NCBI GenBank assembly: GCA_951804945.1
Contig: OX638149.1
Location: 101,618,001-101,682,000 of the forward strand
Reading direction: 5' to 3'
DNA length: 64,000 bases
Origin: Podarcis cretensis
Lineage: Eukaryota
Shown here one piece after another: positions 1 to 64,000 of this stretch; positions within the stretch are counted from its first letter, which is position 1, and each line of letters starts with the position of its first letter. The position numbers and the translations under genes were made by a program. Below the pieces are notes generated by a model, which was given only the letters and a program-made list of their open reading frames with translations, had not been told where the DNA came from and did no database searches.

Positions 1-215
1 ACTATGATATAACCTTGGAGTCCAATAAAGCATCCATGGACATCACAAAACCCTAACACACTTCCTCTATCCCTCCCAATTATTTAAAAAAAATAAATGT
101 TTTCAATGATGCCTTGGGGGAGTGACTGCTTTTCTGTTGTTTTATTTCCTTAAGGGTGCTATCAGTGTTTTGCCCACTGGTGGGGAATGCATCTGTAAGA
201 CTGAGTATCATCGGT

Positions 216-402
216 TACAGGTAGGTAGCCATGTTGATCTGCCGTAGTCGAAACAAAATAAAAATTAAAAAATTCCTTCCAGTAGCACCTTAGAAACCAA
301 CTAAGTTTGTTATTGGTATGAGCTTTTGTGTGCATGCACACTTCTTCAGATTCCAATAACAAACTTAGGTGGCCTCTAAGGTGCTACTGGAAGGAATTTT
401 TT
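216..402. mobile_element. Penelope-like element terminal fragment with inverted duplicated end
   Basis: 267-316 (aattccttccagtagcaccttag...tttgttattgg) is repeated in inverted orientation at 353-402. Between the arms is a hammerhead-like core typical of Penelope pseudo-LTRs. Confidence 0.7.
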
Positions 403-1093
403 CATTGAGTATCTTCAGCTGCTTCTTTTGTGAAATGTGCATTTTTTTGGTGCCCACAAGAGTTTCTTAGATTTTGAGATGTGCCACTGAGCCCAAAATG
501 TTTGGGACTCTTATATACTAAGAACAAATTATAGTGTTCCTGTGTGCATAATGAAATAGCCCAAACCACAGCACCCACACATAGGGAACCAGTATGGTCA
601 CCCCACCCCAAAAGGCAGCAAGAAAGAAAAGAGTCCCTGGTCTTTTTAACTCAGTTCTCGTGTACCGTGATACATTAAAATAATAATTGAGATAATTCAA
701 ATTCCAAAGCAAATCTAGTTAACTGTCCCAATACTGCAAGTCAGAAGGGTCCATGAGTAGGAGAAGTTGGGATGTCAGGGAAATGGCCACTGTTTGCTTA
801 TTCAACATGTGTCTGGAATGGAAGTCAATCCAGCGAACAGGATTAGCATTTGCTGCTGCTGTTATTTCCAGCCGGCAAACCATCCATAATTGATGACGTT
901 CCCCTCCCACCCATTTGCATTGTGTTTTTAGAAGCCAAATTGCAGTGGGATGGAAGCAGGTGGGGCTGACGGACCTGGGAAACCTTAAAATGTTCTTTGT
1001 TCTATAGTACAGCAGAGATTACCCGCTGTTGTCCCATAAAGATCACTCACCCACATCATACGCAACAGCCTTGTGGTGACCTACTGTTGTGCG

Positions 1094-1295
1094 CAGGGCC
1101 GGGACGCCTATGAGACAGGGTGAGGTGGCTGCCTCGGGTGGCATATTTGCCTGCCAGCCAGCATGCCTGCCACCTTTCTTATACCCCTTGGCCTGCCTCA
1201 GGCAGAAGCTATGCTGGCCGCTAGCAGTGGTGTGCATGCATACAGTGGCATTTTCAGTATTGTCTAGGGTGCCAAAACATCCCGGACCAGCCCTG
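1094..1295. mobile_element. Non-autonomous hAT element
   Basis: Termini CAGGGCCGG...CCAGCCCTG; 8-bp flanks GTTGTGCG/GTTGCACA are consistent with a CpG-decayed TSD. Confidence 0.7.
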
Positions 1296-3171
1296 GTTGC
1301 ACACACAACAATATCCAAGTGGTGTGATACTCCAGGGGTGCCAGTGCTTACTCAGAGTTTGGTTTCCATGGAATGAAAGTCAATGGGAACAGTGTTGCCT
1401 TTAAAATATATAGTTTTATTTACACATGTATACAACCTTAGCTTAGGATAGAAGGGCTCAAAGCATTAATAGTTCAACATTTGTTGCTCTCCCATCAGGT
1501 TTCTAGAGAGGTCCCCAAAGCCATAGCTTGGGATTTAGCACATAGAGCAAGTCAAGCCTGTGTCCCTTTTCAGTTTCAGCCCAAGCTAAGGCTAGCTCAA
1601 GATCTATTGTTCTCCTACCCCTAGGATGACACTGAAACCAGCCAGGTGGTTTCTCTATGGCCAACTCTTTAGACATGTGAATAGGGTGCTTAATAGACCC
1701 AGCTACAGCCATGCTCAATTCTTTGTTAAATTAAACTGGCAGTTCCTTCTACGGTAGACTACAGCCTTACAGATTCAAAACCAGTGGCTTTAGCTGGGAT
1801 CCACCATCACGATGACTGGAGCTGATGGAGTTGAACACTTTATGAAGGGTCAGGTTTTTTCCAACCTTGATGCAGATGGAAAGCCAGGAGAGAAATTAAC
1901 TCGAATAAATGCAGAAAGAAAATTAAGGTGCATCCACCTGCATGCTGTATTTTATGAACCAGCAGCAAACCAATGGACACAGAAGGCAAGATTTCTATTG
2001 CTAACCCTACAGATGAAAGCTTAAAATGTTACTTTCCCCTTGTATCCCTATATATATTATGCAGGATTTCCCAAATGAATGCTTCTTATAATCTGGTAAA
2101 TTTACCCTTTCAAATTAACTGCATGAAAGCCACTTGAGAATAGCTTCAGGGGTTGTCAGTAAGAGATCCCTGAAAATCAGCTTCATCTGCAGGAACCAAT
2201 TTCAGGAGATAACAGTGCAATCATATGCATGTTTACTTGCATATACAACTGTATGCAATGGAATTTATTCCTAGATAAATGATTTAAGATTGTCGGCTAA
2301 ATCTAACTCTACTATTATTAGCTACACAAGCTAAAATTTCTTTGCACATTTCCTCCTTTCTTCTCCCTTCCTAACTTTGTGTACAATCTACAAATTTTAA
2401 TCAGATTCTTTATCATGTTGTCTCACTAATAATCTTGGTTATCACTTTTACAGATCATTTTCACACTAGATTTTGTCCTTGTGTGGCAATGAAAGATAAT
2501 AGTGAATCATTTTCTTTTCTCTGTGTGTGTTTGTGTGTATAAAACAGGTAAGAAGATTGATATTTTAGGCATCGTAATTCATTTTGGAAGTTGTTTCAGC
2601 ATTCATTATGATACATATCTTCAGAGTGAAAGTATAGAGGACACATTAAGCACTGAAATGTCTTCATGCTTGTTAGTCAATACCTCTGATTAAACTGGTC
2701 TGTCAGAATCTGAACTTTTAAATATGAGGAAATTGCTATATGGATGCACTCCAATTAGCTCCCTGTGACCCTGGAGATGTTTTTTTGCCTCCAACTCTTA
2801 CTAGCCCCAGTCATTACAGCAAATGGTCAGGCAAGATGGGAGTTGTAATCCAACAATATTTGGAGACCCGTGAGTTTGCCATCCTGGTTTTTTGTGAAGC
2901 ACAGAGGGGGGCACATACTGTCTTGAGAAGACTAAATCAAGATTAGATCTAGCTCCTCAAAGCAGTTGTTTGCTTTATGTAGTTTCCTGTATTTACTTTC
3001 ACTTAAAATAAATAAAATAAATACATTTACATATACATTTATACATAAATTCAAAGTGGCTTACAGGTTACTAAAACTGACTAAAACAACTAACAAAAAT
3101 AATAAAAAACAAAATTATTAAAAAACAAAACAGTAGTCTTATAGGAGTGGGGAGGGTTTGGTTTGTATATA

Positions 3172-3254
3172 CAGTGGTACCTCAGGTTAAGAACTTAATT
3201 CGTTCTGGAGGTCTGTTCTTAACCTGAAACTGTTCTTAACCTGAGGTACCACTT
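3172..3254. mobile_element. Tc1/Mariner (Tigger-like) MITE fragment
   Basis: Starts TA|CAGTGGTACCTCAGGTTAAG; same family as 11251-11468 and 20643-20884. Confidence 0.75.
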
Positions 3255-4119
3255 TTACATGGCTAAAGAGTTGGCCAAGCACTTTTGTTGCCATAGTAAC
3301 AACTACCTAGTGATGCTTCTATTACCTGGCTGGAGGCCAGGACATGCTAGCAAGTATGAGAACAATTGCTTAGGCACCAGACATGCTTGATCTCATCAGC
3401 AGCTGGGAATTGTAAAGACACAAAGACTGAGCTTACTTTGTATGCTAAAGCCAGAGCTATGATTTTTTTTTGTGGGGAGCAGGAACTCTACAACCAACCT
3501 AATAGATGAACAATATATTTTGGGGTGTTAATGCCCTTCCATCCTATGCTCAGCCTGTATATGTGTGAAGTCTCTGGAACCTTCATTTCTGGAAAACCAA
3601 ACCTGGGATATGTGCAGATCTCCCTTGGAGACTGGGATGCACATAACAGCGCTATATCCCTATGAGCATAGGTTGAAACAAAATTAAAAGGAGAAAGATA
3701 AAACATTAAGCCACCTAAAAGCTTGGCGAATAGAAGGAGCTTAGCATCATGCCTGAAGCTTAAAAGAGGAATTGAAGCATACCTCTCTAGTGATAGAGTT
3801 CCATATTTTGGGTGCTGCAAGAGAAAAGGCCCAATTCCCTACTGATAATAGTGGAACGCACAGCGAGGGATTTATCTTTTTATTTATACAAATTTCTATG
3901 CTGCTCTTCAAGCAAGTTTCCTGGGCAGCTGTCCAACACACACACAGGCACAAATTGCATTGTGTTTTATGAACCCAAGCTGTATGCATGCTCCTAAAAT
4001 CTATAGCAAGAACAAATATTCACAATTAAATTTTGGACCACATCAATGTGTCTATTTTAACATCAAAGGAACTGAAAATAAAACTGCCACTATCGTAATG
4101 TCATTATACAAATTTGTAG

Positions 4120-4718
4120 TTTGACTGCATTTGGAAAAATGTGTACGGTTCTGGTCACATCACCTCAAAGAGGTATAGAGTTGAAAAAGGTTCAGAGAAA
4201 GATAACAAAAATGATCAAGGGCATGAGTCAACTCCCCTATATGGGAAAGGTTTCAGCATTTGGGAATTTTTAGTTCAAAGAAGATATGATTAGCAGGTGA
4301 CATGATAGAAATTAATAAAATTATGCATGACATATATAAAGTGGATAGAGAAAAGGTTTTCTCCTCTCATTATCCTAGGGATGAATCTACACTGGTCAGT
4401 TAAAGCGTTAAGAATGTGTTATAAAAATGTGACACCAGAGGGCGCTGTAGAAAAGTGACTAGTCATCAATGTAAAATTGTATTGAGAGCTATACTACTGT
4501 TTTTACAGTGTTTTCCAGATTGGTGTAGATCCAGCCTAGAATTCATGGACATCCAATGAAGCCAAATGTTGGATGATTTAAGATGGATAAAAGAAAGTAT
4601 TTCTTTGCACAGTGCATAGTTAAACTATGGAACTCATTCCTATAAGAGGCAGTGGTGGCCACCAACTTAAAAGGAAAATTAGACAAATTCTTGGAGGATA
4701 AGGCTATCAGTGGCTACT
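4120..4718 (+). mobile_element. CR1 LINE 3' fragment, interrupted by a MITE
   Basis: Decayed CR1 ORF2 C-terminal signature (tgtgtacggttctggtcac, aaggttcagaga, ggtgacatgatagaa, aaactatggaactc, ttagacaaattcttggaggataaggctatc). Confidence 0.8.
4379..4536. mobile_element. PIF/Harbinger-like MITE inserted in CR1
   Basis: TIRs GGATGAATCTACAC / GTGTAGATCCAGCC with a 3-bp TSD, TAG (4376-4378 and 4537-4539). Confidence 0.75.
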
Positions 4719-6643
4719 GGTCACAATCATGACTTCCACCCTCAATAATTTAATTTATGCCTATTTGAAGTTTAGGCCCTAGCACACATCCAATGATGCT
4801 ACCAGGAGCATGCCAGGGCCAACAGACCTAAGCCTCTGTCCCACAGCCACCCCAAAGCTGGCAGTGCAGTGGTAGAAAAGAGTTGCTAGCTTTGAATGTT
4901 GTTTATTAAATTTGAATGCCGCCCTCCATTCGTAGATCTCAGAGTGGCTCACAACATACACATAAAGTCTGCATTCATGTCCATGACTACTAAGAAATCC
5001 GTACATAGTTCTGGTAGTATAGAGCATAAACAAAGCAGCTGTGAATACCACCCCCCTCCAATCCATGTAAATTTGAGACAAGGAAAGGGAATAGGTAGCA
5101 GCAGCAAAATGTAGCAGGAGAAGTATTTTGGGTCATTAAAAGTCTAGAGGAATCCAGACCCAATTTGGAATGGGCTCAGAAAGTTCAAATCAAACCCACA
5201 CATAACCAAATCAAACTTAATTCCTATAACTGAACACGACCTTTTAACTTGCTCTTTTGTGTGTGTGAATGTATTTGAAATGTCACATTATAGCTATTTC
5301 ACAGATGATATTTTGGCTGGTTTTCAAGTTGTTGAATTGATGTTGCTGAATATATTTGCTTTTGGTTCTTGTGAAATTAGATCTAAGAACGAAAAAACAT
5401 ATTCTTTAGCAGAGCTACACAACTTATTATGTGATCTACTAAAATCAGCACAGGACTTCAGACCACAAGAGAGTCAAGAAATCTGATTTCCCAGGGCTTT
5501 GAAAACCCCAGAAGTTATTAAGCACTTAGCAGGTCAAAATAGACCTTTTGGTTCACAATATGACTTTTTGTTAAATCTCCAGATCCATGACTTCCTTTCT
5601 CATTGACTGGAAGATAGGCTAAATCCCATTCACTCCAATATTGACACACTGGATTATGCTTGCCTATAATAACATATGGACAAACTCTGTCATGGATTCA
5701 ATATCTCAGTAGTAAGGCTTCAATGACCAAGGGGTCACATCAAAGGAATGGAAAAATTTAGTTCCATCGAAGTTGTCCTACATGTAGGTATGAAGTCACA
5801 TATTCATTTTCCCCACTGAATAATGTTGTCTTAATAGTTTAATGATATATGACATTTCCTGAAATTAAAAAATAAGGCTTCTTCTCCCTCTAAGGAATAC
5901 TGGCATGGTGAGAAGAATTCACTATTATTTAAATAAATACCTATTCAGAGAGGCATAAATTGACTTAAATATTGATGTGTAGCTTCATCTGAAATGTTGA
6001 GGTTCATAATGGTAAAATTATCTGGCTGAACAAAGCATCCCAAAATGTGAAGTCAAATCATTTGATCCTGTTCTGTGGGGAAAGGTTTGTGTCAGACTAT
6101 ATGATGTTTAGAAGGATTTTGAGTCAGCACATGAATAATAATAATAAAAATTTATATGTTATAGTGACGTAGCCAAGACAGATGCCAAGGCTTGAAATGC
6201 AATGCTTTAATTTTGGTTGAAAGTGTGTAATATCATTTCCAATTGAGAGGGTTATTTGCTTCAGCTGCGTAAAATTGACTGTAGTTGTGATTAACAATTT
6301 GGAGCTAAAGCCATTTGAATTATTGAACAAGCCATTCTACAGTCTTTTATAACCACCAAATATTTAATGATTAAAATATATTACTAGGCACTGTCTTGTT
6401 TTTACATTATGTGTATACACACAGAACACAGTGGACTTCTACACAGCGCTACACAATGTGGTTAATTATTTCAGATTCATATAGTTGCACTAATTTCTGT
6501 TTTAAAACTTTTCATATCTTAAAGTACAGGGCATATTTATGCATACTTGCCATACAAAAAGGGATAAATTCCTGGGTTAACAACAATTCTTTTAAATTCT
6601 CCCCAAAAGTCAACAGTGTGAACCTCACCAGGAAGCACATTCT

Positions 6644-6688
6644 CATACCTTCCAGTATTTCTCTGATGAAATTAGGGACATTCTATTC

Positions 6689-6727
<39 letters not shown>

Positions 6728-7039
6728 CTCTACCCATCTGACTGCATTGCCCTACCTACTTTGGCCGGCTTCCAACAGATATGAAAACATATTTGAAAAA
6801 ATTAAAAATGAAAAAACTTCCCTATACAGGGCTGCCTTCAGATGTTTTCTACAGGTTATATAGTTACCTATCTCCTTGGCTCGGGGGAGGGGGGTCATCC
6901 TCCATACTCTCCAACATTTCTCTGATGAAAATAGGGGCATCCTAAGGTAAAGCAGACATTGCGGGATCAAATCAAAAACTGTGATGGCTTCTGTAAATCC
7001 GGGACTGTCTCTAGAAAATAGGGACACTTGGAAGATCTG
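6644..7039 (-). mobile_element. Composite hAT-like MITE containing an L2-like tail and (AAT)n
   Basis: Termini CATACCTTCCA...TGGAAGATCTG with an internal duplicate of the terminal block (about 6903-6940). Flanked by CATTCT/CATTCT. Homologous in reverse orientation to 17600-17938. Confidence 0.7.
6689..6726. repeat. (AAT)n microsatellite
   Basis: Direct observation. Confidence 0.95.
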
Positions 7040-10000
7040 CATTCTACAAGTGGGAACCACTGATGAAAAAGACTCTGTCACTGGGCAGCACTAACTAGAC
7101 AACCCCCAGTGGCAGCACCACCAACAAGGCCTCACCGCCAATCTCAGGGTCCAAATGGTTGATGCTGCGGAATGCACTCATTTAAGGCTTTGTAGGCTAG
7201 CACCATTTAGGACTTTGTAGGCTACCACCTTGAATAGGGCCTGGTAGTTCATTGCCACGTTGTGCTTGTCAGCCAGTTACTTGTGCTGGTCAATTGCTTC
7301 CAATTTGCACAGCCACCTGATGAGAAAAGCTAAACTAAGTCAAGAAGTTAAGGGTCAGCCAGTCGGAGCACCTCAGCAACAAGAAATGAAATGAGTTGTG
7401 GAGGGAAAACATACAGTCACCCATGTTTTCTCTCTACAGGTAATATCAGCTCTAGAAAGGGGAGGAAATGTGGATTAGGATTGCAATGCAGAAGTGAAGG
7501 GTTAAATTTGTGACTCTTTGTAAAGGGTTGTAAGCTGCCCTAAATGTAAGGGGGGGGGAGGCAGAACACTTGGAAATGCACCTCCAACATCACATCTATC
7601 TTAGGAATTTCAAGGAAGCTCAAAAGGATTTGGCTAAGACTCACAACAGTTTTCTGTAACGGTCCATACAACACTGAATTATAACAATTTTTATTACACA
7701 TTTGAAGTTAACATAACGATTGGTCTTCTAAAATTCAGATGATGTAAACACAGGGTGCATAAATCATTTCTGAAGCCATCTGTTGTTATTTCCTTCCTTT
7801 TACTGCTAAAAGCCAAAGTAGAGAAGACCAGGCCTCCGGCCCTCCAGTACATTTCTCTTTTGAAAGTTTATTTTGTAGCAGAACTTTCGCAGTATAAAGT
7901 ACGAGAGAATACACATGTATTTATAATAAGACAATTGGGGCAGAGTCTGTGTTGTTGTTAATCGAGAATTCTGTGATTCCTTCTAGCAGTATTGTTCTTT
8001 TTTGCCAGGTTTACATTCCTCTGGGATCTCCAGCCTGTGTTTATTCTTTTACTTCTTGGTTTGCAGTGAATTCAGCTTCACTCAGAGATGAGAGGCAACT
8101 TTTGTGAGCTAGGTTTCTGAGAGTTTTGCACTACTTGTAATGAATTAAATTTTTAAAAGGTTTGGACACTGGCAGTTACAATAATCTTAGATACCTTCTG
8201 AACTTTGTTTAAAACCTTTGAGCCTCTTGAGGCTCTCTCTTTTCTCCCCATTAACACTTTAAAGAACACTGACCAAACTTCTGACAATCTCCCTCAGGAC
8301 AAGAATAGCTTCTTCCTAACGTGCTCCTTGACAGGTCCTTTAAAGTCATTAGCGTCTTCTTTTTTTGTTTGTGTTTTTTTTACTTCCTTCAAAGTCCACA
8401 TGTATCTTTATTTCACCCTGAGCTTATAGCAATTTCCTCCAAACCTTTGAAGTGTGTCTTAGAAGCCAGCAGTCAATGCTGAGCCACAACAGCTAATATC
8501 AAGTAGTATTCTATGGGTTTGCTTCTCACATTTTGGATTGTTTGCCAGAGGAATGAGAAGACAAAGGCAACTAAAGGTCTTGGCTGGGAGCCAAAGTACT
8601 GCTTCAGAAAAAGAAATTTTTGGGCTTCTATTTCTCAAACTGCAGTCCCCTGTGCTGCATGGCAAATAATGTTTGAAACTGAGTCGACTTTGTAAAGTAA
8701 TTTGTGTGATATGGTGTAGCCCAAGGTTCTTCAATACGAAGTCAAAAATCCCACTGTGAATACCTTTTGTATATGACTCCCAACATTCATATTTGAAGTG
8801 GTGTTCTGGGGAAAATAACATTATCTATATGCTGAAACTAAAATATCTAACACATCTGAACTGCCCTCTTGAGAGAAGATTCTCCCACAGTTTGGTGGAA
8901 CAGTAATATAGAAGACGACACTTACGACTATTTAAACGTATGAACTCCTAGAAATGGTTTTTGCACCTGATTATAAGAAAACATTAATTCACTGGAAATA
9001 GCTTTCCTGAAACATTTTCTGCTACCCCATCAGCAAAGCAAGAATTGAATTTGTTATTTGCCTTTGGCAATCAGACATTGAAACCATGAATACATGCATG
9101 ATGGAAATTGGACTCCTCTTTACTATCTCTTTGTGAATATATGCATTTTTTGTAAACAGCTCTAAAATAACATTGTATATTCTGTGTACACACTCTTCCT
9201 TAATATTTCCAGGCGGTCCCTACCACTTTTCTACCTTACCATTTTAGGTACGTTGTTCCTTCCCTCCCTGACTTTTGCTGTCCTCTGATCTAACTTGAGA
9301 TGTCTTCTTCTATGAAGCTGAACCTCAATTTCTATGTCAAGTCGGCTCCTGCCAGCTGCACAATGCTATTTCTGGGAGCGCTGTTGCAGCTGGACTGCGA
9401 ATGGCTGTTTGGCTTACAGATCCACTCCAGCACCTGCATCTATGGGTATGTTTGCAGGCTTTATATGTTTTGGCCATGTCCCCTGAGGGAACTCTAAATG
9501 GAGGGTGGCCCCACTCCTGTGGCATGGAAGAGTGGTAATGCTTAAAGTTAGGTGAAATGAGCACTCTTGGTCACATTTTAAGGTGAAGGGCATTTCTAGA
9601 GGCCAGTTGCTCTAAGTTGTGGGGTCATCAGCCTGGATATGGAACATTATCAAGGCTCACTTGCCACATCTGTCCAGATCTGTTGTGGGGCCTCCCTACT
9701 CAACATAAGGTGGGGCCAGGCTTTGGGGCTTTGCCTTGTCATCATGCCCCTTGGAATGGGCAGGGTTTGGGTCAGCCATAGTTAAAGTCACATTAGCTTC
9801 CTGCTCTTCTCATTTCCCTTGCAGACATTATAAATATAATGTGATCCTAGTTCATCCCATCACTTATGCCTCACCTCTGTACCTGGCTCCAGTCAGTACA
9901 CTCTTAAGAGTATATACAACAGTTCAAGATAGAAAGAGCTTCAAGAAAGCCAATACAAAGCATGCATTTTTCTTTGCATTGTAGCCACAAAACAGTGGTC

Positions 10001-10422
10001 ATTCCCAGTCCATTGTGTCCAAAATAGTTTTGAAACTGTTACACTGAAGGAGCTAGGAAAAAGAGTTGCTATCTTTAAAAATAAAAGAAGAATTATTTGG
10101 TTTGGCTCATCATCTCATCTGCTGTGTAAGATGAAGAACTAATATATTTTTCAAAATACAATGCAAAAATGAGCAAGTCATTGGTATCTTATAAACAATA
10201 CACGTTGTTTATCGTAATTCTCAGACTTGTTCCCTTATACTGTACATATTATTTCAAATAACCAAGCGTCAAGAATCAGCTTTGAAAGACACTGAAGCTC
10301 ATAATGTAAAACAATCAAACATGATCAAACCATTTTTATTCTCTGCTACCATGAAGAAAAGAATTTATGCAGTTTGCTCACCAAGAACAAAAGACAATTG
10401 CATGTATCTATAAGCTGACAGT

Positions 10423-10656
10423 TCGAAAGCACCCCTAAGTGCAAGTAGATAAATAGGTACCGCTTTATAGCTGGAAGGTAAACGGCGTTTCCGTGTGCTG
10501 CACTGGTGCTGGCTCACCAGAGCAGCTTCGTCACGCTGGCCACGTGACCTGGAAGTGTCTTCAGACAGCGCTGGCTCCCGGCCTCTTAAGTGAGATGAGC
10601 GCACAACCCTTGAGTCGGACATGACTGGCCCGTACGGGCAGGGGTACCTTTACCTT
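10423..10656 (+). mobile_element. Sauria SINE, 5'-truncated
   Basis: Body aagtagataaataggtacc...gagatgagcgc with an (ACCTTT)n tail; perfect 14-bp TSD TATAAGCTGACAGT (10409-10422 and 10657-10670). Confidence 0.92.
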
Positions 10657-11250
10657 TATAAGCTGACAGTAAAGAAATAGCAGTGCCATCACCTGTTTCA
10701 TTCAGTGTTCATATGCATTACCTTTTTATGCTGCAGATACAAGCATAATGTAACCTTGCACTGAAAAGCACTCTGCCTTGTGTATGTCCCATTTAAAATG
10801 TTAATGCAGTGAATTAACACAACAGTAGTATTCTCCCCACTGTAAAAAGCCATTCAATCATTTAAATACTTGATACAAAATTCTGGAGAAAATTAATCAA
10901 ATCCCCTCCATCTCCCACAAGACAAAAGACCTGCATTTTTAAAAAGTACATAAGTTACAATAATGCTTATCTAAACTTTTATAACAAGGTTTCTGCAAGC
11001 AAATTGCAGAAATACATTGGATTCAGTTTATTTTCTTTATGTATTTATTTTATTCTTACCACCCACCCACCCACCTTCCCTTCCTCCCAGAGACTGAGTA
11101 GTTTGACATCTTTCCTATATTTAATGGAAATGAGGAGTTACATTCAGTCCTTTGTATAAGAAACCTAAAAATAAGTAATCAGATCACTGGGGTGGTATTC
11201 AACTAAGGTTTACTCAGAGCGGACACATTTGTTTTATTTATTTTATTTTA

Positions 11251-11468
11251 CAGTGGCATCTTGGGTTACAAACACTTCGGATTACGAACTCCACTAACCC
11301 GGAAGTCGTTGCTCCGGGTTGCAAACTTTGCCTCAGGATGAGAACAGAAATTGCATGGCGGCAGCAGTGGGAGGCCCCATTAGCAAAAGTGCACCTCAGG
11401 TTAAGAACGGTTTTGGGTTAAGAACGGACCTCTGGAATGAATTTCATTTGTAACCCAAGGTACCACTG
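11251..11468. mobile_element. Tc1/Mariner (Tigger-like) MITE
   Basis: TA|CAGTGG...GGTACCACTG|TA; interior is the reverse complement of 20643-20884. Confidence 0.85.
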
Positions 11469-11470
11469 TA

Positions 11471-11738
11471 TTTATGAAATCTGTATACCTCCCTACACCC
11501 ACAGATTTTAGGGTGGTTCACTAGATAAAATTATAATATAAAAACACAAAATACATAATCCAAATAAAAACAAAAACAACCCAATAACACCCCCAACACA
11601 TTTTAAAAGGGCATTGGATGTCAATCAGCCAGAGGCCTGGTGAAAGAGGAACGTTTTTCCTGGCACCTAAACGTGTTTTATCCTGTGAACCGCCTGAGAC
11701 CTGTGGGTATAAGGTGGTATATAAGTAGTAGCAGAAGC

Positions 11739-11770
<32 letters not shown>
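11471..11770. mobile_element. L2-like LINE 3' fragments in opposite orientations, ending in (AAC)n
   Basis: Minus-strand piece (gaggcctggtgaaagaggaacgtttttcctggcacctaaa) followed by plus-strand tgtgaaccgcctgagacc...ggtatataa and (AAC)n at 11738-11770. Confidence 0.55.
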
Positions 11771-11771
<1 letters not shown>

Positions 11772-11894
11772 AAAGGCACTAGGTCAACCTTCGTTAGGCA
11801 AATGTTCATTTCATTCATTGAAATCAATGAGAAGACCACTAATTTTAATAGGTCTGCTCTGAGAAGAGTTAGTTGACTTACTCCCACAGCATAT

Positions 11895-12914
11895 TGTTAT
11901 GGGTTTGTATGAGGCAATGATCTCCTAAAAGTCCTGGGTGCCAGCTTCTCTCCATAATTTCTGAAATTGGTAAATGTGCGGTTTGAAGTCAAGCCAGCTT
12001 CCTCAGGAGCTGGACTTACGAGAAGTGCCATCCAATAACAAAGGCAAGTGATAGCAGAGTCATTACCCTGACATTCAGCATCATACAACAAAGGGGGAGG
12101 TTGCCAGGGTAACAAGGGGGTGTGATGTCACTGCAGGAAAAGAGGGTGTTCTTTTACACTGAGGTTTTTTGTCAAGGCATTCTGGGAACAAGACAGAGGA
12201 AGTAGGGAGAACTCAATGCTCTGAGAACCCGGGGTGGCTGAGGCTACGAGAGGAGCAACGAGGGACGCTCTTGGGTATAATGTTCTGCACCCACTCCATT
12301 TTAGGCCTTAGGTGTAAATATGTGTAAAATGAACCATACTTCTGAAAGAGGTTAGTCCCTGCTGTGCCTTGATTTCCCAAAAGAAACATAACCCTGGGTG
12401 AGCGTCCGGAACCCCCCTTACCAGAGCCGTCTTTCCCATTGGTCTTAGTGGTTCGTTGCGCCAGAGCGCTGGCCTCTCAGGGGTGCCCTAGTAAGTGGGG
12501 GAGCTGCACTGCTTTGCCGACAGCCTCCCCTTTCCCTGCATGCCCGCCAGCTGCGCCCCGCCAACTATATGGCTGGCAGGCATGCAGCTTTCTTCCCAAG
12601 CCTCTGCATCGGCCCTGCTCCCAATCGTTGTCCTCCTTCTGCTTCCTGGTGAAAGGCGGTGTGCAGCCTTCCTGGGTCGCCTTCTTGGGCGCCCCGACAC
12701 CAGACAGCATGTCTGCCAGCATGTTTTCCTGCTTGATCGCCACCACGCCAGGGATCGGGGTGGTGGGGGAGGCAGAGGACATTTTCCACCACCCCCTCCC
12801 TTGTTTTGGAGTTGCCAGGGAGGCGCTGGAGGGATCTTTGCACCACGGTGCCAGATATGCCCTGCCCCTTACATCTTGCTAACGCTTGGCAGAGATTGAT
12901 ATTGGTGTGTAACA
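11895..12914 (+). mobile_element. Solo LTR (Gypsy-like) with nested hAT insertion
   Basis: TGTTA...TAACA termini; 4-bp TSD ATAT (11891-11894 and 12915-12918). Confidence 0.75.
12422..12864. mobile_element. Non-autonomous hAT element with GC-rich interior
   Basis: CAGAGCCGTCTT...GCCCTG; perfect 8-bp TSD CCCCTTAC (12414-12421 and 12865-12872); terminal regions shared with 29986-30285. Confidence 0.88.
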
Positions 12915-13981
12915 ATATAGGTCAGGTTCACTGCATAAGACAGTTAACAAGCAGGGACTCCTTCAGTACTTGAAAGGTGTTGCCTTGAGTTTGGAAGCAA
13001 AAAATATTCCACCAACATTCTATCTTTGATTAAAATCATTTTTGTGTTTCTTAGTCATCACAAGCAAAGCTTGTCCTTATCACAGATCTTTTCTAGCAAA
13101 TCTACCACTGTAGAGGGATATCTGAAAACAAATTAGGGCTTATATTTGTACAGGATATTTAGTGTCAAACTGAGCATGGATACATGTTTGATGTATATAT
13201 TATTTCATGTCATAAAACAAAAAGATGTAAGAATAAGGCAAAAGCTATCCCTTTAATGTATACTCCTTTTCATGTGTTTGACTTTTAATCCATCTACTCC
13301 CTAGGTCCTACAGTAGCATTTATCTCCATGACTCTAAGCTTTTAAAGCGACAAACAAAAGCCATTATCTGTCGCTTGGATGAGCTCTTAGCTTCCTGTAC
13401 CCCTTATTAAATTCGCTGATATGCATATCAGTTGTGAATTACTGATCAGCACTGTTTTCAATTAAGCAGTCATGTGAATCTGAATTTGGTTCGCATGGCA
13501 CTTCTTTAGTACCAGTACCAGACTACATTACAACATTTCAGTCTTAATTTCCATCTGCAAAGTGGAAATAACACTAACATACTTTGCAGGGTTGCCCCAG
13601 AAGAAACCACAAATGGCATCCTAATAGCATAAGTTGTCATCCATAGAGGGCTGTTCAGACACGAATCCAAATTGACAACTACGGTAACCTGTGCTAAAGA
13701 ACCTACAAATGGTCCCAAGTTACCAAGTAGTTCAAATATTTTGCAATGAAAGCTTTGAATTTGAAAAAAGAACATCAAAGCCAGGCGACCTAATCCTATA
13801 TTCTTATGCACATACTGTACATGTTGTGCCAGCTGAGAGCAGGTTACAGTGTTAAGCTTCTTTTGTTACTGGTAGGGTCAGCAGAGCACCAGACACAGAC
13901 ATCAATGCAGTTGCAATACAAGTGGTGGGCAGTCCCTATTCCATGCCACTGCGCTATGCAAACAGCTTTTACTGACACTGA

Positions 13982-14151
13982 GGTGGAATCTACACACATA
14001 TAAAAAATGCTGTGAAAATGCTTTTTTAAAAAACGCTTTTAAAAATATATTGAATTTGGCATAGCCCACTATCACCATCTAGTGTCACATTTGTATATTG
14101 CACTTTACAACACACTTAAAACATTTTGTTTGCAGCTGTGTAGCTGAGTCC
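13982..14151. mobile_element. PIF/Harbinger-like MITE related to 4379-4536
   Basis: Termini GGTGGAATCTACAC / GTGTAGCTGAGTCC; flanks TGA/TGG; shares the internal tgtgacacYagaKggYg motif in reverse orientation. Confidence 0.6.
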
Positions 14152-15429
14152 TGGGGTAGAGGAATGGCAGCACTGTGGCTGGTATAATAAATTATAGCCT
14201 GAAGGTTTTCGGAATGGGCAACAGCACAACTTTTGCAGAGGAACAAACTTTTGATCTTTTACACTGAATATTCACTTCTGAAATGCCTCCATATTTTAAT
14301 AATTCATATTTTCTTTTGCAGATACAAAAGAAGAAGAAAACCCATAAAGACCACAATAAAGAAAGCAATCAAGTCAAGAACATCACTCCATGGGCCACTA
14401 CATAGTGATTCACCCCGATTGCAGTTATACACTCTGAATTTATAAATTAGGCTTTTAAATGTTTTATTTAAATTTTACAAACACTTATTTCCCTTGAAAT
14501 CAGTATTCATAAAGCAATTTCAGAATTTTGTTCTGAAATATACACGTTGCATAACGAATTGCACACTTTTTAAAAAAGTGATTTCTTTAAGTCAGAATAG
14601 TTGCATTGGATTTGCCAAGTACCTAACAATGGAAGCAATCAATAGAGTGACAACCCTGCATTTTTATTCAAGTTGTACAGATTTTGAGTGCCACTCTTTT
14701 GGCAGAGAACACAATCTATAAATATTAGAATAAAATAAATAGATCTAATGCTTGTGATGCTTCAGTATTTGTACATAAATAAGAACAGCTACCATTTTAA
14801 TGAGCTGATTTATAACCTTGCAATGTTACTAATTAGGCTTATTCACTCATTTAGCAGTTTTAACAAACATATACGGGGGAAGGGATCCCAGGAGCATAAT
14901 TCGTGTTGAGGGCTAAGACAAATTGCACTTTAAAAACTGCCAAATTAAATGAATTCTTTTCTTTTGACAACTGTTTGAATAGCACTTTATATCATAAAAT
15001 GCTGACGTTTTCTTAATACCATTCTTAATAGTTAATTAAAGATTCAAATTCTCAGAAATACAAAATGATTTGGTCTACTGAACCATTTCCCACTTTGACC
15101 ACCAAAACAGTGTAGGGCAGAGAATAACATTAAAAACCTTACATACTTTATGTGTGATCATGTGAATGCCAACGCAAAGCATTATCTGATATCGCACATC
15201 AATCAAATCCCTAAATGTGGAAGCAATAGTAAGTCTGCTATGGCTTTGCAGTTATGACTATTACCAAACATTTGCTCAAGATAAGCCAGATGAACATGTA
15301 TATACATTAAATATACATCTCAGGGTAGGCCAAAAGGTAGGAACCAGACAAATTATTAGTGAAGAATCACGAGGAATACCAAGGTGGATATGGAACCACT
15401 GCTAAACTGAATCTAGTCTGGCTCTGAAG

Positions 15430-15602
15430 CATGGGTACCAACTTAAATAAATATTTGGGGGCCAGGTAAGCCCCACCCTGCATAACTGATCACAAGAGGT
15501 GATGCATGCACACCATTTGAATGCCCATCAACTTGAGGGGGGGGCTTCAAATATTTTATGAGGGGGCAAAGGGACCTTGGTGTTTAGGAGCTGACTCCTA
15601 TG
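15430..15602. mobile_element. Degenerate hAT-type MITE
   Basis: Imperfect TIRs CATGGGTACCAAC / GCTGACTCCTATG. Confidence 0.5.
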
Positions 15603-15938
15603 CCCCGAAATGGGTTTAGAGAAGAGGGAAGTGGGTTGATGAATGAAGGTGAGATACCAAAAGTAGCATGGATGACAAATGCACAGAGGGGAGTCAGAGA
15701 AGATGATGTTGGAAAGGCAAAGTTGGGTACACTCATTTTATTTAACTGTGGCTACAGATGGGGTGTTTCCTAGCCATTCATATTCTGGCAATATGTCATG
15801 GTATGTGACGACGAGGACAGTTTATAAGTGGTAGTGATAGAACTGAGAGGAGGGAACTTTCAGAATCAGAAGAATTTCGTAGAACCCCAGATGCCCCTCT
15901 GCCCACAAGCCCCACCACGTTTTGAAGGAATGGGTTTC

Positions 15939-16582
15939 TGTGCAGTAAGTTTAAAACTGACTCAAACCCCCCCTTTTGTTCTTTCAAAAGAGAGCACTCT
16001 AAAATGCGTAAAACTTGAGCTGTTGAGCAAAAAGCATAACAAGGACACAGCTGCATAAACAAGCTCCCTCCTTTATCAGTCACGGCAAGGGATGACCCTG
16101 GTTCTCTAGGGGAACAGAGAAAACACGTCAGTACCTTATCTTATGTGCTGACCACAAAATACACAGACCAATGTCCTGGAAAAACGCCAGAAGCGTGTTC
16201 CCGGAGATGATGACCTCTTTCCTCCCAGATAAGAGTAGGAAGGAAGATCCTTTTATGGTCAGAAGTACAGGAAGGAAGATCCTTTTATGGTTGAGAATAC
16301 CAGAGCAGGAACATATGTGATGTCAACCTACGTACATAGGCCAACATGGTTGGGTTCCTAGGGGAGGAGGGAGAGGGTGCCTGGAGGATATATATACTGC
16401 ATGAAACTTCTCATTTCTTTGGACTTGCTGTGGACTTGATCACACAAGTGCCTTCTGCTATCCAGAGAGCAGAATAAACTCTTTATTTGAATCAACCTCG
16501 GTGTCATTTGACTTCCTTCCTCCTGCCCCAGAGCAACGCAGACCCAATCGGTGAACTCCAATAAGGCTACAGTTTTATAACA
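15939..16582 (+). mobile_element. Solo LTR (ERV-like)
   Basis: TATA-like box at about 16388-16396, AATAAA at about 16473, 3' end ...TATAACA, and a 23-bp direct repeat (16237-16259 and 16269-16291). Possible 4-bp TSD TTTC. The 5' boundary is uncertain and could extend to TGTCATGG at 15794. Confidence 0.65.
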
Positions 16583-16813
16583 TTTCCTTGCAAGACAGGG
16601 GGAAGAAAGCAAAGAACAGCCCCAATCCAGCTAAAGGTCAATAAAGCTATTAGAAAACTAAAAGGTTCTGCTTAAGCATAGAAGTGGTGAAACTTGCATT
16701 TAATGTATCCACAAGAGTAAATCCAAAAGTTAAAAATAATAAACAAACTCAACCACTATGACCCCTAAACCCCTGAAAGTGGGATGTTTCAAACCATCAT
16801 CAAATTCACTTAC

Positions 16814-16951
16814 CCCGACAATGTACGCCTTCATCATATCCATCAGGACAGTCATACACGCCATTGCAGAGTAGGGACAAGTGAATACATCTGTTGGTGC
16901 CAATACATTTAATATGATTCAGGGGACACTTGAATTCTGTTTCTTCAGGAC
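16814..16951 (-). CDS. LRP1B: LRP1B internal coding exon (probably exon 3), LDL-receptor class A repeat 2
   Basis: Minus strand reads tctttttttag|GTCCTGAAG...TGTCGGG|gtaagt, 138 bp, phase 1/1. It translates to (C)[45 protein letters not shown](E): six Cys plus a DCxDGxDE motif. Closely matches human LRP1B as recalled ([47 protein letters not shown]), much better than LRP1. An isolated exon in >60 kb fits the huge 5' introns of LRP1B. Confidence 0.95.
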
Positions 16952-17599
16952 CTAAAAAAAGAATAGATACAGACTAATTAATATGCATTCTGATTCTGTT
17001 CAAATAAATAAAGATTAGTAAAGCAAAGAAAGTACCCTACTGTCATGTATTTGCATAATATTTCCACTTTAATGCTAGCTGCAAGCTTTTCTATGCATTT
17101 GTCTACTATGCAGCTTTTCTGTGCATTACCAGCAGAATTATAGTCTCTTAATAAGGATTAACATAATTAAAAGAAAATCAACTGTTTAAAGAGGATTATT
17201 TTTTAAAAATGAAGACTATGCAATTTATCATTTTTATGGCAGGTTTACTTTTCTCTAAAGATTAGGGATGCTGAAAATTATATTTAGCAACGTTAAGGAC
17301 AGTGTGCAGATTGTTTTCAAATATTATTCAGTTCTTATTTTTCAATATGATTACAACACAAGCCTGCTAGTCTGTTATATAGGAGACCTTGGGCAAGGAC
17401 TTAACCATTTATAGCAGAGAAGGGTAAAACAACCTAAACAAAAATGCATTCATTATGACATATGGCAACATCAAGAACACCAAAATACTAATTATTACCG
17501 TGCCTTGGTAAATTATTGTTCTGTGCCCATTTGCTATGAATCAGATTATGTGCCTTAAATTAGTAATTGTGGGGCACAGCCCATTGGTGTGACCCATCA

Positions 17600-17938
17600 C
17601 AGACCCTCCAAGTCCAGGGATGTCCCTGATTTAGAGAAGCTATCCCAGTTTCTGATTTGATCTTGGAATGTCACACTTTTCCTAAGGATGTCCCTATTTT
17701 CATTGGAGAAATGTTGGAGGGTATGGAGTTATCTGACCCCCAAGCTGTCTGAAGCCAATCCTGTATAGGGAAGGGCTTTTTTTAATGTTTAATGTTTTAT
17801 GATGCTTAATGTTTTATATGTTGGAAGCTGCCCAGAGTGGCTGGTGCAACCCAGGAAGATATGTGGGGTATAAACAGTAAAATTATCATTATGGAATGGG
17901 ATGTCCCTATTTTCATTGGAGAAATATTGGAGGGTATG
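17600..17938 (+). mobile_element. Composite hAT-like MITE (same family as 6644-7039)
   Basis: CAGACCCTCCAA...TTGGAGGGTATG. The terminal block ggatgtccctattttcattggagaaatRttggagggtatg occurs twice, flanking an L2-like tail. Flanks CCATCA/CCATTG. Confidence 0.72.
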
Positions 17939-18467
17939 CCATTGTATTTCTGGGTGGGTTGCACAACTGGGAGGTTTTTAAAATGCCCTCCTCCATTTCC
18001 AGGGGCTGTTTCACCAAGCCAACAGTGTAACAATACTGTTCTGTAGCCCCTTTAAAATTCAGGATCACTCTCTCCCTCTATGTCTTGCTTAAATTCTGTT
18101 TGAATATATACTGCCAGCATATGCCCATACAATATACACTTGTTAACTATTGATGTGATATTCTTGCATTTTCTGTTGTAGAGCAGGAAAGTAGAAGGGA
18201 GAAGTAGGGATGGTAAGGTAAAGTTAAGTCACAGATGGGTCTCAAAATACTAAGTTTATAGGTGGGCCTCACATCAACATGTTTGATAAGTGCTGCATTA
18301 AATGTTAAGTTTGTTTGAAGTCCCAGATTGAGGAAATCTAACAAGCAGCTTGAAAGCTCACTCTGGTCCCCATGGGCTTCCCATCTGGCCCCAACATAGC
18401 TCATAATCCACAATTGTGGTTCATGCAATATTTCTGATTTAAACAAAGGACTGTTTATCAGCAACTT

Positions 18468-18540
18468 CCAGAGGGTAGCTCTGTTAGTCTGTTGCATCAA
18501 AAATAAAGTGCATTGTGGCACCTTAAGACTAACAAATTTG
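18468..18540. mobile_element. Penelope-like terminal fragment
   Basis: gggtagctctgttagtctg...tggcaccttaagactaacaaattt resembles 221-310. Confidence 0.45.
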
Positions 18541-19935
18541 CATGTACACAACTTCAAACACCAATGGTAGCAGCACACTGGAGCCAGAGTAAATGGTAAT
18601 GTGTACACAGTTTTAGGGGGTTTCCCCTAGAAAGGGTAAATTTGGATTAAACAGAGGGAAATACAACCTGGCATTTTGATGCCAACGATGTCATTGTATG
18701 CATGAGGAGCACTGAACACACAAGAAAGACCCATCTTGAAGCACACTGAGCCAGCCAAAGATGGATAAAAGGAGGAAGAGTTTAGTTCTTTTTCACATTA
18801 CACTGAAAATCAGAAAAGTTCTTTTATTCTATTGACAGAAAAATAATTTGCATCAGTCTTCCACAAGATTACCTTCCACTGTACTAAGTCAATTGGCTCT
18901 TATACTTCCTTCTGCTAAAATATACAGACTCTCCTATAAAGAGCACGAACATTCTGAAATCTTTAAAATATTATCTGACTTATCCCCCTGTGAAGGGGAT
19001 CACACAACTACTTGCAAAAGCCTATTTGTCTGTGAACAGGGGATGGTTTGAAGTGAAGATGAATAGACTCCCAGAAATATATATTAATAATGAAACTACA
19101 TTTCCAAGGGGAATTTTTTATTCTGTTTACAAAAACAAATAAGCAATAGATTAAGAGGGCTGATTAACATACAAATGTGATTATTCTGACATTGAGTGGT
19201 CTGGGTATATGTAGTTAATATTCTTTCTTGGCATATTGCTCTCTCAAGGCCAGGTAATATTGTAAAATAAAGTTATGCTAGGATTGAGTGAGAAAGCTTG
19301 TAAGCAAAGGGTTGGTTCATCCCTCCCTTCATTCAGGGTCACCTCATCCTAGGGGTTTTCAGTGCTCAGATGCTGGAAGAGGAATGCACTCAGTCAATCT
19401 TGATATTTTATTTCCTCAATATGGAAGATACTGGGAGAAAATATCCTGACCTAAGCAACTCTATGATGTGCTAAAGATGATCTTGTGGCCCGGATAAGAG
19501 CTTGTACTATGTTGCTATTCCTAGTTAACCTAGGCATCATACATTTAAGAAAATGAAGGTAGTTTGCCTGAGCTGGGCCCCTTATGTGTTTTGTAGGGTT
19601 TTGCAGAGTAGGTCAACACAGCTGCAAAAGTATAATTATAAAATTTCACTCTAAATTTAAAACGAGCTTTGCATGCCTTTAGGTTTGCCAATATGTGCAA
19701 CCATGCAGCTATTCAGAGGTGCATGGGGCGGGGCCTTGGGTTAGGAGACTCATAGTGACTAGGCTGCCATAATGTGGGTGACACCAACAGGTAGAAGAGA
19801 ACTGGAATTTAAGAGTTCATGCACAGTGACGGAAGATTTGTGGCACCCAAGAGCTGCATCCCTGTTCATGACAGCTTGGTAATGCATAAAGTCATCAGAA
19901 TTCCATGGGACTTAGTTCTCAGAAAACATGTATAG

Positions 19936-20071
19936 CAGTGATGGCCAAACTCAGCCCACCAGCTGTTTTTAGACTACAGTTCCCATCATCCATGACCACT
20001 GGTCCTGTTAGCTAGGGATGATGGGAGTTGTAGTCCAAAAACAGCTGGAAGGCCAAGTTTGGCCATCACTG
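19936..20071. mobile_element. Palindromic hAT (Charlie-like) MITE
   Basis: TIRs CAGTGATGGCCAAACT / AGTTTGGCCATCACTG, near-palindromic body, perfect 8-bp TSD ATGTATAG. Confidence 0.92.
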
Positions 20072-20143
20072 ATGTATAGGATCAGACTACATGTGAAAGG
20101 CAGATGTGTGAAAGGCCCCAACTAAGCTCAGATAATTGCATCC

Positions 20144-20145
<2 letters not shown>

Positions 20146-20209
<64 letters not shown>
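20146..20209. repeat. (GT)n(GA)n compound microsatellite
   Basis: Direct observation. Confidence 0.95.
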
Positions 20210-20212
<3 letters not shown>

Positions 20213-20642
20213 TGACTTTAGCATTCAATAAAGGGGACGGGCAAACAAGAGCACCCCTGACTGTAGGCTGCAAAGAAAGATGAAAGCTGCCTTTGCTACC
20301 TCAACATTCTGCCCAAGGTTCAGCAGGAACTCATCTTAAGGCACAGAGAAGTCAGGGCAGTAGAGAAAGGTTTGGCACTCCCCACCCTCAGGGCACTTCT
20401 CCTCAATGTGAAGCATTCCCCCACCCCTAGGGAATGGAATGGGACTACACACTCTCAGCAAGAATTACTGTGGAAAGAGCATTTACTGAGCTTTTACCTT
20501 TCTTACTGGGTTTTGCAAATGTCTCACCTAGGCTCTGGAAGGCTCTGGAAGTGGTAGCTTGGAGAGACCTGCAAGATCTTGCACTGGCTACTAAAGGCAA
20601 GACTGCTCATGTGAGGGTGGTTTCAGGGGCTCGTTCTGATTA

Positions 20643-20884
20643 TAGTGGTACCTCAGGTTAAGTACTTAATTTGTTCCAGAGGTCCGTACTTAACCTGAAA
20701 CTGTTCTTAACCTGAAGCACCACTTTAGCTAATGGGGCCTCCCGCTGCTGCCGCGCCGCTGGAGCCCGATTTCTGTTCTCATCCTGTAGCAAAGTTCTTA
20801 ACCTGAAGCACTATTTCTGGGTTAGCCAAGTCTGTAACCTGAAGCATATGTAACCTGAAGTGTATGTAACCTGAGGTACCACTG
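20643..20884. mobile_element. Tc1/Mariner (Tigger-like) MITE
   Basis: TA|TAGTGGTACCTCAGGTTA...TAACCTGAGGTACCACTG|TA with repeated TAACCTGA motifs. Confidence 0.88.
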
Positions 20885-21442
20885 TATAAGCAATTTCGGT
20901 TTTACATGCTATCCCCTGGAATGTAACCCCCATGCAAGATGTGATCCTAGTAGTATTACAAAAAAAGGTCAGTACAACAATGGAGTCAAAGTTTTAAAGC
21001 AATCAGAAAAAAATGTCACTCTACTTTAACATTTTCAATGTTGTTTTTGTCCCTACATATCTCTGTTCTTCCTCAATAAAACCACATCCTTCTGCTACTG
21101 GAACAGTCACATTACAATGAGAAGACGGAAATTATGTTCTCTCTCGAAATGATCTCATATATGACCATACAACATAATTCAATAATACATAATGCATTTG
21201 AGGACACTATGTATCAGGGAAAGACAGTTTGATATAAATCGTCTCAGATTTTAAATTGGTTTTTTAAAATAAAGAAATACAGATGAATCATTCTTTCGAG
21301 GGCTCACATTCTTTGCTGTTCTATAATTATCCCCTCTCCCTGTGGAAGTGCATATAAAAGTAGTTCTTAATGCAAGTTTTTGCCTGTCTGTGTTTGTACA
21401 TATGCATACAGAAAGTAACCACTATCATTTGGAAGTTTGGAG

Positions 21443-21859
21443 TGTCATGAGACAAAGATTCTTGAGAGCAGAAGAAGTAAGGCAAGGCCTACATGGCTTA
21501 CACAGTCATTCAAGCCTAAGCCTGTTAACTGTTAACAGCAAACTGCTAAGACACTGTGACTCGTGACCCATCTTGAGTGATGACTCATTCTCCCTATAAA
21601 AGCAGCCAGCCTCTCTGTGGGCCTCAGTGTCTGTCTGTCTAGCTCAGTGTGTGTGTTTGTGTTGTTCCAGACAGAGTGGCTCCAGGACTCCAGTTAATCA
21701 GCAACTAAGACTGTGCCTCTGTGAAGAGACAGATATATGCTCTGAGCACTCTGTGTATGCTCTTTAACTATGCTGTTTCTGAACAACTTAATTTTCTCTA
21801 GTAAAAGTTTTATTCTGTTTATGAAGAAGACTCTGTGATTAATTTATCGCTGCGTGACA
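21443..21859 (+). mobile_element. Solo LTR (Gypsy-like)
   Basis: TGTCATG...CGTGACA termini, 5-bp TSD TGGAG, TATAAAA at about 21595 preceded by TGACTCA, AGTAAA at about 21800. Confidence 0.85.
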
Positions 21860-23265
21860 TGGAGCAGGTGGTCATTCTTCAAATGATCATCCCATAATTA
21901 AGTGAAAGAGTGTTTGAGTTGGGTCCTGGATTTTGGGTTGCTTCCTGGATTTTATCTGAAAAATCAATCAAGTCAAGTCAGTCTACACATGTATAATTTG
22001 GTAATGTGAGGGATGGGGGGAGGTGTGTCAGGTGAACTGGGAGGCACTGTGTCTTGTCACTCCTACCGTGCTCAAGGGGGCCAATTGGATAAAGGATTGT
22101 CTTGTCCAGCCCTGAGACAGAGAGGAAAAAGAGAGGGAATGCTCTACTAATGTTACCTACAGCTTTCTGTAAAGAAAGCAATTTAAAATCCTTATTTCAT
22201 CAATATCACAATTCTAAATTTATTTATCCATGTGTGCTTAGCTTAATATTGTGAGGTACTGACTTGTCTAAGAACTTTAAAATCATAGGGAACATGGATC
22301 TCCAATGTACACACACCCAACATGAGCATACCACACTGTCCCTATATCTTCTAATGTTTTCTTTTTAAAATCAATTTGCAAATAATTACTCTGAGCACAA
22401 AATGAATCAGTTGCCTTTCCTACCCTCAGCCGTGCATTAAGAGTGGTCAGAGGGTGGCAGGGTGACCGTGTAGTGACCTCAGAGATGGGAGTCCTGGGTG
22501 AGAGAGGAGCTCTCCTTCCACTGACCTTGGATCTTTGTAGTTCCCCAAAAGGCCAGCCAGGACCTCACCTATCACAAGTCTTCAGATGCTTGTCATAATA
22601 TCCTTGGTACTGGCAATCAAAACAAAGGTTTCTCTGCAGTGGTTTTCATAAAGCAAGCACCTATGGACTCTCTCTGCAGTATTATCTGATGAAGTTGATT
22701 AATGACTGTAATTAAGATATTTAAGCTAGAAAGAGAAATCCATACAACTACCATTAGAACTATGTTTTATAAGCATAGGCTGAAATGGTAATGCTGTACT
22801 CCTGAAGAATACAGTATTTGGGCAATTGAATTTAAACCCATAAACAGGCAGTGGAAGGGGAATTCAAAGGGGTGCAAGCCTAATTATCATGCACTATACA
22901 CAGCAAATTAAAGGAATGAAGCTGAAGTCTTGGACACACTCCCCAGCCATGCCCAATTGCCCTTAGTCTGAAAAGGGCTGCCTTACTCACCCACAGGGCT
23001 CTGTGTGAACTATGACAGCCCCTTTCAGACTAGTATCAATCATACATCCTCCTGCACATTCCCATTTGACCATTCATGCATTCAAACTGAATGTCTGGAG
23101 ACAGCTTTGTTGAGGCTTAAAACTGAGTAAACATGGAAATCTTAACTGTTTGCACAATGTAGAAATTTTGGGAGGAAGAAAGCAAAAAGACAGTAAACAT
23201 TCAAGTATGGGGGGGGCATAAGCAAGTTGATAGCAAGTGATAACAAATATATCAGCATTCTCTTT

Positions 23266-23335
23266 CTAGAATCATAGAACTGTAGAGTTGAAAGGGACCC
23301 TGAGGATCATCTAGCCAATGCAGCAATCTCAACTA
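23266..23335 (-). mobile_element. CR1 3' tail fragment
   Basis: tagaatcatagaactgtagagttgaaagggaccctgaggatcatctag is the reverse complement of the CR1 3' end. Confidence 0.7.
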
Positions 23336-26300
23336 CATAATGCATACAGAATCATGGTGTCTAAGTCTAAACAGATTGAAAGTCCCATTCATATGCAATC
23401 CCTTTTGCATAGTTCTATGCTATGTGCTGCTGTTTGCAACGATATTATCATTTAACTGAGTTTGGGAGCATCTCAGTATGATGTATACTTTGTTTAGTCC
23501 CTTTAAATAAAACAAGCATATCTGTATTGTATTTGCATTGCAGCTGACTGAAGGATCCTAGCAGCGCAACGACAATGAGCATCGGTCTCAACAAACAACA
23601 ACAAAAGAGAGAGCACTATGAAAAACAATAGATGACAGCAAGTATTACCTGCAAAGCTGCAAATATAAAAGTTACAGAAGTAGACCTCAGCTTCATTAAA
23701 TCATTTTAGCTTTGTTCAAGTCATTGGAGCACCTCCAGTTTACAGCACCCCAGGACGAGCTCAAAGTAAATTGGTCTCTTTGTAACAAAACAATGAAACA
23801 ACTGTATACATATACTCTCAGAAAGAAGAAACTGTTTTGGCTTTTAGTTTTGTTTTGGTACATTTCACTCCAAGTGAAAGCTTCCAGTTTCCATCAACAG
23901 GATGCCATTCATTCTGGCTTATGCTTAAAGTGTTGCAGTACAATTAAGCTGTTCCAGACTTCCACATAAATGACCCATTCAAATTAACTTGAGAAGGGTG
24001 GTTGTATTGGTATCAGAGACTTAATGGCTTGAAAACGGTAAATGTGCATCTAGGCCTGATTATTGTACAGTAGTGACACAATAAGATCTAAATGAATGGA
24101 CTGTGTCCTCCTACTGTGCCTAAAGCTTATTTGTGCAACTTAATGATCAAGCCCAACCACATTCAGTTTCAGAGTGAATAACACAGACTTATTGGAGATA
24201 TTAATGCACCCATAGTTGCTGATTGGTTCTCTCATGCGACGGTTTTCTTCCAGTCATTGTCTAATGAAAGTGAGAAAGGTGAAACCAATCTTTTGCATAC
24301 TTACTTGGAATCAGCTCACTGATTTCAACAAGACTTACTCCCTAGTAAGTGTGTATAGGATCAGTGCTTCAGGGGCTTGAAAATAAATAACCCAGCTGAA
24401 ATTTCTAAGATGCGAGAAGAGCTTTTAATGCAGGCTGCTGTAGGCAATCTCCAACAAGCACCAACATTCTTCAATTTGGTTATGTCTCTTTTCTCTTAGC
24501 CCTGCTTTCTGCATGTAATTTTCCAAACCATCATTTCCACTTCCCTCTCACCTGATATTAGTGAGAAAATAACAGACATTTGTTCAACTTGTTTTCAGCC
24601 TCACTTTGCATTACTTCCATTTTAAAAAAAAAAAGAAATTCTTTCTCCCATTGTGAATAACATTTTCTCTTGTAATGGATCCTTGGTGAAGTTGGAATTG
24701 CTTGAATGATTTGCTCTAACTGCTGTAACTACATTGATAGGTTTTAACTTTGTGGAAAATTTTGGTCCCATGGGGTTTTCCTCCTTTTTAAAGCTATGGA
24801 GCTGATAGCTTTTTATTACTGGGGAACATAAAGAAAGGCAAATGGAAATAACACATGAATGATTAGGCAGTGCAAGTGTCCCCCCACAGCATGTTGCAGT
24901 TAAATGTCCCAAACCAATGAGAAGCATGAAAAATATATATGAAGGCATATACTAATAGCAATTTCAAAACTCTGTCAGTCCTTATGTAGTCAAAATGTTA
25001 CCATCTACAACTGAAAGAAAGGTATCGGCAGGCTTAGGAGGACCTTAAGGCTTGTATAAGTATAAATTATCTTGTGGGGGAGAACTCTGGGGAACCCCAT
25101 TCTCCCTCCCCAAGCCCAGAGTCTGTTCACTGGAGAGAATAATGCAGACAATCTTTTTAGCAGGGAGGGATGAAAAACCAGGGAGAGGAAAATGGAATGG
25201 GCTATTGACACTGAGAGGACATTGAACAGAAAGACCCCACACTGCAACAATTGTACATTGTTGTCTTAAGTTAAAAGTATTATTTTCTGTAACACACACA
25301 CACACACCAGCTTAGAACTAGAGCTGTGATCAGGCTGACTTGACGTTGGGGCCAACAGATTGTGATATGCAGGTTTTGAGAGCAGTCTTCATTAGATGCA
25401 GTGAAGTGCCAAAGTGATGAGATTTATAGGGATTATCTGGCAAAACCATGGGTACAAAACCATAGCAGTAGTTCAAAAAGAAGGAATGCATGTTTCTTTA
25501 AGATGCAATTGGAACAAGGATAGCTAGAAACCACCCTCTTGAGAAATTTCACTAGTCTTAACTTTGCTTGAAATTCACATTTTTCTCAAACCAAACATTT
25601 CCATTTCTCCCTTGAAATTTTGCTTTAAGGTCAATATGAACGCCAATTCTAGGTCCAGTATTGGATTTACACCAATTATTTGCATTACAAATATTAGGAA
25701 GTGGCATAAAGCAACCATTACAGTCATGGGTAACTATGCTCCTTAAGCAGTTTTTAAATGGTCCACTTCTTTGAAATCATTTCCTTGCTCCGCCCCCCTC
25801 AATTTGCTGGATAACTGTGTTAAAAGTTTATTTCCCCCCCCCTTACCTATGAATGCCTTCCTAAACCTTTAAAATGTGTTCCACTCTGAATCTGCCCTAA
25901 AAAGAATGCCTATAGTTCAGAAATCGCATTATTGCACATGCACATTGCAGTGGATGATGCTAGCTAATAAGTAACATTGAGCAGTAACATCATTAGGGGA
26001 AAAAACAGTTTGGCATTTGGAAAGGAGCAATTAAGAAATCGCAAGAGGATGCAGATTGCCTTATTGACTAAATTTGGTTTTTGAATTCTTAATGCCTCCT
26101 GTACATTATTTTAGGAATCTTACTTGCAAAATTAGAGTGTGCCTCTAATCTTTAGTTGAAAAAATATCTTCAGAATTATAGTTAATTAAGTCAAGCTAGC
26201 CTGCACATTTTTCTTAAGGAAAAAGAGAAACCAGAAACATAAACTGAAACCTACAGTTCACACACACGAAGACTGAGAAGCCCCTACCAATTGCACAAGA

Positions 26301-27097
26301 AAGAATTCTTCAGAGCACATTGTCCAACCATTTCAAGAACAAAATTGTGAACCTCTGCAACTGAATTGAAAATCAAAGAAAATGTGGCAAAGACTTCTTT
26401 AGTTTGCAGAATGCTTAAATAGCTGCTGGTATTCTTTATATTCTAAGAGACTGACATAAAAGCTTTGTTAATGGATTTTTCTGGTGATTTAATACAACAC
26501 ACTAAAAGCAGTGTTTAATGCCTGTTGTAGTAAGAAATGAATGTTGTCTCATGTAAATTGTCATTCATTAGTTATAAGGAACCTATTAGTAATTTTAAAG
26601 GGTGTTTTTTTTTCTCTTAAACTTAATTAGCATCACACATTTTGAGGCTTCCTTGTGTCAATTGTTGTAATGATTTGGTGTCTGTGCATGCTAAAGAATG
26701 GGCTGATAATAAGTGCCTCAGCTTGAGAGAAATGATAGTAAGGTGAACAAAAGGGTGTTAATTACCCATACAATTAAAATGTCCAATACCAGCAATATTG
26801 TAACACTTCCCCACTTATGGTTCGGATATTTATGTACCCAACTTGAATAAATGTCAGCAGAAAAACGTAGATGTTGATCTTTGCAGAAATGTAGTGAGTA
26901 TAGGTAACAGAAGTACAAGGTTTATGATGACAGCAAAATAGTAGGCACGTAATTTGAAGATCCTATACAATAACCATCTGCTATTCTTTTTATTCTTTCT
27001 GATTTAAAAGGAAACGAGCAAATGGCAAAAATATTTTGTAAATGCACAGTGTTCCCTGAATTTCACAGGACCATACAACATTTCCCTCAACTATTGG

Positions 27098-27320
27098 GCC
27101 AGGGTGGTATATCGGTTAGAGTGTCAGACTAGGACCTGAGATACCAGGGTACAAATCTCCACTTGGCCATCAAGATTATCATGGGGGGGGGGGAGGTGTT
27201 CTAAAGCCAGTTGCTACCTCTCAGCCTAAACAACACCACAGAGTTGTTGAGAAAGGGGCGAACCATGCATGGCACCCTGAGCTGCTTGGAGGGAAAAAAG
27301 TGGGATATAATTGTAAATAA
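27098..27320 (+). mobile_element. tRNA-derived SINE (Squam3/CORE-like), degenerate
   Basis: Box A/B-like head (gtggtatatcggttagagtgtcagactagg...gggtacaaatctcc), ctctcagccta core, and a gggatataa...aataa tail. Confidence 0.7.
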
Positions 27321-27383
27321 TATATATATCATATTAAAATATGCATAATTAAATTAAATATTTACTAGAATTAAAGTTGGAGG

Positions 27384-27415
27384 GTTTGTTTGTTTGTTTG
27401 TTTGTTTGTTTGTTT
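27384..27415. repeat. (GTTT)n microsatellite
   Basis: Direct observation. Confidence 0.9.
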
Positions 27416-29496
27416 TAAAAAAGAAATGTGAAGCAACAACACACAAACAAAAAACACCCTACCAGAATGTCCAGCTCATTTAATACAAGTTTGAGAAAAG
27501 TATGTTTTCATAATTATTAATTCTTTTGGTATTTCCTATACAATGTTCTCATCTTATAGTTGAGGAATTCAAGAGTTGGATACAGGATCTCCCCTCTCTG
27601 GAGGTAGCAGCCCTAAGGAGAGTTATGTCCAATAAGCTCCCATCAGCAGAAAAAGGAGAAGTCTCCCCCCCCCCCAAAAAAAAATAAAACCCTCCTCCCT
27701 TGTAGCCCCCAGTGCTTTGCTGTTCTAGAGCGTCTTCCAACTTTCTGAAATAGTGGGAAGATGGAAGCAGGAGGAGAGGACAACTGACAAATATTGTCTC
27801 TTCCCCTGTTCCACCACGGGGATTTTTCCACTAAAAGATTAAAAAGCCTTCTGTTCTCAGGAGGCAAAATCTGGATCCAAGCCATAGTATTTTCTACTCT
27901 TAGCAATTATGAAAATGGGAAAATATTATGGAGGGCTGACTCTCAGTAGTCGGGGGTTGGAGGCATGTGGAAAAGATAAAGGTTTGGGGCAAGAACTGTC
28001 TTTTAGTTGTACACCTGTTGGCTATAACCCACCTTCTTAGTTTAAAATGTTGTTTTTCCTGGGTGATGTTCACCGCTATATTAATGTGTAATTTAGGTAC
28101 TTACATGAGAATTTGTCATTATAACATTCATACTTTTTAAAACAAAATATGTTATTTACAGAGCCAACGTGGTCCTTTTAAATTATGGATCACTTTTAAA
28201 ATAGAGGGGATGAGGGAACCAAAGTATTGTATTATTTAATCTGTGTTGTCACTAATTTTCAAGCTTTTTTACTTTTAATGCAGCAGTGTAATGTATACTT
28301 TTAAGAAAATAATTGCCTGTTTTTCAGTGTATTTCATTCACTTTTGTCCTCTAGAAGAACACATAAATGTAAATGAAATCTCACTGAAACAGAATGTGTA
28401 AATCACTTCTTCATACGATGTACTGCACAGAAATAATATAAAACCATTTTACCTGTGAGAATTCACAGTTGAACATTATAGCAGTTATAAAGTGCCTTTT
28501 TACGATGTAAAAGCAAAAACTGCATCTAGAAGAAAAACTTTACAAATCACAGACATTGTGACTTCTTTTTGGCTTTAACATGCTGAATAGTGCGCAGGGG
28601 GAGGAGAAGGGAGATCGTTCGGTTGCTGATGGAATGATCAGAGGGCCTTGATTTCTTTCCTATGTTTCTATGAGGAGTTGCATGTGCAATGAGAATATGA
28701 ACACCACTCACAAACACTTATCCATTGTGATTGACAGATATTTTTATAGTGTTCGGATTGACTGTCAGTAGGGTACTTTTATACGATGGCATCTAACAAC
28801 ATCATTGCCACTCATGCAATGGAACTTCCCTTCCCTCTCTTTCCCCCATGAAATTTACTCCAGAGAGTTGAGGGGAACATCCAGAGTAGATATGAGGTGA
28901 AGTGGAGAGGGGCAGGGAAGGAAGGAGAAGTTATGTTGCACAGGCAGAAGACTTCTGCTCAGGCAGTGATTTCCTTGACTTCAACCCTCCGTTTACTTCT
29001 TTTGTATTGGTATGCTGTTCACAATTTTATAAGCCGTTGGGTCAAATAACATTATATAAATGAACCATAACATAACTATGTTACAAAAGTTACATCAACA
29101 GGATTAACTGTACCAAGGGCCTCCAATTCCATTCAGAAACTAAATGACTAAAAGATATATCCGGGTTCCAAGCAGACCAGCTACTCAACCAAGTCAGAAC
29201 AGAGCAGATCCACATTTCTATTCCACTTCTTCTCAGTTGGGAGTACCAGTATCCTGTTAGAGCAGCAGACAACTTTCAACTGGAAATTCTGTTCTACACC
29301 CAAGCTTCTGAGACTTATGTGCAGGTTCTTCAAAAGTACATATAGTAATACATTGAAAGCAAACATGAGATCAGTTTTAATTTGTGAAGAATTGTTTTGT
29401 TAAACACAAACAGCATACTTTGTGTCTGAATCCTGAACATAGTATAGAAATAGCATACTTGATGGTTCAGTTGACTGAGGTAACCTTTTATAGATA

Positions 29497-29568
29497 CAGT
29501 TGTACCTCAGGTTACAAATGCTTCAAGTTACAAACACTTTGGGTTACAAGCTCTGCTAACCCAAAAGT
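29497..29568. mobile_element. Tc1/Mariner MITE end fragment
   Basis: TA|CAGTTGTACCTCAGGTTACA..., homologous to the 11251 element. Confidence 0.6.
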
Positions 29569-29985
29569 TAACAATGCAGAAGTAGAGGCTGTTCCCTCCT
29601 CCCAACTTTCTGGCTTTTTCTGTTAATGCATAAGGAAGGGAATTTCGCAGCATTTTCAACTGCCTCACAAAATCTGCTTGGGCACACTTCATAGGAGCTG
29701 AGAAGCCTTTAAATAAAACAAGAAGCAATAATTCCTTGGGACTCAGTGATTAAATTTAATAAACTACTAGGACTCCCATCTCCCTTGTTTCACCAACAAT
29801 ATTTCATCCCACAACAAAATTGAGGATGTGAGGGGAAAGAAACCAGCCCTTTTGGGAGAAAGTGAATTATAAAACCTTCGGTGTGAGGTATTAGAGAAAC
29901 AAAAGGTGTGCAGTTTTAAGAAATATGTCAAAAGTCACAGGCGCAGTATTACTTGCCAACAAGGAATTTTGCACTGCATTATCTA

Positions 29986-30285
29986 CAGGGCCGTCTTACA
30001 CATAGGCACTAGGGGTGTGCAGGGCACCTGGGCACTGGGCTCTCAGGGGCACCAGGCTGAGAGTCCATGGTCCGAGAGTTGAGTCCAGGGAAGAGCCAAC
30101 CTGTTGGTCAGAGCACCACAGCGAGCGGCTCTGCGCCGTGAGTTCGGGGGTGACCAAGCCAATGAGACGCTGAGGTGGCCAGCCAGCTCTGCCCTCCTGC
30201 ACACCTGGGACAGGGCAATCTGGGGAGATGGGCGCGCCGGGCAGATCTTTGCACCCCAACACTGCATATGTTTAAGACAGCCCTG
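29986..30285. mobile_element. Non-autonomous hAT element
   Basis: TIRs CAGGGCCGTCTTA / TAAGACAGCCCTG; perfect 8-bp TSD ATTATCTA. Confidence 0.92.
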
Positions 30286-30724
30286 ATTATCTATTTGCTA
30301 AAAGGTATTTGGGACTTCCCTTCTCCTTAGTCTGGAAACTACTGGTAGTGGACAACACTGAAACACAATTGCTGACAGGAGTGATAGAGTGTGTCAGCAC
30401 ATTATACTTGTGCTCAATGATCTGCAATGGCTGCCAGTTTGCTATTGGGCCATGGCAAGGTGTATATATCTATAGTCCATAACACACTGGCATCAGTTTA
30501 CTGCAAGTGCCACACAACATCCATCATTCCTTTAGTGTGGCAACACCTTGCTCTGCAATGCCCTGCCTACTCACATTAGGCAGGCATCTTCACTATGACG
30601 TTTTAGAGGCCGGCTGAAAAATTCTGTTTCAGAGGACACAATATCTTATTACACCTTCTTTTAAATTAGTTTAATGTTTTACTGCATTTAGATGTTTCAA
30701 ACTGTGTTTAAAGATTTTTAATTA

Positions 30725-32451
30725 CACTTCCGGGTTGGCGCCATCACCGAATGGCGGACTCCCTCCGAGCTCCGGAGGGAGCCTGCTCGGCAGGGGTTGG
30801 GTTCTACCGCGTCGGTGTCACGGGGACCCTCAAAAACCATGGGCGCTGAAACCCATGGGCATGGTGACTCGGCGGGCACCGTTTGCGCCCCCCGACCCGC
30901 GAAGGAGCCTTTTTAAAGGCTACGGAGCGGGAGCCAGGGGGGGTGTGGTGCTATGAGTCCTCCACTTCCCCTGCCGAGCGAAGCCGCATGCCATTTGGCG
31001 GAGAGCGCTGACTTCTTCCATTGAAAATTCGGATTAAAAAGAATAACCTGTGAGCAATTGGAAACTGGACTTAAAAAGGGAAAAAAATTTAAATTCGGAG
31101 CGAGCGGGGGAGGTGCAAAGAGGAAGTCCATCTCCCCCCTGTCGTAGAGGATTTAAAGCAAAGGATTTAACAACTAAGATCGAGTGCTACCTTGGTTTGA
31201 TAAAGTTACTAATTTCACGATGGAAAATTATAAGACTGGGCTGGAGGAGAAAAGTAGAACGTGAGCTAAAATGCAACCCCCCCCCCCCCGGGAACCGGGA
31301 GCGATCTGCGAGAGCGCCGGGAGAGGAGAAACAGAGGCTTTGACAGCTGTCAAAGGAGCTGTCAAAGCTGAAGAATAAAAAGAGAATTTTGTTATGAGGA
31401 CTTTGCCGGTTACATTTGTTACAAATTAGATATAAATTGTTTAAAACAAGGAATAACAAGTTACTTTGACTGTTGGGTGCGATCTGGAAGGAAACTGAGT
31501 TACTATAATCCCTCTAGAGGGGCTGTGGGACACTACAAGTATTGTTGGCATGGAATTTGAATTGGACTTTTTATCTCCTGGGAAACTGCAGAAATGGAAC
31601 ACTATTTTGTCTACAGAGGTCTCTACACTAAAGGAGACAATAGATTTATCTATTGAAGAATGGAAGGGACTTGACGTAAAGTTTTGTTCCTGAATAACAA
31701 AGCCTCTGTAGGGGATTTAGAAGCTTTTGGAATTGGAACATTTTTGCAGGAGAGCAGGAAAAGAAACTAGAGGAAAGTGAGGAGAGAGAATAATAAGAAC
31801 AACATGAACAACAAGAATTGGATAAAGTTGGAAGTGGGAACATTTGGGACATCCAGATTTGAAAGGTTTAAAGAAACAAAATTGGAGTTTTACTCTTAAA
31901 TACAGAGATCTGGATGGAAAAAATGGACCTTTTTGAGATAGAGTTTTTCTGAGATTGGACGCTCGAAACTAAAGATGATTAAAAAGATGGCAAAGACTAT
32001 TAAAAAGACGGCAAAGTGGACTTGTGAAGGATTTTGGCCTAGATGTGGGATCTCCAGGATGACAACAGGCATTGATGGACATTGGGGAACGCAACCGGGA
32101 AAGGGGGGAGGGAAATTTGGAATCCAAAGGGTGTTAAATTATATTTTATTCTATTTTCTATTTTCTTTTATTTTAATCTGTTCTGCATATTAAAGAGGGG
32201 AACTCGTGGAAGGGAGCGGGGTCGATTTTAGGGGATGGAAAAACATTTTTAACATTGGGTTAATTATAATAAGTTTAAAATTTGGGGTAAGAACTTGTTG
32301 AATCTATTTGAAGGAATTGGAATACAAGAGGGGGTGGGGTGGGGAAGTCCTGGAAAGATGCCAATGGAAATAAGGTTATAAAATGGATGTTTTATTTCTT
32401 TTCTTTTTTCTGTTATATTTGAAAATGTTCAATAAATATTATTAAAAAAAA
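30725..32451 (+). mobile_element. Full-length non-autonomous L1-derived retroelement (1.7 kb, no intact ORF)
   Basis: 16-bp TSD TAAAGATTTTTAATTA (30709-30724 and 32452-32467); AATAAA plus A-tail; CpG-rich 5' UTR and G-rich 3' UTR homologous to the 32660-35805 element. Confidence 0.85.
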
Positions 32452-33605
32452 TAAAGATTTTTAATTAAGATTTATTTTTAATTGTGCTGTTTTAATGCAG
32501 ATCTGTTTGCCACCCTGGACTTCTTTAGGGAAGCATATTAAATAAATAAACTAATTCATCTTCATGTAGTAATAGGCAATATATTGCATACTCTTGCCCA
32601 CTGAGTTCAGTGTTCCAGATAGTGTCAGCACCATGAAGCAACAATTTGATATTCTTAAGGGGACTTCCGGGTTAGCACCATCGGTAATGGCGGAATCCTT
32701 CTGACTAGGAGGGATTTGCCTTGAGGAAATAGGGTCTGTCCGCTACGGCGAAAGCAGAGACCCCTCCAAAATCACAGGCGGGCGAAGCCTGTGAGCATGG
32801 GATTCGGCGGGCACCTTTTGCGCCCCCCCAGTTCGTGGGGAAACCCAGCCACGGGTTCCGGAGCGAAGCGGGGTGAGTGGCGCGGTGCTGTGAATCGACT
32901 GCTTCTTCCTTGGAGCGAAGCCGCACAGCCGTTACTGGAGAGCGCTGACTTCTTCCTGGGACAATTCAATTTAAAAAGCAACTACCCATGAGTAGGACAA
33001 ATTAGAGGGGGGGGGGAAGGAGGAAAAAGGCTTAATTTGGTACCGAAGCGGGGAGGTGTAAACAGGAAGTCCACCTTCCGCTTTTGTAAATAGATCAAAG
33101 CAAAGAGAATACAAGCTAAATTCTTCAAAAACTGATTGGAAAGGACTAAATTCCTAACACAAAAAGTATCGACCCCCCCCTGGAAGTAGGGGAAGGAGGG
33201 GGGAAGCTTTGGACTATATATACCTGCAAGAGAGAGGGGAGGAAGCTAAAATCCACCCCTCAAAACCTGGGAATGGGCTGCCAATAGACAATAAGACTGC
33301 CGTACTTTGAATTGTGTATTGACTGTGAATAGACCACTCGCTGACAGCTAGCAGCAACAGAGATACATTGTTTTCAGCTGTCCTCTTCTGTTCTTAAAAA
33401 GGAGGAAAAGCAACTGGAAAGTATCTGTACATTGAAACTGTTTATTTTTCGCTTGAGTTGGGGTTTAAAAGGTATTATTTTGAACTATTGCAACTGTTTC
33501 CCCCTAGAGGAAGTTTCTGAAATTGATACTAGGGGAATTTTTCCACTGGCAAGATAAACTGTGTTGCTGTGGGACTGACCTTGACTCTTTTATTGTTCAA
33601 GTGTT

Positions 33606-34810
33606 ATGGCAGATGGGAAAGAAAAAGTAGATTCGTCACTCCCAAACAAAACAACAAGGTCTAGGAAGACTTGGCAGCGAACGCCATCAGCCTCTGGTCT
33701 CTCTGCCCCATCTGCAACTGTACTAACACAATCTAAGGCTAGAGGAATGTCATCAGAAGAAGCTCTAGCAATTGCATTAGCCAAGATTAATGAATCTTTG
33801 GAGCAACTTAACAAGAGGGTTGAGGAGACAAAGGTGAAAGTGGATTCCACAAATGCGAAGGTAGATGCTGCAACTACTAAAATCGACTTAAATACAGAAA
33901 GCTTAAATAGCTTGGGACAACAGGTGAATACTAATACAGAATCTATTGAGAAATTGTTGCAGGAATCTACTTTGATTCGACAGACCGCAGATGAAGCTAA
34001 GGAAAAAGTTGCTGCTGTGGAAGTTAAGATAACACAATTGGAAACAGAGAGAGTCCCAGATCTACAGAGGCAACTTGAGGATCATAAGTTGATGCTTTCT
34101 ATGATAGAACTTAAGGAAAAGCAAACGAATTTGAGGATTAGAGCTGTACCTGAATTGGAGAAGGACAGTTTGAAAGACTTTTTGATGCAGGAATTTGCAG
34201 AGTTTTGGAAGTTGGATTTGGGACAAGAAGAATTTAAAATCGTGAGGGCCTTCAGACTTGGAAGAGGAGGGAAGAAGAATAAAATAAGGGTTTGTCTGAT
34301 TACTCTTCGATCTAAAGAAGAGAGAGATAAAATTTTGGGTTTGCATTATCAGAATACTTTGACAATTCTGCAGTCAAGAGCAGAAATATTTAAAGATATC
34401 CCGAAACATCTTTTGGACCTTAGGTCCAATTTTGGAGATTTGGTTGCCCTGCTGAGAAGGAATAAAATCATCTTCAGGTGGGAATTTCCCCAAGGCCTAT
34501 CCTTTTCGTTGTTGTGTATACTGTGTATATACGGACAATGACAATAAATTTATCTAATCTTTAGCTTTAAAGGAAGAAAGATAAAAATAAGATCAGTAGA
34601 GGAGAAAGAAAGTTTTTGAAAAATCACGGAGAAGATCTGCAGAAAGAACTTGGAAAAGAGCCAGGAGTATTGGACAGAAGATCACCAAAAAGAGGAATAC
34701 TGGACATAGCAGGACTATCTTTCGGGTTGGACTGTCCAGAGAAAGGGATACCAGCACCACCGAGAGAACAAGAACAAGCACTGGGTGCTGTTGGAGGAGA
34801 AGCAGAGTAA
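33606..34810 (+). pseudogene. L1 ORF1p (coiled coil + RRM + CTD), disrupted
   Basis: Heptad coiled coil, NLRIRAVPE RRM start, AFRLG, IFKDIP and FRWEFPQGLSF motifs. Interrupted by a net 57-bp insertion (34506-34562) and a 1-bp deletion near 34610. Reconstructs to about 382 aa ending in TAA at 34810. Confidence 0.88.
34506..34562 (+). mobile_element. Extremely truncated LINE 3' tail (Rex1/Babar-like) inserted in ORF1
   Basis: tcgttgttgtgtatactgtgtatatacggacaatgacaataaatttatctaatc flanked by CTTT/CTTT; removing it restores GLSF-SFKGRKIKIRS. Confidence 0.65.
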
Positions 34811-34817
34811 CTACACC

Positions 34818-35453
34818 ATGGCACTGCAAGTATTAAGCTGGAATGTGAATGGACTCAATTCCCCGGAAAAGAGATGGAGGGTTTTTCATTTATTAAAAAA
34901 AGAACAATTGGATTTGATTTGTCTACAAGAAACACATGTGATAAGGTTTCACAGGAAGGTATTGAGCAATAAAAGATTGGGACATGAATTTATTTCATCA
35001 GACAAAGTTAAGAAAAGAGGAGTAGTACTTTATGCAAAGGAGAGCCTATCCCCGAAATTTTTATTTAAAGATGATCAAGGAAGATTTGTTGCAATTGAAA
35101 TTCAATCACAAGGAGAGAAATTTCTGATAGTAGGCATCTATGCACCAAACGAGGGAAAATCGGAATTTTTCAAGAAGTTACATGAAACTCTGATGGACTA
35201 TTTGGATTATAATATGATTTTGATGGGAGACATGAATGGAGTGGTGTCTACAAATATGGACAAGGCACAGAGACAGGTAGTTACCAAAGATGGCATACCC
35301 ACCTGGGTAGAATGGCAGATGAAGGTGATGGACTACATGGAACTGGCGGAAATGACTGGCAGAATCCGAGACCAGGGAGAAGAGTCGGTGGAAGAAGATT
35401 GGAAAAAAATTAAAGTTTATCTACAGAAACATTGTAAAATTAGGGAATGTTAG
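34818..35453 (+). CDS. Shortened L1 ORF2: partial APE endonuclease fused in frame to ORF2 C-terminus (211 aa)
   Basis: ATG 7 nt after the ORF1 stop; motifs SWNVNG, LQETH, IYAPN and GDMN; then a jump at about 35294 to an L1 ORF2 C-terminal-like segment (PTWVEWQMK...EDWKK). No RT, and no RID/SDH motifs. Confidence 0.8.
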   Translation: MALQVLSWNVNGLNSPEKRWRVFHLLKKEQLDLICLQETHVIRFHRKVLSNKRLGHEFISSDKVKKRGVVLYAKESLSPKFLFKDDQGRFVAIEIQSQGEKFLIVGIYAPNEGKSEFFKKLHETLMDYLDYNMILMGDMNGVVSTNMDKAQRQVVTKDGIPTWVEWQMKVMDYMELAEMTGRIRDQGEESVEEDWKKIKVYLQKHCKIREC

Positions 35454-37368
35454 AAGGATGTTGGAATGAAGCTATGTGGTTTTAGCAGAAATGTTATAAA
35501 GGATTAAGTAAAAATGGATTGGTAATTAGTGAAAGAGGAGAATGTAAAATTATAGTATATCAAGATAAATTTTTAGGATAAAAACAAAGATGGAAAGGAT
35601 TTGCTGAAATATCTAATTGAACTAGAATACAAAAAAGGGAGGTGTGAGGAGGTCAAGGAAATAAGCAAAGGAAAGAAAGTTATGTAAAGGTTGGATTTGT
35701 TTGGGTTTTTTTGGTATTTTTTGTGTGCTTTGTTTGCTTAACTTTTTCTATTTTTCTTTCTGTAACCTTCAAACTTTAATAAAATCTATTATAAAAAAAG
35801 AAAAGAATTTGATATTCTTAAGAATATATCACATTTTGACAATTTTTTCCACATTAAAGCAAAGAGCCGAGAAATATAGATGGGTCGAGTGTTTAAGGAG
35901 ACTCTTGAAATTCAGTGTCTTCTCTCTCTGAGGCAAGTGAACCCTAGTTTAAGTTTGGAAGCGCCCCACTCAGGCTTGTCCAGTGAATTGGGATTCACAC
36001 CTGTGAAGCTGTCATGTGCACCCAAGGATCCTCCAGGCTTGCTAGCCCCAAATTAATGACGGCTCAACATGAGGAATTGGCTGAGAAGAGCTGTCATTTG
36101 CAAGTAGGGAATCATGAGCATGTCAGTTCCATTCAGTTCTGTTTCAGCTCCATTGCCTGTCTCATCCTCATAACTTATAACCAATCATCCATGTGGCCAG
36201 CAGGGCATGCACATGCTTTATAATTTCCTATTGCTTCATATTAATGCTCCCAGTTTAATGCAAATGGTATAGACAGTGAGCAACATGTGCTAAAATATGC
36301 TAGCATAACACAGTGGAATAACATTAAGAGAGTATTTTATATTGAGAAATGGGGGATTCCACACACACACATTGCCCACAGTTCTATGTATATTTGAACA
36401 AGTGTTGTATATTGTTTATACAGTGATTTAATCAAAACACACTTAGATTCTGCTGGGAAAGAATAATTTAGAATAAAGTCAACTGTCAAGGGATGGAAAT
36501 AGAAACTGCACAGTTTTACAAGCACAAACACTCACTTTATTGAAAGCAATCCATCTCTTTCATGTACTCATATTCCTAGCAGTTAAAAGATTTTTCAGTT
36601 AATCATAACGTAGAGTGTATTCAGCTGAATTTATGACAGATATTAAGAACATCTGCCCCCATATTAGAGTGAAATTTCACTGTGAAGCATCAAGACTCTA
36701 AAATGTATTCAGATGAAATGTTGCTGTGTTTTAAAACATGAAACCCAAGAATGTGTCAAGATCGTTTATGGGAAATGTTGTAAATGCCAGTGTTTTATTA
36801 TAAGGAACATACAAGCTTTCAGAAAGATATGGTAGCTGCCAGATGGCCAGAATAAGCCTACAGTTACTATTTAGCTTCTCATTCTAAGAATTATACATTG
36901 CTTTCTACAGCTATAGCATCTCTCCTTACCCTCCAATGCCTTAAACAAGCACGTCTGGAATATTTACTCAGCAAATAGTAGATCCTTCCCAAGTCATCAT
37001 ATCTCCTTTGCCTGCAAACTGCACATTAATTCCAAATACTGTTTCTTTTTTTTGTTCCAACCTTTATACACTGCATTACTTCTGTGCCTATTTAGAACTT
37101 ATGGAGATACAGTTGTAGCAAGGCTTAGTAACCAGGACAGTTGTAACCAGGACTTAGTCAAGGTATTGGTTTCCAGGGAAAAGGCTCAGTCCTTCAACAT
37201 GCAAAGTAATAAATATTTTTAAAGCCCCTTGAACAGATGAACTGTGCTTCTCTCTCACTACCAGCTGAAGATCAAAGATGGCACAGAATGCAACATTAAG
37301 GTGCAAACCTTGTGCAGTTGGGTTGGTGAGAAACCAGTGAAGGTTTAGCAGAGCAATCACAGCATTGC

Positions 37369-37690
37369 AGTGGCGTAAGTGTGTGTTGCCAGCGCCCGGG
37401 GCTGCACGTAGGTGGGTGGGAGGGAGGGAGGGAGGGAAATGGATAGAGTATGCATGTGCATTCAACTGCCTAATGGCATCTGCATCACCCAGGAGATTGC
37501 AGCCACAGAGATAATAAAAGAAGAGTCGTTCTGTGGTCTAGAGAGGTCACTTCTTGGTTTGCAGGGAGAAGCCGTTTTCAACGGAGCCCAGCGACAGAAG
37601 CATACAGCTGTATTGAGGCAGCATAGGGTGTTGAAATGTGCCCCTAACAATTTTGCACCCTGGACAACCGTCCCTCTGCCATCCCTTGAA
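37369..37690. mobile_element. Degenerate non-autonomous hAT element
   Basis: Starts CAGTGGCGTA...gcgcccggggc; ends with ttttgcaccctggacaaccgtccc subterminal motifs; right boundary unclear. Confidence 0.45.
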
Positions 37691-39241
37691 TGTATTAAAA
37701 CATTAAAAGTGCTACAGTGGTGGCATAGCACAACTTTAATCCAGCTTGGGGGGGGGGAGAGATTGGGCAGTAATTGAGTGAATGCCTCTTGCAACTAGAC
37801 ATGTTGGTAATTAATGGGAGTTCAGGAGAGAAAACAGTCCGACGCAGGATGCCAACCGTTCATTTAAGGCACAAGGTTGGATGGGAACTGGACAAGGCTG
37901 GAAAACCTCACAACCCCTAAATACACTAATTCCTTTTTTTTCCTGTGTGTGGGAGAGTGTGATTTTTCATCCCTTTTGAAAACTTTACAACTAACATGTT
38001 ACTCCTCCTCCTCTAAAATTTGAACTGGCTGTGTGGAGGAATAATGCGGGCAGACTGGGGGAGCATCAGGAAGCAAGTAACATAATGGTATGTTGCGCAA
38101 ATGGCCCAGTATAAATTTGCCTCAAATTCACAATTAATGACATGTTGCCAAAGACACCTACAGCAGAAGTGTCACTGGGAAGTGACCTTTAAATAAAGGG
38201 ACAAAGGTTTTCAGGTAACCTGCCATCATGAAAGGGATAATCGCTTGGTATGGTGAAGCCCTTGATATTACAAATAAAAGCAAATACCGGTACCTAAGAA
38301 GCATATATCCAGATATTTTCAGCTATTACAGATATAATTTATCAATTATGTACCATATTTTATGTATATTTGCTCAGAAATAAGGCTCATATAATTGAAT
38401 GTGAATAGCTCCAAAGAAAGTAAACAAAGAATTACAGCATAACAATCTGATACCTATTTATTTAGATGTAAGTCCCTGTCGGTTCAATGGGGCACATCCT
38501 CATGTAACTTTGCATATGATTTCAGCCTGAGAGTGCAAAACCTATCCATGTTTACTTGCACTGAATCATACCCAGGTAAGTGTGTTTACAATTTCAGCCT
38601 TAGCAATTGACTTGGAATATCTTGCACAGTAGGTGCCCTTGTGGCATATCAGTTGTTTCTGAGTTGGTTGAGCATTTTATTAGCTGCAAGAGATATTTAT
38701 TTCAGTAACAGATTGATACTTTAAGTACCTAATGATATATTTAAAATGCAGTAAAAACAATCCATGGCTAAGCAATTTATCTGGCGGGGGCAAGGGAAGA
38801 TGAAGCCACTAACTACAGTGGCAGGGAAATAATACAAGCCGACACCCCAATTTTGCAGTTCATGGCATGCAATTACACAAATGAATTTCTACTTAATTCA
38901 ATGGGGCTTCAAGTGAGCTTCAATTCCACCCACTATACTCCAAGCTGATATATTAGTGTCTTAAGGGTTAAATTTAAGTGTTAAAAAAGGTAAGAGAACA
39001 ATGTTTCCATGCCTCTCAATTCAATCTTTTTGCCATGACCCTAGTTATTCATAAATGAATGAGTAAAGGCAGATTACTGTTCCTATCAAACTAACTGTTG
39101 GCTTTACTTGAACTCTACAGAGAATTGTGACTGTATTCGTGTGCTTCTGCAAAACACTTGAAATGCAGGACACTTGTTTTTATTACCTGCCCATGTTTTC
39201 TTTATTAAAGCTATCCAGAATCCAGGACTACTAAAACAACT

Positions 39242-39360
39242 GGGTGGTAGCCAACTAAGTTTTACTCAGAGTAGACCCATTAAAATTAATGAGCATAATT
39301 AAGTTAGATCCATTAATTTGATTGGATCTGCTCTGAGTAAAACTTAGTTGAATACCACTC
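39242..39360. mobile_element. Palindromic MITE
   Basis: Arms gggtggtagccaactaagttttactcagagtaga / tctgctctgagtaaaacttagttgaataccactc; related copies at about 11189-11885 (split) and 40189-40300. Confidence 0.75.
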
Positions 39361-39563
39361 ATAATTCAGAGCAAACAGGAACAACAGTCCTCTCACCCTA
39401 TACTAGAATAGGAATGGGCCAATCTGTCACTTTTGGTTTATCTCAGTTCCTCATTTTTCCAGTCCCTGTCACATCTCTACACCAGGTTGCAACTTTAAAA
39501 ATAATAATCTTCAGCATTTTAAAGAACATTTCTCTACAATTTAATGCAAGGTTACCACCGCAT

Positions 39564-39906
39564 GGGACGCAGGTGGTGCTGTAGTCTAAACCACAGAGCC
39601 TAGAGCTTGCCGATCAGAAGGTCAGTGGTTTTAATTCCCGTGACGGGGTGAGCTCCCGTTGCTCGGTCCCAAATCCTGAAAACCTAGCAATTCGAAAGTA
39701 GATAAATAGGTACCTCTCCGGTGGGAAGGTAAACGGTGTTTCGGTGCACTGCTCTGGTTCGCCAGAAGCGGCTTAGTCATGCTGGCCACATGACCCGGAA
39801 GCTGTATGCCGGCTCCCTTGGCCAATAAAGCGAGATGAGCACCGCAACCCCAGAGTTGTCCGCGACTGGACCTAATGGTCAGGGGTCCCTTTACCTTTAC
39901 CTTACC
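39564..39906 (+). mobile_element. Sauria SINE, full length
   Basis: GGGACGCAGGTGG tRNA-like head, conserved body, (ACCTTT)n tail; inserted into an older AT-rich repeat that also occurs near 59745-60000. Confidence 0.92.
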
Positions 39907-42676
39907 TAACATACACATTTTCCCAAGCTATGTTCCCAGATACAATGCATTTTTGTATTCATGCTTTCACTGATATGAGTATTTTTATCCACATTTTCAG
40001 CAAATGTATGCATTTTTCCAACAACAAAAAAAGATGGGGGGAGGTCGGAAAAATGCACCACAAAATTCAGAGAAGTGAATATTTCAAAGGATTGCTATAT
40101 TTCATTTCACCTGATGTTTTGGAAAGTACAGGTTAGGTAGGCATTCATAAAAGTGGAAGCTGAACTGAACTTTTCACCCATCCCGATAATGGCTCCAACT
40201 ATGCCCAACTTGTAGAAGTTAATGGCCCTAAGTTAGTCCTGTCAATTAACTCCAGTGGTCCTACTCTAATGGTTCTAATGTTGGCTAGGAAAAACCACCC
40301 TCTGTAACACTCCCCCCCCCCGAACTTCCTATTCTGTTCTGTTGGAACAAGATGGGATGGATTTTGGGGTTTAAGGGAGCAGGTTGTTTGCAAATGTCAC
40401 CTTCCTCTGTCTCTGCCCATGGAATCCTTCTGCTGGATCAAAAGCATTCTGTGGCTGAAAGAGCCTGTTTATTTGTTGGCAAAGAAGCCAGGACCCAACC
40501 CTCTGTATTTTAAATGACTGGAATGTACAGCTGACCAGTATAATGAATCTGGAAACAATTACTTTCTAAGGTTTTCAAGCACACCTTTGGTCAAACATTA
40601 TGAATAAATGTTTGTTGTTGTTGTTTGGTAGAAATAAATATGAAGCAGTACCACATGAGCCTGAAGTTGTTTACAATCCTAAAACCCAGGGTGGAATACT
40701 ACATCTATTAAACATGGGTTACTTTATTTATGCTAAACAGTTCAGTACCTAGTTATTAGCATCTTGTATGGGAACATAAATAACACAAGTTAGGCTTTGG
40801 ATATTTCTTCAGGGAATAGCAGCAGACTATGTTATGTTGGTACATCTGTCATGATTGGCAGCTGCTCCTAGAAAAAAAATATAATGAATACCTTTGTGTT
40901 ATTCATCAGAGTTGTAAAAAGAAATGGGGTGGGGTTGGGGCGTGGAGACTCACCTAGCCAGAATACTTGCCTTTTTTTAAGTAACACAGCAGATAATTTT
41001 TGAACAACCCTACATTTCGGGCCTTAATTATCAATCAGCTGAGACTGTAAAGTAGAGGCTGAAAATTAGGGCAGCATAGTAAACATGAAGTTTTATAACT
41101 AAGCTGCAGAATTATCCCTAATGATCTTCTTTTTCACTTATACCCTGAGCAAAGAGGGTGGTTTGCAACATGTCTAGAAAACCAAACAGCACTGGGACAC
41201 TTATAACCCCCCCCCCCGGGGATATATGGCAAGCTGCTTGTTTATTTTTATTTGTTTATTTATTTCATCAAGATGGCCTCATTTTAGTTTTTGTTTTGCT
41301 TTGCTGAGTCTGGAAATGGGTTTCTAGAAGGCAGCACAAAGATGATTCAGAAGACTTGCCATTTTTTTTCCAACTTAGCAAACGCCCCAGACCACTATGG
41401 AAGCTGTGTTAAGTGCAAGCCTGCAGCTGAGTTACATCCGTAGACCACAGGGTCATGCTCCAACAGTGGAGGGGCACACAGAATCTCCCACTGTGCTGTT
41501 TGGGAGGTGTAGGCTGTTTGGGAGCTACTGCTGGTAGTGTTGCTGCCAGCAGCAGTTGTTGCAAGGCTCAGATATAGGGCATTTGAAAGGTGAGGGTGGA
41601 GAAACACTGACCAAGGATCTGCCAGATCCTCTGTTGACCCATTGACAGGTGAGACCAGATTTGGACCACTCTGTTGCATCATCCTGGAGCTGGTGCAGCG
41701 AAAAAGAAAAACATGTGCTCCATCTTCTGCCCTGACCATCAAGGATGTGGCATTGATTCTGCTGTTCCAATTCAGTCCCAGGTTCTTTCTGAGAGCTTTT
41801 TCACATGGGACAGTGCATATCGAGATAACAATTTACCAACTGTGCATATAGATATATGGCTATAGAAATGAATTTTTCATCAAAAGTAACTATGGTTTAC
41901 ATAAGTTATTTGTTATTTACTGCTCTGCTGTATATTACAAGACTAGCCAAACTGAAATTATTTAGCCTATAAATCTTTCAGAAGCCAGTAAAACACCATT
42001 TGCTTCTCTTGGTTATAGGCCACCTGGCTTTAAGAGGTCACTGATACTGTAGTTCAACTTCCAATCAGAAGTGGTCCTAGTTTGTGATGCATAGGGGAAA
42101 TGGTGTAGAACTGAGGCACATTCATTGCACATTATTTCTGTTGCAAGACCTGAAATTACATGCTTGGTGCTAGCAAATGGAATGTTTTGGATGGGTTGCA
42201 AAAGTGCTGCTCTGTGCAGCATTAAAGCCTGAGGTGGTGCTCTGGCATTCTGAGACAATCTGAAATGTTACAGAGAGCTGGCTCTGCAACAGCAAGAACT
42301 GCCATGCTCATTATATAGAATTACGAAAAACAGCTCAACAGAATCTACATGTGTCCATGGTGAAGCTAAGGATCTCTAACATATATGCCATTCTGAAGCT
42401 TTTAAAGGTATAAGAAATCAAGCTACATTGGAGCATACATGCCTGAGTTATAGCAGCACTCGAAGACAGTAGGAAAGTGACCATCAGAAGGCAGTACACA
42501 TGTTGTTAAAGCTAGGCTGTTACATGCTTGTTCCTGCACATCCTGCCCTGGACTTTGAATATAGGTTATTTTTGCCCATGTCATATAAGAACTCATCAGT
42601 TTCTGGTGTAGAGGATCACAAATAAGGGTATTTCATCATTCAGTTCTGCAGTCAGACATAACATTAGACCCTGGAC

Positions 42677-42726
<50 letters not shown>

Positions 42727-42768
42727 TAATTTTATTTATATCCCGCCCTCCCCAGCCAAAGCCGGGCT
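42677..42768 (-). repeat. (AAT)n microsatellite as tail of a short LINE/SINE 3' fragment
   Basis: (TAA)n followed by tttatttatatcccgccctccccagcc. Confidence 0.75.
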
Positions 42769-44936
42769 TGTCTTATAGGGGCCCTATCTAGGTGATGTGC
42801 CAGTTGCAGGTGACGATTTTCAGGTCCATTCTGATGCATTAGGGAGTATGGGTTTCAGAGTTTATTTAGGGGTTGCTGGTGAGCTCAGCCTTGCCTGGCA
42901 CATTGGAAGGGCTAAGGTATCAAACATGATCTAATATTCCTGGACCCCCCCCCATCCTCATTGTGAGGGGATCTTCTGAAACCACAGGGTGTACTTCTAA
43001 GCAGATAACCAGGCAGTAGTCAGGATTTTAGCCAAGCAGTCATCCTGGTTGGACTGGGTACTCCAGTTGCTTAGAGCCTTTGTGCTTCTTTAAAAATAAG
43101 AAGAAAGGGTCTGGTTGATGAAACAGCAACCAGCATTCACTCCACTTGACCCCTGCTGCTGATGCTGGGCCTATTTGCCAAGGATGCATCATCATCTGCT
43201 ACTATTTGAAAGTCATAAGGGGGTGATGGAGCCCTGAACTTCTACTGCACCAGTGCTTCCATAAGAAAATTAAATGACCTCAAAAACACTGTCCACTCAT
43301 AGTAATATAAAATGCAACACATTGCTACTTGTTTTGGTATATCACATTATTTCTGTAACCAAAGAAGACAGCAAAAACGTACGAGGGTTATTTTACAAAA
43401 GAGAAGCGGTGATTATATGTTTCGCTAAGATACCGTAGGCATCTAATGTGATATATAGACTTGTAAATTGTGGTTGCAACAGGTAAAAAAGATGCTTTGC
43501 GTTTTAAGATGAGACCTTTTGGATAATTCCACACTTCAGATCAAGTGTGCCTCATACAGCCTTCTAAGCATGCTGGAATTAAAACTGATCAGTCTTGCTT
43601 TGTTAAGCACCCTTGTGTGAAAACGATTTTTTTTCCCCTGTGAAAACGATTTTTTTTTTCCTGTGAAAACTGATTCTGTATGTTTCTAACAAAAAGGGTT
43701 TTGCTATTATGAATCTGAAAAATCATGGTTTTGTGAGTAAATAAGATTATTTCCCCCCCTGTACCATTGTCAACTGCAAACATTAACACCTGTGTCTATC
43801 ATCAGCCAATACCTGAGCCACTTTTAATCCATAATGTTGTGTCACTGGACATTGCTATGAGTGGGGAACAGTGTCTTCTAGGGTTTGTATTTTAACCTAC
43901 TTTACTGAATTATAAAATAAAAAATGTACTTCAAGTAAAGTATGGAGGGAAGCATTTGGAAAGTATAACTTTTATTTTCTGCTTTTGTCCACAAATATCT
44001 TAGCTCTTCCTGAGCAATACTGGAGATCATAAAAAGTAAACCCAGAAGAAAAGCATTTCCACAGTCTCTGAAACACTTTACTATAACAAATACTTTCAGA
44101 GTGATATTTTGAGGATTGTTGGTTCTTGTCTATTGTACCTTAGAAGCTTTTCTGGAGGAAAAAGTCAATGCATTGTTGGGGGGTCCTCCTCCCATTTCTC
44201 TTTATCGTAGTCTCTTGGGTAACCTTTCTTCCTTGTGTTTTTTTTTTAAGAGCACTTTAAAGTGTGCTTTAGTACTCAATTCATCCTCTGCACTTCACTC
44301 TCTTTTTGCTATCTCTGACAGTGAGTTGTCGTGCCCTTGACAGGTATAACACACTAACTTTTTCCTTTTTAAATGTTCAGAATGAGTTAATAGAACCATA
44401 ATATCTCTTTAATGTCACCTTTAACATGTAGGACCAGTCATCAACAGAGACTTTAAGTTTACTTGCCAACATCTAGAAATCCAAAATATGTTGCTTTTCT
44501 CCATGGTCTTTAAATCCCTAAATATTTTGTCTCTATTACCGTACTTCAACCAGAATGATTTGGCCATACCTGAACCATACAGTTGAAGCACAAGGCTCCC
44601 CCCCCCCCAAAAAAAATGGGAAATGCAGTTTGCTAAGGGTGCTGAGAACTGAAGCTTTGTGAGGGGTAAACTACAAATAAGGAAATTCAAGAAGACATGA
44701 CCATATTTGCATTCACTGGGATCATCTATCAAAATTGAGATTGAATATACAGTGGATTTAATGATTATTTGAATTTGTAAACTTTTAACTAGGCACTTCA
44801 TGCTTAGTTTTCTACAACAAAGTTAGTTTTCTGTTAATTATGAAACATTGCTAAACATGAGCAGTTAAATATGAAGTCCTGAATGGTCTGCTTGTAAGAC
44901 CTTCAAGCTGAGCTATGTAACAACTCAGAATAGGTA

Positions 44937-44937
44937 A

Positions 44938-44982
<45 letters not shown>

Positions 44983-45108
44983 CAACAGCAAAAATTTATT
45001 ATTTATACCCCACCCATCTGGCTGGGTTTCCCTAACCACTCTCGGACGCTTCCAACAAAATATTTAAAATACAATAAAACATCAGACATTAAAAACTTCC
45101 CTAAGCAT
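44937..45108 (-). mobile_element. L2-like 3' fragment with (CAG)n(CAA)n tail
   Basis: Microsatellite at 44937-44989, then tttataccccacccatctggctggg...aaaacttccct, the same tail as inside 6644-7039. Confidence 0.7.
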
Positions 45109-48100
45109 TATGTGCAAAGTTTACACATTCAGGAAACATGCAAGGTGGCTGAAGAAAGGAAAATCAATAAATTGCATGGTCACTGTATCTTAACTGACAA
45201 TGTTTCTACATAGGAAATCCATAGTAAGGTGAATGGGATGGGGAGTGGGGAAAGAAGAGTAATGAAAGGCAGAAAACCAGGGGCGTTTTTTAACCAGAAA
45301 GGGTGAAATTGTCTTTTAAATAGCTTGGAATCCATTGTAATGTTAGCGCAAGTTGCTGTAAATTGTCCTGATATTATTTTACAAATAGTGCTATATAAAT
45401 ATTTTTTATAAATAAGGGGCTACAACATAGCTTAAATATAGTTCAGGGGGAGCAGCATCTTTTCAACAAGCTAAGTGGCTCCCAGATGGCTCCGTCCTCT
45501 CTCCTCTCTAGAGAAGAGAGCACCAAAAGTAAAAGCTGGGAGAAGCAGTGATGCCAAGTCCTTTTTCCACCTCTTAGATATTCTAGCCGCTGGTAAGTGT
45601 CCATGCACATGCACTGGTCCCACCAGTGCACCAACATTTCCTCAACGTCACCCCTACTGTACCCTGCTCCAGGAGATCAGCTCTGTGCCACCACATGTGT
45701 CACTGTTGAGTGAATGATTGAATTAGCCATGTGGAAAGTGGCAAACACTGACTGGCAGTGTCTATGCTGCCACAAAGCACTTTCTGCTTTCCTCTGCCAG
45801 ACAAGACTGCAAGGCTTCATGGCAGCACTTACCCATATGACAGTTTTCTGGTGCTTAATTTGTCTTTCCATTATTCCTTATGTTATGCTATGCTATGTTA
45901 CTTAATAATAAGGACAGAGGTTGCTTCTTAGAGAAATTGTTTTCTCTGAGAATCGAACTGAGAAAGTTTTACATGGACTTAACTCTGAAATGTGCATTTT
46001 CTTTCCTGAAGCTGTTTTCATCACTCTGTGTGAGCAAAAACCTCCCCCCCCCCACAAAATTCATTTCCTTCTCATTATCATCAGAGTCAGGCTCATTTTC
46101 TCACTTGCACCATCACTTTTAATTATATCCAGTCTCGTTGTGTTATATTATTTCATACATTAGTCTTCATAACCATGTAGCTTGTGATCCTGTCAGTATC
46201 AGTGATAGCGGCAGGGAATGTCATAGTGATTTTTGCGTCCAGTTTTGCAGCATTTTTTCTTTCAACTTTACCACAAAAAATAAATAAATTAAGAAATTGA
46301 GACTTGCCATCACATCCATGTGTCAAATCAGCATGTCTGTACATTTTGCTGTGGTTATTCCACAGTCCCATGGAAAATCGTACAACATCCTTTCCTTATG
46401 GCCAGAATATAGTTGAAACAAGTAGGTTTATTGTCCACATTTGTATTCCAGCCCTCTTCCAACTTAAGTTAAAGTTTTAAAAACAACTGAAAAAGCAAAG
46501 TAAAATTCTGTCCCCTTCAAAGAAAGTGACTACAACATCCAGGTGATTAAAAGGTTGATTCTCTTCCATCTGAAGACACAGTGCTGGTGGACCAGAATAA
46601 TCTTAAGAGAGTATCATGAATGCTGCAAACTTTGATTGTTCCCATCCCTGGATAGCATTGCCGCCATGTGTTAAAGAAAGGGATTAGTGCTTCAGATAGC
46701 TGTACGTGGCTCTGATTATTAGAGCATGCTACATACCTCACAGAGCAACTTGGGTGGTTGACAAAGCTGAATTTACTGCTGAAAATGTCTAAAGCTAGGC
46801 TGCTTGCTTGAAGGGGTTTTTTTGTCACAAGCAGTTGCGTTAATTAAAGTTGACAAATCAGAAAGGCTGTTATAGTTATCGGCACTCCGAAGGAGAGGAA
46901 GCCTCTGCAAGCAGTTTCCCCAACCCTTATCTCACCATTTCACCTCATGATGACTTTGCCTTCTTGCAGACATTCTCTTTCCTGACCTAAAGTGATTTCA
47001 AACTTATCAGTGTTCAACAACAAGGAAGACGGTAAGGAGCTTGATGTCTGTTTCCATACCACTAGAGCTTGTACTCTCACCCTTGAGATAAGGACAATGT
47101 TGACATGCACCAAGATTCAAATGATTGTCAGACATGACTGTAATCCGTATTTTGTAGAGTTTCATCAAGCTGCTATAGAGATGCAGTCCCAAGAGAAAAA
47201 GCCCCTCAATACTCATGCGTTTACTGGCATATATTATTTAGGCCTACACCTGTTCTTTACACGTTTGGCTCATCTTACTAAGCTGACTTAAACCTAGATG
47301 GAAACTATAAGGGAGGGGAATTGTATGCTCCTGAAGTTTCTAGATTTGGGATGTCACAGAGAAGAAAGCACCAGGCTTCTTCACACTGAGATGAAGAATG
47401 TGACTGCAGATTTTCAAAATGTACAAAACACAGCTCCTTGCAGTGGACCTTTGTTAAAAACAAACCACCACATAATTCCCACTTAAGCTTTCTATAGAAT
47501 GTTTTATGTGACAGCTCTGTGGTACAGAGCTCTTGCTTTAGCAATCTACAGGTGTGGATGGCACCCTTTCGGTGTACAATTTTCATCTTGGGTGATATGT
47601 GTGAGCATTAGTGCGGTAAAAGAAGGTGGAGAAAAGAAAGATTATGAAAACATGGCTCTTTGGGATGTCAACGGAAAAAGCAGAGAAAAGTAAAAGAACA
47701 ATTATTTTTGAAGGGCCAGTAGACAGGTCTTCAAGGCAAAAAGCTACAACAGACTTCAAGAAACGGAAACAAATGCAAAATAGCAAGTCTGAGGTGAGTA
47801 AGGAAAGAGGGAAAAGGTTATATTTCTGATTGGTTCTTCATACTGCACAGACTAAAAAGACTGCACACCTTCCACTTGCCTGTACACAGAGTCTTTCATA
47901 TGTTATCTAGTGGACAGAGAGTGGGACTTGAATTCAGAAGTTATAGATTTCATTTTGTCTACTGCCATGGACTTCAAAGATGGATTTGGATAAGTCACAT
48001 ATGCAAAATGTCTGAACCTATGGAGCAGGATTTGTTACCTCGGTTTCTCTGGTGGTTTTCTACACATCTTTTTATTTAAAAAAATTCAACATACCAAAAC

Positions 48101-51100
48101 TGAAATACACTAAATAACTCATCATAGGTTAAGAGGACGGAGCCCAACATTGAAATGAATTAGGTACATAAGACCATTAAGAACAGTACAAATAATGAGC
48201 CAATGGCAATCTTGGCCATAAAATTATTCACCTTATGTGAACATAAACCCTCCACATTGGGGAATGTTGAGAGGTGCTATAGAGGTATTTTTCTCCTATT
48301 AAGAGAACTAAGAATGAGAATTTGTCTTGTGTCAAACTTCTCATATCTGGAAAACTCTATCCACTTTCTGATGTTGTGTTAAGTTTTGAGAGGGTGTTAG
48401 TCTCTATATCAGTCCACCAGTTGTGCACTCCCCACCACAGATGGTCAGTTTCTCGGTTGCAAAATGGGGGTAATATGACTAATTTCCAAGGTTTTCCTGC
48501 ACAAAGTTTGCAAAGTACTCTTTAAAGCAGGGATGACAAGCCTGTGAACCTCCAGATGTTGGATGTTGCTAAATGACCTGTCCTGGTCACTCTAAACTAG
48601 ACTTCTGATTCAGGTGCAGTGGAGCACACGATTTATCCATCCCAGTCAGCTGTCCAATGGAGAATAGAGAGGGGATGGCATATTGTTCTTTGCATCAGGC
48701 AACAAAATATTTTGGGGTGGCTCTGGGTCTGAGTATAAGGCAGCTCCTTATATTTCTTCCTTGAATTCTAGCAATATTGTTACTAAAACATCAGTAGGTA
48801 TACCACAGCCTATTTAAGGCCTACATAAACTTGATTTGGTGTTTAAATGCAATGATTTCTATCTGGAACATAAGAAAGATCAGGAAACGCGAGAATAAGG
48901 TAGTTGCAGAAGAGAACAAAAAGAGAACAAACAAAGAATATTATACCTGAAGATGGCAGAAAGAGCAAAGCAAAGAATTAGTTGCAGAGGAACCCATGTG
49001 AAAGCAGCAACAATAAAATACCAGGCTACAAAATGTAGTAGGGCAGACCAGAAATATGTCATATTTCTCAAGGATATTGGTTTTAATCAAGTTTAAGATG
49101 GCTGCATCTTGAGATTATTGCTACATAACAGGAGTTGAATAGCACATCTGTCAAGTTCCTTCCTGGCTTGCCAATCTACCACAAAGGTAGAAATGAAGAG
49201 GCTATTAAGAATGAATTAGCATCTTACGGTACTCTTTCCAAGTTGAGTTTTAAGAAGACTAAACCATCGCAGTTAGATATAAACAAGATTGCCCAGATTT
49301 CCCTCTTGAGAAGCAAAAAGTCACCTTTTCTAAGGATGTTAAGGTAGCAGTTTTCACAAGTACCCAGCCTACAAAAGCTGGGTAATTTTGGCTAATAAGT
49401 AGGCTATCACGGCATGACAACGATAGCACTGAAAAGGAACTAGGTAAGGAATAGGAAACAATAACAGTTATTCTGATGCACTGCAAAAATGTCAAAGTAG
49501 GTTTTGACAATGGCAATGATAAAAGATTTGTAATGTCATGTCACTTGAGTGAAAGCTTACAATGCAATAAAAGGGAATCTTCCATTTATCAGGACCATGA
49601 CACTATTGCTACTTGCAGTGAGAACAACCCTGACTGAAATAAGAATAACAGCCCTGACTGAGCAAACAGCATTTTTAAAGGACAACCTTAGCCTTAAAGG
49701 ATACCACGTAAATAGCAACAAAATGAAGCTATAGAAAAGGCAGTGGCTACTATTGCTTTTATTAAATATAATTTCTGTCTTTATATCAACCTCTTAAATA
49801 TTTGATAGAAGCAAGTATTTTAATTTTGGTTTTTTAATGATTAGAAGAAATGCAATTAAGTTGTCCAATCAATCAACATATTTGATGACAGGGTAGAATG
49901 ATAACAAAATATGTGCAGTGCCCCATATGGCAGGTGATGGTTCCTACTGGCTAAGAATCCACGTCTCTCAAGTTAGGCCACAGTTGCAAAGACTTGAGAA
50001 GCAATTATACTTTCCCACCTTTTCCTAATATTACAGAAGATACTTTAGCTCTGATTAGGTCCAGACCTCTGATTCTCTGGGAAACCCATATAACTCTTAT
50101 TCCTGTACATTTGACTGGTAACCAAGTGCTGGGGTATGAGATACTTCCTTCTGCCCTCCATGCACTCCTTCCTTCACCTTCTACCTACATAGACTCTTTC
50201 ACTGGAAATGAACTGCAGCATATATTTGCTAAGCTTTGCTATCAAACTCATTTTGGAAACTAATCTAACATGAACATTGATAGTTGGCTATACTGAAGTC
50301 ACATAATTGTTGTTGAAGTAGTCACATATGCCAAACACTCTCTTAAACACTTCTCCCTCTTTTAAATATCCCTCCAATGGTGTTTAATGGAGGAGGGAGG
50401 TGCTTCAGAGAGCAGTTAGCCAAACCACTCTCTGAAGTGCCTCTCAGTCTCCTTTCAACAGCTCACCTGGGCTGCCTGCCACCCACCCTGCTTGCTTGCT
50501 TGCCTGCAATTTGGCAGCAATACAAACTATAGCATGACAACAGTTCTACAGTTTTATTATATATAGATATGCGCGCGCGCACACACACACACACATTTCA
50601 TTTACGTTTTCTACTGAAGTGAACATAGGTTAAATGAAATGCAAATGTTGTGAAACAGAATTTCCATTACAACCCATAGCTCAATAGATAGTGGTCTTTT
50701 TGTAGCAGCTGTCACAAGACTTATATGGTACCTGCTACCCTTCTTTTATCCAACTCAAATTAGGAAGAACTCACAGCTCACCAGTGCTGCAGAAATACTC
50801 GTCATAATTTGCTGTCGGTTTATTTCATTTATTACTTCTCTCCTCCTCCACCATGTAACACAAGTTGCTGTCTACTGTCGCTGATGTTGCACAACTGAAA
50901 AAGTGAAACTTTTAAAGGAATATGGAAGGACAAGATAGCTTTCAATAGTTTTGTCTGAAAGCACCACTGCAAATAAAGGTGAGCATTTTAAGGATTATGC
51001 AAATATGAGATAGCTTTGTAGGATTTTCTATGCAATTCATTACTGACAGTCAAGGAACTTTTAATTAGCATCATTGCTAAAATGTGTTAATGTATGTTCA

Positions 51101-51174
51101 ATTATAATATTTCAAATGTTAGTCATAGTCACTTTTGCATTGTCCATTCCTTTTTTTTGTGTCTTTCACTCCTC

Positions 51175-51201
<27 letters not shown>
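51175..51201. repeat. (GT)n microsatellite
   Basis: Direct observation. Confidence 0.9.
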
Positions 51202-51205
<4 letters not shown>

Positions 51206-53633
51206 AAATGCATAGTGATGAGAGAGCTTCCTCTGCTCCTTGTTGGGAATGGGCTCAATTAACAGAAATTTATGGGAGGACAAATCAATCTCACATTAAT
51301 TTGTATGAACTGGGCTCATTCTCATTTAGCACGGTGCCAGCATGAGGAGAAGTCATAGTGTGGGTTCCTGGAATATGACACAGGACATTTGCCTCTCATG
51401 CTTCTGAATATGAGAAAGAATGGTGCTGTAACATAAAACCCTATTCAAGAAAGAACTTGTACCTGTCTTGTAATAGCCCTCAACTGTGCTTACATTCTGA
51501 CAACCAGAACCAGCCATATAATGAGGCAGAATGAGGCATTTGCCTTGGATGGATCAGGACAGCTAGTGGATTGTGCCCTACATGGGAATACCTCCTGCTG
51601 CCACTGCTGTACTATGACTGGTCTGCACTCCCCACCTGTACACCATGGCTAAGCTCTGGCAACCTGCCGCCTTCCCACCAGGAATGGAGCAACATTGAAT
51701 GGAGCACCACCACCAACTCCAACAGAGCTCTCTGAGCCTACCAGAATTTATTCTAAGAAAGTGCTCTTTACCCACAGTGCTTCACTCTGAGGGAGATGGT
51801 CCCAAAGAGCACCTGTGTCATTGCTGCTGTGCAGCAACAATGAAAAATTCTGTTGGAGGCAATCTCCAGGGACATCTTACCCAAAATGTATGGGTGGTCA
51901 TGGTGTGACTGCAGGTCAAAGAGGAAGAAGGTGAAAGAGCAGGAATGATGGAGTGCATGGAAGAAAGCAGAGGCAGTGGTTGCAGAGGCCCAACACCAAA
52001 GGCAGCAGAAGAAACAGAGAGGGGGAGGCACTATAATGTTTTGTGACAACTAGATGTTGTCAGGGGCCAGATGCTAAGAAGATCATCGTATATTTTTGTA
52101 AATCAGAATTTTCAGAATGCACTGATCACCTTCTGAGCATAAAAAGTATAACTTGGCTCCCCAAAATGGAAGCAACCCACAGCAGTCCTGTTGTTTACTT
52201 TGAAGAGAGCATTGCTTTGGGTTAGGTCTCTCAGCAGGCAAGATAATCTTTTCAAGAGCACTGTGGTAGTACTCAAGAAGAAAAAGATGACTCAATTCTA
52301 AGCCATTACTAGTATGTAAGCCATATCTGGACTGCTGGGATCTAAATGCAACCTTGTCTTCCAGTCTCATTACAGAGAAAGTAACATTAGGTTTGTATTT
52401 ATATAAAAGTCCCATCAAGGTCTCATTTGTACATGCTGAGCTTTCCTAACCCAAATTATATACACTGAGATAGGGAGCTTTTTGCTGATACTTGGCAGCT
52501 GTCCAAAGTCTTCAAACAGCAAATGAAGAACAGAACACTCTGAGCTGCATTTTAATTTCCATCTTATTTCAAAACAGGATACATGTCCTCTACTCAATCA
52601 ATTCAGGATAGAGATTTAGTATGTAAATCTTCAGCTCTTACAGGTGCTATGAGCTTTTAACTCAGATACCTTCCCTACTACTTTTTTCAAAGATATTTTT
52701 GTTCTTGTCATAAAAAGCTATTTCCCACTTTGTTCTTCAGCTTTCTTTGCATAAATAGTATACCTTTGTGTTCTATTTATTTTTAATTAATTTTTCAGGT
52801 TCAAATACTTCTACTATGATCTTCTGCCATTGTAATTTCTTTCCTCATTCCCACTCAAAAATTTCTTCTTAAAAATAGATATTGATATATTGTAAATAAT
52901 AAGATTTTAAAAAGTTTTTAGAGGGTTTTTTCTGCTCTGATTTGTGTGTATAGTTTTAGACTGATGAGAGAATATTCACATAGAAGTTTTATGTTATTTG
53001 TGGGGTATATTCATTTTATCATGTGTGTGTATGTGTGTCTTCCATTAATACAAATTAGCTTAGTTACCTAACCTTATAATGTTCACATTCATTTCTTTGT
53101 GACTGCACCATGATGTGAACTCACCGACATTTATCCCAGCTTCTGATTACTGAATTTGTTTGGATGTTTCCCAGGCCAATTCGATAAATAAGATTGCATC
53201 TTCTCCGCAGTCAGAGTGAATAGTCCAAATGGAGTAGCATATCAGCACCACACTGTACAATAAATTTTCATGCAATGAAAACCATTGCACAGCACTTTCC
53301 CCAGATTTCTTATACTAGCAGCAGTATCCAATCTTGTTCAGGCACTTGAAGAAATGCACATATAAGAGAAGTCCAAACAAAGGTGAAGGCAAACCTGGCT
53401 GTCAAAGGCATTCACAAAGTGTCATCTGACCCATTCTGACCAGTTGCAGAAAGAAGCTCACTTCAAACCCCTGTCAGCTCAGCATTCTGAGCCCATTCTT
53501 TAGTACTAGGCTAATAAGTCAAAGTCATTCCAGGCCCAAAATTTTAGGTTTTAAATGACTATTTTAATAGACTTGGGACACTGTTGTGTGTGTCATGAGG
53601 AACATGAATAAAGAGTTTCAACACCTGAATACA

Positions 53634-53636
<3 letters not shown>

Positions 53637-53697
<61 letters not shown>
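53637..53697. repeat. (CT)n(CA)n compound microsatellite
   Basis: Direct observation. Confidence 0.95.
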
Positions 53698-55507
53698 AAA
53701 ACAACATATATTCCTCCCAAATGTCTTTATGTGGAATGTAATCATTTGCGAATGAGACTATGGCATAAAAAAAAAAATGATTCATTTCAAAGGAGTTGTA
53801 TAAGTGAGTTTACAGACCAGTGCTCTGTTCTTTCTACAGATAGATAACTAGAAATGCATAAATAAATACAGCATTTTTGTGGTGGGGAGAGAAAAAGAGA
53901 ACATCCGCTTGTTTTGTTTTCTGAAAAGAAACCTTTACTTTGTATGATGGATGACAAACAAAATGGTTCTAGGGCACTGTTACTGGAGCACAACTGGCTA
54001 ATGTCATTTGTAGATTCCAGGTTTAAGCCTATTTATTGTTTTTTTTTCACATAACATCAGTGAATATGTATTTCCATATACAAGAGGGAGGTGTCCCTCT
54101 TACAATAGAGTAAGAACACAACACAACTGCATAAAGTTCCCTAATCTCTAAGATTGGTAAATTGTTTCAGCTGTGAAGACTGTGTACAACACTTTCCACA
54201 GCTAAAATTCCCACTTATAAAAGAGGGTCTAATCCTGTTATGAGCCAGATCCAAAGGTACAGCTTTATATTTTCCATTGAATGATTAACCATATCCCGTA
54301 ACAGATAAATTTTACATCTTGGGATATCAATTACAAAATGCCAGTGGATCAACAGTAAGCATTTAATAGAAAATGACATGCTATTATATTTCATTGACCA
54401 AAACAATTTGTTGTTATGAGCCGTCCTTTTAATTTTGCATCAAGTCATTCTGTTGTGCATACATAAGACAGACAAGCAGAGATCTGAGATTGTGGATTAG
54501 CAAACATAAAAGTAAAATTAGAACTAAAACTACTGAGGCCCTACTAACATCACGTTTTCTGGAAAATAATCATTTTCCTGGATTTTGAAGGCTTCCAGCA
54601 ATTGAAAAGATGAATGTTTATACACATAAAGGGAAAGATATCCACATTTAGGATGCATTCGTAACATGAGGCTTATTGCATTAAAGGCTAGTTCTTCTGT
54701 TCCATTTTCCATCTTTCCTTTCACAATGCACACACCTCTTCCATCAAATCTCAACTGCAATACCACCATGTTGCAGTAACTGTCATTCACACAGCAGGAA
54801 CAAGCAACTAATGTCAACAGAGTTATTGGTCCCACTTACGCTACGGTTTCCCCATGATTCATTGCATTCCTCTCCCTCTACATTCTGCCATTATTCTGGG
54901 CTTTACCTTTTCGGCATGACTTTCAGTGCTAAAATACTGGCACATTCTGTCACAAAGAAAAACAGGTGGGGAGCACTGTACATGTTGGTATGCCGCCTCA
55001 TAGCTTGTCACATGAGCAGCTGTGGTGTAAAAAGCTGAAAATTGTGGGGAAATTGCCGTGCAAAACTCTCACAATTTTCCAGGTTAAGGGGTTTGGAAAT
55101 GGATGTTTCCCAGAATCAAATAACACAGAAATGAGTGATAAACTTGCATTCTATTTCACAAAATTCCCTAAGTTCTCCAGAAGGGGTAACTCTTAGCAGG
55201 TTAATATGGGAGGAATGATAGTGGAGTTGGTGAGCAGAGCAAGCCAGGATACATCCCCTAGTATCTGTATGCTTTATTCTTATTTATACGTGTTGATTCA
55301 TTATATTTGGGAGTATAATACAAGTATCGGGTTGCGTACAAAATTATTTGTACAAGGCTCATGCAACTGAACTCCTCTCCCTTTCCCCATCGCCCCTTGC
55401 TCCTCAAATCTCTTCTGGAAGTTCACTCTACCCTTCAGAGCAGATTTGTAGGAAGCATGTGAGGGGGCAGGCAATGAGAGGGAGGGGAAGTTTGTATAGG
55501 TTTTACT

Positions 55508-55643
55508 CAGGCATAGGCAAATTTGGCCCTCCAGATGTTTGGGGACTACAACTCCCATCCTCCCTAGCTAACAGGACCAGTGGTCAGGGATGATGGGAGT
55601 TGTAGACCCAAAACATCTGGAGGGCCAAGTTTGCCTATGCCTG
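55508..55643. mobile_element. Palindromic hAT (Charlie-like) MITE
   Basis: TIRs CAGGCATAGGCAAA / TTTGCCTATGCCTG; interior is a reverse-orientation relative of 19936-20071; TSD poorly conserved. Confidence 0.85.
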
Positions 55644-55672
55644 GTCTGGTTGTTGTCTTTATAGCAGATAAA

Positions 55673-56018
55673 GGTAAAGGGATCCCTGATCATTAGGTCC
55701 AGTCATGGCCAACTCTGGGGTTGCGGCGCTCATCTTGCTTTATTGGCTGAGGGAGCTGGCGTACAGCTTCTGGGTCATGTGGCCAGCATGACTAAGCCGC
55801 TTCTGGCGAACCAGAGCAGCGCACGGAAATGCCGTTTACCTTCTCGCCACAGCGGTACCTATTTATCTACTTGCACTTTGATGTGCTTTCGAACTGCTAG
55901 ATTGGCAGGAGCAGGGACCAAGGAACAGGAGCTCACCCGTCGTGGGGATTCGAACCGCGACCTTCTGACCGGCAAGTCCTAGGCTCTGTGGTTTAACCCA
56001 CAGCGCCACCCTCATCCC
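55673..56018 (-). mobile_element. Sauria SINE, full length
   Basis: Reverse complement of the 39564 element; 14-bp TSD TTAYAGCAGATAAA (55659-55672 and 56019-56032, one mismatch). Confidence 0.93.
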
Positions 56019-57933
56019 TTACAGCAGATAAACATAGGAAAATTAGCACAAATTGAGAGACATGTCATGTTCAAGCATTACTGCTGCAAAACCTCCATTT
56101 GTTTTAATGGGATGTGCTCATGATCTCTACATACAAAGTGCCCCCTGAAATTACTGGAGGATTAGAGTAGTAGTAAGAAGCACAAAGGACAAAGTTGCCA
56201 CAGTGTCTGAGTTTAAAAAACTTTTTTTTTTCTGAGAACAATGAGGGGGTTCATCTGGCAGGTTTTTCTGTCATTTACACTGAAGAGAGCTTCTGTTGCA
56301 AGCCTTGTCTGCCCATCCCACCCCCCACACCCATTGACAACAGTGTGATTAGTAAATTGTAGAGCCACAACAACAATTCCTAAGCATCTTTATTAGAAGG
56401 CTTTCAGTTCCTTTTAAGCTTCCTCCATAGTGTTTTTATTTTGTCTCCTTTCGTAAGTGTAATTACACAGAGTTTTGTAATTGCTCCGTACTCTATAATT
56501 ACAGAAAATGCTTTTCTTAGTGAGAGAATTGTGTAAGGACTGCCAAATCATGGTGTGATATAGAGGCCCAGAATGTACACAGTGTACAAGTGGAAAGGAC
56601 ATTGTTCCATGGAAGATATTTTATATATTTTGTTGCACAACAATAAAGTATAATATCTAAGCATTTTTCGAACCAATCAGTTCTGTGCTTGAATAGTTTC
56701 ATGCAACATTCTGTTCTTGGAATGTATGCATGTTTACTAGTAAATGGATTTGCAATAATTATTGATAATGCACTGAAGCAGGCATGTTGTCCATTTAGGA
56801 AAGGTGTTCACAGCATTTCTGTTTTCCTCATGGCATTACCAACTATATTTTCAGTTGGTCACACTGCCATTTAATGTTTTTTAAAGGTTTTGTTTTTATA
56901 TGCTATTTTAGCTCACCCAGTTCTGAGATCATGGAAAAGTCACAATAAAAATATTTCTTATAGTGGACAAAATTCTGTATTTCTATGTGACCAGGCAAAA
57001 CTAAGTATGTTGTGCTAGAGAGTTGCATACCAAACCTTGCATTTCTCTTAGTAGAACAATTACTTCAAGCTTATAAATATTCACTTCTCTGTTACTGTTG
57101 TTAACCAAGGCTGTTAGATTCACGGGGAACAATGACTTGTGCAGAGCCATAAACTGTGGCTCTGAGACCCAAATTCTGTTCATCTTGATCACTACATAGA
57201 CAACCATGGTAGTCCCATCATTGCTCCCATTTCCATAGCTTCCAGAACCACTCCTGCTCCTTCTCTCTTGCTTTCAACCAGCTCCCTAAATCCTCGAAAA
57301 CACTCTGTTGCAGGTAAATGCTCCTCTGGTGACTAGTCCTTCTCTAAGCACCATATCAAAGCTGGTTCAGGTATTTGCCACTAAAATGATTCAGCTCTCA
57401 CCCACATTGACTGAATCATTTCAGTTTTCTATGGAATTATTTATTTGAAAGTATTCAGCAAATTAAAATAATTCTACTGATGAAAAACTTACCATGTCAC
57501 AGGAAAGGCAAGGAAATTAGCATACTCACTGCTGAGATATGCTTTAATATGGCAGTGTCTAGAATTCAGTACTTAGGTCCAGAAATTGCAACTGCAAACT
57601 CAGCTACAAAGTTCACTACCTGCCATGGGCCCTAGATTGGGAGATGGCCAGGACAGGACAGGCCAGGAGCCGTGGCCAATGGAAAGGGGTCCAGCAAGCT
57701 GGGAAGGTCAGGACAGCCCAAGGAAAAGGATCATGGGGAAGTTCCTAGTGGGGGAATTTCCTTAGCTCATCTCACATTACAACCAGGCATAGACTCCACG
57801 TCTGTCTCCAGATCTGGCAGGTTCCGGCTCATCCACTTTGCCTATTGCACCATCAGCTACACCTCTGGAGTTTTCCGAAACCATGACTAGCTCTGCCTTT
57901 CCAGGAAAGGGGGTTTCCTAGCCTGTTCCATCT

Positions 57934-58078
57934 ATAGAATCTTAGAATTGTAGAGTTGGAAGGGACCACAAGGATAATCTAGTCCAACCCCCTGTAGTGC
58001 AGGAATCTTTCGCCCAATGCAGGTATCGAACCCACAACCTTGAGATTAAGAGTCTCATGCTGTACCAACTGAGCTGTC
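57934..58078 (-). mobile_element. tRNA-Lys-derived SINE with CR1 3' tail (POM-type lacertid SINE)
   Basis: Minus strand AGCTCAGTTGGTACAGCATGAGACTCTTAATCTCAAGGTTGTGGGTTCGA...TTGGGCG (tRNA-Lys CTT-like) fused to a CR1 tail (ccttccaactctacaattctaagattcta). Confidence 0.88.
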
Positions 58079-58287
58079 TCTGAGTTGGCAGTAGAACATG
58101 CTCCATTGTCCAAATCACAGAGGCACCAATGCAGGCATGAACAGACAAGATTGGCTAAGTCTTCTTGGTGAAGTGCTAGGTTGACTGCTTAATCTAAGGG
58201 TCAAAACTGCTTGCCATGCTATGTTGAGCCTGCCCCATTCCTTATCACAGGATTGCAGGGGCATGCAACTGTTGAATCAATGTATTT

Positions 58288-59098
58288 GTGCTTCGATCCC
58301 CAAAACCCATCCCGTATAGAAATAAAGACACAGTGGAGACAGAATTTAGTTTAAATGTTAATGGGCAAATTTTGGCCACAACTTTATTAAAATACACAAA
58401 TGTGACTGGTATTGGCTTAGGCATTGGTATCAAAGTATATCTGGCTTCTGCCCCATCCTGCAGGAAGTCTGGAAGGGTAAACAACCAGCAGGGGGATCTC
58501 CGTCAGTGTATATTGACTGGTGCTCATCCCTGGGGTTCCCGGGGGTCCTGGCATGGCCCTAGCACCTCTCTGGGCTTCGGATGAGATCCGGACCCCCAGA
58601 TTCCTTTAACAGAATACCCTATTCATTAGAGGGGCAAGTGATGGCCGCACCTCCCCTCCCCACATCCCCCTAAACCAATGCCTAACCGCCAAACCTTACA
58701 AAGTTGTGACAATTGCTAAGAGGTAGGCAAAAACCAAGTGGCCACAGCCAATCTGCCACATTGGAAAAAATTCCTACCTGGCCCCCATTCCAAAAACAGG
58801 CGACCAACCGAAGTCCAAAGCAAGGCCAAACACAACCTAATTAACAGGTGGGTGGGTGGGTGTTCAGCAGCGCGAAGCAAAAGGAGGTCCCTACATCATG
58901 CTGCCAAATAGATACCCCCAACCCCCAACCTTGCCATGCTGCTGATTGGCTAAAGGCCATTGGCATAACTGTGGCACCACCAGCTTGGAGCGGGGCAAGC
59001 CCCGCTCACAAGCCAGTTAGGGAAGAGTTTCAGGGCTGAGCACAACATGGACCCTCTGTTAGGAGGATCCAACTTACTTTTGTAGCCACGTGTAGCAC
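58288..59098 (-). mobile_element. Non-coding DIRS/Ngaro-like (tyrosine-recombinase) retroelement remnant
   Basis: Minus-strand AATAAAGTTGTGGCC motif, nested internal inverted repeats, short inverted ends GTGCTTC/GTAGCAC and no evident TSD. Confidence 0.5.
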
Positions 59099-60387
59099 TA
59101 ATCTGAGCATTAAAGATTTTGGTAGAAACCTCACCCTGAGTTTGAGTTGTTCATCAGGTTGAAGCCAGGACACTGCCAAGGCACCTTATTATTTATTTAT
59201 TGGTAAACACAAAAAATATGCATTCAATAATAAGGTGAAACAGTTTGCACCAGGGAATCACCCATCAGTCTCAGCTAGGGCAAAAATGGGAAGGACAGGT
59301 CTTCATTGGGTTCTAGGACACAATGCAAACAACTGATGTCTTCATTAACTTCTGTTCACTTTCCTCAGGCACCTGAAAGCTACATAAATTGTTTACAAGC
59401 TGCAAATGGATGCTGATGATCCCATTCAAGTGACCTCTTTTACAGACAGTTTTGAGATATAGAGAGGTAATTATGGTATCCACATCTCTGAATAAATCCT
59501 GCCTAGTATATTCATTTACTCTGCTCTACATAAATACACTATCTGAAATAAATCCAGCACTGTCAGATGTAGTTCTGCCTAAACATAATATTTAAATAAA
59601 GAAGAAAGGGAAAGGGTCATTATATGCCACTGATTAGCAAAAAGATGAATGCACCTTGTCTGGAAAGCTTATAAAATGAGAGCTAGAAATATAGGAAAAA
59701 ATATTTTTGCTCCTTCTATTCTTGTACATCAAGCCTGTTACTAGGGATACATAATTCTGTCCATTTCAGTTTCTCATTTTTTTCAATCACAAGTTCATTT
59801 TTCCACATTTCCACATCAGTTCACAAATATTGTTTTAAAAATTCATTAAGAAAAATTCACCAGCATTTTAGTGGACATAATTTTTCTATTTTTGTGTGTG
59901 ATATTCCTTAATATACACATCCTTGCAAGCAATTTCCTCTGGTTAATGCATTTTAAGCACACTTTCTTTCTTTCTTTTTCAAGCACACTTTCTTGAAACA
60001 CGAATGTTTTTGTACACTTTTTTCCGGTGGGAGAATTGCATTGCAAACATAGGTTCTACATTCTTCATATAGTCAATGGTCAGTTTTGCTGCCGTGATTA
60101 AACTCTGCACGTTCATAGATAAAATAACAAGAAAATTACCCATTCTTATATGCAAAACAAACTTAATAAACTTAAGAAAGTGCAGGTAGCTACTGCCAAA
60201 ATCTATGCGCATATATATCCCTTATAAGTCTGCTCTTGTACACAACCATTTAGAAATGTTGAACATTTGTTCTAGGTGGCATGGGATGAAAATAACCCTT
60301 CAATCTCTTAATTGGTTGTATACAAGAATAGACTTGTCAAATTGTGCTCAGTTCAGAATGCTGCACTGTAAGACAGATATAAACATT

Positions 60388-60710
60388 TTGGAATAGCTCC
60401 AAGGGCAAGGAGGATGGTCTTCAGAATAAGAAACAGAATGAGGAAAGGTTTAAGGAACTGGGTATGATTGGCCTGGAGAAAATGGAGGAGGATATGATAG
60501 CTTTCTCAAAATACTTGAAGAGTTGTCACATACGGGAGGACAAATACTTGTTCTTTGCTGTGTGAAGAATAGCATTAAATCTAATGTGGCTAAGATACAA
60601 GAGGGTAGATTTCTGAAGTACATCGGAGTAAACTTTTTGATGGTAAGGGAAGTTCAACAATAGAAGCAATTACCAAGACTCTCCTTCACTGGAAGTCTTT
60701 GAGCAGAGGC
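60388..60710 (+). mobile_element. CR1 LINE 3' fragment, degraded
   Basis: gaggaaaggtttaaggaactgggtatg...gatatgatagc...ccttcactggaagtcttt. Confidence 0.75.
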
Positions 60711-62914
60711 CTGAAAGACACCCTCCAACACTATTATTCTGTGGGGGGGGGGAATTATATGCATGCAATCAATTGGTTTCTTTAGGCTACTGTCAATAGA
60801 AAGAGTTAACTACCAGATAATGGTAATTCATGTCACCAATGGGTTATTTGTTAATTAACTTCATTTTTTAGAATAGCCTCTTTTTGATTGTTAATCATAA
60901 TATGCTAGCATCTAAGGCTAAATGTACAGAGATGCCTTCAATGAAAATATCTTCCATAATGCATCTGGACACTAATTAGATTCCTTGTTTTTCAAAATCT
61001 AAGTATGAAATTTAATATTGAATGGATAACTTATGAGTCCATTATTTCTGTATAGAACAAACTCATGAGGGAGGGGAGCATTATAGAGAAAGATTGTGCC
61101 CAAGTCTTCAAATGAGACTTCATATATTTGTTTCAACATCTTACATGGGCCTATAAAGGGTAGGAGTGTCTAGTGCCATGATGCTGATTTCCTCTAAGTA
61201 TGTTCATTCTGCCTAGATGAAACATACTGAAAAGGCTATGGCATGGCACTCCATTCTTTAAGCATTAGAATACTTAGCAAAAACGAAAACAGGATAATAT
61301 TTCATCTGTACATCGGTATTATGTATGAGAATGAGAAAAACAGAACAGAGAGCAAGAGACTGAACCTCGGGTGTCTCAGCAAGCAGAAATAGCTATCAAA
61401 TAGGTACAATCTGTGAACAGCTAAGTTGCGTTTCTAGCTCCTGAGAGTTTTTGCAGCCAATAATAGACCGCTTCCTTCTTCTTTCTATAATTGCATGGAT
61501 ATCGGGCACAGTGGGTGGGAGAGATAACATCTTCAGCAGCTAATTAGCCAGAGACCTTTGCAGTTTCCAGCCATAGATGGAAGACTTTGGGGCAGCCCTG
61601 CACATATGTTCTTGACATTGTAGCCTTTATAGTTCCATAAAGACATTTATATATTTAAAGTTTATGTTATGCTAAGTCTATTGTGGTTTTTGTTGCAAAA
61701 GACTAACACCCAGAGATCAGAATCTCTATATCCCTCATGCTGCCATATTCATCATGTGTTGTTTTTTAGAATGACCATGACATCTGATTAACGTGTTGAT
61801 AAAATTCTTCAGGCTGTGTTAATGTCTCTGTGATACTTAACCACATGTGTACACGTGTACACACAAGTTTTCTGACCATGTGAGGGTGAGAAATTGTCGC
61901 CATGGTGGAATAATAATTTAATATAACTTTATGGTGATGGTAGAACTTTAGTAAATCTTTTACTGAAAAGCAAAACCTCAAAGGTTTTCAATTCGATGAG
62001 ATATCTAATAATCCTTTTGCCAGCTGCTAAAGAATTTACTTAGACTCATGTAGTTAATATTGCTTTTAATAAACTTTTGCTAAAAGAAATAGATTTTTTA
62101 TTTAAATCACAATTTGGAAATTTTATTCTATTCAATATGATGAAATCAGTCTAATCACAGGCCTAAGTAGCGCTGAACAACACTAAAGTGCTTCTTCTTC
62201 TTCTTAGTAACACCTGCATTATTTTGTTTCTTTTAGATAAATGCTTTGTCCAAGATTATCTGTGAAACTAATTAAGGAAGAAAACAGCCATCTGTTGTCA
62301 TTTTAAAATTGCATGGCCACTTTGTATTGATGTGGAGCATTCTCCTTTGCTGATAGCAATGGTTCTGTTTGTGAGCATGGCCACTTAAGCCTTTATTTAA
62401 CAATGGAGCAAGCCCTTGAGAAACAACAGCTCCCAGCATCAAAGAAGAATACTTTCTAAAAAGCCACACAGAAGGATATAGAAGTATTAATTTCAATTAT
62501 AGATTTAGTGTATGAAAAGGCATTTTAAATTCAACTTGTGCAATTTTCATTCTATTATGTTAAGTATAGAGCTAGCAATATACAGTACACAATATAAATG
62601 GCATGAGTCCCAGTAAAATCCTTACATTCAATGGTTCAAGTCTTAAGAGTTCTAAGACCTGATCCCTTAAATATAAGCATTTTACTGGTAATCAAGTCCA
62701 TTCATACGGTGTACATTATTAGTCATCCAATCACTTATATCGCTGTACTTGCAGATTCAACTGGTTTCTTGCCATGCCATGAAGTGTCATTTAAATGATA
62801 CACTAGCAGCTTGGAAACCACTTTTGTGCGTGTTTGTCTCATGTAATAGCATTGAAAGCCCTGCGCTGTATGGGTTTCTCCAAAGAAATAGTTACTCTCC
62901 CTCCTGGTGGAGTG

Positions 62915-63305
62915 GGAATCATAGCACTGTTGAGTTGGAAGAGACCCTGAGGACCATCTAGTCCTACCTCCTGCATTGCAGGAATCTCAAATAGATCATA
63001 CATGATAGATGGCCATAAAACGTCAGCTTAAAACCTCCAAAGAAGGAGAATCTACCACCTCCAGTAGGAATCTGTTCCAACTCTTACTGTCAGAAAGTTC
63101 TTCCTGGTGTTTATTTGGAATCTCCTTTCTTGTAACTTGAATCCACTGGGTTGGTGTTCTAGCCTCTGGAGCAGGAGAAAACAGCCTTGTTCCATCTTCC
63201 ATATGACAGCCCTTGAAATATTGGAAGATGGCTATCATGTCTCCTCTTATCCAGGTCTGACATACCCAGAACTGGACACAGTATTCCAGGTGTGGTCTGA
63301 CCACA
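62915..63305 (-). mobile_element. CR1 LINE 3' fragment with internal deletion
   Basis: Translation contains VRPHLEYCVQFW and GDMIAIFQYFKGCH, followed by the CR1 3' UTR tail. Confidence 0.88.
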
Positions 63306-63483
63306 CAGTTAGCTCTACCTGTTTGATTGCAAACCTTTAAATCTGGGGTGAGAAAGCTCAGGCCCAGGGACCACATCCAGCCCTCCAGGCATCTCAATCT
63401 GCCCAGACCACATTTGTCATAGACCCTGTTCTGCACCCTCCTCCAGTGCATTTGCCTGGTTGGAATGTCTTCTTGAAGTGTGA

Positions 63484-63485
<2 letters not shown>

Positions 63486-63517
<32 letters not shown>
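63486..63517. repeat. (GT)n microsatellite
   Basis: Direct observation. Confidence 0.9.
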
Positions 63518-63521
<4 letters not shown>

Positions 63522-64000
63522 GTCTGAGTTCCTCATGGCTGGAAAATAGCCTGCCACAAAGGCAACAGTCACACCCATTGCTCTGTTGACTTTTGCCTCT
63601 GGCTTCACCCCCTACTGATATATGGTCCCTGGAAGGTTGTTCACAAGGTTGGCCATTGTGAAAACATAATGGTATACTAGATAGAACTTTGGTCTGATCC
63701 ATCAAGGCTCTTTTGTTCTTCGGGGCATGTCTGTGGAGCTACACATGGAAGGATCAAAGGAAACAGTCCAACAAAGTGGGGAGGAATCAATCTGTTTTTT
63801 GCCATGGATGAAGTAGGAAGAAAATCCTGTTTTTCTAGGTAAAGCAAACAAATAAACAGATGAACTTGACTTTGCCCCAGCCAGGTAACAGGTGACATCA
63901 TATTTGGGTCCATGTTAGTATCTACAGAGCCCTATCATCAGTATATAGTTAGTAACCAATCCTGTCATATCAGTGCCTTTTTGTTGAAGGCAGAAATGTA

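Follow-up and report, generated by a model that had tools for sequence, protein, structure and literature searches.

Structure of the element

The window analysed here is a 64,000-nucleotide stretch of the Podarcis cretensis genome (contig OX638149.1, positions 101,618,001–101,682,000). At window positions 30725–32451 it contains a full-length copy of a retroelement that is flanked by perfect target-site duplications of 16 bp. The copy ends in a polyadenylation signal (AATAAA at 32431–32436) and eight A residues (32444–32451). Duplications, signal, and tail all agree with the original prediction, which was made from the sequence of the window. The parts of the element are listed in Table 1.

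Table 1. Features of the retroelement and its flanks, in window coordinates
Feature	Position	Strand	Basis or remark
Left target-site duplication, 16 bp, TAAAGATTTTTAATTA	30709–30724	+	Identical to 32452–32467
L1-derived 5′ head, likely internal Pol II promoter; begins ACTTCCGG	30725–31180	+	nhmmer, composition
Remaining 5′ leader	31181–31540	+	Conserved blocks, weak colinear L1 match (E 0.005–0.2)
Decayed mini-ORF, homologous to the intact 174–215-aa ORF of sister lineages	31541–32062	+	Coordinate mapping, profile
Residual 47-codon micro-ORF above the old N-terminal helix	31550–31693	+	ATG-led frame
DNA block conserved like the promoter head in the non-coding branch	31589–31685 (coordinates ±1)	+	Tree length
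Family-specific 3′ UTR	32063–32284	+	Colinear with coding relatives; no match to sampled L1s
L1-like 3′ end: G-rich block, T-rich block, AATAAA, poly(A)	32285–32451	+	nhmmer
Right target-site duplication, 16 bp, TAAAGATTTTTAATTA	32452–32467	+	Identical to 30709–30724

Both ends of the element are homologous to L1. Element positions 2–412 resemble the neighbouring L1 (67%, E 7e-16), and so does a G-rich block of 135 nt close to the 3′ end (element positions 1562–1696; 69%, E 1e-6), which had been recognised from the outset. In nhmmer searches, the 5′ head (family-profile positions 1–460) matches the 5′UTRs of full-length L1s with E 2e-64 (reversed control, E > 5), and the 3′ end (positions 1540–1727) matches L1 3′UTRs with E 6.5e-14 (reversed control, E 0.37). 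The element middle yields only weak colinear blocks with L1 (E 0.05–0.2), and a profile of the coding relatives described below reaches E 0.005 in this region. The L1-colinear 5′UTR, originally put at about 0.8 kb, is clear over approximately the first 455 nt and continues beyond that point in weak blocks only.

The first 300 nt of the head have a GC content of 65% and a CpG observed/expected ratio of 0.83. Positions 30726–30733 presumably represent an ETS-like site and positions 30750–30757 a YY1-like site. Simple patterns detected no Pol III A or B boxes in the head, and the element has no Rfam match at E values up to 1. A Pol III SINE or a structured-RNA head was rejected on these grounds, the head being an L1 5′UTR. 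An upstream ATG at position 26–27 (window 30751) opens a frame of 32–38 codons in six of six leaders (the window copy and five coding relatives), where it falls within a conserved promoter motif.

Further downstream, the leader features a palindromic TTTGACAGCTGTCAAA block at about 31339–31354 that is common to all lineages. In every lineage the palindrome is followed by a second AGCTGTCA half-site (31339–31364 in the window copy). The TGACAG within it is what we take to be similar to a TALE-homeodomain site. This doubled leader motif has 2,089 exact copies in the genome (control, 0). Another block, CCCTCTAGAGG at about 31510–31520, is also found ∼130 nt upstream of L1 ORF1.

Neither endonuclease (EN), reverse transcriptase (RT), nor a recognisable ORF1 was detected in the window element by blastx against the L1 proteins of the genome or in Pfam, and the longest ATG-led frame on the + strand comprises 72 amino acids. 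The lack of RRM, EN, and RT motifs noted earlier stands, although traces of an ORF1 coil and C-terminal domain (CTD) emerge via the coding relatives. The peptide previously quoted as a single frame turned out to be stitched from two: MEFEL...WKG is a 47-codon ORF that stops at 31691–31693, and the FAGEQEKK... stretch belongs to the next frame. Part of its EQ run is an 18-nt duplication found in some lineages only.

Copy number, age, and insertion hallmarks

Searches of the genome (1.51 Gb, 51 contigs) place the element in a superfamily of 1.6–1.9-kb elements that start with an L1 5′UTR head, finish with an L1-like tail and poly(A), and lie between target-site duplications. The branch of the window element has at least 1,215 copies (exact 33-mer body motif; control, 0), and the coding sister branches have at least 969 (exact motif at the ORF end). 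A mid-body motif was used to pick 40 copies, of which 34 are full length, in that they reach the 5′ end; most of 30 copies fetched by similarity to the element middle are also full length, each with its own duplication. The genome-wide check thus confirmed a multicopy element with a common structure, and a single-copy product of a post-insertion deletion is ruled out by the copy number and by the full-length copies elsewhere.

In the branch, 89 full-length copies were examined, and 70 of them are flanked by individual duplications of 10–22 bp (median 16). The sites are T-rich before the cut and A-rich after it, the first A after the cut being fixed by the trimming rule. Poly(A) tails were found in family copies, and none of 20 head-motif loci is an autonomous L1. 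The branch is recently active, and its youngest subfamilies contain identical copies. The best 40 matches to the element middle are 95–100% identical, and in sister subfamily B, which is 73% identical to the window element over its whole length, 40 of 40 among the matches listed are 100% identical over 441 bp.

Members often lie in tandem with or inside other members (loci L071:2460–5903, L100, L130, L147, L149, and L218); in L071, an A copy carries a B copy inserted just upstream of its poly(A) signal. At least half of the element words are present in 11 of the 24 sequencing runs listed, which carry four species labels and come from four studies; none among these runs holding element words is an RNA run. 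Contigs of three runs that are only guessed to be RNA cover 21–26 of 30 element bins, which provides no evidence for transcription or its starts.

Between the duplication and ACTTCC, only 1–3 G residues are found in 33 of 70 copies, four in one copy, and nothing in 13. These extra 5′ residues may reflect a variable start or a copied cap. Together with the CpG-rich L1 head they fit transcription by Pol II, which we infer to start from this head. The view that the element is non-autonomous with an L1 head and tail, put forward in the original prediction, is borne out by the two end matches and by the lack of EN and RT. The superfamily likely represents an L1-mobilised retroelement, and, judging by its ends, L1 ORF2p is likely to mobilise it in trans. 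L1s with open ORF2 frames of 1,224–1,265 amino acids are present in the genome; the sampled L1 heads are only 65–74% identical, which counts against naming the exact helper.

An ORF that is intact in sister lineages and decayed in the window branch

Within the branch of the window element, none of 30 copies fetched has a long ORF, and no conserved ATG, frame, or acidic run was found. The longest stretches without a stop are no longer than expected by chance (P 0.14–0.23), and an intact ORF in this branch was rejected.

Sister lineages do possess one. Family D, which was reached via a diverged element adjoining a B copy, is 1.85 kb long and colinear from end to end with the window branch (E about 1e-200). 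Its 174-amino acid ORF is intact in 20 of 20 fetched copies, which were picked by DNA similarity. Among copies carrying the leader motif, 29 of 38 contain an intact ORF of 174–215 amino acids with a common start position and a common end. This sample consisted of 40 of the first 100 places listed, chosen as not known A, B, or C copies; one B copy, one C copy, and the second motif match in L218 were left out of the count. Representatives of eight coding lineages are only 29–72% identical, yet share start and stop.

The start and stop of the ORF in five of five coding relatives map to window positions 31541 and 32060, and a profile of the mini-protein matches the three frames of the window copy with E values of 1e-9, 6e-6, and 0.01. 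The decayed ORF suspected in the window is therefore real and homologous to the intact ORF of the sisters, but it is probably not the element's own, being likely derived from ORF1. The ancestral start corresponds to 31541 instead of the ATG at 31550 that had been proposed. In the window copy, this ATG is lost and the frame is interrupted by several frameshifts and stops, whereas the ancestral stop is kept at 32060–32062. The sister lineages also corroborate an ancestral protein with an N-terminal helix. They do not support a coil-only protein, as ∼130 further residues with CTD-like remnants are present. The ORF has been lost in every copy of the window branch examined and the branch went on spreading, indicating that the protein is not needed in cis.

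Phylogeny of the ORF-less branch

The order of events was addressed with a tree of the first 460 nt from 34 elements (17 ORF-less and 17 coding copies), rooted with six L1 heads as outgroup. The 34 elements form a group of their own, separate from the L1 heads (97/92), within which the 17 ORF-less ones make up one clade (100/97) nested among the coding lineages. A single clade of coding lineages is rejected (p-AU 0.0005). The branch of the window element lost its ORF and stayed active. One copy of the ORF-less clade, L141, is intermediate: it preserves the ancestral ATG along with a frame of 55 codons, enough for the N-terminal helix alone.

The ATG-led 47-codon frame above the old helix could mean that the window branch is still coding and that this micro-ORF yields a working helix. 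Of 87 full-length copies scored, 70 contain the frame, among them copies of the two youngest subfamilies, A and B, in which it starts differently, but it is missing in several lineages. The underlying block (31589–31685) is free of indels and unusually conserved, with a tree length of 0.39 as compared with 0.37–0.48 in the first two head windows and 0.74–1.83 in the other 14 of 17 windows; no unusual folding of the block was detected (z −0.7 and −1.0). Against a working micro-ORF stand an omega of 0.87 across 17 representatives and several expanded lineages that lack the ATG or carry a stop in the frame. In addition, A and B are over-represented in the sample, and subfamily A has nine upstream ATGs. 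We regard a working micro-ORF as improbable.

Origin of the mini-protein

The family D protein has no match in Pfam, the PDB, or a set of 5.8 billion proteins, and the 47-residue peptide has none among longer proteins. A 109-residue chance frame gave one repeat-summed match to an unrelated 2,754-residue repeat protein and was discarded. Structure models of the mini-protein (mean pLDDT 50, pTM 0.22–0.29) are confident for an N-terminal helix (residues about 3–45) and hardly anything beyond it; the helix features a heptad pattern in six of six proteins viewed.

A profile of the mini-protein aligns with the ORF1 coil at 17.0 bits over residues 1–104, in register from M(A/T)SEE to KEKQTNLR, compared with 5.5 bits for the reversed control and values below 0 for ORF2. 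None of 60 window-shuffled sets reaches 17 bits (maximum 15.8); one set comes within 1.2 bits of the coil score, and coils and purine-rich DNA match easily. At the DNA level, a nucleotide profile of the coding relatives matches ORF1 with E 1e-4 and a gap of ∼180 nt across the RRM (51 matches versus one in the reversed control). With hhalign, the N- and C-terminal parts align in order with the coil and the CTD (P 0.0009 and 0.025–0.046; controls 0.19–0.59), the reported probability of ORF1 homology being only 9–24%, in the twilight zone. The tail motif RASDVRSP of the mini-protein is similar to RASDRRSP of ORF1.

These alignments suggest that the mini-protein is very probably a shrunken ORF1p, in which the N-terminal coil is kept, most of the RRM is deleted, and CTD remnants are drifting. 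Alternatively, the small ORF could encode a captured or newly born coil protein lying between L1 ends. Such an origin would agree with the lack of database matches of the family D protein, with the low hhalign probability, and with the decayed copies, which by themselves show no significant ORF1 ancestry in hmmsearch, in a frameshift-aware profile alignment (z at most 1.0), or in a DNA profile-profile test in which ORF1 windows scored no higher than ORF2 windows. It is quite unlikely, given that the ORF lies directly after an L1-like leader, that the N- and C-terminal matches are colinear in both protein and DNA, and that the tail motif is shared.

Selection on the mini-ORF

Counting of substitutions gave pN/pS values of 0.29–0.77 in 19 of 19 pairs. 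The value for the ORF (0.50) lies within the range of its flanks (0.49–0.75; P 0.11), and because the flanks give the same values, these counts were dropped as evidence for purifying selection. In-frame indels were likewise discarded as evidence for coding, since the copies had been chosen for open frames and the argument is circular.

Codon models yielded an omega of 0.63 overall, with 0.40 for the first 39 codons, 0.81 for the middle, and 0.73 for the C-terminal part, whereas controls were mostly between 0.67 and 0.92. When windows of equal size are compared, omega is 0.39 for the first 39 codons, whereas the 33 control windows average 0.82 and none falls under 0.42; shifting the frame of the N-terminal window raises omega to 1.17 and 1.35. 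The N-terminal window was picked after inspection of the data, and the 20 aligned copies had been chosen for open frames. In the dN/dS check envisaged in the original prediction, the N terminus falls below the controls, whereas the rest of the ORF is near the control range. Our reading is that the helix is under selection and that the remainder is kept open but drifts.

Proposed mechanism and role of the protein

We consider it probable that the superfamily descends from an L1 that lost ORF2 and whose ORF1 shrank, and that it is transcribed from the L1 promoter and copied in trans by L1 ORF2p, the window branch being ORF-less. The ancestor would have retained the L1 5′UTR, a reduced ORF1, and the L1 3′ end. 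Its ORF1 would have been shorter by ∼50 residues at the N terminus, would have been without most of the RRM, and would have ended at the RASDxRSP motif. In the coding lineages, only the first ∼40 residues would be selected, forming an amphipathic helix that matches the start of the ORF1p coiled coil and would join the coils of helper ORF1p. One lineage would have broken the frame, kept promoter and tail, and given rise to several subfamilies, copies being identical in the youngest. It is established for L1 that ORF2p captures RNAs ending in poly(A) and inserts them by target-primed reverse transcription. Accounting for the present element along these lines, Pol II would start at the L1 head, ORF2p of L1 would catch the RNA by its L1-like poly(A) end, and insertion would follow by target-primed reverse transcription. 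On this reading, the element works like a Pol II “long SINE” of L1.

The original prediction had also envisaged co-assembly with helper ORF1p. When the helix was modelled in a complex with a pair of ORF1p coils, without the use of alignments, the score was 0.47, whereas the best of three controls scores 0.00. The tool grades this result as weak. Between runs, at least 93% of contacts are shared, and the partner pLDDT is at least 75. In calibration, the mark was reached by 51 of 78 solved and two of 108 mismatched pairs (39/65 and 2/126 for eukaryotes), and passes at 0.60 or under comprise five of the 78 solved pairs and all four mismatches that passed. The pass may reflect the likeness of a homologous coil and not binding, and homology could thus explain the score. 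The available text of one study (PMC5381506) raises the possibility that ORF1p of lizards does not form trimers at all. The support that the model lends to co-assembly is weak, and insertion of the helix into helper ORF1p coils is, among the roles considered, the most likely one, at somewhat less than an even chance.

A different role for the same helix would be to poison helper ORF1p multimers, acting as a competitor in a dominant-negative manner and thereby releasing ORF2p or damping L1. Truncated human ORF1p that contains the N terminus and the coil suppresses L1 in trans, according to the portion of the study available (PMC5605252). Only the helix is under apparent selection in the coding lineages, and ORF-less lineages thrive next to coding ones, as cheaters would. 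The difficulty lies in evolution: a benefit shared in trans would probably be hard to maintain by selection across many lineages, and we judge a competitor to be unlikely. Still less likely is that only the act of translation matters, through ribosome loading or escape from decay, with the helix signal as a leftover. The frame is open over 174–215 codons and evolves close to neutrality along most of its length, as this explanation would have it, but the first 39 codons have an omega below every control window, and the ORF-less lineages are at least as active. Building on a helix that joins helper ORF1p, the lacertid system could comprise three tiers, namely autonomous L1, mini-ORF1 parasites that plug their helix into the ORF1p coil, and ORF-less descendants. 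This full scheme is tentative and on balance doubtful.

Comparison with other non-autonomous retroelements

The closest known elements are HAL1 for the coding branches and bipartite non-autonomous LINEs for the window branch, as far as the accessible parts of the cited papers go. HAL1 of mammals is described there as derived from L1 and coding for ORF1p alone (PMC5753468, PMC13756887). Like HAL1, the superfamily is L1-derived (head E 2e-64, tail E 6.5e-14) and non-autonomous, lacks ORF2, and contains one ORF1-related frame in its coding lineages. In contrast to the ORF1p of HAL1 with coil, RRM, and CTD, the frame here is about half of ORF1 (174–215 versus about 340–370 amino acids), with most of the RRM gone in the sisters and the frame broken in the window copy. 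The window branch has no ORF at all, and the host is a lizard in which the element was recently active. The characterisation of the element as more reduced than HAL1 is thus justified.

ORF-absent bipartite LINEs are listed only for RTE, Ingi, Vingi, and R2 in the accessible text of a 2018 paper (PMC5786205), and that of another treats them as typical of RTE (PMC7245038). RIME, NARTc, Bov-A, and the derivatives of Vingi-1_EE and of R2 (PMC5786205) resemble the window branch in having LINE ends, no protein, and presumed Pol II transcription; here, however, the elements belong to the L1 clade, arose via slow decay of a mini-ORF, and kept a middle of about 1.1 kb. The window branch combines both LINE ends with a lack of coding capacity, the 47-codon micro-ORF of many copies having an omega of 0.87. 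It does not consist of two ends joined by one deletion, as ∼520 nt of mini-ORF and a 3′ UTR lie between them. Neither does it have the tRNA, 7SL, 5S, or snRNA head with A/B boxes of a Pol III SINE.

SVA is likewise long, non-autonomous, and moved in trans by L1 proteins, but it is a composite of non-L1 parts, whereas head and tail here are L1's own (PMC3287187, as far as accessible). HeT-A and Ag-Sponge encode one ORF1-type protein that is proposed to multimerise with that of the helper, but belong to the Jockey and CR1 clades and have full ORF1-type proteins (PMC5786205, same text). Truncated ORF1p from defective human L1 loci also comprises N-terminal coil fragments that act on full-length ORF1p; those loci are dead and single, whereas the fragment here is encoded by replicating lineages (PMC5605252, in the portion available). 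A search of openly accessible papers found no description of such a lizard family, and the words “non-autonomous” and “HAL1” are absent from the available text of PMC5381506 and PMC5872511. A catalogued Repbase or Dfam entry is possible.

The superfamily bears on what ORF1p contributes to trans-mobilisation and on why parasites such as HAL1 carry an ORF1. Closely related and recently active lineages differ in the presence of a cut-down ORF1, and selection points to a single helix of 40 residues. Lineages with and without this ORF1 make the value of ORF1 in cis and the minimal RNA recognised by L1 directly testable. The L1 clade would also be added to the small number of LINE groups from which ORF-less derivatives have been reported. 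More than 2,000 mostly full-length, promoter-bearing inserts are probably annotated as L1 fragments or as unknown sequence. If the three-tier scheme were true, a path from a LINE to a Pol II-driven SINE-like element would be visible within one genome, and it would provide the first ORF-absent derivative of the L1 clade together with a natural peptide modulator of ORF1p.

The neighbouring L1 and ORF1-related gene models

The neighbouring L1 (32663–35800) has its own duplication of ∼17 bp, as judged by eye, and an insertion breaks its ORF1 near the ORF1 end. An in-frame deletion of about 3.1 kb joins its endonuclease to the C terminus of ORF2. The deletion junction occurs in one of 24 readable loci, and the deletion is therefore probably single-copy and not a family. 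Among 19 protein matches to ORF1 of this L1, seven are named, and all seven come from Podarcis, which points to a lacertid host.

Two TRIM39-like gene models of Podarcis muralis (P0007 and P0008) contain a RING/B-box part fused to the end of the L1 ORF1 coil, the RRM, and the CTD. Their ORF1 part corresponds to the C-terminal half and is 68% identical to ORF1 of the neighbouring L1; these fusions possibly represent exonisation or a gene-model artefact.

Follow-up and report, generated by a model that had tools for sequence, protein, structure and literature searches.

An internally deleted, single-copy L1 and a separate short HAL1-like family in a reptile genome

Within a 64,000-nucleotide stretch of Podarcis cretensis DNA (the window), we characterized a retrotransposon that is a single, non-propagating, internally deleted L1 copy. 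We are highly confident that this copy is both one-off and dead. A single L1 insertion probably lost ~3.1 kb of ORF2 through a jump of the reverse transcriptase (RT) at insertion. The locus is an ordinary dead, internally deleted L1.

Results

The element occupies positions 32660–35805 and is bounded by identical 17-bp target-site duplications (TSDs; Table 1). Its 5' UTR, ORF1, ORF2 with an N-terminal APE endonuclease (EN), A-tail and TSDs identify it as an L1-clade non-LTR retrotransposon by origin – a clade name based here on anatomy rather than a tree. A preliminary description of the DNA had claimed a complete 5' end, a 17-bp TSD and an A-tail for this element, all of which are present, and the ends that it gave are exact. 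Contigs of organisms B, C and F (runs X3, X5 and X12) carry an empty site that fuses 32642 to 35806 with one TSD copy, and run X1 (organism A) contains both flank/insertion junctions. The common TSD and the empty orthologous sites show that the element is the product of one recent insertion event. Recombination between two neighbouring L1s was rejected on the same grounds: the common TSD and the clean empty site.

Table 1. Features of the L1 locus (positions in the window)
Feature	Position	Strand	Remarks
Left target-site duplication	32643..32659	+	17 bp, identical to right copy; single copy at empty sites in X3, X5, X12
L1 5' UTR, 5' end complete	32660..33605	+	Alignment with first bases of full-length paralogues
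ORF1, broken	33606..34810	+	Open only to 34541 (311 aa); natural stop 34808–34810
Nested 57-bp insertion, LINE 3' end with (AATCT)n tail	34502..34558 (about)	+	~4-bp duplication; stop 34539–34541
1-nt deletion (frameshift), ORF1 C-terminal part	34609 (near)	+	Versus 12/12 aligned paralogues
ORF2 5' part, 159 codons	34818..35295	+	N-terminal two thirds of APE endonuclease, through GDMN
Deletion junction, in frame	35295/35296	+	~3,100 nt (~1,034 codons including whole RT) gone
ORF2 last 52 codons and stop	35296..35453	+	Translation, paralogue alignment
3' UTR with AATAAA signal; short A-rich tail	35454..35805	+	
Right target-site duplication	35806..35822	+	Identical to left copy

The copy is young, lying ~1.3–2% from its sisters; its EN part matches a fragment elsewhere in the genome (L022) at 98.9% identity, and positions 35296–35690 show 97.5–98.7% identity to young sister copies. 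One sister, L091, matches both ends of the element, at 96.5% over the first 340 nt and 97.7% at the 3' end. The two ends can therefore be assigned to one subfamily, and a chimera across subfamilies is unneeded.

ORF2 (34818–35453) is open across 211 aa, comprising 159 EN residues and the last 52 residues of the protein. Residues 1–159 share 95% identity with the N-terminus of a paralogous ORF2 of 1,206 aa that carries both EN and RVT_1 domains. At the locus, the Pfam Exo_endo_phos match covers only profile positions 1–156 of 225, and the Pfam profile search gave no RT match in the 211-aa frame. The downstream RID and SDH motifs, present in the paralogue L052, are absent from the EN of the locus. 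Full ORF2, RT and complete EN – the hallmarks of an autonomous L1 – are all lacking. The preliminary description had recognized this organization correctly, both in joining ~159 aa of EN (through GDMN) in frame to ~52 C-terminal residues and in noting the loss of the whole RT and of the downstream EN catalytic motifs.

To define the deletion we drew on 80 stretches of ~10 kb fetched around the best EN and ORF1 matches. Relative to four paralogues (L027, L028, L050 and L052), 3,099–3,102 nt are missing at the junction; in L028, L050 and L052, 3,102 nt separate the bases corresponding to window positions 35293 and 35294. Among the first 40 fetched stretches, paralogues that retain both sides and lack a large insertion have ~3,000–3,200 nt in the same interval. 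The breakpoint at 35295/35296 shows 0 bp of exact microhomology, with an imperfect repeat lying 2–3 nt away from both breakpoints. Splicing was considered as an origin and rejected: read by eye, the deleted stretch starts with GA and ends with TT rather than having GT/GC..AG boundaries, and nearby candidate sites on either strand fail to reproduce the junction. Alignment to intact parents, as the preliminary description had proposed, therefore yields a defined breakpoint, ~3.1 kb of missing sequence and neither exact microhomology nor splice signals. Of the one-off microhomology deletion that it had offered as one explanation, the one-off part stands, with a single junction match in the genome (below), and the microhomology does not.

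ORF1 at the locus is broken. It stops at 311 aa, compared with 364–386 aa in four intact paralogues, at an in-frame stop brought in by a 57-bp insertion that is private to the locus and missing from 12/12 aligned paralogues. The same 12/12 paralogues have one extra base near 34609. The inserted segment is the extreme 3' end of an unrelated, young LINE, which we take to be Rex1/Babar-like; among the other matches listed in a search with the insert, 38/39 were 100% identical over 58–59 nt and one was 98% identical. All nine LINE copies inspected are truncated at the 5' end and terminate in AATCT units; one of the copies (L069) has an RVT_1 frame immediately upstream of the tail. Because of the stop in the LINE tail and the 1-nt deletion, the ORF1 protein – the one product that a HAL1 needs – is lost. 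The stop also falls ~280 nt early relative to the ORF2 start context, and translation of ORF2 normally follows termination of ORF1 beside the ORF2 start. The earlier reading of the element as ORF1 plus a mini-ORF2 consequently fails in its ORF1 half, and with it the label HAL1-like: the locus has no intact ORF1p and no multi-copy common junction, and it keeps 211 codons of ORF2.

The deleted form has not spread. The preliminary description had called for a search for copies sharing the junction, and had held that a junction unique to the locus would count against a family. A 27-nt junction pattern allowing up to two mismatches had one match in the 1.5-Gb assembly (51 contigs), the locus itself, and the control pattern had 0; the same type of pattern search on a different junction returned 2,020 matches. 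Consistent with this uniqueness, a 261-nt query spanning the junction gave 39/39 non-self matches that start at or after the junction and cover its 3' side only (best 40 of 4,250 candidates). With the EN query, 39/39 of the non-self matches listed stop at or before 35298, and the copies fetched from this search continue into full-length EN sequence past the breakpoint. Across all 501 nt of the ORF1 comparison, the best non-self match reaches only 91% identity, leaving the 5' half without a close sibling. For organism A (three samples) and organism B (one sample), none of the 32 contig pieces listed, out of more than 1,900, bridges the junction; contigs of this kind drop rare variants in high-copy repeats, so that this absence counts neither for nor against the junction or a full-length orthologous allele.

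Loss of the RT is recurrent in this L1 lineage, each time with a different junction. Of 69 L1 5' ends examined, we retained 25 long-family ones for which both a TSD and a tail were present; short-family copies, ends without a TSD in the fetched stretch and matches without a tail were left out. Five of the 25 TSD-bounded copies (the window locus, L041, L091, L098 and L106) lack the entire RT, with 3' remnants of ~510–690 nt, and four further copies carry smaller deletions at other positions. With the window locus excluded, four of eight deletion 3' breakpoints lie within 200 nt of the locus breakpoint (P=0.006 against uniformly placed breakpoints) and the other four lie farther away, a figure to be read with the small sample, an interval chosen after seeing the data and 10-kb fetches that favour short copies in mind. 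The median length of sister 3' ends is 491 nt; 12/29 fall at 400–550 nt, with a floor near 200 nt imposed by the query, and the 3' remnant of the locus, 510 nt from junction to TSD, sits at their mode. Truncation lengths and deletion remnants agree only loosely: a single one of the 29 sister 3' ends, L091 itself, falls at 550–750 nt.

The open mini-ORF2 does not require selection. Four of 12 independent deletions, this locus included, are multiples of 3, in a hand-picked set that does not contain every deletion seen and with frames judged against natural copies that may have indels of their own. The chance that a join is in frame and free of stops is ~0.15–0.27. Private changes within the frame number four, 3 nonsynonymous to 1 synonymous against a neutral nonsynonymous fraction of 0.69–0.75, a count compatible with neutrality that has little power and is also compatible with weak selection. 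The in-frame join presumably arose by chance, and the copy is probably inert.

The same genome contains a separate, short family. Its members are ~2.1 kb long, carry ORF1 only and share one common junction, the one with 2,020 matches, at which a shortened ORF1 terminates precisely at the start of the final ~560 nt of L1. This junction lies ~30 nt from the 3' breakpoint of the window locus. The locus is not a member of the family, as it has a different junction and keeps part of the EN. Short-family copies nested in L026, L051 and L088 have their own 17–20-bp TSDs and are 2.0–2.2 kb long. Among the first 30 matches, six keep an open frame of 206–245 aa, counted from Met, that stops at the junction. 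Pairwise dN/dS among these frames is 0.28–0.62 in 14/15 pairs and 1.81 in one close pair; by the same simple counting method, four L1 ORF1s give 0.16–0.21. Bao and Jurka, writing in 2010, reportedly described faster ORF1 evolution in HAL1. The short family thus has the attributes of a HAL1: many copies with a common junction and their own TSDs, a constrained ORF1-derived frame and no ORF2. Its L1 3' end, A-tail and TSDs suggest that it is mobilised in trans by L1 ORF2p.

Discussion

Given that the copy is one-off and dead, we think it fairly likely that the deletion arose at insertion, during target-primed reverse transcription. Reverse transcription would have stalled after copying ~510 nt from the 3' end of the RNA, in its usual stalling zone; instead of joining the flank, the RT would have jumped to a position within the endonuclease sequence and then run on to the 5' end. 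The LINE tail would have landed in ORF1 later. Such a jump is suggested by the position of the deletion 3' breakpoints near the usual 5'-truncation length.

The alternative that carries some weight, though we consider it unlikely, is that the L1 inserted at full length and that a genomic deletion, through end-joining repair of a break, subsequently removed 3.1 kb. Post-insertion loss through large deletions is described for lizard LINEs in PMC3787681, and many copies in our sample show deletions elsewhere; junctions with ~0–4 bp of microhomology, as judged by eye, would suit end joining equally well, as would the imperfect repeat flanking both breakpoints. However, random loss does not predict the clustering of 3' breakpoints (bearing in mind its post hoc interval), and so young a copy has had little time to decay. 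An assembly artefact at the junction is far less probable. The assembly itself is the sole sequence in which we saw the junction crossed, but the breakpoints lack a repeat that could collapse, both flank junctions recur in run X1 and at least four more TSD-bounded copies carry similar deletions, each with another junction.

Two further possibilities would give the locus a function or a future, and we regard both as very improbable. A non-autonomous family that propagates while retaining ORF1 and an open mini-ORF2, as the preliminary description had suggested, would fit the open, in-frame ORF and the complete promoter region and 3' end, and the 2,020-match junction makes clear that this genome sustains such families. 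Yet the unique junction refutes this for the present assembly, and the broken ORF1 and lack of any sign of selection also speak against it. Nor is it at all likely that an immobile copy expresses the truncated EN/C-terminal fusion as a dominant-negative or host-domesticated protein. The 211-aa frame is open and its ATG lies in native context, but the insertion is recent, with an empty site in three related organisms; three of the four private changes are non-synonymous; the EN fold breaks off after roughly two thirds of its length; and the early end of ORF1 would work against translation of ORF2.

Deletion at insertion, the reading that we favour, has partial counterparts among described systems. 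According to PMC5786205, many non-autonomous LINEs with 5' and 3' parts only came from internal deletion. The locus resembles these bipartite LINEs in that L1 5' and 3' ends are joined, the RT is gone and the TSD and tail are intact, but it is a single copy that never amplified and keeps two thirds of the EN. HAL1 (half-L1) is presented in PMC5753468 as an ORF1-only L1 derivative with several origins in mammals. The locus shares with it the L1 5' end, the ORF1 region and an L1 3' end without RT, whereas its broken ORF1, its retained part of ORF2 and its single copy set it apart; the short family fits HAL1 far better. Excerpts of bioRxiv 10.1101/2024.08.27.596794 and PMC11702581 report rearrangement and template switching during L1 insertion, including twin priming with internal deletion, and template jumping is described in part of PMC2912911. 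As at the locus, the change lies inside one TSD-bounded insertion and a template switch is the proposed cause, but the twin-priming deletions in these excerpts accompany 5' inversions and have a median length of 14.5 bp, whereas the locus has lost 3.1 kb with no inversion. Squamate L1 decay, as described in PMC3787681, is alike in yielding fragmented L1s in a reptile genome, with most copies short; there the deletion follows insertion, whereas the breakpoint clustering found here hints at deletion during insertion.

These observations may belong to one process, although we rate this slightly below an even chance: the L1 lineage would routinely make RT-less fusions of 5' and 3' ends at insertion, through an RT jump after ~500–700 nt, with the window locus as one stillborn product and a sibling event giving rise to at least 2,020 copies of a HAL1-type family whose ORF1 is shortened but still constrained. 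Our literature searches, which extended to the texts of PMC5381506 and PMC5203782, found no reptile HAL1, and the family may already sit in Repbase or Dfam.

In itself the locus is of minor importance, and its interest lies in pointing to the origins of HAL1. Internal deletion is described as a repeated source of HAL1 elements. The genome holds failed one-off deletions – at least five, with clustered 3' breakpoints – together with one successful family, and this side-by-side set makes it possible to test directly at what stage such deletions arise and which features allow one of them to amplify. In the successful family ORF1 is intact and terminates at the junction, whereas the locus has a broken ORF1 with an ORF2 stub. 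If the proposed common origin is true, it would provide a first-hand view, in one genome, of the birth of a HAL1 family, and a reptile HAL1.

A dispersed HAL1-like short family

We identified a HAL1-like family of L1 derivatives, separate from the element studied here, whose copies are ~2.0–2.2 kb long and dispersed genome-wide. Copies of this family (sampled as stretches L112-L141) consist of an L1 5' UTR, a shortened ORF1 that lacks its first ~49 amino acids and ~40 central amino acids, and the last ~560 nt of L1. The ORF1 stop falls exactly at a junction common to the copies, and a genome-wide pattern search for this junction returned 2,020 matches. Four nested copies are 72–77% identical where they can be aligned end to end, and dN/dS across the family ORF is mostly 0.3–0.6.

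We also observed A-tailed, TSD-bounded elements of 1.8–1.9 kb that match the L1 reference in their first ~450 nt only; these may form another short family, or they may belong to a distant subfamily.

One-off deleted and truncated L1 copies

Five more L1 copies lack the whole RT; the junction differs in each, and TSDs are present in four. Among sampled sister 3' ends of the young L1 subfamily that includes the studied element (L143-L171), 28 of 29 are 5'-truncated at ≤1.4 kb and the remaining one is the deleted copy in L091. No intact full-length member of this subfamily was found among the best matches.

L107 carries a tailless, 3'-truncated L1: a 19-bp duplication flanks its initial 1,464 nt, and both the 3' end and the tail are missing. 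An old L1 5' UTR fragment (66%) lies 1.5 kb upstream of the studied element. Near-identical L1 fragments with deletions in common lie near contig ends (L054-L060, L074-L077) and are probably subtelomeric segmental duplications rather than products of retrotransposition.

L1-related and LINE features in the window and in stretches (L-numbers) from the same genome
Feature	Location	Strand	Remark
HAL1-like family, nested copies	L026, L050, L051, L073, L088, L111
1.8–1.9-kb A-tailed element	L045:1799-3590
1.8–1.9-kb A-tailed element	L047:147-2033
1.8–1.9-kb A-tailed element	L073:5344-7171
RT-less one-off L1 copy	L041:3272		ORF1 intact, 371 aa
RT-less one-off L1 copy	L091:1723
RT-less one-off L1 copy	L098:3849
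RT-less one-off L1 copy	L106:3747	minus
RT-less one-off L1 copy	L094:2382	minus
Tailless L1	L107:581-2045	minus
Old L1 5' UTR fragment	window 30821-31138
(AATCT)n-tailed LINE	window 34502-34558; L063-L071

A young LINE with an (AATCT)n tail

The LINE 3' end nested within the broken ORF1 of the studied element belongs to a very young, (AATCT)n-tailed family, which we take to be Rex1/Babar. Most of the copies listed show 100% identity over their 3' ends, so this family may still be active.
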